This document shows, one piece after another, positions 1 through 59,824 of a stretch of 59,824 nucleotides of DNA. Within the stretch, counting starts at the first letter, position 1, and each line of letters begins with the position of its first letter. Both the position numbers and the translations under genes were made by a program. The notes under the pieces are model-generated. The model saw only the letters and a list, made by a program, of their open reading frames with translations, was not told the origin of the DNA and did no database searches. This DNA is from a virus (taxonomy: Duplodnaviria; Caudoviricetes), in the IMG/VR virus record IMGVR_UViG_3300017700_000824, positions 1 to 59,824 of that record; one strand, given 5' to 3'.

Positions 1-280
1 ATCTTTCTTTCCCACCCATTGTACCATTTAATAAATCAGAATCAAATGAACCAGTATTAGTTAATCTAAGGGTATGTTTAAGTTTTGTTAAATCAGTAAA
101 TGTCCCACCAGTATATAAATCTTTAATACGTGTTTCGTCAAAGTGGAAAATAAATCTACTATATTTATGTTCAGTTATTGAACCGCCATAAAATAATTCT
201 GTTACTGGGTTTAGACCAGTATTAACAAGTGAATTACTAACTATTGTATTGTTTTTATCGAAAAATGTACGAATTACCAT
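1..280 (-). CDS. Putative virion structural protein, partial (runs off the window start); DNRLRE-like N-terminus
   Basis: Hand translation from the ATG at 280 gives MVIRTFFDKNNTIVSNSLVNTGLNPVTELFYGG...KYSRFIFHFD, open to the window edge. Preceded by the TATTTATA motif at 292-299. Confidence 0.6.
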   Translation of the reverse strand, partial: MVIRTFFDKNNTIVSNSLVNTGLNPVTELFYGGSITEHKYSRFIFHFDETRIKDLYTGGTFTDLTKLKHTLRLTNTGSFDSDLLNGTMGGKER

Positions 281-291
281 GTTGTTTTTAT

Positions 292-299
292 TATAAATA
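292..299 (-). promoter_or_regulatory. Putative phage late promoter TATTTATA (coding strand)
   Basis: Motif 11 nt upstream of the ATG at 280; it recurs upstream of many genes in the window. Confidence 0.6.
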
Positions 300-323
300 T
301 CTATAAAACACAGTAAATATCAC

Positions 324-1346
324 TTAGTTAATACGAATATTTGAAGATAACATTGATTTCTCTAGGTCATCAGCTTTTGCTTTAAATGCTGCTATTGATT
401 GTTTATTACCAGTAGTTGTTAAATCAGTTGCTGGGTTACCACTACCATTATGTACATGGTTAAAGACAGCATCTTTGAGTAATATTAAATACTCTAATAA
501 AACATCACCAAATGGTACTTGGTGGGCTCCTTTTAATATCTCAGCTAATTCCTCATTACTGATTAAATCAGTAGGGTTAGTGGTATTAAATCTTGGGCTA
601 CCACCATCATGTGTTATCAAGTTTATTTTATTTGCTACTATATTTGTAACAGTACCTTTTTTTTCATCACTAAGATTAGTTTTAGGTGAAATTACAACAT
701 CGTTTTTAATTTGAATATAAGCTTGGGTCTTGCTATTAAACTTAAACGAATAAGGGTTGTTTTCATTAGGTGTACTTAATTCAAATTTACCAGCTCTAAG
801 AACTATTTCGTTTTTTTTCTGAGTGATTTCAGTATTATATCTACCTTGGATAGAGACATCTTCAGACCTTGGAAAAACCCCATTTAATTCTGTAATTTGA
901 TTGGGATTAATTTTTGGTGTTTGAGTCCCAAAAGTAAAACCACCTAATGCTGTATATTGAAAAGGGTCTTTATCTAATAATGGTAACTGTGATATAATAG
1001 GTCCAATATATAATCTATCAGCGTGTTGATTTTCTTTGCTTAGTGTTATTACCCAAACGACTTCTCCAATCTTAGGTTGTACTGATAGATGTTTTGGTAG
1101 CAAAGGGAAACACCAAGGTAAATTATTTAATTCAGTTGGACTAAGTTGATTGTCTGGTGTATCACCATCACCACCTGTAGATACAGGTCCTTTTATATAT
1201 ACCTTTATTCTACCAAGGCCAGTATCCTTAGCACCATAATCACTTTCGACAGCTTTAACAACACCATATCTAATTGGTGAGTAAGTATCTAAATTATTAT
1301 AAATACTCTCACCACCACGAACTACCTTAGTTGAATTATTCTCCAT
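324..1346 (-). CDS. Baseplate central spike/hub protein (T4 gp5 / GpV-like)
   Basis: N-terminal OB-fold signature GRIKV...LPWCFPLLP...PKIGEVVWV; C-terminal HxH (NHVH) apex motif typical of spike tips. Confidence 0.7.
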   Translation of the reverse strand: MENNSTKVVRGGESIYNNLDTYSPIRYGVVKAVESDYGAKDTGLGRIKVYIKGPVSTGGDGDTPDNQLSPTELNNLPWCFPLLPKHLSVQPKIGEVVWVITLSKENQHADRLYIGPIISQLPLLDKDPFQYTALGGFTFGTQTPKINPNQITELNGVFPRSEDVSIQGRYNTEITQKKNEIVLRAGKFELSTPNENNPYSFKFNSKTQAYIQIKNDVVISPKTNLSDEKKGTVTNIVANKINLITHDGGSPRFNTTNPTDLISNEELAEILKGAHQVPFGDVLLEYLILLKDAVFNHVHNGSGNPATDLTTTGNKQSIAAFKAKADDLEKSMLSSNIRIN

Positions 1347-1347
1347 A

Positions 1348-1524
1348 TTACTCTCCTTTTAAACGTTTAACTAAAATACTATTAGCTTTATCAAATGCTT
1401 TTTCGATTTCTTCCATTTTATTATAATCGTTCAACATTTTTATTTTTAATGCTTCATAATCTGCTTCAAATTGTTTTATCTTGAATAGTATTTCGTTACT
1501 TGATAATGTTTCTAAATCTTCCAT
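1348..1524 (-). CDS. Small coiled-coil hypothetical protein (58 aa, below the ORF-track cutoff)
   Basis: Hand translation MEDLETLSSNEILFKIKQFEADYEALKIKMLNDYNKMEEIEKAFDKANSILVKRLKGE*; fills the gap between co-directional genes. Confidence 0.7.
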   Translation of the reverse strand: MEDLETLSSNEILFKIKQFEADYEALKIKMLNDYNKMEEIEKAFDKANSILVKRLKGE

Positions 1525-1538
1525 GTTGTATTCTTTTA

Positions 1539-1973
1539 TTATCTTATTATACCAACACCTGTACCAATTGATGTGGTGGCACCTTGAGATGGTACTGGTG
1601 CTCCTAAATTACCAATACCTATTGTATTGACGGCAATTCCTGGTTGTACGGCCACGTCAATTACTGCTTCAGTTAATAACGCATTCACTATTTGTTGTAC
1701 CCTGATATATTCCATGGTTTCTTCAACATTTGGACCATCAGCAAATACATCACCAACAACTCTACCTGCATCTGATTGTTTACTAATAATATCAGCTGCT
1801 ATACTCTGAGCCGATAGTCCAGGACGCAACTTACCACCACTCAACACTAATGGTGGTGGTAAAGGTGTTACTGGTGTTTGTGGAATCGAAAATGCTCCTA
1901 GTATAATATTCATTATACCATTTATCGAACCTAAATTATATCCAGTGTTTGGTATTGGTTTCTCATTAGCCAT
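1539..1973 (-). CDS. Hypothetical protein, probably virion/baseplate associated
   Basis: 144-aa G/P/V-rich ORF tightly coupled to its neighbours, upstream of the spike gene. Confidence 0.6.
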   Translation of the reverse strand: MANEKPIPNTGYNLGSINGIMNIILGAFSIPQTPVTPLPPPLVLSGGKLRPGLSAQSIAADIISKQSDAGRVVGDVFADGPNVEETMEYIRVQQIVNALLTEAVIDVAVQPGIAVNTIGIGNLGAPVPSQGATTSIGTGVGIIR

Positions 1974-3394
1974 TATGCTAGATTGTTAATTATTTCTTTT
2001 ATTTTATCTTGTTGTATACCAACAAGACTTGACAACTGTGCCAATTGATTTGTGGCTTTCTCTTTTTGTCTTTTAGCTACAGCTGATGCTACTAGAAGTG
2101 CTATCTCTTTTAACGCTAACACCAATAATATTTTGATGAGTTGTTCTGATATTTTCTTCATAATAATATTCATCAAGTTTTTATTTTTTTTGATAAAATC
2201 AATTGGCCCTGAAAATGTAGCATCAGGTCCATAAACTATTTTATAATTAAGTATGAATGAAAAAATAATCTTCGGTGATAAAAATATACTAATGATTGAT
2301 TTCGTTAATGCGTTAATTATTTGTTGTATAAAATTTAGTTTTACTGTAGATACATCAGTAGGGTTTCTAACTTTATCAGCACTAGAATTAGCCATAGTGT
2401 TCAAATTATTAGTAAGAATATCTTTCTTTTGAATAACATTAGTTGCTGTTACCATTTCATCATTGAAGGTGGTTAAATCAGTAACTGGGACACTTGATGT
2501 GAGTGGTGTCGATACATTTATAGGGGTTGAACCCTTTTTCCTATTTGCCGCTTGTAATTGATGTTCATACGTTTCTTCTTTTGAAAAAACAAAGTATGAA
2601 TCATCCAGACTATTTATATCTGTGTTATTAACCATCTTGTCGATGATATCATTTATTTGGGCCTCTTGTTCTAGTTGTTTTAATGATTTACCCACGAATG
2701 ATGAAACAGAACCATATATGACATCCATAGTTTTATTAACTACATTTTCTGTATTCAATAATTTAATACCATCAACATAATTGTTATTTAAATCTGTTAA
2801 AGTTTTGGTGTCGTAACTAGAATTACTCTTAATAGTAATAGTATTGTTTGGTCGTGTATTATTACCTAAAGAATTAAAGGTAATATCGAATATGTTTTTC
2901 CATGTATGTGTTACACCGTCATCTTGTATAACACCATATAAAAATGTGTTAAAATCGGAACTGTTTAATGGTTGTGGTGTTACATCATCATATAATAATT
3001 TACCACCCACTGAATTAGGGTCAGTTCTTAGTATATCCAAGAAATCAAGTTGTTTGACTTCTATTATTATTCCAGTACCATCAGATTTAAACCATGATGG
3101 TAAGTGTGGGTCAACACCACAACTAACAATAGTTTTCAATTCAAGTTTTAATGCTTGTTTAATACTATTTTCAATCTTAGGTGTTGAGTATATTAGAGTA
3201 TCAACAATAGAACTAACTAAAATTTCATAACCAACTAATGATTTAACAAGGTCAGTTAAAAAGGTAACAACATTACCGTTATTGTTAACTGAACTAAATG
3301 ATGATGTAGGTTTTAAATTTGGAAGGCCACCTGTTAATGTTCTAAAAGCACCTATCTTACCAAATACTTCTTTCTTTTTATCAACTATAGACAT
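1973..3394 (-). CDS. Hypothetical protein, probably virion/baseplate associated
   Basis: 473-aa ORF with a 1-bp stop/start overlap with the next gene; no recognised motif. Confidence 0.65.
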   Translation of the reverse strand: MSIVDKKKEVFGKIGAFRTLTGGLPNLKPTSSFSSVNNNGNVVTFLTDLVKSLVGYEILVSSIVDTLIYSTPKIENSIKQALKLELKTIVSCGVDPHLPSWFKSDGTGIIIEVKQLDFLDILRTDPNSVGGKLLYDDVTPQPLNSSDFNTFLYGVIQDDGVTHTWKNIFDITFNSLGNNTRPNNTITIKSNSSYDTKTLTDLNNNYVDGIKLLNTENVVNKTMDVIYGSVSSFVGKSLKQLEQEAQINDIIDKMVNNTDINSLDDSYFVFSKEETYEHQLQAANRKKGSTPINVSTPLTSSVPVTDLTTFNDEMVTATNVIQKKDILTNNLNTMANSSADKVRNPTDVSTVKLNFIQQIINALTKSIISIFLSPKIIFSFILNYKIVYGPDATFSGPIDFIKKNKNLMNIIMKKISEQLIKILLVLALKEIALLVASAVAKRQKEKATNQLAQLSSLVGIQQDKIKEIINNLA

Positions 3395-3395
3395 G

Positions 3396-3788
3396 TTATT
3401 CTTCTTCTATTTCATTATCGGATTCAGAACTATCTCTCTTAATCATCTCTCTGATTGATTTAAAATCACTAAGAGATGCACCACCATCACTTCTTTCAGT
3501 AATAGCAGAATCTGCATCACCACGACTTTTAATAATATCACTTTGAAGCTTAGCTAACTCTAATTTAATTCTAATTGCTGAATCCTTAACCTTCAATAAA
3601 CTACCCTTTTCTTTGGCTATTTTAGTTATATCATCAACATCCGTAGGTGTTGAGCTGGTAGTTAACTCATTTATTGTTTTTTGTGCATCAGTAATTTGTA
3701 AACAAGCATCATTATAAGTTTCTTGCATAAGACCTTCTAATGACTCGTTATCGTTTACCTTGACATCTTGTTTCTTTTTTCTAGGCAT
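3396..3788 (-). CDS. Hypothetical helical protein
   Basis: 130-aa ORF with TATTTATA upstream (3818-3825). Confidence 0.65.
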   Translation of the reverse strand: MPRKKKQDVKVNDNESLEGLMQETYNDACLQITDAQKTINELTTSSTPTDVDDITKIAKEKGSLLKVKDSAIRIKLELAKLQSDIIKSRGDADSAITERSDGGASLSDFKSIREMIKRDSSESDNEIEEE

Positions 3789-3817
3789 GATGTAAATTTT
3801 TTATTTAATTGTTATAC

Positions 3818-3825
3818 TATAAATA
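3818..3825 (-). promoter_or_regulatory. Putative late promoter TATTTATA
   Basis: Intergenic, 29 nt upstream of the ATG at 3788. Confidence 0.6.
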
Positions 3826-3842
3826 CTTCAATTATTATTTTT

Positions 3843-4082
3843 CTACATCATAGCACCAGCTGGTGGGTTTGGTGGTGTTAAATTTCTACCTTTTTTCTTT
3901 AATGCTTCTTGAAATACTTTTGTTAATTTAGGTGGTGGTTCTGGTATGCCATTTAAATTATAATCAATTAATTCACATAACATATTAAACACTTCCATTT
4001 CATTAAAATAAACTGGTGGTTGTACGTCTTCATTTAATAATTGTTTATTAACTTTTTCGATAATTTTGCTTTTTGTACTCAT
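3843..4082 (-). CDS. Small hypothetical protein (possible head-internal protein)
   Basis: 79-aa ORF; N-terminus KIIEKVNKQLLNE; TATTTATA at 4092-4099. Confidence 0.55.
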   Translation of the reverse strand: MSTKSKIIEKVNKQLLNEDVQPPVYFNEMEVFNMLCELIDYNLNGIPEPPPKLTKVFQEALKKKGRNLTPPNPPAGAMM

Positions 4083-4100
4083 AAGTTTTACTATAAATAT

Positions 4101-4826
4101 CTATAAACCGTGATGTTTTAATATTTCATACAATTCTTTATATCGTTTCATAGCTAATCGTATATCTTTGGTTGATAAATTAGTATAGTTACGCATAGTT
4201 TCTAATACTGAATTTTTATTATACTTGGCACCACCCTTCATTGATTCAAAAGCAGTTTCCCAATTTTCTAATATTTCAATCAAAGCATACCCAACTTTTT
4301 TTTCATTTTCGTTGAGCTTTTTCTTACCTGTTTGAACTTCGTTTTCTAACTCATCTTTGATTCCATCAATAATTTTTTTGATAAACTCATCCATTGAGAA
4401 AACATCGGAGTCAATAACATATGTTAAATCTTCTCTTTCTTCTAAGTCTTCCGATATATCTTCATATGAAGATGTTTGTTTCATGTACTTCTCATCCTTG
4501 ATGAGAAGACCTAAAATGTAATTTTTACTAATCGTACCAAAATAAGAATACGCTTTTTTACCTCTTCCTTGTTCGAATTTATGTACTTTTGTCATTAAGA
4601 ATGAAACCGTATCGCTATGCAATTCGTCAAATGTTTCACCCTTCCTGTATAACTTGTACTTTCTAATAATTGATTCAATCATTTTATCGAGTGGTGCTTT
4701 TAACCATTCATTAAAAATCTGATTCCTTTCTGTTTCGTCTGTTGACTCTAAAAAATTAATAACAGCTTCTTCTTCATTTGGACCAAAGTACATTTCAGTT
4801 GTCCTTTTACGTCCTCTTTTAATCAT
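4101..4826 (-). CDS. Phage RNA polymerase sigma factor, T4 gp55-like (late sigma)
   Basis: Sigma region 2-like segment DELHSDTVSFLMTKVHKFEQGRGKKAYSYFGTISKNYI resembles gp55/sigma70 region 2 (kF.....AfsYF..I..N). Confidence 0.65.
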   Translation of the reverse strand: MIKRGRKRTTEMYFGPNEEEAVINFLESTDETERNQIFNEWLKAPLDKMIESIIRKYKLYRKGETFDELHSDTVSFLMTKVHKFEQGRGKKAYSYFGTISKNYILGLLIKDEKYMKQTSSYEDISEDLEEREDLTYVIDSDVFSMDEFIKKIIDGIKDELENEVQTGKKKLNENEKKVGYALIEILENWETAFESMKGGAKYNKNSVLETMRNYTNLSTKDIRLAMKRYKELYEILKHHGL

Positions 4827-5629
4827 TAAGCGGTTTGTTCTTGGTACGTCAACTCTCTGTCTTTAGGGAAGTAAAATTCTTTTTTAGCTTGCGCTAACCA
4901 CCATTTCGCTTCGATTGGATTAAGGGTTTCTTTATATGATGCAAACAACGACCCTTCTCTTTGATTGATATGTTTATATCCAAATTTAGGTATTACCATT
5001 GTTTTAACTGCTTTGAAGGTCATACGTAGTAAGAATTCATATATGAATGTCAATTTAATGTTTGATTTAAACCCACCAAATTCTTCAAATACTGATTTTT
5101 TAATTACAATACCATCAATGTTAAAGTTTTGATAAGCTAATAATGCATTATTATCTAGTATACCAATTTCATCTGAAAAGCTTTGTGCCCATACCGCTTC
5201 ATTGGTGAAACCAATAAATTGCCCAGCTGAATCTACATCAATAACAATTGGCATAAATAATTCTACATCTGTATGTGCTGCTCTATATTCAACAACGTTT
5301 TTAAACCAAATATTGGCGTATTCATCATCGTATTCTAAAAAGCTAACCCAAGCTGATTTTGCTACCTTAACACCATAGTTTACTTGAGAAGCAAAATCTG
5401 TGTTGCCTTCGTTTTCTGCAATAGTTACTATGTTTTTTAAATCTCCAAAATCGAGTGATTTAATGTATGTCATAACATCGCTATTTTTAGGTGCTACTAT
5501 TACCAACTCGTCAGGTCTTACTATCTGTACTCTAACGCTTTCAATTGCGTTATCAAATAATTTTTTAGTTTCTTCGTTTAATTCGTGTACTGGAAGTACA
5601 ACTGATATTTCTGTTTTATTTGTTTCCAT
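4826..5629 (-). CDS. Glycosyltransferase, GT-A fold (GT2-like)
   Basis: ISVVLPVH N-terminus, NYGVKVAKSAWVSFLEYDD (DxD-equivalent), FEEFGGF. Confidence 0.8.
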   Translation of the reverse strand: METNKTEISVVLPVHELNEETKKLFDNAIESVRVQIVRPDELVIVAPKNSDVMTYIKSLDFGDLKNIVTIAENEGNTDFASQVNYGVKVAKSAWVSFLEYDDEYANIWFKNVVEYRAAHTDVELFMPIVIDVDSAGQFIGFTNEAVWAQSFSDEIGILDNNALLAYQNFNIDGIVIKKSVFEEFGGFKSNIKLTFIYEFLLRMTFKAVKTMVIPKFGYKHINQREGSLFASYKETLNPIEAKWWLAQAKKEFYFPKDRELTYQEQTA

Positions 5630-5639
5630 ATTTTAGTTA

Positions 5640-6791
5640 TTAATTATTAACTTTAGTTGATTCTGCTATTTGATTTTCAATATTTGAAATCAATGTCTCA
5701 AATTCTGTTTTTCTATAAGCAAATAACGTATTATATGTGCTTTTTAAAGCCTCTAATTGGTTTTCAGGTGTGTATTTACCAGCACTTTCTTTCATGCTGT
5801 TAATTAAGTCGGTAGGTACCGAATCTTCTAACCAAAGTTTAATATATGTTGCAATAAGTTCTGGGATGTTAAGCGTAGTATTTGTCCATACACCATTATT
5901 ATTAATCACATAATCTTCACCATCTTTTGTTTCCATCCATTCTGGAATCATATTAGGCATTTTACCGATTACAGGTGTTTGACATTCCATTGCCTCAAGT
6001 GGGAAGGTACCAAATCCAGATTGGTCGTCAATCCAAACAGCTAAACAAGATTTACTTAATTCATTTGCGAACTGTTCTCTTGGAATACCTCTTAATTCTT
6101 TAAATGTTATCCATTTGTATAATGGATATTGTAAGTAGAATGATTTAGCAATCTTAGCTACATCACCTTGATTTCTTGTTAGAATACTAACAATTGGCAT
6201 CTTAGGTTTGTCGCTAGGTTTAAAGTAACTAGGAATTGAAGGTGGGACTATGTATGTTCTAATTGATGGAAATAAGTTCATCAAATAGCTAGCTTGTTTT
6301 TGACTAGTTGTGATAACATCATTAAATCCATAATCAGTATTCCATCTTTTACCAATTGGTAATAACTCCAATAAGTAATCATAACTTTGTGATAACACTA
6401 TTTTCTTACATGGGAAAGTTTTAACTTGGTCCATGATATTAGAGAAAATTTCTGGTATGATAATAAAATCACATGGAGCGATTGATAGTTGTTGACTTTC
6501 GATTGATACGTGTGGTAAAGCAGCGTATTCTTCTCCAAGCCAATCAGAGATACCTTGTCCGTTCTCATCTCCTTTTAATCTATAATCATTCTTCTCATGT
6601 AAGATATAAGCTTTATGACCTAAATCGGTAAGCATCTTAACATGTTCATAGATGTTTGCGATACCAGCTGTTGGGTTTCCCTTTGTATCTAGTGTAAAAA
6701 AATACAAACTAAAATCGTTATTATTTAATTTTTCAATCAAGTCTTTTGCTTGAATGATTTGGTCTTGAAATTGTTTCAATTGTTCTTCCAT
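5640..6791 (-). CDS. Glycosyltransferase, GT-B fold (GT4-like)
   Basis: PTAGIANIYEHVKML N-terminal loop; GFGTFPLEAMECQTPVIG C-terminal motif. Confidence 0.8.
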   Translation of the reverse strand: MEEQLKQFQDQIIQAKDLIEKLNNNDFSLYFFTLDTKGNPTAGIANIYEHVKMLTDLGHKAYILHEKNDYRLKGDENGQGISDWLGEEYAALPHVSIESQQLSIAPCDFIIIPEIFSNIMDQVKTFPCKKIVLSQSYDYLLELLPIGKRWNTDYGFNDVITTSQKQASYLMNLFPSIRTYIVPPSIPSYFKPSDKPKMPIVSILTRNQGDVAKIAKSFYLQYPLYKWITFKELRGIPREQFANELSKSCLAVWIDDQSGFGTFPLEAMECQTPVIGKMPNMIPEWMETKDGEDYVINNNGVWTNTTLNIPELIATYIKLWLEDSVPTDLINSMKESAGKYTPENQLEALKSTYNTLFAYRKTEFETLISNIENQIAESTKVNN

Positions 6792-6801
6792 ATTTTTGTG
6801 T

Positions 6802-7158
6802 TTATTCTTTTTCTTTTATTATACCGTAATTATACAGTGTGTTAAATGCTATTTTAAATGAGAATGATGTTGATTCCAAAGCTCTTTCAGCACCAAGTGA
6901 TGTATCTGCTTCATCATCGTAATCGACAACTACTTCAAATAGTGTTCTGATTAAATCAAATTTAGTAGCATCAATTTCTTTACCTCTATCGCTAACAGTT
7001 TCAGTTATTTCAGTCCCAATAACAGAACCCATGTCGTTTGTAACAGTTTTAGTTTCTGTTGTTGTCATTTTATCTGTTGATTTGCTGCCTTGCAAGGTAA
7101 TCGCTTTATCAAAAGCTGCTAAATCAATATAGTATGTTATACCACCAAAATCAATCAT
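6802..7158 (-). CDS. Hypothetical protein
   Basis: 118-aa ORF in the operon; no motif recognised. Confidence 0.65.
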   Translation of the reverse strand: MIDFGGITYYIDLAAFDKAITLQGSKSTDKMTTTETKTVTNDMGSVIGTEITETVSDRGKEIDATKFDLIRTLFEVVVDYDDEADTSLGAERALESTSFSFKIAFNTLYNYGIIKEKE

Positions 7159-7159
7159 A

Positions 7160-7771
7160 TTATTTTATATCTTCGTAAGTTGCTGTTGTTATTTTTGTCA
7201 AAATCTTATTACGTAATTCTACGTCTTTAAAGAATTCAAGGATTGAGCCAATTTCGTAATCAGCTTTAGAATCTGTGTTATATGTAGCTTTAATCTTAAC
7301 ACTTGTTTTATTGCTTGGTTTGGCAGCTAAGGCTAAAGGATTTGCTGTAATTAACACATCTATCCCATCCCATTTATCTTCGTATTTTTTTACAAAACGA
7401 ATATTGTTAACTCTACAACCAGTTTTAGATAGGAAAAAAAGTGTTGATGGGATTGCTTTATCGACTTCACGACTTACTAACTCAATAGTATGTTCTTCAT
7501 CAAATTCGATATCACTTAAAAATAGATTTAAGTGATTGATTAATCCATCAGTTAATTGGTCGGCATGACCAAAAATTTCTAATGGTGCTTCTAAGTATAA
7601 GAAGTTATTTAATTTGTCGATATCATCAAATTTAAAATGATTTAGTAAATTAAATGTTGTTATATCTTCAGATTTAGTGTCTGTTTTTTCGATATATTTA
7701 TCGTATGTGTATGAAAACTGACCTACGAAATCACGTAGGACTTCATTCAGACTGATACCAATTCTAGCCAT
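7160..7771 (-). CDS. HAD-fold 5'(3')-deoxyribonucleotidase (NT5C)-like protein with a degenerate catalytic motif
   Basis: RIGISLNEVLRDF aligns by eye to IxxDxDGVLxDF; IELVSR and DVLIT match the HAD motif II and IV positions. Confidence 0.5.
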   Translation of the reverse strand: MARIGISLNEVLRDFVGQFSYTYDKYIEKTDTKSEDITTFNLLNHFKFDDIDKLNNFLYLEAPLEIFGHADQLTDGLINHLNLFLSDIEFDEEHTIELVSREVDKAIPSTLFFLSKTGCRVNNIRFVKKYEDKWDGIDVLITANPLALAAKPSNKTSVKIKATYNTDSKADYEIGSILEFFKDVELRNKILTKITTATYEDIK

Positions 7772-7772
7772 T

Positions 7773-7822
7773 ACTTATTAATTATTGCCATTGTTATTAT
7801 CTCACAACAATAATTAATAAGT
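7773..7822. repeat. 15-bp perfect inverted repeat directly upstream of the 7771 start codon
   Basis: ACTTATTAATTATTG (7773-7787) and CAATAATTAATAAGT (7808-7822). Confidence 0.75.
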
Positions 7823-7841
7823 GGTATAAGTAAAGTAAAAA

Positions 7842-8666
7842 TTAATTAAATTTCAAAAATTTTGCAATTTTACCAAAGAATGTTATATTTCTAGGCTTTT
7901 CAACGATTAGTTTTTTGCTTTTTTCTCTTTCATCGTTATATTTGTCAAAGATATTTTCAATAACTTTAACCAATGGATGTCTGATAATATCATCTTTAGT
8001 AAACTCAATAGCTCCTATTTTTTCTATATTTTTAAAGCGTTTCATTAAGAATTCTAATGCGCTATCATATTTGTTTTTTGAGTCGATTTGTTTAACATCA
8101 CCTAAAAATATCATCTTACTATTTTCACCTAATCTAGTTAAAATAGTTCGGATATTATCAATGCTAATATTTTGAACCTCATCTATAATAACAATAGCGT
8201 TATCAATATTAACACCCCTTAAATAAGCAATAGGTAAAATTTCTATTTGTTTTTCAGTCTTAAGTGTTTCATACAAAGCCTTACCTATAATTTTTTCGAA
8301 ATTACCAGCAAAAGAATACATAAAAGGTTCCATTTTTTCTTCCATCGTACCTTTTAAGAAACCAATCTCTTCAGTTTTTAATGTAGTAACAGATTTTACT
8401 AAAACTATTTTTTTGATATTGTCATTAGATTTTAGTTCATTCAATGCTTGTTGACAAGAAATATATGTTTTACCAGTACCAGCAGGTCCACTACAAATAG
8501 TTATATCATTTTTCTTAATAGATTGAGTGAGTTCTTTTTGTCTCTCATTTTTATGTTTTATATCTAATTTTATTGCTGAAAGTAAATTGATATTTGAACC
8601 AGAATAACTTACATTTTGAATGTCTGTGGTTCTTTTTGTCTTAGAAACTATTGGTTTTCTACTCAT
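7842..8666 (-). CDS. phoH: PhoH-family ATPase
   Basis: GPAGTGKT, IGFLKG, AYLRG, IIDEVQN, TRLGENSK, GDVKQID and RHPLV motifs. Confidence 0.95.
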   Translation of the reverse strand: MSRKPIVSKTKRTTDIQNVSYSGSNINLLSAIKLDIKHKNERQKELTQSIKKNDITICSGPAGTGKTYISCQQALNELKSNDNIKKIVLVKSVTTLKTEEIGFLKGTMEEKMEPFMYSFAGNFEKIIGKALYETLKTEKQIEILPIAYLRGVNIDNAIVIIDEVQNISIDNIRTILTRLGENSKMIFLGDVKQIDSKNKYDSALEFLMKRFKNIEKIGAIEFTKDDIIRHPLVKVIENIFDKYNDEREKSKKLIVEKPRNITFFGKIAKFLKFN

Positions 8667-8679
8667 GTATGATTTTTAT

Positions 8680-8687
8680 TATAAATA
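8680..8687 (-). promoter_or_regulatory. Putative late promoter TATTTATA upstream of phoH
   Basis: 13 nt upstream of the ATG at 8666. Confidence 0.55.
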
Positions 8688-8713
8688 TCTTATGTCTTGT
8701 AATTCTCTAATTT

Positions 8714-10273
8714 TTATTCGAAATATTCCTTCCAATAATTGTATGTTTTATAGTCATTAGGTGTGCCCCAACAAACATAATTATCAACTTCAAACACTTT
8801 TATTTTTAAGCCACTCTTAATGTTTTGATTTAGAACATCATCCACGTAAAACTCACCATTAGTTGTTATACCGTCCTGTACATTTTTAATAAATCCATCA
8901 GTAAAATATTTTGCTTTTCTAAAAAACATCGTTCCAACTATTGCATGTGTTGTAAGTGGATTGTCATAAATAAAGTTTTTACAAGATACGCGTTTTACAT
9001 TATCATCGGTATCCACATCTAACCACGCATATGCATTTGGATTCGTACTACTCGCTGGGTTATTCCTAAATGTCCAAACGATGATATCAATATCTTGGTC
9101 ATTAACTAATTTATCGTATTTATTAACATCATAGTACACACCATTATCACAAGCTGATATCATAATAGGTTCATTCAAATCAATTTTACTACCTTGAATT
9201 GCAATGTCACACGTACATGCTTGTCCTTTAGTTGTATCATTGATTACGAGAACTTCAGTATTAATATATGAATCGTATAGTTTTCTATCTAAATTAAATT
9301 CTTCGATATGTTCGTTTAAACATACAAAGATGTTTAAATCTGATTTAGGTAAGCAATCAACTGCTTGTAATATCATTTCTTTACCATCAATAGGTAATAA
9401 TGGTTTTGGTAATGGATAACCTTCTATATTGAATCTGGAGCCCTTACCAGCCATAGGTAGTATAAGACTAGTGTTTGGTGGGTTATTTAATGTATGTAAT
9501 CCTTTAGCTTTATTTTTAAAATATTTAGACCAATTATTATACATTTCTAAATCATATGGTGTTCCCCATTGTAACATCTTTTCAATAAGAAATGTGGTCA
9601 CCAATAACTCATCTTTAATTAACAAGTTATATACTAGGCTAACATAAAATTCGTTGTTTAAATTAAAGTCTAAATCAATTAATTGTTTGAAATATTTTTT
9701 TACCAAAGAACCATTTTTAAAATAATAGGTTCCATTAGAAGCTAGCTCAGACATCTTATTATCTGTGAAAGGTTTCTTTTCTTGTATCGCAATTGCTTTA
9801 TTGTTTTCTAATTTAACAAAAGCATAATTATCATTTCCTAACATATGTGGGTGAAACCCAGTATAACATGCTATAACACCGTCAGAATTACTTGTTCTTG
9901 CATGTTCTAAAAATCTTGTATAATCCCAACTAGTTCCATAATCACAATAACTAATAATTATTTCTTTAGTATCATCAATTAAATTTGAAACCTGTAGTAC
10001 AGCATCGACAGGACCCCTTCTATTATCGTTTGATACCGAGACAATAGTGCATTTAGGTGAAATTCGTTTTAACTCATCACACATGTTTGTATTTGTTATG
10101 TGTGTTTCATTACAAATGAAAATAACATTGTCTGGTCGGTTAAATAGATTTACTACATGTTCTATTATTGGTAAACCATCGACAATAATTAATGGTTTTG
10201 GATTTTCATAACCAGCATCTATAAAACGTTTTCCTATACCAGACATAGGTATTACTAACTGAACTTCTTTCAT
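8714..10273 (-). CDS. Tandem two-domain sugar-phosphate nucleotidyltransferase
   Basis: Two NTP-transferase domains: IPMSGIGKRF...PKPLI...WGTPYDL and LPMAGKGSRF...PKPLL...WGTPNDY; both contain N(N/G)EFYV. Confidence 0.85.
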   Translation of the reverse strand: MKEVQLVIPMSGIGKRFIDAGYENPKPLIIVDGLPIIEHVVNLFNRPDNVIFICNETHITNTNMCDELKRISPKCTIVSVSNDNRRGPVDAVLQVSNLIDDTKEIIISYCDYGTSWDYTRFLEHARTSNSDGVIACYTGFHPHMLGNDNYAFVKLENNKAIAIQEKKPFTDNKMSELASNGTYYFKNGSLVKKYFKQLIDLDFNLNNEFYVSLVYNLLIKDELLVTTFLIEKMLQWGTPYDLEMYNNWSKYFKNKAKGLHTLNNPPNTSLILPMAGKGSRFNIEGYPLPKPLLPIDGKEMILQAVDCLPKSDLNIFVCLNEHIEEFNLDRKLYDSYINTEVLVINDTTKGQACTCDIAIQGSKIDLNEPIMISACDNGVYYDVNKYDKLVNDQDIDIIVWTFRNNPASSTNPNAYAWLDVDTDDNVKRVSCKNFIYDNPLTTHAIVGTMFFRKAKYFTDGFIKNVQDGITTNGEFYVDDVLNQNIKSGLKIKVFEVDNYVCWGTPNDYKTYNYWKEYFE

Positions 10274-10275
10274 AT

Positions 10276-10740
10276 TTAGCTTAATTTACTAGGATAATCA
10301 GTGCATATCCCATGAATTATTTTATCAGTATAATTGTTATTAAAATGAATAATATCCCATATGGACATCAAAGGTATTATCGAAGAACTATTTAACTCTA
10401 ATTTTAAATTGTGTACCCATATTGTATTATTGCTAACTAAAACAAAATCGTCTGTTGAGTGACAAAATCTTATTATTGTATTATCCAATTTACCCAAAGC
10501 ATGAGCAGAATTTAAATCTTTACAATGAAACCATAAATTATTTTTACGATTAAGTATCCATGTTTCAGAAACCTCATAGTCTGGTTTATCATGACCTAGC
10601 CAATATTTCCCATCAATATATCTTATATCCACTTCAACATCTAAACCTAACTGTAACGCACAATCAATATATGAAGGTCTATTTTCTTTATTAGTAATAG
10701 GTCCGATAATGTTTCCTCTATGTGATATAATTTTAGTCAT
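10276..10740 (-). CDS. Glycerophosphodiester phosphodiesterase (GDPD)-like protein
   Basis: IISHRGN, DVEVDI, LGHD, WFHCKD, GICTDY. Start moved to the ATG at 10740 (MTKIISHRG). Confidence 0.75.
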   Translation of the reverse strand: MTKIISHRGNIIGPITNKENRPSYIDCALQLGLDVEVDIRYIDGKYWLGHDKPDYEVSETWILNRKNNLWFHCKDLNSAHALGKLDNTIIRFCHSTDDFVLVSNNTIWVHNLKLELNSSSIIPLMSIWDIIHFNNNYTDKIIHGICTDYPSKLS

Positions 10741-11041
10741 TTTTAATGTCATCAATATTTAGTAATTTATCATCTATAAATAAATCATAGTATGGTTTAT
10801 CAACTCTTAATTCGTTATATTTAGCACCCCATAAATCTAATTGATGGGCGGTTAATTCATACCAGTTAATTTGTTTTCTACTACCTCTGGCTGTCCAATA
10901 AACAATTGTATGTCCTTCATCATATAACTTATTTATCTTTTCAATATTCTTTATTATTGGTGAGGCATCTTCGTATTTTCTACTGTTTGGCGTTGTACAG
11001 ATTGTTTCATCAATATCAACATAAATTATCTTGGTTTTCAT
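10733..11041 (-). CDS. Small HAD-superfamily phosphatase (capsule-biosynthesis type)
   Basis: VDIDETI (DxD), WTARG, KP...FIDDK motifs. Confidence 0.8.
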   Translation of the reverse strand: MKTKIIYVDIDETICTTPNSRKYEDASPIIKNIEKINKLYDEGHTIVYWTARGSRKQINWYELTAHQLDLWGAKYNELRVDKPYYDLFIDDKLLNIDDIKND

Positions 11042-11703
11042 TTTATTAAATTCTCTCTATATTTTTCGTTTTCATCGTTAACTAAATCATGTGTTTCTTT
11101 ATTAGTTAAAAAGTTTAATCTATCAAAAGATAGAGCTGATGTAAAAATTTCGGCTGATTTCTCGCAAATTTCTGTTGCTATAATACATTCGTCAATTGTT
11201 GACCCACATGTAATAATACCGTGATTTTCTAACAAAATTAATTTAGGAAAATAACCATTATCAATTATAAATTTTTCTACAAATTCAATGATTTTATTAG
11301 TCAATTCTAAACCTGGTTTTGCATATGGAATCAGACACGAATTAATACCGTTAAAAATTACTTGGTCTGGAAATAACCTACGTTTTGAAAATATAGCTGA
11401 ATCATGACTACACAATATTTTTAACGTATTAACAGGGTGTGTGTGTGACACATAATTAACTTCATTAAATGATAATAGATATGTGTGGAAACTTGTTTCA
11501 ATACTAGATTTTTTTGAACTTGAATCTAGGAGATTTCCATCTACATCTATTCTTACTAAATCATTGTCGGATAAGGTTGATAATTTAGAACCACTAGCTT
11601 TTATTAATATACCATCAACATCTTTACCAGAAATGTTACCTTCCATTCCAACACAATATTTTGAAACGCCTTTGGCTAATCGTTTTAAATCATCTACCAA
11701 CAT
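11038..11703 (-). CDS. Class II aldolase/adducin family protein (FucA/RhaD/AraD fold)
   Basis: EGNIS, KASG, SSIETSFH, HTHP and LENHG metal-binding motifs. Confidence 0.85.
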   Translation of the reverse strand: MLVDDLKRLAKGVSKYCVGMEGNISGKDVDGILIKASGSKLSTLSDNDLVRIDVDGNLLDSSSKKSSIETSFHTYLLSFNEVNYVSHTHPVNTLKILCSHDSAIFSKRRLFPDQVIFNGINSCLIPYAKPGLELTNKIIEFVEKFIIDNGYFPKLILLENHGIITCGSTIDECIIATEICEKSAEIFTSALSFDRLNFLTNKETHDLVNDENEKYRENLIK

Positions 11704-11704
11704 A

Positions 11705-12430
11705 TTAAAATCCTTTCTTAATCATGAAAGCACTTGGTGCTACCCAATTTGTACTTTTTAAATTGTATTCTAAATTAAACTCTTTTAAGAAACGTTCAAC
11801 ACCACTACTTTCACTAAATTTGTGGTATTCATATTCATCAAATAATATCACACCACCAGGAAGTATTCTTTCCCATAAATATTTAAGAGCATGATATGTT
11901 GGTCTATCTAAATCTACATCAATGTATAATAATGAAATTCTAAAACCATTATTTTCTTCTAGATATTTAGGGATGCTAAATTCCACATCTCCTTTAATTA
12001 ACTTGAACTTATCGTCACTAATATTAGTTTGTAATAACCTATCAGTAACTGATTCTAATGTTAAATCATCATAATTAACTCTATCATAAACAACTTTCAT
12101 ACTCCCCTTATCAACGTCACCATCTTTCTCTAATATTTCTTCAGCTTCAAATGTATCAAAGATATCAAAACCAATAACTTTTTTATTTGAATTAGGGCAA
12201 TAGATTTCAATAAATTTCATAAAAGTAGATATACCTGAACCCTTGAATACCCCGATTTCTACTATATCTCCTGGTAGGTCTTTAACATTCAAAAAATGTT
12301 CAAACCTATGTAATAATTTACCAGTTAGTTTTAAATCACTTGAGAATATGAAATTGTTAAATTTATCATAAGTACTTTGTTCTATGATGTTTAACTTGTT
12401 ATTATTGCTTATTTCGCTAAGTTTGTCCAT
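11705..12430 (-). CDS. TylF/MycF/NovP-family sugar O-methyltransferase
   Basis: PGDIVEIGVFKG, GFDIF, LYIDVDL, GGVILFDEY motifs. Confidence 0.85.
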   Translation of the reverse strand: MDKLSEISNNNKLNIIEQSTYDKFNNFIFSSDLKLTGKLLHRFEHFLNVKDLPGDIVEIGVFKGSGISTFMKFIEIYCPNSNKKVIGFDIFDTFEAEEILEKDGDVDKGSMKVVYDRVNYDDLTLESVTDRLLQTNISDDKFKLIKGDVEFSIPKYLEENNGFRISLLYIDVDLDRPTYHALKYLWERILPGGVILFDEYEYHKFSESSGVERFLKEFNLEYNLKSTNWVAPSAFMIKKGF

Positions 12431-12460
12431 AATTTTTGTTTTAATAATAGAGTAATTTTT

Positions 12461-13891
12461 TTAATTTGTAAAGGTGAGGTTAAAAATAAAATACAAAATA
12501 TAATCGTAAAATGTGTTATTCGTATTAAAGCCAAAGTTTATTGGTGTATACTCGTTAAAAATGATTGTGATAAATTCACCATTTTCATATATTTTATAAT
12601 CAATTACGTTGAATCGAGTTAATAATTCATCTAAATTAGCACATCGTTTATTTATTGAGAGTTCTAGGCTGACAGTCTCAACAGTTGTTAAATCATCAAA
12701 ATTAATAAAATCATTTGTGAAGAATTTAACTATGATGTCAGCGTTAAATTTCTGAGGTAAAATATATTCTTGGTAATCATTTTCTCTTTTTTTCATACTA
12801 TCTAATACCTTTCCAATAGTATATCCACGTTCTATTACGTCTCTTTTAAGCTTCCATTTCTTTTTTAGATTAGATTCTGTATCCATGTATATTTTAACAT
12901 CGTATAGCTTGTTATCACCATATAGGCTATGTAAACCACAAACGATTAAATTATTTGACGGAGTGATACGTTGTTTATCAGTAAATTTACCAGTACTATG
13001 GTCATAGTCTACTTGATGGATTTGGTTACCTACTTTTAAATTAAAGATATCATCTTCCATCTTAGTAATATAATTAGCTTCTGGATTTAGATGCGTTATT
13101 TTATCCCAATTATTATTATACCTTTCCCATTTATGATATCTATCACACTCTAACATAAAAGAATCTGAATAACTGTTTTTAAGTAATGTACTAAGTGTTG
13201 ATTTACCAGACCCAGAATCGCCACATATAGCAAACACATTACATTTCGATAAAATGAAGTTATAATCTACATCAATTAAACGATATGCGATACCTTGGCT
13301 TCTAAGATAGTTATATAACGCTGTTTCAGAAACAGGATGTATTTTATCACCATAATATCTTGAAATATCAAAATATCTGTTCATGGATTTACTATTACCA
13401 AAAGCTAATGCATCACATAAATAATTATCGTTCAAATTAATCAACTTATTCTTATCTATTTTGCTATCTTCAGGTATGTAAATCATACCATTATCAAAAT
13501 CTAAATTAAAAATATTTTTAGAATTTATTTCCAAATCTGGTCTATATCTGATTACTAAATCATATAGTGATGTTTCATTTTCCCTAATCTTTTTTAATTC
13601 GTTTAGTTTATATAATTTAGCCCAATGATTTATTGTATTGTTAGTAATTCTATCTGAAACATATGTTATGTTATCTTCAATAAGTGTAACAGTTGGATTT
13701 AACTTTTCAATAATGTACTTAACGTCAGATTCTTCGATTCTATTAAGGTATTTATCTTCATTATTCTCATCTTTAGTTATGTGTAAATACACATCAACAT
13801 TTTCAAATTTATTGAGGATTTCACTCTGAATAAATTCAATATTTTTATCATAATTTCTTAAATACCCTGCTATTAATAATGCTACTCTCAT
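12461..13891 (-). CDS. Fusion: N-terminal putative glycosyltransferase-like domain plus C-terminal phosphoribulokinase/uridine kinase-family domain
   Basis: N-terminal RVALLIAGYLR...YDLVIRYRPDL...DALAFG. C-terminal CGDSGSGKST, DRYHKWER, YDHSTGKF, GLH, RDVIERG, YILPQ closely resemble PRK motifs. Confidence 0.75.
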   Translation of the reverse strand: MRVALLIAGYLRNYDKNIEFIQSEILNKFENVDVYLHITKDENNEDKYLNRIEESDVKYIIEKLNPTVTLIEDNITYVSDRITNNTINHWAKLYKLNELKKIRENETSLYDLVIRYRPDLEINSKNIFNLDFDNGMIYIPEDSKIDKNKLINLNDNYLCDALAFGNSKSMNRYFDISRYYGDKIHPVSETALYNYLRSQGIAYRLIDVDYNFILSKCNVFAICGDSGSGKSTLSTLLKNSYSDSFMLECDRYHKWERYNNNWDKITHLNPEANYITKMEDDIFNLKVGNQIHQVDYDHSTGKFTDKQRITPSNNLIVCGLHSLYGDNKLYDVKIYMDTESNLKKKWKLKRDVIERGYTIGKVLDSMKKRENDYQEYILPQKFNADIIVKFFTNDFINFDDLTTVETVSLELSINKRCANLDELLTRFNVIDYKIYENGEFITIIFNEYTPINFGFNTNNTFYDYILYFIFNLTFTN

Positions 13892-13894
13892 ATT

Positions 13895-14731
13895 TTATTT
13901 AATTAATTTCCAATTGTTTAGTGTTATTGGCTTTGTGAACAAATCATCATGTCCTCGTTTACAATATAGATTTACTTCTTTACCGTTTAGTATGTTATAT
14001 TTAGCATCCAATTGATAAAGTAAACAACCCCAAATAGAATCTACTAAATGTATTTCACTTGCGTTTTGAATTATTTTAATGTAATCGAAAAAAACATTAG
14101 AAATTTTATTCAAATTAACACAAGTAGTTTTATCACGCTTTTCATTTAAATCTATCTTGGTGGATACATGGTGTGTGCCATGTTTATCATTTTCTTCATC
14201 ATCATGATAAATTATGTAATCAACACCATTTTCTATGATAAATTTATTATACTGTTCTTCTTCTAATTCTAAATCTCTCTCCACGTTAAATGATTCTATT
14301 CTATTGTTAAAATCAATGCCGTATAAAATATAGAATAGTTCTGAGAAATGTTTATTATTCTGTCTCGTAGATGTTTCATACCATTTATATTGGTAATTAT
14401 CTTTTCTAAATTTATCATGTTCAGCATGAAACATGATATCAAAATCATTTGGTATCAATATCGTGTTATTATAATACTGTACATTAATGTCTGTAGAATT
14501 GGTCGCTATTGTACCATAAAACCTACCATTGTCTGTTGTGATATATAACACTATTACATTGCTTAATCCTTTGGTGTAATAATCAACCATATATTTAGCA
14601 TCTTCACGGATTATTATTGTTATCTCAGAATAAATTGATGCGTAATAGTTTATTAACCCCATACACATTACTATATCTGTCCATCCTTGATGGAAATACA
14701 CACAAGCTTTATTTTTCAATTGTTCCTTCAT
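13895..14731 (-). CDS. Putative glycosyltransferase-like protein (GT-B/GT9-like)
   Basis: HQGWTDIVMCMGLI N-terminus and IIQNASEIHLVDS C-terminus; glycosylation-cluster context. Confidence 0.5.
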   Translation of the reverse strand: MKEQLKNKACVYFHQGWTDIVMCMGLINYYASIYSEITIIIREDAKYMVDYYTKGLSNVIVLYITTDNGRFYGTIATNSTDINVQYYNNTILIPNDFDIMFHAEHDKFRKDNYQYKWYETSTRQNNKHFSELFYILYGIDFNNRIESFNVERDLELEEEQYNKFIIENGVDYIIYHDDEENDKHGTHHVSTKIDLNEKRDKTTCVNLNKISNVFFDYIKIIQNASEIHLVDSIWGCLLYQLDAKYNILNGKEVNLYCKRGHDDLFTKPITLNNWKLIK

Positions 14732-15452
14732 TTTTCTGTTGCGCTATTTTACAAAAATGTTTATCTATGTTTACATAAGGGTTAACATTATGACAATCAT
14801 ATCTAACACCATCTATTAAGTATGAATTATCACTCCCATCAATCGTATAATTGATACCATCATTCAATTCTGATAATATTCTTCCTAAATATCGTTCAGA
14901 CGCTTCACTCTCATGTCTTCTTTCTATTATTATCTTAGTAAGATACCCATATAGTTTTGTTAATTTTTCATTAGATACAACAAAACTATTACACCAACAT
15001 AAATTAGTTGATTCTAAATTATTAAATAAACCTAGTTCATCTAATACTGTTGCAACCACATCCATTTTGGCTAAATCATTTCTCCAACCAATTATTGATG
15101 CCGCTTTAACATCTTTTAACTCACCAAAGTTAAATTTATTTTTTAAGATATATGTATCTTGTGTGCATACATAATAATCATATTTTTCAATTAAGTTGTT
15201 ATCAATAATATATTTTATAGCTACTTGATATGCTCCTAATTCAAACTTACATTTTATATCATTATCTAAAAAGATAATTTTAGGGTTATAAGAAATGGTC
15301 CTAAAAATATCTTCTTTATTAGGTGAATTATTATCAACAACAATTATCAATGCATTATCGTAAAAAGCTAGGATATTATCTATATAGTATTTCAAATAAG
15401 ATGGATAACCTCTAAAGTATTTATGTGCTATTATGAAAACTATTTTATCCAT
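14709..15452 (-). CDS. Putative glycosyltransferase (GT-A-like)
   Basis: IIVVDNNS, FELGAY, YVCTQD, ERYLG. Confidence 0.6.
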   Translation of the reverse strand: MDKIVFIIAHKYFRGYPSYLKYYIDNILAFYDNALIIVVDNNSPNKEDIFRTISYNPKIIFLDNDIKCKFELGAYQVAIKYIIDNNLIEKYDYYVCTQDTYILKNKFNFGELKDVKAASIIGWRNDLAKMDVVATVLDELGLFNNLESTNLCWCNSFVVSNEKLTKLYGYLTKIIIERRHESEASERYLGRILSELNDGINYTIDGSDNSYLIDGVRYDCHNVNPYVNIDKHFCKIAQQKNEGTIEK

Positions 15453-16225
15453 TTATCAGAATTCTTTAAATTATATTGGTTAACGATTTTAATATAATCT
15501 TCACTAGCATCTAAATAAGATTGCCCATATACTGTTGTAAAACTTGAATCGAGTGGAAGTAATTTTCCACTATGACTGATATGTAAATATTTGAATACAT
15601 TTAATGTCTTAAAATATCCACAGTTTAAATTATTTCTTGAATGCATCTTGAATACCCTGAATTTTTTAGCGTAATTCTGTACATCTTGTTCCTCGATGGT
15701 CCTATATGTTTTATTTGGAAACATAGTCAATAAATCAATTAAAGAAGCTTTCCTCCAAATAGATGGGTTAACGTTATAAATGTAATCTTGTGAATTATCT
15801 TGACTTATAAGGTATATGTTATCATCTTTGATGATATCCGTTATTTGATATGAATTAGTCTCGAATATTAATTGCCCATCAGCTTTATCAGTATGTTTTA
15901 AATCCAATCTATCAAAGTTATTTGATTGTATGAATTGGTGTAGTTCGTTTAATTTATCTGTTTCAACATTAAGCAATATATCTATATCATGTATCAAAAT
16001 AAAATATTCGTCATCAATACTAGATAGACAGCTTAATAATCTAGTCGCATATGGTTGATTACCATCATAAAAAATTACCTTATCATATTTTGAATATAAT
16101 TCGTCAAGTTTCATATCGTTACTATTTATCAATAACGATACTTTACCAGCCCTATGTATGTAATCAGTTTGTATTTGTAAAATATCCAAATAATCTGTAT
16201 TTCCGTAAACAATGTAGTTAATCAT
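15440..16225 (-). CDS. Putative glycosyltransferase-like protein (GT-A-like)
   Basis: YATRLLSCL...EYFILIHDID (DxD), NPSIWRK. Confidence 0.5.
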   Translation of the reverse strand: MINYIVYGNTDYLDILQIQTDYIHRAGKVSLLINSNDMKLDELYSKYDKVIFYDGNQPYATRLLSCLSSIDDEYFILIHDIDILLNVETDKLNELHQFIQSNNFDRLDLKHTDKADGQLIFETNSYQITDIIKDDNIYLISQDNSQDYIYNVNPSIWRKASLIDLLTMFPNKTYRTIEEQDVQNYAKKFRVFKMHSRNNLNCGYFKTLNVFKYLHISHSGKLLPLDSSFTTVYGQSYLDASEDYIKIVNQYNLKNSDKWIK

Positions 16226-17480
16226 GATAATTTTTTTTAAATTTTTCTAAGTTAATAGCCCAAGCAGAATTTAATCCATTATCCAATTTAACACATTCAT
16301 TAGTTTTTTTAACAATTGATTTGAACTTGGTGTCATTATTCCATCCAGATACCATTATATCTGAATAAGAAATAGTTAATTCATCATTATTTATTTCTGT
16401 TATTTCACCTATTATATCACCACATTTAACTCTCATATGCTTTTTAAACTCGCTAGCCTCAGTATTAAAGGTGTCATTAAATAATGATAACTTAACACCA
16501 TTTAATGAATGTAAAAACCTTTCATTAACATCTAAAAAATGAGGGCTTACAATTGCTGTTAACTTACAATCTGGTTTAGAGAATAAAACATTACAAATAC
16601 CACCACCGATTGCACCAATAACACTTTCAGCATTTGCAAATAACGCTATTTTTTCTTTTGTTGATAGTGTTTCTGTAAATATTTCAGCATATCCAATACT
16701 TGTAAGGTACTCAACTAATTCATCTTCGTTAATCATTTTTCGCCTAGATGTGTAATTGGTCCCAATATTAGATAAATCTCCATGAACCCAACTTCTTCTA
16801 GATACATATATTTTCTTAGGTAAGTTTGATGTATCTATTTCTATTTTATCAACAATTGTTTTGAATAACTCATAAACTTCTTTTCTTGGTGGAAGATTAG
16901 AGTTAATCCCATGCGTGTAAGAATTAGATAAAAACACATTTCCATATAGTTTTTTCTTATCCACAATTTCAATGTCTTCTTCAGTGATACCAAACAATTC
17001 TAAAAACTCTATAACAAATTTGTAAAATGAATTTTTCCCTTCTGGATAATTCATTAATAGTTTTAGATTTGGGACCTTCGGTTTTAATTTTTGAAATGAT
17101 ATCAGATGTGGTAACGAGTCATAAATAAAGTGAAAATAATTATCTGTATTGTAGATAAAATAAAAAAAACACATTTGATTGTGTGGACTAAATGTTCCAT
17201 CACCCCAGTGTATAATGTCAGCCAAATTTTTAATAGCATTAAGAGCAGGTGATTCATACTCATTTGAAGTATGAATATCTTTCAAAGACATTATTTTTTC
17301 ATCTAATGGTTTAAATAAACAACCAGAAAATGTTTCATATAATAATGTATTTGGATAGGCAAGAGAATCACCAACAACAAACACATCGTTTAAATCGTAA
17401 AGTGTTATTTCTCGACCATTTTCATCCTTTTCTAAGATAATTAAGTTTGTATTTATTTTTTCTAATGGTAATATTTTCAT
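16218..17480 (-). CDS. Glycosyltransferase family 61 (DUF563)-like protein
   Basis: NYFHFIYDSLP, KKIYVSRR, NEDELVEYL, LSTKEKIALFANAESVIGAIGGG. Confidence 0.8.
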   Translation of the reverse strand: MKILPLEKINTNLIILEKDENGREITLYDLNDVFVVGDSLAYPNTLLYETFSGCLFKPLDEKIMSLKDIHTSNEYESPALNAIKNLADIIHWGDGTFSPHNQMCFFYFIYNTDNYFHFIYDSLPHLISFQKLKPKVPNLKLLMNYPEGKNSFYKFVIEFLELFGITEEDIEIVDKKKLYGNVFLSNSYTHGINSNLPPRKEVYELFKTIVDKIEIDTSNLPKKIYVSRRSWVHGDLSNIGTNYTSRRKMINEDELVEYLTSIGYAEIFTETLSTKEKIALFANAESVIGAIGGGICNVLFSKPDCKLTAIVSPHFLDVNERFLHSLNGVKLSLFNDTFNTEASEFKKHMRVKCGDIIGEITEINNDELTISYSDIMVSGWNNDTKFKSIVKKTNECVKLDNGLNSAWAINLEKFKKNYHD

Positions 17481-18226
17481 TATAAGTTATTTTTGTTTGC
17501 TCTGAAGAATTCTTCATATGGATATAGTTTGATATCCTCTAATTTTTGGTCCATAAATGTGTCAAACATTCCTTTATATTGGCCGTTTAAATTAGGCTCA
17601 TATTTGTCATTGTAAATAAATTTACGATTAAAGCTAGAGTATTTACCAATCCCAGCAATAATATGTTCATGCCTAATATTTGATACGATATTGATAACAC
17701 CATTAACACGTACATTATTTATCCTTATACCATTTTTTAACGCTCTAAATGTTATATCCCCGTCTTCCTCACCAAAACCTAATAATCGTTCATCAAAATA
17801 CCCTATTTTATCTATAGTTATTTTATTTACTATGAAGTGTGAAAAAGATTCATTAATTACAGTTAAACCATTGTAATAATCAGCATTGATGACCTCCGAT
17901 GTTATATCAAAAATGTCTTTAGAAATTATTTCAATATCATCATTAAGTACTAGTATATCATCATCATTAGATGATACAATAGCGGTATTCCATAATTTAC
18001 ATAAACCTCTAGTTTCAATGTAAAATATTGGGAACACATTTACATAACTTGCTGATAATGTAAGTATTTTTTTTCTATATTCATCATCAAATTCACCATT
18101 TTTTTCTCCGTTAACAATTAGTAAGATATTGTTATCGGTATGTTGTCTAATCTGTGGTATTAGATTTTCTATATAACCATATCTTTTTGAAAATGTAGTT
18201 ATTGCTATATTGAACTTCTTTATCAT
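17480..18226 (-). CDS. Glycosyltransferase family 2
   Basis: WNTAI, VLNDDI, IGYFDERLLGFGEEDGD. Confidence 0.85.
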   Translation of the reverse strand: MIKKFNIAITTFSKRYGYIENLIPQIRQHTDNNILLIVNGEKNGEFDDEYRKKILTLSASYVNVFPIFYIETRGLCKLWNTAIVSSNDDDILVLNDDIEIISKDIFDITSEVINADYYNGLTVINESFSHFIVNKITIDKIGYFDERLLGFGEEDGDITFRALKNGIRINNVRVNGVINIVSNIRHEHIIAGIGKYSSFNRKFIYNDKYEPNLNGQYKGMFDTFMDQKLEDIKLYPYEEFFRANKNNL

Positions 18227-19050
18227 AAATATTCCTCTCCAAATGTTATCAAATCTTTATTATAGTGCTTATGTATGAAATCTAAATAACCCTTTTCTTT
18301 TTCAAGCTCATTAAATATTTCGACATCAAAATCAATACCTTTTATGTGTTTGTCTTCTAGTTCTTGTTCATAAAAGTGAAAATTATTAACAACGCCATCG
18401 TATCTTCCATTTATGAATTCAACTGTGTGACCATAGTTAACAAATTCGTGATGTTTATACCATAATTGTTTTATGGCATAAAACCTTTTATTTATTGATT
18501 GTAAATGAATCACACCATATTCTTTAGTAAATTCCATAGGGAGATTTACATGAGGTGTTCTAGGTGTGTGATATTTAAAATCATTTATATTTAAGTTACT
18601 ACAATGTTTTAACGGTAATACAAAACATCTATAGTTGCTAGCATAATGTGGGTCGTTTCGATATTGTTTTAATGTTCCATTGACTGAATTATACCAAAAC
18701 AACCACATATTTTTTTTATCATATATGTGAATAAAATACTCCCAATCATATATAATGTTTGATGTTAACAATTCATCACAATCAATACAGAAAACCAAAT
18801 CAACATTATTTTCTCGTGATATATCAATCATTTTTTGACGTTGATATCCTTCGTTAAACTCTGGTAAATTATCATTTATAACTATAAATCTTTCCTCTGG
18901 TAGGTGCTGTTTTATAACATCAATTGAATTATCCGTTGAATTGTCATCATAGAATATAAATAAATCAATTGGATATGTTTTCCAAATTTTAAGAACTTGA
19001 GATAAAAGTTTTTCTTCATTTTTGAACATTGTATTGAATGCTGTTTTCAT
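18223..19050 (-). CDS. Glycosyltransferase family 2-like
   Basis: FKNEE, YDDNSTDNS, CIDCDE, IHL. Confidence 0.8.
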   Translation of the reverse strand: MKTAFNTMFKNEEKLLSQVLKIWKTYPIDLFIFYDDNSTDNSIDVIKQHLPEERFIVINDNLPEFNEGYQRQKMIDISRENNVDLVFCIDCDELLTSNIIYDWEYFIHIYDKKNMWLFWYNSVNGTLKQYRNDPHYASNYRCFVLPLKHCSNLNINDFKYHTPRTPHVNLPMEFTKEYGVIHLQSINKRFYAIKQLWYKHHEFVNYGHTVEFINGRYDGVVNNFHFYEQELEDKHIKGIDFDVEIFNELEKEKGYLDFIHKHYNKDLITFGEEYL

Positions 19051-19706
19051 AAATCAAAGTTTTTGGTTTTTCTTGTTTGATAGAGTAATCTATCATGTGC
19101 TTCATTATTGGCATTTAATGAATGAATTACGTCTCTTGCACCATAACCCCAATCAGGGTGTTCGTGTTGAATTATAACTTCGTTAAAATACGTTTGCTTT
19201 CCTAATATATTAGCGATATCCATAAATTCATTATCACACCACACAGAAATATATTCTGGGTTGTAAATATATCCAAATCTATCGTAATATTTCTTACCCA
19301 TGATAGACAACGTATTTAATTTATCACCTTGATATCCGTCATTAAACCAAAGAACACCATCAGTGTCTGGGTAATGTTTTTCCATCATATTTTTAATTAT
19401 AGTGTCATACCCTTTAATCTTTGGTATCATATCATCCGATGCTAATAATACAATGTCAAATTCTATGTTTTCTAAATTAGCGTTGATAGCGTTAATCTTA
19501 GATGTGTTGTTACCATAGTATAGTTGTACATTTGGGTATGTTGCTATTAATTCTTTAACGTAATCTTCATTCATACTAGCATCATCAATGTCACAAGACA
19601 CAATTATTTGTGTTGTTTTATCATCTAACAAACTAATGTATTTCTCTAACACATTAAAAAATTTGTTTGGTCTATTTCTAGTTGGAAATTTAATTAACAA
19701 TTTCAT
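19047..19706 (-). CDS. Glycosyltransferase family 2-like
   Basis: FPTRNRP, LASDDM, FGYIYNPEY, WCDNE, HEHP. Confidence 0.75.
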   Translation of the reverse strand: MKLLIKFPTRNRPNKFFNVLEKYISLLDDKTTQIIVSCDIDDASMNEDYVKELIATYPNVQLYYGNNTSKINAINANLENIEFDIVLLASDDMIPKIKGYDTIIKNMMEKHYPDTDGVLWFNDGYQGDKLNTLSIMGKKYYDRFGYIYNPEYISVWCDNEFMDIANILGKQTYFNEVIIQHEHPDWGYGARDVIHSLNANNEAHDRLLYQTRKTKNFDL

Positions 19707-20641
19707 TTTTTTTCTCTATTTTTATATTTTTCTTCTAATTCTTGTGACCTATATTTTTCAATGATATAAACACCGTCAATAGTTACTTCAGCTAAAAATT
19801 TTATCACATAAAAACCATCAAATTCAACTATTTTATCGAAAGAATTAATTTTAAATTCGTACTCTAATAAATCTTTCTTACCAATAGTTTTATTTGTGAT
19901 GAATGTGACGTTAGATATATCTAACATGTTAGATGTAATTGGATTGGCAATTGTTTTTTTTAATTCAGATATAAAAAACTTACCATTTCTATCATCACTC
20001 GATGTATATTTATTAATATAAAATTCTAACAATTTATTCTGCCCATCAATGTTTCTAACATTCATTTTTGTTGTGTAGTTTTCGATATGGAATTTGGAAA
20101 AATTATTTCTATTAACAATTATTGGTCTTTCATTTTTAAATTGTTGTTCATAATCACTAAGTTTTATTTCACCTAATGTTTTAACCACATCACCATCTTT
20201 ATCTATAACAGAAATAACTTCTGTTGCTTCTTCAATGTTTTCATTACCTATTATGTCTTTAATATCATTAGTTATCCTATCATTTTTAACAACCATTTCT
20301 AGTTTATATGAATCGTATTCGTCAACTTTGATATCATCTGGCGATATACCATTATCAATAGTTTCTAAAATAGGGTTACCATTAGCATCATAACCAGTGA
20401 TTTTAGTCGTTCTTTTTTCTGAATGACCTAAAATTTTATATGTTCGCCATAATAATCTTTCAACTTCTTCAGTACGCTCTCCATGTACCAAGGCATCAGC
20501 AAGTGTTCCTTTAGTATGTCTTGTTTCTTGGTTCATACCAACGTTTAATCCTTGACTTGTATCTTGATTAAGAATATTCTTTTCAACATTAGCTAATGCT
20601 AATGAAATATTAACCATTTTCTTTTTAAACCAATTTGCCAT
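19703..20641 (-). CDS. Hypothetical protein
   Basis: Long ORF. Start moved to the ATG at 20641 (MANWFKK), just after the upstream stop. Confidence 0.65.
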   Translation of the reverse strand: MANWFKKKMVNISLALANVEKNILNQDTSQGLNVGMNQETRHTKGTLADALVHGERTEEVERLLWRTYKILGHSEKRTTKITGYDANGNPILETIDNGISPDDIKVDEYDSYKLEMVVKNDRITNDIKDIIGNENIEEATEVISVIDKDGDVVKTLGEIKLSDYEQQFKNERPIIVNRNNFSKFHIENYTTKMNVRNIDGQNKLLEFYINKYTSSDDRNGKFFISELKKTIANPITSNMLDISNVTFITNKTIGKKDLLEYEFKINSFDKIVEFDGFYVIKFLAEVTIDGVYIIEKYRSQELEEKYKNREKK

Positions 20642-20642
20642 T

Positions 20643-22295
20643 TTAATCAAGTATTTTTTTATATTCATCAATTATTTTTTTTGCCACTATTTCACTATTG
20701 AATTTTTCTAAATCCTCTGGTACATCATGTAGTTTTTTTGATAAGATATAACCAGTTGAATCAACATCGTATATCCAACCTTTTTTACCACATAACCAAC
20801 CCTCAATGGTGGTTCTACCTAGTAATATACCAGCTGTTATATCACACTGATTAATATACTCGGCAACATTAGCTGTCGGTGGTATATATGTAACATGGTC
20901 TTCTAACCCTAAATCAGCTTCTTTAACGCCATTATATTTACCTAACAACCAAAGTTCTTGGTTATTTGCTTTGGTCGTTTTAATCAAGTCTTTAATCGTT
21001 TCTAACCTTAAATAATCAATTGTTCCAACAAATAAAATTCGTTCTTTGATGGATTTAACTTTATTGATGGTAGGTTTAAACTTTGATGTGTCAATTGGAT
21101 TATAAACTACTTCAATATTATTTTCATCAATACCAAATCTATTAATCAAATAATCTTTTATCTCAGGTCTAATTGCTATGTATTTTTTTATCTGAGTATC
21201 AATAACTGGTTCTTCTAGATTAATTACTTCAGAATGTATTGATGAGATAATTGGTGTATCAGGATATAACCTTAAAATGTGTTCAGTAACTGGTTTGTGA
21301 TTACAATGAATAACATCAAAATTTACTGGTTTTAGTTGATATAAATTATTAGGTATTGACGTGACTTCTTCATTACCATTCATCAATTTCCATTTACCAT
21401 CACCTAATTTAAAACCTGGAGGTTCTTGAAGAGAGAATAGTTTTATACCTAATTTCTTAGCTTCAATTGTTAGTGGACCACCTAACGTAGAACAAATACT
21501 TACTTCGCAATTTTGTTTGATTAGTTGTTTAGCTAATTCAAAGACGTATAGTTCAGAACCAGTATAGTTAGCGAAACTTAAACAAGAAATCAAAACTTTT
21601 AGTTTCTGTCCAGAAGCAATTGTTTTTTTTATGTTAACTGGTAGATTATCTTTATGTTTTTCACTAAATAATAATCTATTGGTTTCCCAATCTTCATTAG
21701 TTATACCAATTGATTTATGGTTTATTCGAATTGTAGTTATTACACCTATCTTAGCACCTTGTAAATAATTGTCAAAACAAAAAGTAACATCATAAAAATG
21801 AAACCCTTTAACCTTCTCGTCAAAATTTGTTTTTAATTTTGTTTTATCAACCGCAAAAAACACCCCATCAACAATTACAGCATCTTCAACCTGTTGACCT
21901 AAATCATCTGAATATGTTGATAGCCAAGATTTGCCTTCATGTGTGTGTTTAACTCTACCATACATTTTTTTAGGGTTTTCCCACCATCTACCATTAGAAG
22001 GTAGGTATTTACTACCAGCAACACCTAAGATAGAATAATTTGGGTTATTAGCAAACATTTTTAAAAGCTTACTACCCCATTGTTTTGTTTCAATTGTTAT
22101 ATCATTATGACAAAATACTACATTGTCATAAATTGATTCAGATAGAATTTGATTGTAGCATTCAGTCAATGACCTATCGCCAGTATTAACTATTTCAATT
22201 ATTTGAATCCTTTTTGGGTCTAACCCACATGATTTTATTAAATGTTTAGAATGGTTTATATCCGATTCTTTAGTGCAATAGCCTATTGTTATCAT
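20643..22295 (-). CDS. Bifunctional glycosyltransferase: GT-A (GT2-like) plus GT-B (GT4-like)
   Basis: N-terminal YNQIL...VFCHND...GVAG...VDGVF...FHFYDV. C-terminal TGSELYVFELAKQL, VVYNPID, LFVGT, GRTTIEG. Confidence 0.85.
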   Translation of the reverse strand: MITIGYCTKESDINHSKHLIKSCGLDPKRIQIIEIVNTGDRSLTECYNQILSESIYDNVVFCHNDITIETKQWGSKLLKMFANNPNYSILGVAGSKYLPSNGRWWENPKKMYGRVKHTHEGKSWLSTYSDDLGQQVEDAVIVDGVFFAVDKTKLKTNFDEKVKGFHFYDVTFCFDNYLQGAKIGVITTIRINHKSIGITNEDWETNRLLFSEKHKDNLPVNIKKTIASGQKLKVLISCLSFANYTGSELYVFELAKQLIKQNCEVSICSTLGGPLTIEAKKLGIKLFSLQEPPGFKLGDGKWKLMNGNEEVTSIPNNLYQLKPVNFDVIHCNHKPVTEHILRLYPDTPIISSIHSEVINLEEPVIDTQIKKYIAIRPEIKDYLINRFGIDENNIEVVYNPIDTSKFKPTINKVKSIKERILFVGTIDYLRLETIKDLIKTTKANNQELWLLGKYNGVKEADLGLEDHVTYIPPTANVAEYINQCDITAGILLGRTTIEGWLCGKKGWIYDVDSTGYILSKKLHDVPEDLEKFNSEIVAKKIIDEYKKILD

Positions 22296-22345
22296 ATTTT
22301 AATTTATTATGTTTAAAAGTACTAAAAATTTTACAAAAAGTAAAC

Positions 22346-22373
22346 AAAAAAACCCCACTAATTAGTGAGGTTT
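22346..22373 (-). terminator. Rho-independent terminator closing the DIP1984-like gene plus ncRNA unit
   Basis: Minus strand reads AAACCTCACTAATTAGTGGGGTTTTTTT (hairpin followed by a U tract). Confidence 0.75.
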
Positions 22374-22375
22374 AA

Positions 22376-22622
22376 ATGTTCCCTTAACTTTTCCAATATT
22401 ATAGACCTTGTTACATACTAATGAGAATCGAACTCATTTTTAATACAATTTTTCATTTTTACTTATTTACTATTTACAGTTTGCGTTTTAGCGTCAACTT
22501 TTTTGAATAAAAATGTATTTTCGATTTTTTTCTAAAAATCGAAGAAACCTATTAAATGATTCGGCATTTACACCTATCAACACAAAGGGTGTTGAACCTT
22601 TTGTACTAGGTTAAAGGAATGT
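22376..22622 (-). ncRNA. Putative structured non-coding RNA (~245 nt) downstream of the DIP1984-like gene
   Basis: Largest intergenic gap in the window. 5' UUCCUUUAAC pairs with 3' GUUAAGGGAA; at least four internal hairpins, including AAUGAG-UUCGAUU-CUCAUU; A-rich repeated loop; terminator follows. Confidence 0.6.
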
Positions 22623-22624
22623 CG

Positions 22625-23149
22625 TTAAATAGTTAGATTTTCAACATCATTAAAATTGAATGATACCTCTATATCCTCTTGGTTTAATCTCTCAATTTGT
22701 GATTGGTACAACCTGATTTTGTCTTTACAAGACGATATTTTATCTTTAAACTCTGTAGAAGAGTTATAGGGTTTATATTCAATAGAAATAGATTTTCTAA
22801 TTGAGTTAAGATTTTCAAATCTATTAGTTTTTGATGGTTTTGTCTTACCTAAATTATTGGTGTAAACGCTTAACATTAATTTTTCGTTTTGAAGCTTACG
22901 CACAATTGAATCAATTGCTGTAACTTTGTTAAAAGCTGACAAAGTATTATTTATTTCTTCAGAAATAGCTAACCCTTTCAACAATGTTTCTTCAATGTCG
23001 TTGAATTTTTCTCTGTCTTGAGATACAATCTCACCATCCTCTGTCATTTCACCAAAAGAAGCATTATTGATGGCGTATTGTAATGTTTTAATAGCGTTAG
23101 CTATTTCGTTTTTTAAGCGTAAAGCTTCAGTAACAGTAATTTTTGTCAT
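22625..23149 (-). CDS. DIP1984/DUF6847-like coiled-coil protein
   Basis: TVTEALRLKNEI N-terminus, LSAFNKVT mid-motif and KIRLYQSQIERLN...IEV C-terminus match the family pattern by eye. Confidence 0.55.
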   Translation of the reverse strand: MTKITVTEALRLKNEIANAIKTLQYAINNASFGEMTEDGEIVSQDREKFNDIEETLLKGLAISEEINNTLSAFNKVTAIDSIVRKLQNEKLMLSVYTNNLGKTKPSKTNRFENLNSIRKSISIEYKPYNSSTEFKDKISSCKDKIRLYQSQIERLNQEDIEVSFNFNDVENLTI

Positions 23150-23163
23150 ATATTTTTAATTAT

Positions 23164-23739
23164 TTATTTAACACCAGTTGAACCAAACCCACCACTTGAG
23201 CGGTCTGTCGTTGATAACTCATCCTTTTTAATTAAGTTTGCAATATTTTTAGCCACTACAGGTGCTATAACACCTTGCGCTATTCTATCACCATGATTGA
23301 TAGTAAACGGTACATCACCATGGTTAATCAAAAGAACACCTATCTCACCTCTATAATCAGCATCAATAGTACCAACACCGTTTAACACTACTACACCATT
23401 TTTATAAGCAAGACCACTACGACTCCTAACTTGCATTTCTAAACTCTCAGGAATTTCAAAATATAAACCAGTTGGTACCAATATACGTTTACCTACTTCA
23501 AGAACAATTATTGATGATGGTAGATTAGCTCGTAAATCAAATCCAGATGAACCAGCTGTCGCATATTCAGGGTCTTGGTTGGTAGATTTATTAACAAAAT
23601 TAACCTCCATTTTATAATACTCTATCGTATCAGTAGAACCCATATTAAATTCGTTATTAAATGCTTCTTGTGTATAACCACTTTCTGGGTCATTAAGCAT
23701 AGCTATTTTAGCTTTCATATCTTCAAAATTATTCTGCAT
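23164..23739 (-). CDS. dut: Trimeric dUTPase with an N-terminal extension
   Basis: SGFDL, RSRSG, GTIDADYRGE, DRIAQ and RSSGGFGSTG (motifs I-V). Confidence 0.95.
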   Translation of the reverse strand: MQNNFEDMKAKIAMLNDPESGYTQEAFNNEFNMGSTDTIEYYKMEVNFVNKSTNQDPEYATAGSSGFDLRANLPSSIIVLEVGKRILVPTGLYFEIPESLEMQVRSRSGLAYKNGVVVLNGVGTIDADYRGEIGVLLINHGDVPFTINHGDRIAQGVIAPVVAKNIANLIKKDELSTTDRSSGGFGSTGVK

Positions 23740-24304
23740 CTATTTCTATTTTTTGTGAATGTTTTATTGCTAAGACGATACCAAATTTAAGTAATTCACC
23801 TAACATGGTGTTATGGCGTTCAGACATTTTATCATCTGTTTTGTCAAAAAACATAATTGCTGAATATTCTTCTTCGGTAAAATTAATACCGTGTGATAAT
23901 GCGTAATAAAGACTACGTTCACTAACACGCATGGATACTAGGTCTTCGGTGAACTCATACATTTTACCTTGGTTCTTACGATGCCATTCAGACGTACAAG
24001 GTGTGTACAACTTAGCTTTACCGATACCATGTAATAAACATACCTTTAACAAAGATGTTTGATTAACTTGCTCGTCTTCTGGAAGGGTCTCATTAATACG
24101 AATCGCATATTTTGCAACTCTTAAAGAATGGTCAATTAAACCACCTTCAAATGCGTTATGATAACTAGCCATGTTTGTGGCTGGGGCTTTAATGAAGTCT
24201 TCTCCTAGGAAGGACATAAGTTCATCATTCATGAAGCCATTTTTAGTTGCAGTTTCAAAATATTTTTTTGTGTTTGCAACAATTTTAGATTTGTCTATAG
24301 ACAT
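23729..24304 (-). CDS. HD-domain-like protein (YhaM/Cbf1-type) with HD changed to HG
   Basis: APA...HNAFEGGLIDHSLRV...CLLHGIGK. Confidence 0.7.
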   Translation of the reverse strand: MSIDKSKIVANTKKYFETATKNGFMNDELMSFLGEDFIKAPATNMASYHNAFEGGLIDHSLRVAKYAIRINETLPEDEQVNQTSLLKVCLLHGIGKAKLYTPCTSEWHRKNQGKMYEFTEDLVSMRVSERSLYYALSHGINFTEEEYSAIMFFDKTDDKMSERHNTMLGELLKFGIVLAIKHSQKIEIDAE

Positions 24305-24338
24305 TTAACTACTAAATTAAAAGAAATGTTATTTTATG

Positions 24339-24373
24339 CAAATATACTACATTTCTTTTAAACTAGCAAGTAA
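24339..24373 (-). promoter_or_regulatory. Bacteroidota-type promoter (TTG-N20-TAnnTTTG); the -7 box is flanked by a 12-bp inverted repeat
   Basis: Minus strand TTACTTG-N20-TATATTTG. Inverted repeat TAAAAGAAATGT (24318-24329) / ACATTTCTTTTA (24349-24360). Confidence 0.65.
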
Positions 24374-24374
24374 A

Positions 24375-24896
24375 TTATCTAGATATTCTTGTTATATTAA
24401 TTGGTGTGAACCTGAACGTCCCGTTTAATAAAGCCTCATCTCTTTTTAGTTTATTAAATCCTTTATTTTTATCATTTAAAATTAATTCGTTAAGTGTTTC
24501 TGAATTTAGTAAACGATTTTCATTATGCATATCAACAATTTCTGGGTCAAAGTTAAAAGGTGCCGAGGTAATTCCAAATTCTTTACCTTTAACAATATTT
24601 TCTCTACCAATTTTAGATTGTTCATTATGATAAACAATTTTATCATAATAGAACGTGTTAGGGTTAGGGTTAAACATAAGTTTTTTCACCCTATCTATTT
24701 CTGTTTTATGATTCATTTCAAATTTATCTTTCTGAATTTCAAAATAAATTTGTTTTTGTGTCTCAATTTCTTTTAAACGAAGCGATTCTGCTTTTTCTTT
24801 TCTCTTTTTTTGAATCGGTTTCGTAATTAAGTTAGAGTAAAAAGTCTTTATTTTACTAATTATTAAATTAGATAGATTGTTTATGTAATTTTTCAT
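24375..24896 (-). CDS. Hypothetical protein
   Basis: 173-aa basic ORF in the operon. Confidence 0.55.
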   Translation of the reverse strand: MKNYINNLSNLIISKIKTFYSNLITKPIQKKRKEKAESLRLKEIETQKQIYFEIQKDKFEMNHKTEIDRVKKLMFNPNPNTFYYDKIVYHNEQSKIGRENIVKGKEFGITSAPFNFDPEIVDMHNENRLLNSETLNELILNDKNKGFNKLKRDEALLNGTFRFTPINITRISR

Positions 24897-24898
24897 TT

Positions 24899-26167
24899 TT
24901 AGTTTGTTAAATTAACGTTATTCAACATCATTTCAGGATGATGTTTTGTATATATACTAGTATAAATATCTCTTCTTTTTTCACTAACTGTGTTAATAGA
25001 ATATGTATCTTTAACACTTTCATGTAAATTATCTTGAAGAGTTTTAACCATTTCTGGATTGTTGATTAGTTTCTTAATTGCTTCATACCAATCTTTATGG
25101 TTTTTCTTAGTGTCAATTAGTATTGCATTAGCATTCATATCAAATCCACCACCAAATTGAACTGCGTTGTTTAAATCAATTTGATAAGGACCAAAATTTT
25201 GAGCGATAATAGCTTTATGGTGAAACCCAGCTTCAATTACCTTCAATTGACTTTTAACCTTATTAAAAGTATTTTCTTCAAGAGGTGCTAATGATACATC
25301 AAATAAATTATAGTTAGTTGCATAGCTTGAAATATGCTTGGTCCATACTCTACGGTAAGGTTCGTTTGCCACATTAGCAAACTCTTCTTGTTTAAAGCTT
25401 AATAAAAAATCTTTATATTCTGGGCTAACCGTTTTGTAATCATCAGTGAAGATTCTTTCATATTGATACCACACACTTTCTTTTGGTTTGATGGCTCTAA
25501 CTGTTCTTTCGTTTGTAATTGGGTCGATTTCAGTGTGATTACCTCTCAAATCAAAACCACATAATACAAATTGTAATTTATCTAACAATCCAGTAGCACT
25601 TAACTTATTTACAAGACCTTTAAGTATTTCTAAATCTTTTAAATGACTACTACCACCTAACCAACCAATTCTTAGTTTATTTGATGGTTCAGGGTTTGAT
25701 ATGAATTGTGATTCAGTAGGGTCAATAGCATTTGGTATTACAAATACGTTTTTATTAAACTTAGAAATTTCAGCAGCAAAAACATCAGTAGTAGTTGTTA
25801 CGTATTGTGCTAATTTAATATTATTTTCAACATGTTTATCTAAGTTAGCATTTTTAATCAAAAGATATGCTGGGTGATGATTTCCTGGTGCCCAATAATC
25901 ATCAATATCCATGATAGAAATAATCCCTAAAGCTTTTAACCTTTGGTTTAATTCTGCCATTTGTTCATATGGACCTAGGGCTCTATGATAATGAATGATG
26001 TCGTATTGTTTTAACCAGTTATCATCATGCAATTGTGGCTCATAATCAATATGAATCATGAACTCATCTGAATAATTATTTTCTAATGTTAAATGTGGGT
26101 TAATTGAGCGGTATGCACCTACTCCAGTCCTATCAGAAGGAACGACTAAAACGTTTATTTTTTTCAT
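24899..26167 (-). CDS. Glycosyltransferase, GT-B fold (GT4-like)
   Basis: TGVGAYRSINPH, MDIDDYW, VIPNAID, RIGWLGGSSHLKDL, DVSLAPLEENTFNKVKSQLKVIEAG. Confidence 0.85.
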   Translation of the reverse strand: MKKINVLVVPSDRTGVGAYRSINPHLTLENNYSDEFMIHIDYEPQLHDDNWLKQYDIIHYHRALGPYEQMAELNQRLKALGIISIMDIDDYWAPGNHHPAYLLIKNANLDKHVENNIKLAQYVTTTTDVFAAEISKFNKNVFVIPNAIDPTESQFISNPEPSNKLRIGWLGGSSHLKDLEILKGLVNKLSATGLLDKLQFVLCGFDLRGNHTEIDPITNERTVRAIKPKESVWYQYERIFTDDYKTVSPEYKDFLLSFKQEEFANVANEPYRRVWTKHISSYATNYNLFDVSLAPLEENTFNKVKSQLKVIEAGFHHKAIIAQNFGPYQIDLNNAVQFGGGFDMNANAILIDTKKNHKDWYEAIKKLINNPEMVKTLQDNLHESVKDTYSINTVSEKRRDIYTSIYTKHHPEMMLNNVNLTN

Positions 26168-26227
26168 ATTGTGTTAAAACTTTTTTATAATGTACTAATA
26201 TAAGTAGATTAAAACTATTGTAAATAA

Positions 26228-26250
26228 AAAAAGGCTATAATAGCCTTTTT
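26228..26250. terminator. Intrinsic terminator hairpin (potentially bidirectional)
   Basis: AAAAAGGCTA-TAA-TAGCCTTTTT just downstream of the 26257 stop. Confidence 0.75.
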
Positions 26251-26256
26251 ATTTAA

Positions 26257-26865
26257 TTATTTCTTTTTGATTGCTATTTTACCTTCATCAATTAGCCTAA
26301 TGGTTTTTTTAATTGTTTGTTCAGTAATAGTTTTAGTAAACATTTGAGCTAAGACAGCATTAACCTTATTTTCAATCATTTCATTAAGTGTATCTTTATC
26401 AATAGTTATTAAATTACTATTAGGAACATAAGTGTTATGTTCTAACCCTTCATGTATTGGAACACCTGGACTTTTAAACTTAGGTTTATCAACTAAATCC
26501 TTAACATCATCAAGACTAAAATTAGATGATGACATCGACATTTTAGGGATTGGTTTCTTAAGCATAGCTTCTTTAATTATTGCTGGTAAATTAGAATTCA
26601 TTATGTCTTCAGCCGTATAATCTCTTTGTTTCGTTTGACTAGAATATTGAGACATGTCAGGTGTTTCGTATTGAATTTCTTTTTCATCTGCTTCATTATA
26701 GTTATGAGCATTGGTATTCTGTGAATTAGAATACCCTTCCGATATATGCTGACTTTGTTTTTTTGGTGAAAACTTTTCATCAGTCGCTTTCATTACTTTT
26801 TTAGCGTTACCTAAGATAGCTTTTAACTTATCTAAAGGTACTGGTGGTGGTGTTGTTAAATCCAT
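26257..26865 (-). CDS. Hypothetical protein
   Basis: 202-aa ORF; no function recognised. Confidence 0.65.
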   Translation of the reverse strand: MDLTTPPPVPLDKLKAILGNAKKVMKATDEKFSPKKQSQHISEGYSNSQNTNAHNYNEADEKEIQYETPDMSQYSSQTKQRDYTAEDIMNSNLPAIIKEAMLKKPIPKMSMSSSNFSLDDVKDLVDKPKFKSPGVPIHEGLEHNTYVPNSNLITIDKDTLNEMIENKVNAVLAQMFTKTITEQTIKKTIRLIDEGKIAIKKK

Positions 26866-26868
26866 ATT

Positions 26869-27309
26869 TTATTTTGATTGTATTGGGTTTATGTTTACTT
26901 TATGATTCACACTAGCCATTGTTCTATCGCCATTGCTATTATACTTAGGTATACTTGAGTCAAGGTCTGAAATAGGTTTAGCCCATTTAACCTTTGTTGG
27001 GAACCAACCCTCAATTCTATCAAGTCTAAAGATTTTCCAAAAACCATTTTTATTTCCTTGTTTTGACCCTCCAAAAATTTGAAAAGCTCTTATTGCATCA
27101 TTTCCACCCTTAGTCGTTGATAGATTATAAACTTGAATGTATCTTTTACTAGGAGCTTGGTCTTTATCATCTCTATATAAAATATTAACGTTATATTTAC
27201 CATCTATCGCTGCTTTTACATCATCAGGGGACACACCCTCTGTTAAGAGATTACGATTATTCGCAATTTCTTCTAATATAAGTTGTTCGAATAAATTGTA
27301 AAGTTTCAT
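26869..27309 (-). CDS. Stand-alone WYL-domain-like protein
   Basis: VNILYRD...KRYIQVYNL...AIRAFQ...WKIFRLDRI matches the WYL (SH3-like) pattern. Confidence 0.65.
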   Translation of the reverse strand: MKLYNLFEQLILEEIANNRNLLTEGVSPDDVKAAIDGKYNVNILYRDDKDQAPSKRYIQVYNLSTTKGGNDAIRAFQIFGGSKQGNKNGFWKIFRLDRIEGWFPTKVKWAKPISDLDSSIPKYNSNGDRTMASVNHKVNINPIQSK

Positions 27310-27313
27310 TAGA

Positions 27314-27694
27314 TTAAATAATTACTTGACCTTTGTTTAAGGTTGTATCTGGTTGTTGGTAATTGGTCATTGATAACATAGTTGGACCATAACCCCATAA
27401 TGAGTTATTCATACTCAATTCTTGATTTCTACCAGAACCAGCATGACTTGGAACACCGTTTATATCATAACTACCTCCAACACCTGCATAGTTGTTGATG
27501 TCGAGATAGTTACCTGAACCCTTACCATTAACTGGTGTTGATAAATCAGATATAGCTCTTGTATGTGTAGCAGTGTATTCATTAGCTGCTGCAACATTAT
27601 TATAAATGTTTTTAGGTATCAAAACATTTCTTGCTGCAATTGCAGCAATTTCAAGTGGTGATTGACCACCATTATAAGGTACTCCTACTGGCAT
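27314..27694 (-). CDS. Hypothetical protein, probably virion associated
   Basis: 126-aa G/N-rich ORF in a TATTTATA-headed operon. Confidence 0.6.
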   Translation of the reverse strand: MPVGVPYNGGQSPLEIAAIAARNVLIPKNIYNNVAAANEYTATHTRAISDLSTPVNGKGSGNYLDINNYAGVGGSYDINGVPSHAGSGRNQELSMNNSLWGYGPTMLSMTNYQQPDTTLNKGQVII

Positions 27695-27696
27695 GA

Positions 27697-28146
27697 TTAA
27701 ATTAATTTAGTTTTATTGTTATTCATATATTCTAATAAATATCTAATGGTTTCAATTTCTTGCTTAACTTCTTCGTTATAAACCTCTTTATTAGACATTA
27801 TTTTTCTATTTATTGAACCTTTGTTCATTTTAGGTACACCACCAACAGCTGTTGGATTAGCGTTATCTTTATCTTTGGTATGCGTTTTGATAAATTGGTT
27901 TTCTCTACCTGTATCCATGCCTACTTTTTTCTTAGCATAATCGGCATCTTGTTCTTTATGTATAATGCTTTCTATTTCTTTTAATTTAGCATCACCACCT
28001 AAACGTTTAAATTCATCGCAATTCTTATGTAAATTACAATTTTCTTTAGCTTGTTTTAGCCTAGATTCTTGCATAGCCAATGAGTCATAAGATTTATCCT
28101 CACCGTTATGCTTATAAACATTGTTTTTTAAATTGCTGTTAGCCAT
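27697..28146 (-). CDS. Hypothetical protein
   Basis: 149-aa K-rich ORF with a 1-bp overlap with the upstream gene. Confidence 0.6.
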   Translation of the reverse strand: MANSNLKNNVYKHNGEDKSYDSLAMQESRLKQAKENCNLHKNCDEFKRLGGDAKLKEIESIIHKEQDADYAKKKVGMDTGRENQFIKTHTKDKDNANPTAVGGVPKMNKGSINRKIMSNKEVYNEEVKQEIETIRYLLEYMNNNKTKLI

Positions 28147-28610
28147 TATAGTTTATTTGAAATCTTTTTCTTATCAAGTGCTTGTTTGATATCTTCTAAT
28201 TGTTTTTCAGATAACTCTGAATCATTGATTAAATCTATCATCTTAGCTATTTTAGGGTTATAATCTTTTGATGTTACATCACTGGAAGTACTTTTCTTAA
28301 CAAGGTCTTCTATCTTTTCTTCAACTGAATTTTTTGTTATTCTAATATTTTCATGTGTATTAATTGTACCAGCGGTTCTAGTACCCCCATAAGAATATAC
28401 AGCAAACCAAGGTATATTCTGTACATAACGACCAAAAACTTTATCACCAGTTGTTGCCATACCTTTTTGATAATCAGACGTATCATTATAAGGTTTTTCA
28501 ACTGGACCAGTTTCTATCTCTGTATTACTGTTGAATGTTTTATCACCACCATCTGAATACATATCACCACCAACCAATTCATTTAGTTCATGTTTTTTCA
28601 TGCTTTTCAT
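28146..28610 (-). CDS. Hypothetical protein
   Basis: 154-aa ORF; first gene of the leftward operon. Confidence 0.65.
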   Translation of the reverse strand: MKSMKKHELNELVGGDMYSDGGDKTFNSNTEIETGPVEKPYNDTSDYQKGMATTGDKVFGRYVQNIPWFAVYSYGGTRTAGTINTHENIRITKNSVEEKIEDLVKKSTSSDVTSKDYNPKIAKMIDLINDSELSEKQLEDIKQALDKKKISNKL

Positions 28611-28616
28611 TTTTAA

Positions 28617-28648
28617 TATAAATATAAGCGAATAGTGGAATATTTATA
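28617..28648. promoter_or_regulatory. Divergent pair of TATTTATA motifs at the strand switch
   Basis: TATAAATA at 28617-28624 and TATTTATA at 28641-28648 (plus-strand reading) in the 54-nt gap between divergent genes. Confidence 0.65.
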
Positions 28649-28664
28649 TTAAAATACATTATTC

Positions 28665-31600
28665 ATGCAATTTAATACTAAATTAGACTATTCAAATAAT
28701 AGGCAAATAAAACAATATCCAATTACTTTCACAAGTTTATCAGGTGCTACAACATTTGGTTTACCTTATGAATTGTTACCAAGTGGTCCAGATTTAACTA
28801 CGTCTGGTGTTGCCTATAGTGAATTTAATTTAGATAGTACCTTTACTGGGACTACTTCAGCAATGACTATCAATTGGATTAATCCTGATATGTTCTTGGC
28901 TGATGGTATATTTACACCATTAACACCATTGAATAGCGGTGTTACTCAAAGTAGCGGTGTTATTTTTACTACAAACACAACAGGTGTCACTGTAGACGGA
29001 AATGTATATGTTAGTGAGTATTCTGGTGTTAGTTTTGATATCATAGCTACAGAAATGATTGATTTAGGTGGTGGAATCTATAGCGGTATCGCACATACTA
29101 ATACACTTCAATATTTTAGTGCTAATACAACTGATTTTACTGGAAGAACAATCTGGGTAGATGTATCTGGTATAACAAGAACAAATGAATTGATAATAAG
29201 CAAATCACCAGTTATTGGTTACGTTTGGACTTGTATTGATGCTGAAGGAAAAGGAGCGTGGGGACCAGCATCTACTGCTAGTACTGACCCTTCTTATTGG
29301 TCTGCTAGTACTGGTCTTAACGCTATCGTTGTTAAAAATAGTAATTCATTAGCTTCTGGTCAGTATTCATTAGGTGAAGGTAGATTTACAACAGCAAGTG
29401 GTAATTATTCACATGCTGAAGGTCAAGGTACAACAGCAAGTGGTGTTGGTAGTCATGCACAAGGTCAATTTACAATAGCATCTAGTACAGGTTCACACGC
29501 TGAAGGTTTTCAATCACAAGCAACTGGTTTTACAAGTCATGCTGAAGGTTTTGGTTCACTTGCTGCTGGTGATTTTGGTTCACATGCTGAAGGTTCTGGA
29601 ACAAAGGCTTTAGGTCAAGGTAGCCACTCTGAAGGTAATATAACAACAGCGATTGGTGCAAATAGTCACGCTGAAGGTTATGATACAACAGCTATTGGTG
29701 ATTTCGGTAGTCATGCTGAAGGTCGTGAAACTGTAGCGTCTGGTGAAACTAGTCATGCTGAAGGTTATGGAACATTAGCTGGGGGTCATTCAAGTCACGC
29801 TGGGGGTCAATTTTCTGTAGCAAATGGACATCACTCATTTGTACATGGTACTGGAAGTACCGCCAACGGTTTTGGAACGGTAGTATTGGGTGATGGTATA
29901 ACAGGAACATCTAATAATACGACATATGTAAACGAATTAAATATAAAAACAATACCAGCTGGTACTAGTGTTTATAATTTAGGGATAGATAGCAATGGAT
30001 ATGTAATAATTGGAACATCAGGTTCTGGTAGTATTTTTACTGGAGGGACTGTTACTGGACCAACCAATTTTATGGGTGGTTTAACTGCAAATACTTTTTC
30101 TGCAACTACTATAAATTCGGTTTCACTTTCATCAACTACAATATCTGCAACTACTTACTTAAACTTACCAGTTGATATTCGTGTCACTGGTGGTACTTAT
30201 AACCCAATTAACGGTGTTACTACGTTTACAAATAATACAGGTGGAACATTTACTGTAAATGGTGCAATTAACTTTACAGGAGGAACTGTTGATGACTTAA
30301 CTGCAAACACACTTACTGTTAATTCGATTTCATCTAATACAATATCAGCAACTACTTACCTTAATCTACCTATTGATATCCGTGTAACTGGTGGGACATA
30401 TTCAAATAGTGTAGCTACATTTACTAACAATACAGGTGGTACGTTTAATGTAACAGGATTTAGTAGTACCTTTACAGGAGGTACCGTAGTTGGTCCAACT
30501 AGATTTACAAATGGGTTAACAGCAAACACATTAAATGTTACTGGTAATACTATTCTTAATACACTTACTGCAACATCTATTAGTACACCAACTATATCTG
30601 CTACTACTTATTTAAATTTACCTGTTGATATTCGTGTAACTGGAGGTACTTATAACCCTATAAATGGAATAACAACGTTCACGAATAACACAGGTGGTAC
30701 ATTTACAGTAGCTGGTTCAGTTAATTTTACAGGTGGAACAATATCTAACTTAGTTGTTACTGGTTCAACAGTGTTAAATACATTATCAGCTAATACTTTA
30801 AACGTCACTGGTAACACAAGTTTAAATATTTTATCAGCTAATACACTTACTGTTACAGGAAATACTAGACTTAATTCAGTTACTGCTACAACAATATCTG
30901 CAACTACTTACTTAAATTTACCTACCGATATCCGTGTTACTGGAGCAACTTATAATCCAATTAACGGTATAACTACATTTACAAATAATACAGGTGGTAC
31001 ATTTACACATAATGGGGCAATTAATTTCAGTGGTGGTACAGTTGCTAACTTAACAGCAAATACACTTACTGTAACAGGAAATACAATATTAAACACACTT
31101 AGTGCAACATCTATTAGCGCACCAAGTATATCTGCTACTACTTATCTTAATTTACCTATTGATGTAAGAGTAACGGGAGCAACTTATAATTCAGTTAACG
31201 GTATTAGTACGTTTACAAATAATACGGGTGGTACATTCAATGTAAGCGGAGCTGTTAATTTCAGTGGTGGTACAATTAGTGATTTAGTTGTAACGGGTTC
31301 AACTGTGTTAAATACACTTAGTGCTAATACTATATCAGCAACTACATATCTTAACTTACCTATTGATATTCGTGTAACGGGCGGTACTTACAATCCAGTT
31401 AATGGAATAACTACATTTACGAATAATACAGGTGGAACATTCAATGTAAGTGGAGCTATTGTATTTACAGGAGGTACAATTGCTAATTTAACAGTTACAG
31501 GAAATACTACATTAAATACATTAAATGTTACTGGGGCAACTATTCTTAATACACTATCAGCTACAACAATATCAGCAACTACATATCTTAATCTACCTAT

Positions 31601-34600
31601 TGATATTCGTGTTACTGGGGCAACATATAATCCAATTAATGGAATAACTACATTTACAAATAATACAGGTGGTACATTTACACATAATGGAGCAATTAAT
31701 TTCAGTGGAGGAACTGTAATTAATCCAACTATATTTACAAATGGTTTAACATCAAACACATTAAATGTAACTGGTAATACAAGACTTAATTCTGTTACTG
31801 CTACAACTATATCAGCTACTACTTATCTTAATCTTCCGATTGATATAAGAGTAACTGGTGGAACATACAACTCTATTAATGGTGTTAGTACGTTTACAAA
31901 TAATACAGGTGGAACATTCAATGTTACAGGATTCAGTACAACCTTTACAGGTGGTACAATAAATGATTTAACAGTTACAGGAAATACAATATTAAATACA
32001 CTTAGTGCTACAACTATTAGTACACCAACGATATCTGCAACTACTTACTTGAATCTTCCTACTGATATTCGTGTAACTGGTGGTACATATTCAAATAGTG
32101 TAGCTACCTTTACAAATAATACAGGTGGTACGTTTAATGTAACAGGATTTAGTAGTACCTTTACAGGAGGAACAATTGATAATTTAGTTGTTACTGGTAA
32201 TACTATTCTTAATTCAGTTACTGCTAATACAATCAGCACACCAAGTATATCTGCTACTACTTACTTAAACTTACCTGTTGATATTAGAGTAACAGGTGGT
32301 ACTTACAACCCTATTAATGGGAATACTATTTTTACTAATAACACGGGTGGTACATTTACTGTAAGTGGAATTGTTGCGTTTACAGGTGGTACCGTTGTTG
32401 GACCGACTACCTTTACTAGTGGATTAACTGCTAATACAATCAGTACACCAACTATATCAGCAACAACATATCTTAATTTACCTATTGATATTCGTGTTAC
32501 TGGAGCTACTTATAATCCAATTAATGGAATAACAACGTTTACGAATAACACAGGTGGTACGTTTACACATAATGGAGCAATTAATTTTACAGGAGGAACT
32601 GTTGCTAACTTAACTGTAACAGGTAATACAATATTAAACACACTTAGTGCAAACACAATTAGTGCGACTACATATCTTAACTTACCAATTGACATAAGAG
32701 TAACTGGTGGAACTTACAATTCAGTTAACGGTATTAGTACTTTTGTTAACAATACTGGTGGAACATTTAATGTTAACGGTGCAATTAATTTTACAGGTGG
32801 AACTGTTGGTAGTATAACCGCTACAAGTATCACATCACCAACTATATCAGCAACTACTTATCTTAACCTTCCAATAGACATTCGTGTAACTGGTGCTACA
32901 TATAATCCTATTAACGGTATTACTACCTTTACGAATAACACAGGTGGTACATTTAATGTAAGCGGAGCTATTGCGTTCAGTGGAGGTACGATTGCTAACT
33001 TAACAGTTACAGGAAATACAATATTAAATACACTTTCAGCAAATACAATTAGCACACCAAGTATATCTGCTACTACTTATCTTAATCTACCTATTGACAT
33101 ACGTGTAACGGGGGCTACTTATAATCCAATTAATGGAATAACTACATTCACGAACAATACAGGTGGTACATTCAATGTAAGTGGAGCTGTTAATTTCAGT
33201 GGGGGAACAATAGGTAATTTAAATGTCACAGGTTCAACAGTGTTGAATACACTTACTGCTAATACAATTAGTACACCAAGTATATCTGCTACTACTTACT
33301 TAAACTTACCAACCGATATCCGTGTTACTGGTGGGACATATTCAAATAGTGTAGCTACATTTACTAATAATACAGGTGGTACATTTAATGTAACAGGATT
33401 TAGTAGTAACTTTACAGGAGGAACGATTGCTAACTTAAATGTTACTGGAGCTACTGTGTTGAATACACTAACTGCAACATCTATTAGCACACCAAGTATA
33501 TCTGCTACTACTTATTTAAACTTACCTGTTGATATCCGTGTAACTGGAGCTACATATAATTCAGTTAATGGAATAACAACATTTACAAATAACACAGGTG
33601 GTACATTCAATGTAAGCGGAGCTGTTAATTTTACAGGAGGTACAATATCTAATTTAACAGTAACAGGTGCTACAGTTTTAAATACTTTATCAACTAATAG
33701 TATTAGTGCAACTACTTACTTAAACTTACCAGTTGACATTAGAGTTACTGGAGGTACTTACAATCCTATTAACGGTATAACTACATTTACAAATAATACA
33801 GGTGGTACATTCAATGTAAGTGGGGCAATTAATTTCAGTGGTGGAAGTGTTACTAGTATAACAGCTAATACTATTTCAGTTGGTAGCATTTCTGCTACTA
33901 CTTACCTTAACTTACCAGTTGACATAAGAGTCACAGGCGGTACATACTCAAATAGTGTAGCTACGTTTACTAACAATACAGGTGGTACATTTAATGTTAC
34001 AGGATTTAGTACATCATTTACAGGTGGTACCGTTGTTGGACCGACTATCTTTACAAGTGGGTTGACTGCAAATACAATTAGCACACCAAGTATATCTGCT
34101 ACTACTTATCTTAATCTACCTATTGACATACGTGTAACGGGGGCTACTTATAACCCAATTAATGGAAACACTACATTTACAAATAATACAGGTGGAACAT
34201 TTACTGTTAGTGGAGTTATTGCATTTACAGGAGGTACAATAGGTAATTTAACAGTAACTGGAGCAACTACATTGAGTACGTTAACTGCTAATACAATTAG
34301 TACTACATCAATTAGCGCAACTACTTATCTTAATCTACCAATTGATATTAGAGTTACAGGTGCTACATTTAACCCAATTAACGGTATAACAACATTTACG
34401 AATAACACAGGTGGAACATTTACCGTAGCTGGCGCAATTAACTTTACAGGTGGCACAGTTGCTAGTTTAATAGTAACTGGTTCAACAATATTAAACACAC
34501 TTAGTGCTACAAGTATTTCATCACCTTCTATTAGTGCAACAACATATTTAAACTTACCTACTGATATTAGGGTAACAGGAGGAACTTATAATAATGGTAG

Positions 34601-37600
34601 TGCTATCTTTACAAATAACACAGGTGGTACATTTAATGTAACAGGATTTAGTACATCATTTACAGGTGGTACTGTATCTAATTTAACTGTAACAGGTGGT
34701 ACAGTATTAAATACGTTAACTGCTAATACTATATCAGCAACAACTTATTTAAATTTACCAGTTGATATAAGAGTTACTGGTGGGACATTTAATCCAATTA
34801 ATGGAAACACTATCTTTACTAACAATACAGGAGGTACATTTACAGTAGCTGGTGCTATTGCGTTCAGTGGTGGAACAATATCTGATTTAACAGTAACAGG
34901 AAACACAGTATTAAATACGTTAACTGCAAATACAATCAGTGCAACTACTTATCTTAATTTACCTATTGATATCCGTGTTACAGGTGGTACTTTCTCAAAC
35001 ATAACAGGTGATGCTACCTTCACAAACAACACAGGTGGTACATTCAGTGTAGTTGGATTAACATCGTATTGGACAGGAGGTAGTGGAACAGATGCAATTG
35101 TTGTTAGAAATAGCAATTCATTAGCTAGTGGAATATTAGCTGTGGCAGAGGGTAGCGCATCAACAGCAAGTGGTAATTATTCACATTCTGAAGGGTTTGT
35201 TACAACAGCAAGTGGTAGTCAAAGTCATGCTGAAGGTAATCAAACAACAGCAAGTGGTAATACATCGCATGCTGAAGGGTTTGCAACAAGAGCATTTGGT
35301 AATTATAGTCATGCTGAAGGTCAACAAACAACAGCAAGTGGTATTAGAAGTCACGTTGAAGGAAATTTATCTGTTGCTGCTGGTGATTCATCACATGCTG
35401 AAGGTGTTCAAACAACTGCTACTAATGAAGGTGGTCATGCTGAAGGTTATCAATCTAAAGCTTTAGGAACAGCAAGTCATAGTGAAGGTGATAGAAGTAC
35501 TGCAAGTGGATATGCAAGTCACGCTGAAGGAAGTGGAACAACAGCTAGTGGGTTGTATTCACATGCGGAAGGGTTTGGGAATAAAGCAACTGGTTTTGCA
35601 AGTCATGCTGAAGGTATTAATAATTTAGCTTCTAATGATTCAGCTCATGCTGAAGGTTCTGGAACAACAGCTCAAGCAGCGTATAGTCATACTGAAGGAC
35701 AAGGAACATTTGCAAATGGAAGTAGAGCGCATGCTGAAGGTTGGATGACATCTGCTATTGGTCGTGCATCACATAGTGAAGGTAATTTAACAACAGCTAT
35801 TGGTGATAATTCACATGCTGAAGGTGGTGCAACAACAGCAAGCGGTGAAACATCACATGCTGAAGGTTTATCAACAACAGCATTAGGTGATTATAGTCAC
35901 GCAGAAGGTAGATTAACAATCTCACGTGGTGCTCATTCACATGCTGGTGGTATTAGCTCTATTGCATCTGGTACTACATCATTTGTACATGGTGATTCTA
36001 GTATTGCAGGTGGTATTAATACAATTGTGTTAGGTGCTAACATAACAGGTACATCTGCTAATACAACATACGTTGATAGGTTTAACATTAAAACATTACC
36101 AGCTGGTACTAGTATTAACAACCTTGGTATTGATGTTAATGGAAATATAATTATAGGAAGTACAGGAAATACATTTAATGGAGGTACAGTAACTGGAGCA
36201 ACTATATTTACAAGTGGATTAACTGCAAATACTATCAGCACACCAAGTATATCTGCTACTACTTACTTAAATTTACCAGTTGACATTAGAGTGACAGGTG
36301 GTACATTTAATCCAATTAATGGAAATACTATTTTTACGAATAATACAGGTGGTACATTTACAGTAGCTGGTGCTATTAATTTCACAGGTGGTACAATATC
36401 TAACTTAACAGTAACTGGGGCAACAGTATTAAATACATTAACAGCTAACTCAGTTAGTGCTACTACTTATTTAAATCTCCCAATTGATATTCGTGTGACT
36501 GGTGGTACCCATGTTAAGTCAACTGGTATATCTACTTTTACAAATAACACAGGCGGTACATTTAATGTAAGTAACTATTATACAAATAATGATGACATAC
36601 GTGTTACTGGTGGTACATACAATTCAACAACAGGTATTGGTACTTTTACAAACAATACAGGTGGTACATTTAACGTATCAGGATTCTACACAAATAATAA
36701 TGATATTAGAGTAACTGGAGCAACTTATAATCCAATTAATGGTATTACTACCTTTACGAACAACACAGGTGGTACATTTAATGTAAGCGGAGCAATTAAT
36801 TTCAGTGGGGGTACGATTGCTAACTTAACGGTTACTGGAGCAACAGTATTAAATACACTTATAGCTACAAGTATTACTTCACCAACTATATCAGCAACTA
36901 CTTATCTTAACCTTCCAATAGATATTAGAGTAACTGGTGGTACATACAACTCAGTTAATGGAGTTAGTACGTTTACAAATAATACAGGTGGTACATTTAA
37001 TGTAAGTGGTATGACCTCATATTGGAGTGCTAGTACTGGAACAAATGCTATCGTTGTTAAAAATAGTAATTCATTAGCTAGTGGACCATTATCGGTAGCT
37101 GAAGGTAGTGCAACAACAGCAAGCGGTAATTATTCACATACTGAAGGTTTATTTAGTTTAGCTGTTGGAAATCAAAGTCATGTTGAAGGTCAATTTAGTA
37201 CCGCTACTGGAAGTACAGCACATGCTGAGGGTATTAATACACGAGCATTTGGAAATTATTCACATACAGAAGGTGCTGTTACAACAGCAAGTGGAACAGC
37301 ATCACACGCTGAAGGAAGTGGTACAACAGCAGCTGGTGAATTCAGTCATTCAGAAGGCGCATTTAGTAGAACTAGTGGATTAGCATCACATGCTGAAGGT
37401 GGGAGTTCAAGAGCTATAGGTGATTATTCACATGCTGAAGGGTTCACTACAACATCAACTGGTAGTTGGAGTCATGCTGAAGGTTTTGGAAGTATTGCTA
37501 TTGGAAATGCTAGTCATAGTGAAGGTGATAGCACAACAGCTATTGGTAACAATAGTCATGCTGGTGGTCAATTATCTATTGCGTCTGGTACAACTAGTTT

Positions 37601-40600
37601 TGTACATGGGGTTCAATCAATTGCTAATGGTAGTGGTACGATTGTATTAGGTAATAATATAACTGGTAATAGTGCTAATACAACATATGTAAATTCATTT
37701 AATGTCAAGAATGTACCAGCTGGTACTAGTATTAATAATCTTGGTATTGATGTTAATGGAAATATAATTATAGGAAGTACAGGTAACACATTTAATGGTG
37801 GTATCGTAACTGGAGCAACTATATTTACAAATGGAATTACTGCAAATACTATATCTGCAACTACTTACTTAAACTTACCTATTGACATTAGAGTAACTGG
37901 TGGGACATTTAACCCAATAAATGGAAATACTATTTTCACAAATAATACGGGTGGAACATTTAGTGTTGCTGGTGCAATTAATTTCACTGGTGGTACGATT
38001 GCTAACTTAACGGTTACTGGAGCAACAGTATTGAACACTTTAACTGCTAATACAATTAGCGCAACTACATATCTTAATTTACCAGTTGATATTAGAGTGA
38101 CAGGTGGTACATTTAATCCAATTAATGGAAATACTATTTTCACAAATAACACAGGTGGTACATTTACAGTAGCTGGTGCTATTAATTTCACAGGTGGTAC
38201 AATATCTAACTTAACAGTAACAGGAAACACTATATTAAATACACTTACCGCTAATACAATCAGTGCAACTACTATAACCGCAACTGCTTTCATAAAATCA
38301 GGTGGTACATCAACTCAATTTTTAAAAGCAGATGGTAGTGTTGATGGTAACGCTTATATTACAAATTCAGGAACAACAAACTTTATTCCTAAGATAGGTA
38401 GTCCGACAACATTACAAAATAGTATAATGTCTGAAACTGGTTCAACTATTAATGTTAATGGTGCTCTACGTGCTATATCTGGTGGTGACCCAGATTCTAC
38501 TACTACAGCTGCATATCTTTCAGTTTCTGGTGGGGCTGCTAGATTATCTTTAACACATTCTGCTGCTACATCAAATTCAAGAGTTGCTGATTTAGTATTA
38601 TTCAACGGTACAGTTAGTTTACGTTTTAGAAATGACGCTGCTGTTTCATCAACAACAGCATATCAAGTTTTAGGTGGTTATACTAATATAGGTACTCATA
38701 CATGGAATATCGGTAATGGAGTAGCGGCAATGACATTATTAGGTACCAATGGTTATTTAGGTCATGGAACTGTTGCACCTGCTGGTCAAGTACATGTTTC
38801 TTCTCTTACAGGTGCAACAGTTATTATTGAAGCTGATTCTGATAATAGCGGTGAAAACGATAATCCATTATTATTATTACGTCAAGATGGTAATCTTGTA
38901 AATGGTTCATTTGGTATGAATGGTGATGCTAATGCGCTTTATAGTGGTGCGCTAGTTAACGCTGTATTTATTGAAGCTAAAGATACTGGAACTAGAAATC
39001 CAATACAATTAGTTACTGGTGGGTCTGTTATCGGAAGTGGTGATGGTGTTGCACGTGTTACTATTTTAGGTAATGGTAATACATCAGTCGGGAGCACAGG
39101 TGCTACATCAATGTTTAATGTTGGTACATTAAATCAATTTCAAGTATCATCAACTGGTAGTGTAACTGCAACATCTATTAACACACCAACTATATCAGCA
39201 ACAACATATCTTAATTTACCTATTGATATTCGTGTAACTGGTGGTACTTTCTCAAATATAACAGGTAACGCTACCTTCACCAATAACACAGGTGGTACAT
39301 TTAATGTAACAGGATTAACATCATATTGGACAGGTGGTAGTGGAACAGATGCAATAGTACAAAGAAATAGTAAATCAATTGCATCAAATAAATTAGCTGT
39401 GGCAGAGGGTAGTGCTACAACAGCAAGTGGTATTTATTCACACGCTGAAGGTTATATTACAACAGCATCTGGTAATTATACACACGCTGAAGGTGGTAAT
39501 ACAAAAGCAACTAATCAAGCATCACATGCTGAAGGTGAAAGTACAACAGCAAGTGGTTTATATAGTCATGCTGAAGGTACATTTACAATTGCTAATAACC
39601 AAGCAGGACATGCTGAAGGTCAATTAACACAAGCAACTGGTAATTTAGGAGCACATGCTGAAGGTCAAAGTACATTTGCACAAGGTGAATCATCACACTC
39701 TGAAGGAAAATTAACAACAGCTGTTGGTGATTATTCACATGCTGAAGGAACAGGAACAACAGCGTTAAGTACATATTCACATGCTGAAGGTAGAGGCACC
39801 GTTGCAAGTGGAACAACAAGTCATGCTGAAGGTGTTAACACAACAGCAGGTGGTTCTAATAGTCATGCTGAAGGTCAATTAAGTGTAACAATAGGTGCAT
39901 CAAGCCACGCTGAAGGTATTAACACAATAGCATTAGGTATTGCAAGCCATGCTGAAGGTCAAATAACACAATCAAATGGTCATTTTTCACATGCTGAAGG
40001 TTATGCTTCTATTTCTTCTGGTGATTATTCACATGCAGAAGGTAGCAGTACATTAGCTAGTGGTTCACATAGTCATGCTGAAGGTATCTCAACTACAGCA
40101 TCTGGATTATATAGTCATGCTGAAGGTAATGCAACAAAAGCAACAGGAACAACAGCACATGCTGAAGGAACTAGTACAATAGCAGGTGGTACTTATTCAC
40201 ATGCTGAGGGTTCTGGAACAACAGCAAGTGGAAGTACATCACATGCTGAAGGAAGTGGTACAACAGCACAAGGTGATGCAAGTTATGCTGGTGGTATTAG
40301 AACAAAAGCTATTGGAACAGCATCACATGCTGAAGGAACTGGAACAACAGCGTTAGGTATTTATTCACATAGTGAAGGTAGTGGAACAACTGCATTTGGA
40401 CAAGCGAGCCATGCTGAAGGTAGTGGTACTATTGCATCTGGTTTAACATCACATGCTGAAGGTAGTGCAACAACTGCATCTGGATTATATTCACATACTG
40501 AAGGAACTAAATCAATTGCAAGTAATTTTGCAAGTCATGCAGAAGGTAGTAGTACAACTGCAAGTGGTATTGGGTCACACTCTGAAGGTAGTTTTACAAT

Positions 40601-41651
40601 AGCATTTGGAATAACAGCACATGCTGAAGGAGCAAGTACATTTGCACAAGGTGATTATTCACATGCTGAAGGTGGTGGTACAACAACATTAGGTAATTAT
40701 TCACATGCTGAAGGTACAACTACAACAGCAAGTGGAACAGCTGCACATGCTGAAGGTCAAAGTACAATAGCAAGCGGTGAAATGTCACACGCTGAAGGAT
40801 ATTTAACTAAAGCTAACGGTATTGGATGTCACTCTGAAGGTCAAGAAACAACAGCAGATGTTGATTATGCTCATGCTGAAGGTTACAGAACAACAGCAAA
40901 TAATCTTGGGTCACACTCTGAAGGATTATTAACAATAGCAAGTGGAGAATATTCACATGCTGAAGGTCAAAATACTCTTGCAAGTGGTGCTGCTACTCAT
41001 ACTGAAGGTGCTGGAACGACTGCATTTGGTAGTCAAAGTCATGCTGGTGGTGTTAATTCAATAGCAAATGGTGAATATTCATTTGTACATGGTCATACTT
41101 CAACTGCTGATGGTACGAATACAATTGTATTAGGTGCAAATATAACAGGTAATGTTGATGATACAACTTATGTTGACCAATTGAATATTAAAACAGTTGG
41201 TTCTACACCATTCTTTAATGATATTAGTATTGACAACAACGGTTTCTTAACAACAACGGTTTCTGATGTTAGATTAAAAGAAAACATTGAACCACTTACA
41301 AATGCTTTAGAAAAAATAAAAGCATTAAGAGGCGTTTCGTATCAATGGAAAGATAGAAGTTCTGGTGGTGATGCTGTGAAAATAGGTTTTATTGCACAAG
41401 AGGTTAATGAAGTTGATGATAGACTTACATTTGTACATAAAGAAACTGAATTAATGGGTATCCATAATAATAGCATCATACCATTATTGGTTGAGGCTGT
41501 TAAAGATATATCTGATAATGTTATACCTTATTATACACCAACATCATCTTTGGATGAAACTTATAAAGAAGGAAAACTTACACGTGATGATGATTATATT
41601 TATATAAAGAATAAAAATGAATGGAAACGTATCTTAATGGAGAGATTTTAA
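28665..41651 (+). CDS. Giant modular tail fibre/adhesin (4328 aa) with a C-terminal peptidase S74 intramolecular chaperone
   Basis: Four blocks of 14-aa SHAEG (YadA-head-like) repeats; ~29 ISATTYLNLPxDIRVTG repeats; GGTSTQFLKADGSVD fibre motif; C-terminal SDVRLKENI...LRGVSYQWKD...IGFIAQEV. Confidence 0.85.
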   Translation: MQFNTKLDYSNNRQIKQYPITFTSLSGATTFGLPYELLPSGPDLTTSGVAYSEFNLDSTFTGTTSAMTINWINPDMFLADGIFTPLTPLNSGVTQSSGVIFTTNTTGVTVDGNVYVSEYSGVSFDIIATEMIDLGGGIYSGIAHTNTLQYFSANTTDFTGRTIWVDVSGITRTNELIISKSPVIGYVWTCIDAEGKGAWGPASTASTDPSYWSASTGLNAIVVKNSNSLASGQYSLGEGRFTTASGNYSHAEGQGTTASGVGSHAQGQFTIASSTGSHAEGFQSQATGFTSHAEGFGSLAAGDFGSHAEGSGTKALGQGSHSEGNITTAIGANSHAEGYDTTAIGDFGSHAEGRETVASGETSHAEGYGTLAGGHSSHAGGQFSVANGHHSFVHGTGSTANGFGTVVLGDGITGTSNNTTYVNELNIKTIPAGTSVYNLGIDSNGYVIIGTSGSGSIFTGGTVTGPTNFMGGLTANTFSATTINSVSLSSTTISATTYLNLPVDIRVTGGTYNPINGVTTFTNNTGGTFTVNGAINFTGGTVDDLTANTLTVNSISSNTISATTYLNLPIDIRVTGGTYSNSVATFTNNTGGTFNVTGFSSTFTGGTVVGPTRFTNGLTANTLNVTGNTILNTLTATSISTPTISATTYLNLPVDIRVTGGTYNPINGITTFTNNTGGTFTVAGSVNFTGGTISNLVVTGSTVLNTLSANTLNVTGNTSLNILSANTLTVTGNTRLNSVTATTISATTYLNLPTDIRVTGATYNPINGITTFTNNTGGTFTHNGAINFSGGTVANLTANTLTVTGNTILNTLSATSISAPSISATTYLNLPIDVRVTGATYNSVNGISTFTNNTGGTFNVSGAVNFSGGTISDLVVTGSTVLNTLSANTISATTYLNLPIDIRVTGGTYNPVNGITTFTNNTGGTFNVSGAIVFTGGTIANLTVTGNTTLNTLNVTGATILNTLSATTISATTYLNLPIDIRVTGATYNPINGITTFTNNTGGTFTHNGAINFSGGTVINPTIFTNGLTSNTLNVTGNTRLNSVTATTISATTYLNLPIDIRVTGGTYNSINGVSTFTNNTGGTFNVTGFSTTFTGGTINDLTVTGNTILNTLSATTISTPTISATTYLNLPTDIRVTGGTYSNSVATFTNNTGGTFNVTGFSSTFTGGTIDNLVVTGNTILNSVTANTISTPSISATTYLNLPVDIRVTGGTYNPINGNTIFTNNTGGTFTVSGIVAFTGGTVVGPTTFTSGLTANTISTPTISATTYLNLPIDIRVTGATYNPINGITTFTNNTGGTFTHNGAINFTGGTVANLTVTGNTILNTLSANTISATTYLNLPIDIRVTGGTYNSVNGISTFVNNTGGTFNVNGAINFTGGTVGSITATSITSPTISATTYLNLPIDIRVTGATYNPINGITTFTNNTGGTFNVSGAIAFSGGTIANLTVTGNTILNTLSANTISTPSISATTYLNLPIDIRVTGATYNPINGITTFTNNTGGTFNVSGAVNFSGGTIGNLNVTGSTVLNTLTANTISTPSISATTYLNLPTDIRVTGGTYSNSVATFTNNTGGTFNVTGFSSNFTGGTIANLNVTGATVLNTLTATSISTPSISATTYLNLPVDIRVTGATYNSVNGITTFTNNTGGTFNVSGAVNFTGGTISNLTVTGATVLNTLSTNSISATTYLNLPVDIRVTGGTYNPINGITTFTNNTGGTFNVSGAINFSGGSVTSITANTISVGSISATTYLNLPVDIRVTGGTYSNSVATFTNNTGGTFNVTGFSTSFTGGTVVGPTIFTSGLTANTISTPSISATTYLNLPIDIRVTGATYNPINGNTTFTNNTGGTFTVSGVIAFTGGTIGNLTVTGATTLSTLTANTISTTSISATTYLNLPIDIRVTGATFNPINGITTFTNNTGGTFTVAGAINFTGGTVASLIVTGSTILNTLSATSISSPSISATTYLNLPTDIRVTGGTYNNGSAIFTNNTGGTFNVTGFSTSFTGGTVSNLTVTGGTVLNTLTANTISATTYLNLPVDIRVTGGTFNPINGNTIFTNNTGGTFTVAGAIAFSGGTISDLTVTGNTVLNTLTANTISATTYLNLPIDIRVTGGTFSNITGDATFTNNTGGTFSVVGLTSYWTGGSGTDAIVVRNSNSLASGILAVAEGSASTASGNYSHSEGFVTTASGSQSHAEGNQTTASGNTSHAEGFATRAFGNYSHAEGQQTTASGIRSHVEGNLSVAAGDSSHAEGVQTTATNEGGHAEGYQSKALGTASHSEGDRSTASGYASHAEGSGTTASGLYSHAEGFGNKATGFASHAEGINNLASNDSAHAEGSGTTAQAAYSHTEGQGTFANGSRAHAEGWMTSAIGRASHSEGNLTTAIGDNSHAEGGATTASGETSHAEGLSTTALGDYSHAEGRLTISRGAHSHAGGISSIASGTTSFVHGDSSIAGGINTIVLGANITGTSANTTYVDRFNIKTLPAGTSINNLGIDVNGNIIIGSTGNTFNGGTVTGATIFTSGLTANTISTPSISATTYLNLPVDIRVTGGTFNPINGNTIFTNNTGGTFTVAGAINFTGGTISNLTVTGATVLNTLTANSVSATTYLNLPIDIRVTGGTHVKSTGISTFTNNTGGTFNVSNYYTNNDDIRVTGGTYNSTTGIGTFTNNTGGTFNVSGFYTNNNDIRVTGATYNPINGITTFTNNTGGTFNVSGAINFSGGTIANLTVTGATVLNTLIATSITSPTISATTYLNLPIDIRVTGGTYNSVNGVSTFTNNTGGTFNVSGMTSYWSASTGTNAIVVKNSNSLASGPLSVAEGSATTASGNYSHTEGLFSLAVGNQSHVEGQFSTATGSTAHAEGINTRAFGNYSHTEGAVTTASGTASHAEGSGTTAAGEFSHSEGAFSRTSGLASHAEGGSSRAIGDYSHAEGFTTTSTGSWSHAEGFGSIAIGNASHSEGDSTTAIGNNSHAGGQLSIASGTTSFVHGVQSIANGSGTIVLGNNITGNSANTTYVNSFNVKNVPAGTSINNLGIDVNGNIIIGSTGNTFNGGIVTGATIFTNGITANTISATTYLNLPIDIRVTGGTFNPINGNTIFTNNTGGTFSVAGAINFTGGTIANLTVTGATVLNTLTANTISATTYLNLPVDIRVTGGTFNPINGNTIFTNNTGGTFTVAGAINFTGGTISNLTVTGNTILNTLTANTISATTITATAFIKSGGTSTQFLKADGSVDGNAYITNSGTTNFIPKIGSPTTLQNSIMSETGSTINVNGALRAISGGDPDSTTTAAYLSVSGGAARLSLTHSAATSNSRVADLVLFNGTVSLRFRNDAAVSSTTAYQVLGGYTNIGTHTWNIGNGVAAMTLLGTNGYLGHGTVAPAGQVHVSSLTGATVIIEADSDNSGENDNPLLLLRQDGNLVNGSFGMNGDANALYSGALVNAVFIEAKDTGTRNPIQLVTGGSVIGSGDGVARVTILGNGNTSVGSTGATSMFNVGTLNQFQVSSTGSVTATSINTPTISATTYLNLPIDIRVTGGTFSNITGNATFTNNTGGTFNVTGLTSYWTGGSGTDAIVQRNSKSIASNKLAVAEGSATTASGIYSHAEGYITTASGNYTHAEGGNTKATNQASHAEGESTTASGLYSHAEGTFTIANNQAGHAEGQLTQATGNLGAHAEGQSTFAQGESSHSEGKLTTAVGDYSHAEGTGTTALSTYSHAEGRGTVASGTTSHAEGVNTTAGGSNSHAEGQLSVTIGASSHAEGINTIALGIASHAEGQITQSNGHFSHAEGYASISSGDYSHAEGSSTLASGSHSHAEGISTTASGLYSHAEGNATKATGTTAHAEGTSTIAGGTYSHAEGSGTTASGSTSHAEGSGTTAQGDASYAGGIRTKAIGTASHAEGTGTTALGIYSHSEGSGTTAFGQASHAEGSGTIASGLTSHAEGSATTASGLYSHTEGTKSIASNFASHAEGSSTTASGIGSHSEGSFTIAFGITAHAEGASTFAQGDYSHAEGGGTTTLGNYSHAEGTTTTASGTAAHAEGQSTIASGEMSHAEGYLTKANGIGCHSEGQETTADVDYAHAEGYRTTANNLGSHSEGLLTIASGEYSHAEGQNTLASGAATHTEGAGTTAFGSQSHAGGVNSIANGEYSFVHGHTSTADGTNTIVLGANITGNVDDTTYVDQLNIKTVGSTPFFNDISIDNNGFLTTTVSDVRLKENIEPLTNALEKIKALRGVSYQWKDRSSGGDAVKIGFIAQEVNEVDDRLTFVHKETELMGIHNNSIIPLLVEAVKDISDNVIPYYTPTSSLDETYKEGKLTRDDDYIYIKNKNEWKRILMERF
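30141..35060 (+). repeat. Array of ~23 imperfect ~60-100-aa coding repeats (ISATTYLNLPxDIRVTGxTYNxxNGxxTFTNNTGGTF); about 6 more copies lie at 36250-39320
   Basis: Counted by eye from the translation; boundaries approximate. Confidence 0.9.
39438..41050 (+). repeat. Longest 42-bp-period SHAEG repeat block of the giant fibre (~37 units); other blocks at about 29409-29810, 35181-35950 and 37133-37570
   Basis: CATGCTGAAGG core recurs about every 42 bp; counts by eye. Confidence 0.9.
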
Positions 41652-41654
41652 TAA

Positions 41655-43433
41655 ATGGGTAACATAAAAAACTATAATTTCAATAAACTAAAACTTAATT
41701 TATCACATAGTGATTATTGGGATTTTTTCTTAGGTAATGATGAATATACACCTTCTAGTATTGATGTAATGACTGGTAGCTGTTTTGTTGTTTGGTATGA
41801 TTTCAATAATGTTTCCATCTATCCAAACAGTGCTACTACAGCTACTACTATTCATAGTCTTGTTACTTGGGATGATGCAGTAAATACTGGTTATACCTTA
41901 AATACTTTTGGTCTTACTGGTATTGACAATGGTTATATCCCATATATTAAGGATAATTTAGACCCAACAAATCAAAATTTAGTCGATTTGTTAACTGGAA
42001 GTACTTTATTAATTCCATCTGGTGATACTAGACTTACATTAAATTTAGTTAGTGGAAGTACCGAATCATTTGTTTATCCAACCCAGCGAATTATTGATGC
42101 AACACATGGTGATTATATGCAATTTTGTGGTGGTTTTTATCAAGGGTTCTATAAATTAGATGGATATAGTTATGAAGTTCTTCCAAATAGAGTAGAACAT
42201 GGTTGGGCTGCTGAGTTTTGGTTAAACCCACAAGATATATGTAGCGCAACAACAGCTACAACGCTTAACGATACATATCCCGATAACAAAGGAATGTTTT
42301 TTTATCTTGGTTCACGTGCTGAAAATAAATTTTGGAATAAATTTGAAGGTAATGACACTGGTTGTACTAGTGGTTGTACAACATCGTCTGCTTGTACTGG
42401 AACTGTTAGTACTTTTTGTACTGTTATTAAAGAAAATGAAGTTAGTATAATAGGTGATAATGGTTTTGCTATTCCTTTAGACCCACCTGCTGCTGAGTTT
42501 GAACTAATTACCAACACTTTCTTGATTTATGGTAGAGCGTATGATGCTAGCCAACCTATATTAACTGGTAATACTGGTGAATTTATTTTAACTGGAACTC
42601 CAAATACTATTGATGACTCTTGTTGTCATGTTGGTAGTTTAACTGGTCTTGGAACGAAGACAGTTTATAATTATGATGGTAATGGAATTATCATTAAAAA
42701 TGTTGATAAGGTAGAACCAACAACAAATCCTTTTTTAATTTATGGTAGAGGTGCTGGTATTATTAGTGGATGTACTTGTGGTTGCTGTGGACCACAGGAT
42801 GGTTTAGGAAATCAAACGATTTGTAGTTATACTGGTAATACAGTAACACAAGATGAAATAGATTATAATTTTGATGTTATTGATAACGCTTTAGGTTTTA
42901 GAATAAAAGATGATGGAAGTATTGGGTACCGATTATTAATGATGACTGGCTCTTGTAATGCTGATGATACTGTTTACACAAGTGGAGTTACAATTCAAGA
43001 AGAATATTCAAGTAGTGGTATGGTACCATCAAATATTTGGTCATATGTTGTTATTCGATTTGTTACAGATTTTAAAGAAGGATGTGATTTACAAAATTCA
43101 AAACCACGACTAGGTAAATTAATGTTTTATGTTAATGGATATTTAAAATTTGTTGTTGAAGAATTTCCTGAATTTATTGGAAGACGTTTAAATGAATATA
43201 AAGATAAACAAATGGGTGTTCCATTTAACATTAGTTTAGGTGGTGGTAGTCAAGGGTTACTTGAAAGTCAAACATTTGATGGTTTAGATATGGCTGATAG
43301 AGGTTTACCTATAGAAGATAATTTTGCTGGTAGTTTTATTGGTGGGATATCTCAATTCAAGTTTAATATTTGTGACTTACCATATGCTAAGATTAAAAAT
43401 AACTACTTATTAGATAAAAATAGATATTTATAA
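41655..43433 (+). CDS. Cys-rich putative virion protein, possibly with a LamG/ConA-like fold
   Basis: GWAAEFWL...WSYVVIRF...LMFYVNG...SFIGGISQFKF resemble LamG strands; lies between the two fibre genes. Confidence 0.55.
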   Translation: MGNIKNYNFNKLKLNLSHSDYWDFFLGNDEYTPSSIDVMTGSCFVVWYDFNNVSIYPNSATTATTIHSLVTWDDAVNTGYTLNTFGLTGIDNGYIPYIKDNLDPTNQNLVDLLTGSTLLIPSGDTRLTLNLVSGSTESFVYPTQRIIDATHGDYMQFCGGFYQGFYKLDGYSYEVLPNRVEHGWAAEFWLNPQDICSATTATTLNDTYPDNKGMFFYLGSRAENKFWNKFEGNDTGCTSGCTTSSACTGTVSTFCTVIKENEVSIIGDNGFAIPLDPPAAEFELITNTFLIYGRAYDASQPILTGNTGEFILTGTPNTIDDSCCHVGSLTGLGTKTVYNYDGNGIIIKNVDKVEPTTNPFLIYGRGAGIISGCTCGCCGPQDGLGNQTICSYTGNTVTQDEIDYNFDVIDNALGFRIKDDGSIGYRLLMMTGSCNADDTVYTSGVTIQEEYSSSGMVPSNIWSYVVIRFVTDFKEGCDLQNSKPRLGKLMFYVNGYLKFVVEEFPEFIGRRLNEYKDKQMGVPFNISLGGGSQGLLESQTFDGLDMADRGLPIEDNFAGSFIGGISQFKFNICDLPYAKIKNNYLLDKNRYL

Positions 43434-43446
43434 ATAAAAAAATACG

Positions 43447-45759
43447 ATGAATAATAACCTAATATTACGAACATTAGAAAGCCCTTTTAATGATAACACT
43501 AAACATAATGTTCTAAGTCAAGCTGATGTTGATAATAATTTTATTTATTTAAAAGGACAACTAATATATTCAGCAAATTCTTCTGATGGAATTGTTAATT
43601 TAGTTAAATACAATGGTGAAGCAATAACATTTAGTGGAGGTTCGAATTCTAATTTTTGGACTAGTGGTTCATCTGGTAATTATTCTATTATGGCTATTAA
43701 TGATAGTACTTTGGATGCCACTGGTGATTATTCATATGCTGAAGGGAATTCAACAACAGCTGCTGGTAGTTCATCACACGCTGAAGGTTATCAAACAATA
43801 GCTAGTGCTAATTATGCACATAGTGAAGGTCAAACAACTATAGCTGCTGGTCAAGCCTCACACGCTGAAGGAAATGGTTCAACTGCCAGTGGTGCATTCA
43901 GTCACGCTGAAGGTTTACAAACAAAAGCTACTAGTAATTTTGCACACGCTGAAGGTCAGCAAACAACTGCTTCTAATACTGGTGCACATGCTGAAGGTGG
44001 TGGTACAAGTGCATCTGGTACTTATGCACATGCTGAAGGTAGTAGTACTACTTCATCTGGTTTTGGTAGTCATTCAGAAGGAAATACAACAATAGCATCT
44101 GGTGATACATCACATGCCGAAGGAAATTCAACGATAGCTGGTGGTGCATATTCACATGCTGAAGGTCAAGGTTCAAGAGCTTTAGGTCAGATGAGTCATG
44201 CTGAAGGTAATGCAACAACAGCGTTAGGTCAATCTAGTCATGCTGAAGGTCAAAATACAACAGCTAGTGGTGTTACATCACATGCTGAAGGTATTTTTAC
44301 AACAGCTGGTAATTACGGTAGCCATGCTGAAGGTAATGGGACACTAGCTGTTGGTCAATCAACACACGCTGAAGGTCAAAATACAAAAGCTATTGGTAAT
44401 TTTTCACATAGTGAAGGTACTAATACATCAGCTATTGGAATATCAAGTCATGCTGAAGGACAAGGTACCTACGCATCTGGTTCAACAAGTCATGCTGAAG
44501 GTTTTAATACAATAGCAGTTGGTGATTATTCACATGCTGAAGGTAGTAGTACAACGACTATTGGTTTAATTAGTCATACCGAAGGTAGTTTTACAACTGC
44601 TATTGGGTTAACAGCACATGCTGAAGGGGCTAGTACAATAGCTCAAGGAGATTATAGTCATGCTGAAGGTGGGGGTTCAATTGCATTAGGTGATTACTCA
44701 CATAGTGAAGGTAATACTACAATAGCATCTGGTGCTGCTAGTCACTCTGAAGGTTATTTAACCATAGCATCTGGTGTTACATCACATGCTGAAGGTCGTG
44801 AAACAACAGCATTAAGTGATTATTCACATAGTGAAGGTCACAAAACACTAGCAAGTGGTGTTGCAAGTCACGCTGAAGGTGATGGAACAATAGCATTAGG
44901 TAATAACAGTCATGCTGAAGGATATATTACATCAGCAAATGGTCCATATAGTCATACAGAAGGTCAATTTACAATTGCAAATGGTGAATCGAGTCATGCT
45001 GAAGGTAATGCGACAGCCACTGGTGCTTTTGCGAGTCATGCTGAAGGTAGTGGAACATATACTAATGGTGATTCTAGTCATGCTGAAGGTGAAACAACGA
45101 TAACTTTTGGTAGAGCTAGTCATGCTGAAGGTAGTGGAACAACTGCACAAGGCGATTTCAGTCATGCTGAAGGTAATTTAACGATTAGTAGTGGTATTGC
45201 AAGTCACTCAGAAGGTCAATTAACAACTGCTATTAGCGATTCCAGTCATAGTGAAGGTCTCCTTACAACAGCATTAGGTGTTGCAAGTCACGCTGAAGGT
45301 GCTAGTACCACAGCAAGTGGTACTAGAGCGCATAGTGAAGGTGACCAAACGATAGCAAGTGGTGATGTATCACACGCTGAAGGTGGAAATACAATAGCAG
45401 CTGGTGGAAGTAGTCATGCTGAAGGTGCTTTAACAACAGCTATTGGTGACACAAGTCATGCTGAAGGTAATCAAACGACAGCTATTGGTCATTCAAGTCA
45501 TGCTGGTGGTTATAATACCGTAGCTACTGGTGATTATTCTTTTGTGTCTGGTTCTGGTTCATCAGCAAATGGAATAGGAACAGTAGTATTAGGTGGTGGT
45601 ATAACAGGAACAAAAGATAACACTATTTACGTTCCTAATTTGGTTATAACAAATATTAATAGCTATGTTGATGATGCGTCAGCTGATGCAGATACTAATT
45701 TAGATTCTGGTGAATTTTATTTATTAGATGGAAGTAGAATAGTTTATAGAAAACCATAA
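43447..45759 (+). CDS. Second SHAEG-repeat fibre/adhesin protein (770 aa)
   Basis: N-terminal LSQADVDNNFIYL (virion-attachment-like), ~41 SHAEG repeats, and the same end-cap module as the giant fibre. TATTTATA at 43425-43432. Confidence 0.8.
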   Translation: MNNNLILRTLESPFNDNTKHNVLSQADVDNNFIYLKGQLIYSANSSDGIVNLVKYNGEAITFSGGSNSNFWTSGSSGNYSIMAINDSTLDATGDYSYAEGNSTTAAGSSSHAEGYQTIASANYAHSEGQTTIAAGQASHAEGNGSTASGAFSHAEGLQTKATSNFAHAEGQQTTASNTGAHAEGGGTSASGTYAHAEGSSTTSSGFGSHSEGNTTIASGDTSHAEGNSTIAGGAYSHAEGQGSRALGQMSHAEGNATTALGQSSHAEGQNTTASGVTSHAEGIFTTAGNYGSHAEGNGTLAVGQSTHAEGQNTKAIGNFSHSEGTNTSAIGISSHAEGQGTYASGSTSHAEGFNTIAVGDYSHAEGSSTTTIGLISHTEGSFTTAIGLTAHAEGASTIAQGDYSHAEGGGSIALGDYSHSEGNTTIASGAASHSEGYLTIASGVTSHAEGRETTALSDYSHSEGHKTLASGVASHAEGDGTIALGNNSHAEGYITSANGPYSHTEGQFTIANGESSHAEGNATATGAFASHAEGSGTYTNGDSSHAEGETTITFGRASHAEGSGTTAQGDFSHAEGNLTISSGIASHSEGQLTTAISDSSHSEGLLTTALGVASHAEGASTTASGTRAHSEGDQTIASGDVSHAEGGNTIAAGGSSHAEGALTTAIGDTSHAEGNQTTAIGHSSHAGGYNTVATGDYSFVSGSGSSANGIGTVVLGGGITGTKDNTIYVPNLVITNINSYVDDASADADTNLDSGEFYLLDGSRIVYRKP

Positions 45760-45802
45760 CTTTTATCTGTATAGCTGATATTTATAATAAACATTAAAAC
45801 AT

Positions 45803-46042
45803 ATGATATTCGAAGTTAAAAACGTAGAGATTCTTGGTGGTACAAGAGCAAAAGATGAAAATAATTCAACACAAATGTTAAGTATTTTTGTTGGAGTAGT
45901 AGGTTGTCCTTATTCTGATATATTTGCTAATAGAGTTGTTGAGTATGAGTTTTCAAATTCAATGAGTATTCAAACAGTTAAAGACGGTATTCCAGAGTTT
46001 GCTGCTAATTGGGTTACTGAAAATTATCCAGAAATAATTTAA
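45803..46042 (+). CDS. Small hypothetical protein
   Basis: 79-aa ORF with TATTTATA at 45779-45786. Confidence 0.6.
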   Translation: MIFEVKNVEILGGTRAKDENNSTQMLSIFVGVVGCPYSDIFANRVVEYEFSNSMSIQTVKDGIPEFAANWVTENYPEII

Positions 46043-46046
46043 AACA

Positions 46047-46421
46047 ATGATTTTTAATATTAATAAACATTCTACATTACCTGTTCTAAAAATGGAGTTA
46101 ATAAATGATGGTCGAAATGATTTTCATAAATTCCACGAGTCAATTCAAAACGCTAATATTTATTTCACCATGACAAATGTTGTTACAGGTGTTAAAATAA
46201 TTGCGAAAAAAGTTGCAGGTATTCAATTAGTGGAACCACAAAATGATTGCGTTGGGGATGAATATTATATTATTTATCAATTTAGTGAAAAAGAAACATC
46301 CACTGCTGGAAATTATGTTGGTAAATTTACTATTGAATTTCTTGATGGTTCTGGTACCCTAATCATGCCAATTTATGAGTCATTATATATTAATATTTTA
46401 GAAGGAGATATTAAAAAATAA
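46047..46421 (+). CDS. BppU-N-like (baseplate upper protein-like) Ig-fold protein
   Basis: FNINKHSTLPVLKMEL...YFTM...YQFSEKETSTAGNYVGKFTIEF pattern. Confidence 0.55.
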   Translation: MIFNINKHSTLPVLKMELINDGRNDFHKFHESIQNANIYFTMTNVVTGVKIIAKKVAGIQLVEPQNDCVGDEYYIIYQFSEKETSTAGNYVGKFTIEFLDGSGTLIMPIYESLYINILEGDIKK

Positions 46422-46426
46422 CTCTA

Positions 46427-46517
46427 TTACTTGCAATATTCAAAATTTATTGGTAACTTTGTAACATACAAAGTTAAAAAAATTACTTGTCATATCTAGT
46501 TTTTTTCAGTATCTTTG
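46427..46517 (+). promoter_or_regulatory. Two tandem Bacteroidota-type promoters upstream of the DNA polymerase
   Basis: TTACTTG(46427-46433)-N20-TAACTTTG(46454-46461) and TTACTTG(46483-46489)-N20-TATCTTTG(46510-46517). Confidence 0.7.
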
Positions 46518-46533
46518 CTTAAAATTAGCAAAT

Positions 46534-49500
46534 ATGCCTGAGATTAAAACACAACTTACAAATGAACTAATAGAAAATTTCCTAGAAGGTTCAGACCCAC
46601 AAAAATTTATCGTAGCTGTAGAATCGGAGTACAACACCAATGTTGTTGAGCTGATTATCAATGACCCAGAACGTGGTAAATACACTGAACGTCATAAATT
46701 TCAACCATTCCTATGGTTTAAAGAAGACGTAACCCAATTAATATACGAAGGCAAGCGCATGAAAATATTGGAAGCGTGTGCTAAATATGATATAAAAATT
46801 TCTAAACTTAGAACCAATAACGATGATGGTTATATACCCCCACGTATGGAAAACGGTTACAAGTTTTTAGCAAAGTGTAAACGCTCTTATAATGATTTAA
46901 TAAATTTCTTCAGAGAGGGTGGTATTGATATCTTTCATAAAGATAATATTAAAATGTTCGTAATGTTTAGTCCAACAGAACAATTTTTGATTCAAACGGG
47001 TAAGCGTTTATTCAAAGGTATGGATGATTATGATGATATTCATAGATTTCAATTTGACTTAGAAACTGAGGGTTTATTCGCCTCAAAACACGCTATTTTC
47101 CAAATAGGTGTACGTGATAATAGAGGTAAAGAATTAGTATTGGAGGTTGATGGGGATTCATTTCAAGAGAAACGTAATTCAGAAAGAGAAACCATTCAAA
47201 AATTCTTTAAAATTATTGATATAATAAAACCAGATGTAATTACTGGTTATAATTCAGAAAATTTCGATTGGCCATACATTTTTGAACGAGCTGAACGTCT
47301 TAATATGGATGTTAAAGATTTAGCTATTACACTTAATAGATTATCTAAGATTAAACGTAAACCAGCAACACTTAAATTAGGTGGTGAGACTGAAGCTTAT
47401 ACTCAAACTCATATGTATGGTTATAACATATTAGATATCTCACACTCTGTTCGTAGAGCAATGGCTATTAACTCTGAAATCAAAAGTTGGGGTTTGAAGT
47501 ATATCACACAATACTCTGAAATAGCAAAACCAAATAGGGTATATGTCCCTGGGGATAAGATTAATACAACATGGCGTGATAAGATTAATCAATATGCTTT
47601 TAATGATACCAATGGTGATTGGTATAAGATTACAGAAAAAAATAAGCTTAAAGAAGATTATAAGATAGTTACAGGTGCATATTTAGTTCAACGTTATCTA
47701 TGTGATGATTTATGGGAAACAGAACAAATAGATAACTTGTTTAATCAAGCATCGTTCCTTATTTCTAAGATATTACCAACAACGTTCATGCGTTCTTCAA
47801 CCATGGGTACCGCTGGTCAATGGAAGTTAATCATGTCTGCATGGTCATATGAAAATGGATTAGCAATTCCAGAAACACAAGCAAAACGTGATTTTACTGG
47901 TGGTTTATCTCGTCTATTAGAAGTTGGTTATGCTAGAAATGTAGTAAAGTTAGACTTTGCAGCTCTATATCCAAAAACACAGTTAACTTGGGGTATTTTC
48001 CCAGACTTAGATATCTCAGGCGTAATGAGAGGTATGCTTACATATGTTGTTGATACACGTGATAAGTTTAAGTTCCTTACTGGTAAAGAAGGAAAATTAG
48101 GTGATAAGCGTCAAAAGTTTTTAGATGAAAATATCACAACACTAACACCAGAAGAAATAGTTAAAATAAAAGCTGAAATCGCTGAGCATTATAGATTATC
48201 AAATCTATATGATAAGAAACAATTACCTCTTAAGATTCTTGCTAACTCTTGGTTCGGTTCATACGGAGCACCATATATCTTCAATTGGGGTGATACTGAC
48301 TCAGCTGAAGAAACAACATGTCGTGGTAGACAATCATTACGTCTTATGGTTAGGCACTTTACCGAAAAACATGGATTTAAACCACTTGTAGGTGATACAG
48401 ATGGTTTTAACTTCTCATTTCCAGATAATATTGATGATATCAAATATACTGTTAAAGGTACTCATTGGAAGACAACTGAGGATGCTGGTAAAGAATTAAG
48501 TGGATTGGATGCGGTTTTAGCTGAATTCAATGAAAATTATATGGAAGGTAGAATGGGGTTAGATATTGATGATATCTGCGCCTCAACAATTAATTTTGCT
48601 CGTAAAAATTATGCCAACGCTATTGTTAAGAAAGGTAAGACTAAGATTAAATTAGTTGGGAACTCTATCAAATCTAAAAAAATGCCAGTTTATATTGAAG
48701 ATTTTTTAGGTAATGCTATCAAGATGTTATTGGATGGTGATGGGCATTCTTTTATTAACTACTATTATGATTATGTAGATAAAATTTACAATTATCAAAT
48801 ACCACTTGTTAAAATAGCATCAAAATCTAAAGTTAAAATTAGTCTTGCTGATTACAAGAAAAAGGCAACTATGAAGAATAAGGCTGGTAATCCATTACCG
48901 AAACAAGCTCATATGGAATTAGCTATCAAACAAGGATTAGCTATAACGTTGGGCGATGTTTTATACTATGTTAACACTGGTACTTCTAAGTCACAAGGTG
49001 ATTTAAAAACTATAAACAGGTCTAAACTGTCAAAAAAACAATTAGAAAAATACATTACTGAACATGGTGGTCCACCTGTATCTGAAATAACAGTACAATT
49101 AAACTCTAGATTAATTGAACCATCGGTTGTTGAGCGTGATTTTGAAATGATTAAAGAACTAGAAATGCTTAAAAAAGCTATTCTTTATTTAGGTGATGGA
49201 CAAGATGTTTTAGAAGACATAGCAACCATGCAAATTAGAATAGACGAAATAGAAGCTAGTTTGTTTGTTGATGATTATAATGTTGCTCGTTATTTATTTG
49301 CATTCAACAAAAAAATTAAACCTTTATTAGTATGTTTTAATGAAGAAATTCGTGATAGAATTCTTCTTGATATTGTAAAGGTAAAAAATAAAGAGACTAA
49401 AACTACAACAGAGAAACTTAAAGAACGTGTTATCTTTACCAAGTCAGAATGCGAATTAATATCTGGTAAGCCGTTTAAGGTTACTGACCAAGATTCATAT

Positions 49501-50232
49501 GAAGAACTTATGACCATGGAAGATAAAGAAATTAAATTCTGGGATAAGGTTAATAAGGTTCCTAACTATATGGAAGAAGAGGTTTGGGAAGTAATTAGAG
49601 CTGATTATCATGTTAGAATGATTAAAGCTAAAGCTGATGGTATCATACATGAAAAAGATTTATTACTTAAGATATTTAAACGTTTAGAGTTAAAAGAACT
49701 CAGAGCAGCTGACAAAGGTATATTACCAACTGAGGTAACTAATATAATTACAATGATTGATGGTGGGAATTTCACATCAAAGAAATGGAGTGAAACAATA
49801 TGTCATCTTGGAGATATGTTCGAATTTGAGGCCGAAGCAATTGAACGAGATAATTATTATCGTTTAACTGGGAATGAGAATCTAGATAATAGATACGAAT
49901 CATGGTTAGATTATATATCAGAACAAAAAATCTTAACTGGTGATACTATACAATTAGATGTAGAACCTAAAACTACCAATTTAGTTAAACTTAAAAAAGT
50001 AACTGAATTAGAAAAAGATGATGATGGTGGTGATGAAGGGGAACCTACAGATTCAGATGAATTCGATGATGAACTTGAACTGACTTTAGACCATGAAGGT
50101 AACCTTGTTCGTAGTGAAGAAGTTTTAAAGTTAGATGATGAAGTTGATGACACATTCGGTGAAATCCCAGAAGAATTTATACTAGCAAATTTAGAACTGA
50201 AAAAGGAATCAGATGATGGATGGTTATTTTAA
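46534..50232 (+). CDS. Family B DNA polymerase with 3'-5' exonuclease
   Basis: FDLETEG, GYNSENFDWPYI, DFAALYP, KILANSWFG, VGDTDG, RKNYA; acidic C-terminal tail. Confidence 0.95.
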   Translation: MPEIKTQLTNELIENFLEGSDPQKFIVAVESEYNTNVVELIINDPERGKYTERHKFQPFLWFKEDVTQLIYEGKRMKILEACAKYDIKISKLRTNNDDGYIPPRMENGYKFLAKCKRSYNDLINFFREGGIDIFHKDNIKMFVMFSPTEQFLIQTGKRLFKGMDDYDDIHRFQFDLETEGLFASKHAIFQIGVRDNRGKELVLEVDGDSFQEKRNSERETIQKFFKIIDIIKPDVITGYNSENFDWPYIFERAERLNMDVKDLAITLNRLSKIKRKPATLKLGGETEAYTQTHMYGYNILDISHSVRRAMAINSEIKSWGLKYITQYSEIAKPNRVYVPGDKINTTWRDKINQYAFNDTNGDWYKITEKNKLKEDYKIVTGAYLVQRYLCDDLWETEQIDNLFNQASFLISKILPTTFMRSSTMGTAGQWKLIMSAWSYENGLAIPETQAKRDFTGGLSRLLEVGYARNVVKLDFAALYPKTQLTWGIFPDLDISGVMRGMLTYVVDTRDKFKFLTGKEGKLGDKRQKFLDENITTLTPEEIVKIKAEIAEHYRLSNLYDKKQLPLKILANSWFGSYGAPYIFNWGDTDSAEETTCRGRQSLRLMVRHFTEKHGFKPLVGDTDGFNFSFPDNIDDIKYTVKGTHWKTTEDAGKELSGLDAVLAEFNENYMEGRMGLDIDDICASTINFARKNYANAIVKKGKTKIKLVGNSIKSKKMPVYIEDFLGNAIKMLLDGDGHSFINYYYDYVDKIYNYQIPLVKIASKSKVKISLADYKKKATMKNKAGNPLPKQAHMELAIKQGLAITLGDVLYYVNTGTSKSQGDLKTINRSKLSKKQLEKYITEHGGPPVSEITVQLNSRLIEPSVVERDFEMIKELEMLKKAILYLGDGQDVLEDIATMQIRIDEIEASLFVDDYNVARYLFAFNKKIKPLLVCFNEEIRDRILLDIVKVKNKETKTTTEKLKERVIFTKSECELISGKPFKVTDQDSYEELMTMEDKEIKFWDKVNKVPNYMEEEVWEVIRADYHVRMIKAKADGIIHEKDLLLKIFKRLELKELRAADKGILPTEVTNIITMIDGGNFTSKKWSETICHLGDMFEFEAEAIERDNYYRLTGNENLDNRYESWLDYISEQKILTGDTIQLDVEPKTTNLVKLKKVTELEKDDDGGDEGEPTDSDEFDDELELTLDHEGNLVRSEEVLKLDDEVDDTFGEIPEEFILANLELKKESDDGWLF

Positions 50233-50234
50233 AC

Positions 50235-50261
50235 AAAAAAGGAGCATATGCTCCTTTTTTT
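50235..50261. terminator. Bidirectional terminator between the convergent polymerase and neck genes
   Basis: Palindrome AAAAAAGGAGCATATGCTCCTTTTTT(T). Confidence 0.85.
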
Positions 50262-50265
50262 ATGG

Positions 50266-51393
50266 TTAGAAAACCCAAAAACCCATCGGTTGGTGTTTAA
50301 GTGTTCTATTTAAATTCTCAGCTTCATTAGCACTACGTTCTAATTGACTTGTTGACGATAATCTTAATAATCTTGCATCAAGTCTTTCGAGTATCAATGT
50401 TCGTTCATCGTTTCCTTCACTAATTAATGTTTCATAATCCATGGTCCTCTCAGCTTCTGGTGGACCTACTATACCACCAAACTTACCACGTGTTCTACCT
50501 AACGCTCTTTTGGCTTCAGCCATAAATAATTGACGAACGAGTGTTTTGGTAGGTTCATTAAATTCACTAAATTCTAACTTAGATAAAGGAACTTGATTTG
50601 GCATCTTGATAATGTCTGGATTATCTAATAAACACTGGTCGGTGTTACCTGAACTTGTATCGTAATAAAAATACCATACAACACAACCAGTTATATTAGT
50701 TGTACCACCGATACCATGACCAAACGAAAGCTTAGAACCAGGCGTAGACAATAAATGTAACAATTTAGTACCATTAGGACCAGCTGTTATTTTGTATACT
50801 AATTCACTTCTAACTATTCTATTTTTTAAATTCATATCAGCTGCTGTTAACAACACATCAAAAGCTGGTGCTATGTAATAACCTCTATTAGCTGCACCAA
50901 CACCAGTACCAGCTGCTCCTGTTTGTGCGAACCCACCACCAAAACCATAATCAATACCGCCATAATTAGCTAATAACGCTTGGTTTGTTGTTGGTGGTGT
51001 TATCCAAAGAACTTCATTTATTTCACGACCTGCTGGGATTTGATATACTTGTCTACCCGCCTCAAGACTCACGTAATCTTTTTTAAGTTCCCATGGGCCA
51101 TTAGCTTGAAGACCTACTAATTTTGAATAAGCATAAGTTGATTGTTGAACGTAGTCCAATGACCTAACACTAAGGGCAAACGCCATGTCAGTAGTGGTTA
51201 TATTATGACCCAATAGTGATTGCCATTGATGTTCAATTAACCATTCTTGTACATGTTGAGCATAGTCTTCAATAGCTAATTCTAGATATGTACAAAGTTG
51301 TTCATCAGTTAATTCAATCTGACGTAACGGAGCACCCATAGAATGTCTGAATTGTCTGAATATTTTTTCTCTTTCTTCAATATTTATTGCCAT
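50266..51393 (-). CDS. Neck / head-tail adaptor protein (T4 gp13-like)
   Basis: MGAPLRQIELTDEQL...AIEDY N-terminus; AKRALGRTRGKFGG...MDYETLISEG C-terminus. TATTTATA at 51407-51414. Confidence 0.75.
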   Translation of the reverse strand: MAINIEEREKIFRQFRHSMGAPLRQIELTDEQLCTYLELAIEDYAQHVQEWLIEHQWQSLLGHNITTTDMAFALSVRSLDYVQQSTYAYSKLVGLQANGPWELKKDYVSLEAGRQVYQIPAGREINEVLWITPPTTNQALLANYGGIDYGFGGGFAQTGAAGTGVGAANRGYYIAPAFDVLLTAADMNLKNRIVRSELVYKITAGPNGTKLLHLLSTPGSKLSFGHGIGGTTNITGCVVWYFYYDTSSGNTDQCLLDNPDIIKMPNQVPLSKLEFSEFNEPTKTLVRQLFMAEAKRALGRTRGKFGGIVGPPEAERTMDYETLISEGNDERTLILERLDARLLRLSSTSQLERSANEAENLNRTLKHQPMGFWVF

Positions 51394-51434
51394 ATTTGTA
51401 TTTTACTATAAATATCACATAAATATAATTTAAG

Positions 51435-51698
51435 CTATTCTTCTAGAAATCTCTGTACAAGTTCACTAGCCTCTAAAATTGATTGAAAGCTGACATTTGG
51501 AACCAATATTTGTTTACCAACTAATACTATTGGTACTTCATCTGAATTTGTTACTTTATGTAACTTCTCAAATTCATCTGAATTTTCAGGTAGACTAACA
51601 TTAACCTCAGTAAAATCAATGTTTTTAGCTGTTAGTAATTCTTTTAATTCTGAACAATATGGACAACCATCTATTGTGTATATTATCGGTGTATTCAT
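51435..51698 (-). CDS. Glutaredoxin/NrdH-like redoxin
   Basis: YTIDGCPYC active site; VPIVLVG cis-Pro motif. Confidence 0.9.
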   Translation of the reverse strand: MNTPIIYTIDGCPYCSELKELLTAKNIDFTEVNVSLPENSDEFEKLHKVTNSDEVPIVLVGKQILVPNVSFQSILEASELVQRFLEE

Positions 51699-53528
51699 TT
51701 AAATGTTATTTATTTGGTCTATTAATAATTCTATTATTTCTTCTTCAGAAATCTTTTTATCACCTAGAATTATATCAATGTTATTTTTCTTAGTTTTTAA
51801 TGTATCCCACATTCTAAATGAAATTGTGTCTTCAAATAATTGATAGTAAATCAAAACATCATTTTGTTGTCCAATACGATAATTTCTATCCTCAGCTTGT
51901 TCGTTTTGACCTGGTACCCAACCAAAAGAATTAAAGATACTTACAGAACCAGATGTTAATGTTATACCAACACCAGCAGAATTTAAGTTCCCAACAAATA
52001 CTTTTATTTTATCATTATTTTGAAAATCATCTACAGATTTTTGTTTCTGTTTGATGGTCATAGGTCCATTATGTTTAACAGCTATTTTCCCAAAGTGTGC
52101 ATAGAGTGCATCTAATTCATTAGTGAATGTTGTAAATATGATAACTTTTTTACCCATTTCAATAGCGTTTTCAACCATTTCAATTGTTTGTGGAATCGCT
52201 TCCATTGCAATAAATTCTCTTAACAAAACTAATTCAACCAATTCTTTTTGTGAATCAATATTTCTCTTTTTTTCTTGTTTTCTTTTAAGTGTATAATCTT
52301 CCCATAATTGTTCGTATCTCACTCTACTGGTTTTTGATAGTCTGTGATAAGTAGGTATGATAGTTTTTTCTGGCATATCTAACGTATCTTCTTTTAGTCT
52401 ACGTAATAATAGATTACTAACCTTTTTACCTAATTCATCCAAATTACTGGCACCATCGGTAACCCAAATTTGTCTTTTTTGACCATTTTTAAGCGTTTTA
52501 AAGAACCTTTTACCATCACAATATCTAACAGCATAGTGTTTCCAATTTTTTACTATTGATGATTTAATTATCTTCAAAAGATTAAAAAAATCCATTGGTC
52601 TGTTGGCTACTGGTGTACCTGTTAATAACCAACATTTTTCAATGTTATATTTGTTTGATAGCTCTACCATTATTTTACCACGAATACTCTCATTATTCTT
52701 TAAATAATGAGCTTCATCAACAATACATATATCAAAATTAGAATTAACCAATTCTCTTTTTAATAACTCACCTTCTTTTAGTGTAACATCCGAAAGTGTA
52801 TGAAAATTTTTAAGAATATCAAAATTGATTATGGTGAATTTAGCTTCACACCATTTTTTCCCATCTATAATGCAAGTATCATCACAAAACATATTTATTT
52901 CTCGCTCCCAGTTAATTTTAACGGCTGATGGACAAACAATAAGTATTTTTTTAGCACCACTTTCTAATGCAGCTATAATTGCTTGAATAGTTTTACCCAT
53001 ACCCATACCATCACCTAACACACACCCATTTCTAGAAAGTAAAAATTTAACCCCTTCTTCTTGGTGTTTGAATAGTTTCTTTCCTGATTTAGCCAGAATA
53101 TCATTATATCGTGTAAAATCTACTTGAATGTTTATGGGTTCAAAATAAGGGTCTTCTAATACTTGTGTTTTAGGCAACCAATACATTCTAGACTCTATTT
53201 GATTGCGTTTTAATTTACCATATACGTGGTATGATTTTTCAGTTTCAGCTAAAATAAATTCAATTAGTATTTTTTCTGGTACAAAACTTACACCATCATT
53301 TTTTTGTAATTCTAAACCTAAATATTCGGTTATGTTTATAACACGGTTAATAAACAATGGTTCTCTATCATGATTTTCCACGATATATTTTGATTGTGTA
53401 TCTGTTAATATGATTTTTCCGTTCTTAAGTAGTTCATTCTTAAGTTTTAATAAATAAGGATTTATACCATCATATGTTTCTAATAATGAAAGTGCTGAAT
53501 GTCCTTTTAAGTCATCTAATGATATCAT
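51699..53528 (-). CDS. SNF2-family (SWI2/SNF2, SMARCAL1-like) helicase/translocase
   Basis: DGMGMGKT, DEAHYLKN, LTGTP, LRRLK, AGVGITL, QAEDRNYRIGQ. Confidence 0.92.
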   Translation of the reverse strand: MISLDDLKGHSALSLLETYDGINPYLLKLKNELLKNGKIILTDTQSKYIVENHDREPLFINRVINITEYLGLELQKNDGVSFVPEKILIEFILAETEKSYHVYGKLKRNQIESRMYWLPKTQVLEDPYFEPINIQVDFTRYNDILAKSGKKLFKHQEEGVKFLLSRNGCVLGDGMGMGKTIQAIIAALESGAKKILIVCPSAVKINWEREINMFCDDTCIIDGKKWCEAKFTIINFDILKNFHTLSDVTLKEGELLKRELVNSNFDICIVDEAHYLKNNESIRGKIMVELSNKYNIEKCWLLTGTPVANRPMDFFNLLKIIKSSIVKNWKHYAVRYCDGKRFFKTLKNGQKRQIWVTDGASNLDELGKKVSNLLLRRLKEDTLDMPEKTIIPTYHRLSKTSRVRYEQLWEDYTLKRKQEKKRNIDSQKELVELVLLREFIAMEAIPQTIEMVENAIEMGKKVIIFTTFTNELDALYAHFGKIAVKHNGPMTIKQKQKSVDDFQNNDKIKVFVGNLNSAGVGITLTSGSVSIFNSFGWVPGQNEQAEDRNYRIGQQNDVLIYYQLFEDTISFRMWDTLKTKKNNIDIILGDKKISEEEIIELLIDQINNI

Positions 53529-53579
53529 TTAATCTATTTTCTACATCCAAGTGTATCGTTAATAACCTGGATTTGTGGT

Positions 53580-53641
53580 TATAAATATACTATTTTTTTT
53601 TAATAAAATCAAGACTAATACCAATATTTTTAATATTTATA
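53580..53641. promoter_or_regulatory. Divergent promoter region (TATTTATA on each strand)
   Basis: TATAAATA at 53580-53587 (minus strand reads TTGATT-N17-TATATTTATA) and TATTTATA at 53634-53641. Confidence 0.55.
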
Positions 53642-53659
53642 GTAATACAACTTAAAACA

Positions 53660-54184
53660 ATGAACAACAAAAAAATTATTCCAATAACACGTATTAACAA
53701 ATGGTTTAGTGAAGAAGACTTCGATTTGGAGATAAGTATGGGTCGTGAAGCAATTGAAGGCGATGGAAATTTTACCTTAATCCTATATAGAGTTGATAGA
53801 CAACTTACAGAATACGATGATTTATATGGTGAAGCATCTAAAGACGGTATTAGATTTTTCCCACCTACAGAAATAAAGGTTGTTCCTATTCTTGCAGAAG
53901 CTCAAAATGAAGCATACAATAAAGGTAATAGTAGTGTCAGATACATTCAAGATGGAAATTTAACGTTTGGGGTTTATTCGTCACAATTAACGGATTTAGA
54001 TGTTGAAATTAGTTTTGGTGATTATATTGGTTACCCTGTAAGCGAAACTGAAATCAGATATTTCAGTGTAGCAAATGATGGTATTAAGAATTTTGATAAT
54101 CGACATACAATTATGGGTTATAAGGGTGCTTTTAGAACAATCATTTGTGTACCAGCAGATTCATCAGAATTTTCAGGTGTTTAA
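53660..54184 (+). CDS. Putative neck / head-closure protein (T4 gp14-like)
   Basis: REAIE...ILYRVD...DDLYGEA...RFFPPTEI pattern; position just before the tail completion gene. Confidence 0.6.
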   Translation: MNNKKIIPITRINKWFSEEDFDLEISMGREAIEGDGNFTLILYRVDRQLTEYDDLYGEASKDGIRFFPPTEIKVVPILAEAQNEAYNKGNSSVRYIQDGNLTFGVYSSQLTDLDVEISFGDYIGYPVSETEIRYFSVANDGIKNFDNRHTIMGYKGAFRTIICVPADSSEFSGV

Positions 54185-54219
54185 GACTATTTATAACCAA
54201 CCAACTAATAACATATATT

Positions 54220-55275
54220 ATGACTATGCCAAAAGGATATTTAACCAATATCAATATTAAAAATCAAAAGATAGGCGAACAACAACGTCAAGCACTCTTA
54301 GACAAGATTACCAATAATGGTACGTTATTGCCAAGAGGTGTGTTAACAGAAGATATGGACAATTCTTTTGTAGATTTCGTTGGTGCAGAAGATGGTTTAT
54401 CAATATCTACTAGTGGTAATAAGGTTCCAGTTATTTTTTTAACGCTTCAAAAATGGACAGAATTTACTAAAACTTGGGCTTTTACTGATAAGTATAAAGA
54501 CATCCAAATGCCATTTATTACGGTTGTTAGAAGACCTGATATACAGCAAGGTCAAAATCAAGCTGGTCTTTGGAATATTGCTGGTGGTAGAACTTATACA
54601 ATGGTTAAGGTTCAAACATGGGATGGTATTAGAAAAGGTATTGATTTGTATAAGATTCCTCAACCAACTTCAGTCGATATCACTTATGAGGTTAGGTTAT
54701 TTACGCATAGAATGAAAGATTTAAACGTTTTACATGAAGTAGTTCAAAAAACTTTCCAATCTAGACAACATTATATTACACCGAATGGTCATCCAATGCC
54801 TTTAAAGTTGATTACGATAGGGGATGAGAGTAATGTTGAAACACTTGAAGACCGAAAGTTTTATGTTCAAACTTATGAGATGACGTTATTAGGTTATTTA
54901 TTAGATGAAAAAGATTTCATAGTTGTACCAAGCGTTAATAGAACTATTGTAACTAATGAAATTTCAGTTACAGAACAAAATAATAAAATTGAATTGGGTA
55001 GTGAAATTAGTGGGACTGGTGTAACACTTACTTTTACTTTTTTACAAAATTCGAGCTTGCAGTATACCTTTTCACCTCAAAATAATATAACCCTTAACTC
55101 ATTAGTTAATGTAGAAAATATATCAAGAATAATAATAAAGGTTAACAATATTAGTATGTTTGATGGTTTGATAATGAGTTCCCCTTTGATAATTAATACT
55201 AGTGATTTAGTTACGGTTAAGATATATAAACCTACCAATAGTATTAGCGAATTTCAACTGATTGGGACGATATAA
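54220..55275 (+). CDS. Tail completion / sheath stabiliser protein (T4 gp15-like)
   Basis: KVPVIF...W...IQMPFITVVR...PTSVDITYEV; adjacent to the sheath gene. Start moved to the ATG at 54220, after TATTTATA at 54188-54195. Confidence 0.65.
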   Translation: MTMPKGYLTNINIKNQKIGEQQRQALLDKITNNGTLLPRGVLTEDMDNSFVDFVGAEDGLSISTSGNKVPVIFLTLQKWTEFTKTWAFTDKYKDIQMPFITVVRRPDIQQGQNQAGLWNIAGGRTYTMVKVQTWDGIRKGIDLYKIPQPTSVDITYEVRLFTHRMKDLNVLHEVVQKTFQSRQHYITPNGHPMPLKLITIGDESNVETLEDRKFYVQTYEMTLLGYLLDEKDFIVVPSVNRTIVTNEISVTEQNNKIELGSEISGTGVTLTFTFLQNSSLQYTFSPQNNITLNSLVNVENISRIIIKVNNISMFDGLIMSSPLIINTSDLVTVKIYKPTNSISEFQLIGTI

Positions 55276-55339
55276 GGTTATAAATATTAGGAAATTGATT
55301 TTATCTTCAAACGGTAGGCTACTTTTGAACAAAAGCTAA

Positions 55340-55347
55340 TATTTATA
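55340..55347 (+). promoter_or_regulatory. Putative late promoter TATTTATA for the tail sheath gene
   Basis: 47 nt upstream of the ATG at 55395, followed by an A-rich leader. Confidence 0.6.
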
Positions 55348-55394
55348 ATAAACAAAAAGATAAAGTAAATAATAAACTAAACAAACAAAACAAT

Positions 55395-58250
55395 ATGGCA
55401 ACAAAAGTATTCGTTAGTCCTGGTGTTTATACATCTGAAAAAGATATAACATTTGTTACCCGTCAAGTTGGTGTTACAACACTTGGACTAGTAGGGGAAA
55501 CAACAATAGGCCCAGCCTTTCAACCAATTTTTATAAGCAATTATGGTGAATTCCAATCTTTCTTCGGTGGCTTAAACGCAACCAAGGTTAAAGATACTGG
55601 TGCACCTCAATATGAGTTACCTTATATCGCTAAATCGTATCTATCTCAATCAAACCAATTATTCGTAACAAGAGTATTAGGTTTTTCTGGTTATGATGCT
55701 GGTATGGCTTGGGGTCTTACTATTGATGCTGCAATTGACCCTTCAACTGTTGGTACAACAGCTGGTGGTTCAGCTAAGAACCCATTGATAAGCTATTCAG
55801 CTACTTCTGGTGGTGTTATTACAACGCTTGTATCTAGCGACCCAATAGTTCAATCATTTATTAATAATGGAACACTAACTTCATCACTTGCATTCTTAGG
55901 AACATCATCTACTGGTTCTAGTGTTTCAATTGTTGTTCCAGAAACTTCTTATCTTAAATCTGGAACTTCATTTACAGGTGTATCATTTAACTTATATGTA
56001 AACGCCAATAACTATGCAACACATGGTAGTGGTATTATCACAGGAACAACTACAGGAACAACTATCTACTATTCTGGTACTAGCTATTCTGAAGTTGAAA
56101 ATAAATTGGTGGCTTTATTACGTTCTAGAGCAACTATAGATGCTGCTACTCAATTACCTAGTTTTGAAGTTACAGGTGCTACTGGTGTTATATTTGACCC
56201 AGCATTTACAGGTGCTACTACAAATGCTTTAGGTGTGTTCTCATTAAGTGGAAATTCTAACTTACAAGGTGCATTCGATTACAACGTTTCTTTAGATAAA
56301 ACACAAAGAAATTATTTACCTAAAGTTTTAGGTAGAGGAGCACAAGATGGTAAAACTGCGTTATACGTTGAAGAATTATACGATAATATGTTTTCATCAT
56401 ACAATGCTGATGATAAAATCAGAGGTATCAAACAAAGTGTTATTCCTTACGCAACTGATTTTTCAGATTATTTAAACGAATATCAACCTGCTGTAACACC
56501 TTATATTGTTTCTGAATTACGTGGTAACAAAGTGTTAAGATTATTCAGATTGTGGACAATTTCAGACGGTAACGCTGCAAACGAACAATTTAAGATTTCA
56601 ATTCTTAATGTTAAACCTGATACAAGAGAATTTGATTTACAAATTAGAGGTTTTTATGATACTGATGCACAACCAGTAGTTTTAGAAAGCTATACACGTT
56701 GTACTATGGACCCTACATCTAACAATTATATTGGTAGAAAAATAGGTACACTTGATGGCGTTTATGTTTCTAACTCTTCATATGTATTAGTTGAAATGGA
56801 TGATACTTCAGATACTAGCGATGCTTTCCCAGCTGGGTTTATTGGTTATCCAATTCGTGATTACCAAACTAACAGCAATACTAGTGTTCAAGACCCTTCA
56901 ATCTTATATAAAACTACTTACGGTGCTTTTGAAAACAAACGTAAATTCTATTTAGGTCTTTCTAATACTGTTGGAATTGATGCTGACTTCTTTGATTATA
57001 AAGGTGTACCAACAACAACAACACCTAATGAATGGACTGGATTAACAGCTGGTTTCCATATGGATATTGACGCTACTGGAGTTACCATTGATAACGTAAC
57101 AGTTGTTATAAACGCTAGTGGAGCAACTTATAGTCCAATCTTTACTTTTGAAACTGGTGATGCTGAATTCAGAACAGAAACTGGTTTACTTAACGGACCA
57201 TACGAAAAAGTTTATTCTCGTAAATTTACATTCACACCATATGGTGGTTTTGATGGGTGGGATATCTATAATACAAGAAGAAGTAATACTGATAGATTCC
57301 TTATCAACGGTACTTATGGACAAGCTGGTTTAACTAGTGGTGCATTTTCAAATAGAACCTTAACAAATGGTGATATGGGTATCAACTCAGATTACTACGC
57401 ATACTTAGAAGCTATTTGGACATTCAGAAACCCAGAAGCTGTTAACATTAATGTTTTCGCAACACCTGGAATTGATACGTTTGATAATACAAACTTGGTT
57501 GAAGCTTCAATCGAAATGATTGAAACTGAAAGAGCCGATTCATTATATATCGTAACAACTCCAGATATGGCAGATGGTAGTATCTTATCAGCTCAAGAAG
57601 TTGTTGAAGTATTAGATGGTCAATTTGACAGTAGTTACTCATGTACTTACTGGCCTTGGAATCAAATTAATGATGCTGAAAACAATGTATTAATATTTGT
57701 ACCACCTACAAGAGATGTTGTTCGTAACATAGCTTTGACTGATAATATTGCGTTCCCATGGTTTACAGTTGCTGGTATGCAACGTGGTGATGTAGATGCT
57801 ATTCAATCAAGAAAGAAACTTACATTATCTGAAAGAGATACGCTTTATGAAAATAGAATCAATCCGATAGCTACTTTCACTTCAGACGGTATCAAGATTT
57901 GGGGTAATAAAACACTACAGGTTAAAGAAACTGCTCTTAATAGAATCAACGTTAGAAGACTTTTATTACAAGCAAGAAAACTTATTTCTGCTGTTTCAGT
58001 AAGATTGTTATTCGAACAAAACGATACTATTGTAAGAAACCAATTCTTATCATTAGTTAATCCAATCTTGGATAACATTAGAAGTGAAAGAGGTTTAGTT
58101 GACTTCCGTGTAGTTCTTTCTAACGACCCAGAAGATATTGATAGAAACCAATTAACAGGTCAAATATTCTTAAAACCAACGAAAAGTCTTGAATTTATCA
58201 AAATAGAGTTTACAGTAATGAATACTGGAGCTTCATTTGATAACATTTAA
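55395..58250 (+). CDS. Contractile tail sheath protein
   Basis: FVSPGVYTSEKD N-terminus; RDTLYENRINPI, IWGNKTLQ, RINVRRLL, LFEQND and PTKSLEFI C-terminal motifs. Confidence 0.95.
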   Translation: MATKVFVSPGVYTSEKDITFVTRQVGVTTLGLVGETTIGPAFQPIFISNYGEFQSFFGGLNATKVKDTGAPQYELPYIAKSYLSQSNQLFVTRVLGFSGYDAGMAWGLTIDAAIDPSTVGTTAGGSAKNPLISYSATSGGVITTLVSSDPIVQSFINNGTLTSSLAFLGTSSTGSSVSIVVPETSYLKSGTSFTGVSFNLYVNANNYATHGSGIITGTTTGTTIYYSGTSYSEVENKLVALLRSRATIDAATQLPSFEVTGATGVIFDPAFTGATTNALGVFSLSGNSNLQGAFDYNVSLDKTQRNYLPKVLGRGAQDGKTALYVEELYDNMFSSYNADDKIRGIKQSVIPYATDFSDYLNEYQPAVTPYIVSELRGNKVLRLFRLWTISDGNAANEQFKISILNVKPDTREFDLQIRGFYDTDAQPVVLESYTRCTMDPTSNNYIGRKIGTLDGVYVSNSSYVLVEMDDTSDTSDAFPAGFIGYPIRDYQTNSNTSVQDPSILYKTTYGAFENKRKFYLGLSNTVGIDADFFDYKGVPTTTTPNEWTGLTAGFHMDIDATGVTIDNVTVVINASGATYSPIFTFETGDAEFRTETGLLNGPYEKVYSRKFTFTPYGGFDGWDIYNTRRSNTDRFLINGTYGQAGLTSGAFSNRTLTNGDMGINSDYYAYLEAIWTFRNPEAVNINVFATPGIDTFDNTNLVEASIEMIETERADSLYIVTTPDMADGSILSAQEVVEVLDGQFDSSYSCTYWPWNQINDAENNVLIFVPPTRDVVRNIALTDNIAFPWFTVAGMQRGDVDAIQSRKKLTLSERDTLYENRINPIATFTSDGIKIWGNKTLQVKETALNRINVRRLLLQARKLISAVSVRLLFEQNDTIVRNQFLSLVNPILDNIRSERGLVDFRVVLSNDPEDIDRNQLTGQIFLKPTKSLEFIKIEFTVMNTGASFDNI

Positions 58251-58266
58251 ACAACAATACACAATT

Positions 58267-58291
58267 AAAAAGCCCTATTAGGGCTTTTTTT
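58267..58291 (+). terminator. Intrinsic terminator after the sheath gene
   Basis: AAAAAGCCCT-ATT-AGGGCTTTTTTT. Confidence 0.8.
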
Positions 58292-58315
58292 GTTTAAGCA
58301 AAGTATTTATATTAT

Positions 58316-58669
58316 ATGACTAAATTAATAATAACTGAACAACAATACAAAGCTCTTTTGTTGAACGAACAACAAACTAGAATTAATGAAAATTCAAATG
58401 ATGTTATATTAGGTGTTGCTTATATTTTAGGTGTTAATCTTACTGGAAGGAATAAAGAAATAGGGATGAAAGCTGCTGAAAACGCTAATACTCTAGATAA
58501 GATTAAATCAACACTTGAGGATGAAAATAAAACTAAAGATTTACTAAAATCTTTGAGTGAAAAAGGTATGTCAAATCCAGAATCAATAATCGCTAAAAAT
58601 TTAGAATCATTGGTACACAAATATGGTTTTGGTCATAAAGTTTATAATAATTTACAATCTTTATTATAA
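58316..58669 (+). CDS. Hypothetical protein (possible head-internal protein)
   Basis: 117-aa ORF; N-terminus MTKLIITEQQYKALLLNE; TATTTATA at 58304-58311. Confidence 0.65.
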   Translation: MTKLIITEQQYKALLLNEQQTRINENSNDVILGVAYILGVNLTGRNKEIGMKAAENANTLDKIKSTLEDENKTKDLLKSLSEKGMSNPESIIAKNLESLVHKYGFGHKVYNNLQSLL

Positions 58670-58739
58670 AATACGATAAAAAACAAAGTTTCAGATATTT
58701 ATTATCAAATAAGAAAAAAATTAAACAAACAAATACAAC

Positions 58740-59228
58740 ATGGCCGATTTATTAATGAAAATGCCTTTGCCTTACGAACCTAAAAGGAAAAATCGTTGGC
58801 TTATTACTTTCCCTGCTGACCTTGGTATACAACAATGGTGGTTATCATCAGCATCTAGACCTTCAATAACTCAAAACGAAGTGGAAATTCCTTTCCTTAA
58901 TACATCTACTTGGGTGATTGGTCGTTTTACTTGGGAAGCAATTGATGTTACGTTCCGTGACCCAATTGGTCCTTCAGCATCACAAGCTATCATGGAATGG
59001 GTTCGTCTTCATTCTGAAACAATAACAGGTCGTCAAGGTTACGCTGCTGGTTACAAACGTCCAGTAGAATTAGAAATGCTTGACCCGACAGGTGTTGTTG
59101 TTGAAAAATGGTTATTAGATGGAACTATGGCAACAAATGTTGGTTTTGGTGATTTATCAATGGACGATGATGGTATTGCAGAGATTACTGTAACACTTAG
59201 ATTTGACCGTGCTATTTTATTATTCTAA
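58740..59228 (+). CDS. Tail tube protein (T4 gp19-like)
   Basis: YEPKRKNRW, RPSI, GRFTWEAIDVTFRDPI, AIMEW, YKR...LDPTGVVVEKW, LRFDRA; follows the sheath gene. Confidence 0.9.
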   Translation: MADLLMKMPLPYEPKRKNRWLITFPADLGIQQWWLSSASRPSITQNEVEIPFLNTSTWVIGRFTWEAIDVTFRDPIGPSASQAIMEWVRLHSETITGRQGYAAGYKRPVELEMLDPTGVVVEKWLLDGTMATNVGFGDLSMDDDGIAEITVTLRFDRAILLF

Positions 59229-59254
59229 GATTTTTATTTAACAATAATTTCAAT

Positions 59255-59283
59255 AAAATTCCCCTAATATTAGGGGAATTTTT
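59255..59283 (+). terminator. Intrinsic terminator after the tube gene
   Basis: Palindrome AAAATTCCCCTAATATTAGGGGAATTTT(T). Confidence 0.8.
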
Positions 59284-59349
59284 GTTTATAAGGTATTTTT
59301 AAGGTTTACAAAAAAAGTCAAGCTAGTATATTTATCATAAAATGTTATT

Positions 59350-59824
59350 ATGGCTTTACGAAAAACAACCAAACCTCCAGTAGTGAAAAAACCTACTAGT
59401 CTCTCTAAAAGTACCTCAAAAATGCTTACAGCAACAAAAAGACAGGCTAAAAAAATTGATATTAAATTACCAAAAGATATTGAGGATTACTACACTGTAG
59501 ATTATGAAACAGCTTCTACTGTAACTTACCCAATCATTAATAAATCTGAAAGTATAAAAGTATTGTCTGAAGTTGACCCTAAACTAGTTAATAGATTTAT
59601 TGTAACTTTCCCAGAACGCTTCAATATCGCACAATGGTCTGTTGCTTCTTTTTGTAAACCTGTAATCACTCCTGATAATAAAGGGTTTTTAAGTATTAAA
59701 TTGTATGATTTAACTACAGTTTCAATATCTAAAAAATTATTAAAATTAAAAGACGAATCATTATTTAAATTAAAGTTAGATATAGTAGACCCTATGGGTG
59801 TTATAGTTGAATCATGGAAATTTA
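59350..59824 (+). CDS. Tail-tube-like paralogue with a basic N-terminal extension, partial (runs off the window end)
   Basis: Hand translation MALRKTTKPPVVKK...DPKLVNRFIVTFPERFNIAQWSVASFCKPVIT...LDIVDPMGVIVESWKF aligns to the tube protein. Confidence 0.65.
   Translation, partial: MALRKTTKPPVVKKPTSLSKSTSKMLTATKRQAKKIDIKLPKDIEDYYTVDYETASTVTYPIINKSESIKVLSEVDPKLVNRFIVTFPERFNIAQWSVASFCKPVITPDNKGFLSIKLYDLTTVSISKKLLKLKDESLFKLKLDIVDPMGVIVESWKF

What the first reader, a model, noticed from the sequence alone, without database searches (positions are those of the whole stretch)
22346..23149. Candidate protein-ncRNA system: DIP1984/DUF6847-like gene followed by a ~245-nt closed, structured RNA and a terminator
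SEEN: the only large non-coding gap (329 bp) in an otherwise wall-to-wall coding window begins right after the stop of a 174-aa coiled-coil gene. On the minus strand the 5' end UUCCUUUAAC (22619-22610) pairs with the 3' end GUUAAGGGAA (22388-22379). Inside are hairpins UCAACAC-CCUUU-GUGUUGA, UAAAUG-CCGAAU-CAUUUA, UUCGAUUUUU...AAAAAUCGAA and AAUGAG-UUCGAUU-CUCAUU, plus a long stem AAUACAUUUUUAUU...AAUGAAAAAUUGUAUU. An intrinsic terminator follows at 22373-22346. KNOWLEDGE: the protein resembles the DIP1984/DUF6847 family, for which I know no established function. INFERENCE: gene and RNA are a co-transcribed ribonucleoprotein module (RNA scaffold, type III toxin-antitoxin-like pair, or anti-defence decoy) inserted between dut and the glycosyltransferase operon.
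Basis: partly seen in the sequence, partly recalled or inferred. Interest (0 to 1): 0.88.

Follow-up and report, generated by a model that had tools for sequence, protein, structure and literature searches.

The report
Phage helical protein with repeat RNA
Right behind a small helical-protein gene, this fragment of a giant uncultured phage encodes a folded RNA of about 245 bases carrying evenly spaced GUAAA units, and the same gene-plus-RNA pair is kept in dozens of other phages, so it is probably an undescribed protein-RNA particle of unknown job.

Summary
Window 22379-22619 (minus strand) is a closed, about 241-nt element. It starts 5 nt after the stop of a 174-aa gene and ends 5 nt before an intrinsic terminator.

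It is a conserved structured RNA, not chance. Of 38 related loci, 37 carry it beside the homologous gene: 34 downstream and 3 GC-rich ones upstream. The closing helix, a second long-range helix and three hairpins all covary.

The 3' half holds 3-10 GUA triplets spaced 7-8 nt apart. The unit is GUAAA(A)NN, and the NN positions differ most between close relatives.

No Rfam family matches. My searches found no paper on it.

The protein is a remote DUF6847 relative: best solved match 3KDQ, hhalign 94% to a true member. A model supports self-association.

Binding, transcript ends and function are not shown. The closest published logic is the VIPR protein/vrRNA system, but fold and repeat period differ, so it is not a member.

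This scan has noted the same class (DUF6847-like gene plus heptad-repeat RNA) on other DNA in at least 16 genomes.

The parts
22625..23149 (-). 174-aa helical protein gene, a remote DUF6847/3KDQ-like family
   Evidence: ORF. AF2 model pLDDT 93.7. Best PDB match 3kdq by profile (E 0.0064) and by Foldseek (E 8e-3). hhalign 94.4% to P0141, which scores above the PF20935 cut-off. No direct Pfam hit.
22379..22619 (-). whole closed RNA element (P1 to P1), about 241 nt
   Evidence: A homologous element lies beside the homologous gene in 37 of 38 loci.
22610..22619 (-). P1 5' strand UUCCUUUAAC
   Evidence: The seven aligned P1 pairs are 96.4% paired, and all 7 show compensatory changes, on a plain MAFFT alignment.
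22379..22388 (-). P1 3' strand GUUAAGGGAA
22604..22607 (-). AGUA, invariant or nearly so, facing GAA across the P1/P2 junction. It looks like a loop-E / bulged-G module; the motif name is recalled.
   Evidence: The invariant columns of A2 are A15, T17, A18 and A230, A231; G229 is nearly invariant.
22389..22396 (-). UUG (P2 3' strand) followed by GAAAA
   Evidence: P2 is 85.3% paired; all 3 pairs show changes on both sides.
22577..22595 (-). hairpin H1 (UCAACAC-CCUUU-GUGUUGA). Its loop can pair with AAAGG at 22597-22601 (candidate pseudoknot).
   Evidence: H1 is 89.9% paired; 6 of 6 pairs show double changes. The pseudoknot has only weak support: 67.4% against 61.9% shuffled, 3 of 500.
22553..22570 (-). 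hairpin P3 with CCGAAU loop
   Evidence: 83.4% paired; 8 of 8 pairs show double changes. Stems are tabulated.
22520..22543 (-). hairpin P4 (UUCGAUUUUU-AGAA-AAAAAUCGAA)
   Evidence: 75.7% paired; 7 of 8 pairs show double changes.
22438..22498 (-). conserved GUUGACGCUAAAACGC-type anchor, then the periodic tract of GUAAA(A)NN units
   Evidence: GUA spacing is 7 (40 times) or 8 (37 times) among 153 spacings. There are 5.8 GUA per 135-nt tail against 2.7 in shuffles. Unit logo. NN positions are hypervariable. TRF finds period 7.
22421..22437 (-). T-arm-like hairpin AUGAG-UUCGAUU-CUCAU, an optional module
   Evidence: Present in 23 of 32 elements (listing). 73.9% paired. Not called as a tRNA.
22410..22419 (-). 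conserved AGUAUG(U/A)AA motif after the T-arm-like hairpin
   Evidence: Alignments.
22350..22373 (-). intrinsic-terminator-like hairpin, followed by a U tract
   Evidence: Similar hairpin-plus-U-tract sequences follow the element in L008, L010-L012, L014, L015, L017, L022, L035 and L045 (read).

Best explanation
The gene and the RNA are the two parts of one dedicated ribonucleoprotein of huge phages.

The RNA is made on the same transcript as the protein gene. In this clade it lies 3' of the gene and ends at a terminator. In a GC-rich clade it lies 5' of the gene.

The RNA folds into a closed body. A closing helix P1 is followed by an AGUA/GAA junction, a short helix P2, three hairpins and an optional T-loop hairpin. 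This body presents a single-stranded tract of 3-10 GUAAA(A)NN units with a 7-8-nt period.

Several copies of the DUF6847-like protein, probably as dimers, are proposed to grip the constant GUAAA parts one unit each. The structured ends would act as a handle.

Shown: conservation, covariation, periodicity and co-occurrence. Inferred: binding, stoichiometry, processing and any downstream activity.
For: Co-occurrence:
- 37 of 38 related loci have the element next to the gene. 25 are found by model R1 at E <= 0.01. 4 are weaker R1 matches at the expected place. 5 are found by closing helix plus motifs or by blastn. 3 carry it upstream.
- There is one copy per record in 4 of 5 records searched with R1, including a complete 518.8-kb phage. 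The fifth record's element is too divergent for R1.
- Other neighbours are not conserved.
- The order of RNA and gene is swapped in L048, L050 and L054, yet the pair is kept.

Structure:
- On the plain MAFFT alignment A2, 87.5% of cells pair against 64.7% shuffled. 150 cells changed on both sides against 45. 0 of 500 shuffles reach this, and slid controls give 27-53%.
- On A6, 82.5% pair against 58.7%, with 143 double-change cells against 52 and 0 of 500 shuffles. A6 is fitted to the model.

Periodic tract. NN positions differ at a rate of 0.536 between close relatives, against 0.156 at the constant positions and 0.252 elsewhere in the RNA (only 12 units).

Protein:
- Invariant residues are mostly basic or polar: R11, K13, N14, N88, R146.
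- The complex model supports self-association, score 0.64 with best control 0.00. That mark was reached by 20 of 30 proteins solved as pairs of one chain and by 1 of 23 solved as single chains. Runs agree in at least 94% of contacts and the partner's pLDDT is at least 86. The counts hold only roughly, because my own alignment and four copies were used.

Expression, a weak hint only: a 153-nt contig from one RNA-library run covers 22379-22520 with 7 other letters and 1 gap.
Against: - No binding data of any kind exist.
- The modelled interface is a symmetric dimer, not a ring or filament that would obviously read a periodic tract.
- The number of GUA units is small and variable, 3-10.
- L042, a 1,970-nt contig, shows the gene between tRNAs with no element seen.
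- The strand cannot be told from G.U pairs: 476 cells pair on one strand against 464 on the other. Nor can it be told from single-sequence folds.
- Transcription is not shown. DNA can be present in an RNA library.
- A6 was fitted to the model structure, which inflates pairing.
Confidence: 0.55

Rival explanations
1. Autoregulatory, cis-acting element. The RNA is part of the protein's own mRNA (3' UTR here, 5' leader in the GC-rich clade). The protein binds it only to control its own synthesis or mRNA stability, as ribosomal-protein leaders do.
For: RNA and gene are always on the same transcript-sized unit with almost no spacer. In L048, L050 and L054 the RNA sits between a promoter-like TTGAC..TATCGT and the start codon.
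Against: - A complex 210-290-nt body with five or more covarying helices, an optional T-loop module and hypervariable NN positions is far more than known feedback operators need.
- In most loci it lies after the stop codon and before a terminator, a poor place for translational control.
- The same RNA works from either side of the gene.
Confidence: 0.15
2. The RNA acts mainly on its own or with host factors, for example as a tRNA-related decoy or sponge against host tRNA-targeting defence, or as an A-rich Hfq-type sponge. The neighbouring protein would be only a chaperone or an unrelated syntenic gene.
For: - 23 of 32 elements carry a T-arm-like GGUUCGAUUCC hairpin.
- In 13 of the 39 loci scanned the gene-RNA pair lies upstream of a phage tRNA array; 15 of 39 hold any tRNA.
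- The tract is 42% A.
- From recall, UGUAAA resembles the anticodon loop of tRNA-Tyr.
Against: - The T-arm-like hairpin is absent in 9 of 32 elements, so it is not essential.
- The base before GUA is not fixed.
- The strict pairing with one rare protein family argues for a dedicated partner. That family has 130 clusters among 1.84 billion representatives.
Confidence: 0.15
3. DNA-level element: the repeats are protein-binding iterons, or the region is an origin or packaging site. The helices would then be cruciform or hairpin structures of DNA, not of RNA.
For: - The opposite strand folds nearly as well.
- Nearly as many pair cells fit the opposite strand: 464 against 476, and 482 against 490.
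- Short direct repeats next to a gene for a small basic protein recall iteron systems (recalled).
Against: - A 7-8-bp period does not match the DNA helical repeat.
- Long-range helices closing 230-290 nt, with compensatory changes and an AGUA/GAA junction, are typical of RNA.
- The element always has the same orientation relative to the gene and is followed by a terminator on that strand.
- A contig from an RNA library covers it (weak).
Confidence: 0.05

Closest known systems
VIPR systems (Vipr protein plus vrRNA). bioRxiv 10.64898/2026.04.26.720920: abstract, Results part 1 and found passages read. Companion preprints seen only in a search listing.
   Same: Both are phage-encoded minimal loci with one small protein and an adjacent non-coding RNA. 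In both, a tract alternates a fixed motif with two hypervariable bases, and a structured conserved end acts as a handle. Here the unit is GUAAA(A)+NN, and NN is the most variable class.
   Different: - Vipr is a RAMP/RRM-fold protein. This one is a helical-hairpin plus beta-sheet protein whose best match is 3KDQ, and no RAMP appears in the listed fold matches.
- The vrRNA unit is YNNGG (5 nt) in 9-16 copies within an RNA of about 100 nt. Here the period is 7-8 nt, with 3-10 units, inside a closed RNA of 210-290 nt.
- No vap gene is present.
- DNA targeting is shown for VIPR. Nothing is shown here.
DUF6847 (Pfam PF20935) / PDB 3KDQ, an uncharacterised Corynebacterium diphtheriae protein.
   Same: 3KDQ is the best solved-structure match by sequence profile and by fold. 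hhalign gives 94.4% over 153 columns to P0141, which passes the PF20935 cut-off. The N-terminal EA(L/F)RL(K/R)N motif is shared. Atlas look-alike clusters carry PF20935 in 14-19% of members.
   Different: The window protein and all 42 aligned members miss PF20935 in a direct scan. Foldseek TM to 3KDQ is only 0.46-0.51. No function is known for the family, and no paper in the library holds 'DUF6847'.
TRAP on the trp leader and HutP on hut mRNA of Bacillus (recalled textbook systems; no call)
   Same: Evenly spaced short triplets in single-stranded RNA, read one per subunit by an oligomeric protein.
   Different: Those are cis regulatory leaders with 2-4-nt spacers and ring proteins of other folds. 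Here the RNA is a closed, multi-helix body, and the protein is modelled as a dimer.
Ro60/Rsr with bacterial Y RNAs (YrlA) (recalled; an earlier scan note names it as closest)
   Same: The RNA is closed by a helix formed from its 5' and 3' ends, carries a tRNA-like T-arm module, and is encoded beside its protein partner.
   Different: No Ro/TROVE protein is present. There is no Rfam Y-RNA match. The element is much larger, and the T-arm module is optional.
ROOL and GOLLD large phage RNAs (Rfam families; properties recalled)
   Same: Large ornate RNAs of phages, often near tRNA genes, with no known job.
   Different: No match to any Rfam family even at E <= 10. This RNA is smaller, and it is tied to one protein gene.
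Phage T5: gene T5.085 (212 aa) and the unannotated 363-nt stretch behind it (AY543070). Named as a relative in earlier scan notes.
   Same: A small hypothetical-protein gene is followed by an ORF-free stretch that holds a run of AAAG-type 7-nt units.
   Different: Homology of T5.085 to this protein family was not confirmed: hhalign probability 0.7%, and neither PF20935 nor the A3 profile hits the T5 record. I did not fold the T5 stretch.

Membership tests
Any Rfam 15 family | Covariance-model match at the family's gathering score | tested here: not met
   0 matches in the whole window. In 22250-22700 at E <= 10, only sub-threshold chance rows appear; the best is 26.7 bits against a cut-off of 49. 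In 20 related loci all 43 matches are tRNAs outside the element.
tRNA / tmRNA | Cloverleaf or tmRNA detected by ARAGORN or Rfam RF00005 | tested here: not met
   ARAGORN finds 0 genes in the window. No RF00005 row at E <= 10. Only a T-arm-like hairpin is present.
DUF6847 (PF20935) | Score above Pfam's gathering cut-off (27 bits) | tested here: not met
   No hit for the window protein at E <= 1. None among the 42 members at E <= 0.01. None in the six-frame search of the window.
DUF6847 (PF20935) | Homology to bona fide members by profile comparison and by fold | tested here: met
   hhalign of A3 against P0141 (31.3 bits on PF20935) gives 94.4%, E 8.8e-8, over 153 columns. 3kdq is the top PDB hit by hmmsearch (E 0.0064) and by Foldseek (E 8.2e-3, probability 1.00).
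VIPR | Vipr protein with RAMP (RRM core, G-loop, thumb) fold | tested here: not met
   The model has four long helices plus short strands. The best folds are 3kdq and prefoldin beta. No Cas5/6/7 or RAMP entry is in the 50 rows listed.
VIPR | vrRNA of 9-16 YNNGG (5-nt) repeats with an invariable 3' tail | tested here: not met
   The period is 7-8 nt, the unit is GUAAA(A)NN, there are 3-10 GUA per tail, and the tract lies inside a closed 241-nt body.
VIPR | Fixed motif alternating with hypervariable NN | tested here: met
   Information content is 2.0, 2.0, 2.0, 1.1-1.2 and 1.1-1.3 bits at unit positions 1-5, against 0.1-0.4 bits at the last two positions. Pairwise difference is 0.536 at NN against 0.156 at the constant positions.
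VIPR | RNA-guided binding of double-stranded DNA | not testable with these tools
   Needs biochemistry. With 3-10 units, a target search has too little information.
Type III toxin-antitoxin (ToxIN-like) | Tandem RNA repeats of about 34-36 nt beside an endoribonuclease toxin gene (features recalled) | tested here: not met
   TRF finds only a 7-nt period with 2.6 copies. The protein has no nuclease-like match.
Intrinsic terminator | G+C-rich hairpin followed by a U tract | tested here: met
   22373-22350: 10 pairs, 4 of them G-C, followed by UUUUGUUUAC after a run of U.

The most novel reading that the evidence does not exclude
The DUF6847-like protein and its RNA form a second, independently evolved 'noncontiguous code' guide system. 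Protein copies would lock the constant GUAAA of each 7-8-nt unit and expose the hypervariable NN pairs. Together the NN pairs would recognise a gapped nucleic-acid target in a competing phage or in the host, as VIPR does with a RAMP protein and 5-nt units. Under this reading the huge phages that carry it, and the wider DUF6847 class seen elsewhere in this scan, would hold a new family of programmable RNA-guided effectors.
Probability: 0.12. Interest if true: 0.95.

Novelty: categorically new. Interest (0 to 1): 0.82.

Why it matters
If the pair is a ribonucleoprotein, it gives a first handle on two unknowns. One is DUF6847/DIP1984, a protein family with a solved structure and no known function. 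The other is a new class of large phage RNAs.

The alternation of a fixed GUAAA with two fast-changing bases recalls the newly described VIPR guide RNAs. So there is a testable chance of a second, unrelated repeat-coded recognition system.

The pair heads tRNA arrays in genomes of up to 518 kb. It may therefore also bear on how huge phages manage translation or inter-phage conflict.

The module is small, about 0.8 kb. It can be synthesised and tested in a laboratory strain without culturing the phage.

Tried and rejected
**Pattern scans of IMG/VR for the RNA without the gene.**
- A pattern demanding GTAAAAAG..GGTTCGANTCC..GTATG found nothing.
- A looser pattern gave 84 stretches. Of the 80 held, only 4 are the element, all on contigs already known and all with the gene.
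None of the 120 loci held is the element.
- So 'RNA never occurs alone' is untested beyond the loci found through the protein.

**RNAalifold on MAFFT alignments** recovered only P1, P2 and part of H1, because hairpin registers were misaligned. I used a covariance model instead. My own column-pair scan gave little for the same reason.

**My strict rule** (helix + A[GCA]UA + GAA[AC] + two adjacent 7-8-nt GUA spacings) is specific: 1 of 400 random starts pass. It misses many true elements, so it was used only as support for L008, L040, L045 and L051.

**Cultured relatives.** tblastn of the window protein and of P0141 against 50,697 phage records found no match.

**T5.** PF20935 and the A3 profile do not hit the T5 record. 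hhalign of A3 against T5.085 gives 0.7%. Kinship with T5, claimed in earlier notes, is therefore not confirmed here.

**Strand.** G.U counts and single-sequence folds do not decide it.

**Reads.**
- X4, X2 and X3 leave parts of the stretch without cover; I draw nothing from that.
- The X4 contig ends at 22379, the last base of P1. This is one study only, so it is not counted as an RNA end.

**Rejected readings.**
- SRL-like local hairpin (AGUA-C-GNRA-G-GA): the 3' side reads GGU, not GA(A/C).
- RNase P-like, tmRNA-like, 6S-like, put/EAR-type antiterminator and phi29 pRNA-like readings: considered from recall, with no Rfam support.

**Papers.**
- 'DUF6847' gives 0 papers.
- 'DIP1984' gives 1 paper, judged from its title and the start of its abstract to be unrelated.
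- 10.64898/2026.10.21.760802 (found passages only) reports 7- and 8-nt periodic arrays without a partner protein and of another architecture. It holds no 'DUF6847' or 'heptad'.
Full report
**What the window is.**
The window is a whole IMG/VR virus record of 59,824 bases. CheckV estimates it at 18% complete, so it is a fragment of a phage of roughly 300 kb. G+C is 31%. Around the finding all genes lie on the minus strand: an HD phosphohydrolase, a dUTPase, the 174-aa ORF (22625-23149), then 329 ORF-free bases, then a 550-aa double glycosyltransferase.

**The observation.**
- The closed element runs from 22619 to 22379. It starts 5 nt after the stop codon and ends 5 nt before a terminator-like hairpin with a U tract at 22373-22350.
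- It folds better than 200 of 200 shuffles (z = -3.50). The other strand does nearly as well (z = -3.33). Single-sequence folding is therefore weak evidence.
- No tRNA, tmRNA or Rfam family matches, neither at gathering scores in the whole window nor at E <= 10 in the region.

**Relatives.**
- The protein has 15 close clusters in a word-indexed search, among 62 candidates. It has only 130 clusters at E <= 0.001 among 1.84 billion representatives. The family is rare.
- Back-translated motif scans fetched 6 viral, 43 metagenomic and 4 genome-collection loci.
- In 29 of 47 downstream stretches, blastn aligned the window's non-coding gap colinearly at 60-70% identity. The proteins themselves are only 27-58% identical. 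The DNA behind the gene is thus at least as conserved as the gene.
- In laid contigs of two other runs, the RNA part is 95-100% identical while the gene part carries more changes.

**Census.** I took the 38 distinct loci searched.
- 25 match the covariance model R1 at E <= 0.01, at the expected place.
- 4 match more weakly there. L036 is cut by the contig end. In L044 a small ORF lies between gene and RNA.
- 5 are recognised by closing helix plus motifs or by blastn: L008, L035, L040, L045, L051.
- 3 GC-rich loci (L048, L050, L054) carry a related RNA of about 210 nt upstream of the gene, behind a promoter-like TTGAC..TATCGT. It has the same kind of closing helix, a G(U/A)A right after it, GAAA before its 3' strand, a GACUCA(A/G)A anchor and 7-8-nt units.
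- Only L042, a 1,970-nt contig with tRNAs on both sides of the gene, shows no element.
- Other neighbours are not conserved: the next best neighbour family occurs in 6 of 34 loci.
- R1 finds exactly one copy in the window. It also finds one copy in each of three relatives' records, including a complete 518.8-kb genome with terminal repeats.

**Structure.**
- On a plain MAFFT alignment of 32 elements (A2), P1 is 96.4% paired and all 7 pairs show compensatory changes.
- A 3-bp P2 joins the bases after AGUA to the bases before GAA. It is 85.3% paired.
- H1 is 86.1% paired and the T-arm-like hairpin 73.9%.
- Overall, 150 cells changed on both sides against 45 in shuffles (0 of 500), and slid controls give 27-53% pairing.
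- After realignment with R1, built from 12 sequences with my structure, H1, P3 and P4 are 89.9, 83.4 and 75.7% paired. 21 of 22 pairs show double changes. That alignment is fitted to the model and leans towards it.
- The H1 loop can pair with the purines after P2 (AAAGG with CCUUU in the window). Support for this pseudoknot is weak: 67.4% against 61.9%, 3 of 500.
- The only invariant letters of the whole RNA are A, U, A of AGUA and the AA of GAA, which face each other between P1 and P2. From recall this is the signature of a loop-E / bulged-G module. Three relatives have ACUA or AAUA instead.
- The window's long stem around the repeat tract has no conserved counterpart.

**The periodic tract.**
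- The last 135 nt of the 32 elements hold 3-10 GUA triplets, mean 5.8, against 2.7 in mononucleotide shuffles.
- 77 of 153 spacings are 7 or 8 nt.
- The unit is G-U-A-A-A-(A)-N-N.
- Within five groups of close relatives, NN positions differ at a rate of 0.536. The constant positions differ at 0.156 and the rest of the RNA at 0.252. This rests on only 12 units, so it is a lead.
- A T-arm-like GGUUCGAUUCC hairpin sits between the tract and a conserved AGUAUGAAAAUGG in 23 of 32 elements. It is missing in 9.

**The protein.**
- AlphaFold2 on 42 sequences gives pLDDT 93.7: four long helices and a small sheet.
- Pfam, NCBIfam and PHROGs give nothing significant directly.
- The best solved relative is 3KDQ, both by profile (E 0.0064) and by fold. 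Prefoldin beta comes next.
- A distant family member, P0141, passes the PF20935 (DUF6847) cut-off. It aligns to the family profile at 94.4% probability, sharing the N-terminal EA(L/F)RL(K/R)N motif.
- A four-copy complex model passed its controls: 0.64 against 0.00, with the stated calibration caveats. Its interface is symmetric and dimer-like. This supports self-association; it does not show it.

**Expression.**
One RNA-library run holds a 153-nt contig covering 22379-22520 at about 95% identity. DNA can contaminate such libraries, and contigs show no ends. This is a hint only.

**Known systems.**
- Earlier notes of this scan describe the same class, a DUF6847-like gene plus a heptad-repeat RNA, in at least 16 genomes. 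They pointed me to the VIPR preprint.
- I read its abstract and the first part of its Results. Vipr is a RAMP protein. The vrRNA is about 100 nt with YNNGG units whose NN bases read DNA.
- The logic is the closest published parallel: a fixed motif plus a hypervariable NN, a structured handle, and a phage origin. Fold, period and RNA architecture differ, so this is not a VIPR.
- I could not confirm the notes' claim of kinship with T5. T5.085 is followed by an unannotated 363-nt stretch with AAAG heptads, but sequence and profile comparisons are negative.
- My searches found no paper on DUF6847 or on this RNA. Supplements of two surveys that might list fragments were not visible.

**Verdict.**
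This is a real, conserved, structured element tied to one rare protein family. Most likely it is a dedicated ribonucleoprotein (0.55). Its function is unknown. It is not catalogued in Rfam 15 and not described in the papers I could search.

Noticed in passing
L003, L007, L021, L027-L034 (loci), 0.4-0.9 kb downstream of the element: tRNA arrays follow in a fixed order (Phe, Phe, Ser, Ser, Asn, Asn, His ...), often as pairs with the same anticodon. Several Asn, His and Lys tRNAs are called at 86-90 nt, unusually long.
   Followed up: no
window 22296-22349, and the same place in L010, L014, L015, L017, L022: After the terminator, a conserved promoter-like stretch (CTTTAC..TAT..TATATTTAAAA) precedes the glycosyltransferase gene, which begins M.T..YCT in the window and in these relatives. 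It is not a sigma-70 consensus.
   Followed up: no
L044 2783-2998; also L046, L047: A small ORF with CxxC...CPxC cysteine pairs lies between the helical-protein gene and the RNA in this branch.
   Followed up: no
L003 3847-4092; L028 and L033 just after the element: A conserved small ORF (M.EKLT.VNSRKEF...) follows the RNA in the tRNA-array phages. The 'empty' stretch before the tRNAs is therefore partly coding.
   Followed up: partly
phage T5 record AY543070, 43142-43504 (L261 21143-21505, minus strand): An unannotated 363-nt ORF-free stretch behind T5.085 holds a run of AAAG-type 7-nt units. The record also annotates seven 'stable RNAs with unknown functions' in its tRNA region.
   Followed up: partly
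window 22445-22603, in runs X2 and X3: Short contigs of two other runs match the RNA at 95-100% identity. The adjoining gene pieces carry more changes: 3 of 151 and 21 of 183.
   Followed up: no
L021 3977-4042: A weak second match to model R1 (16.8 bits, E 0.42) lies about 175 nt after the element. It is probably chance.
   Followed up: no
window 22534-22543: The 5' strand of hairpin P4 itself begins UUCGAUU, the same heptamer as the loop of the T-arm-like hairpin at 22426-22432.
   Followed up: no
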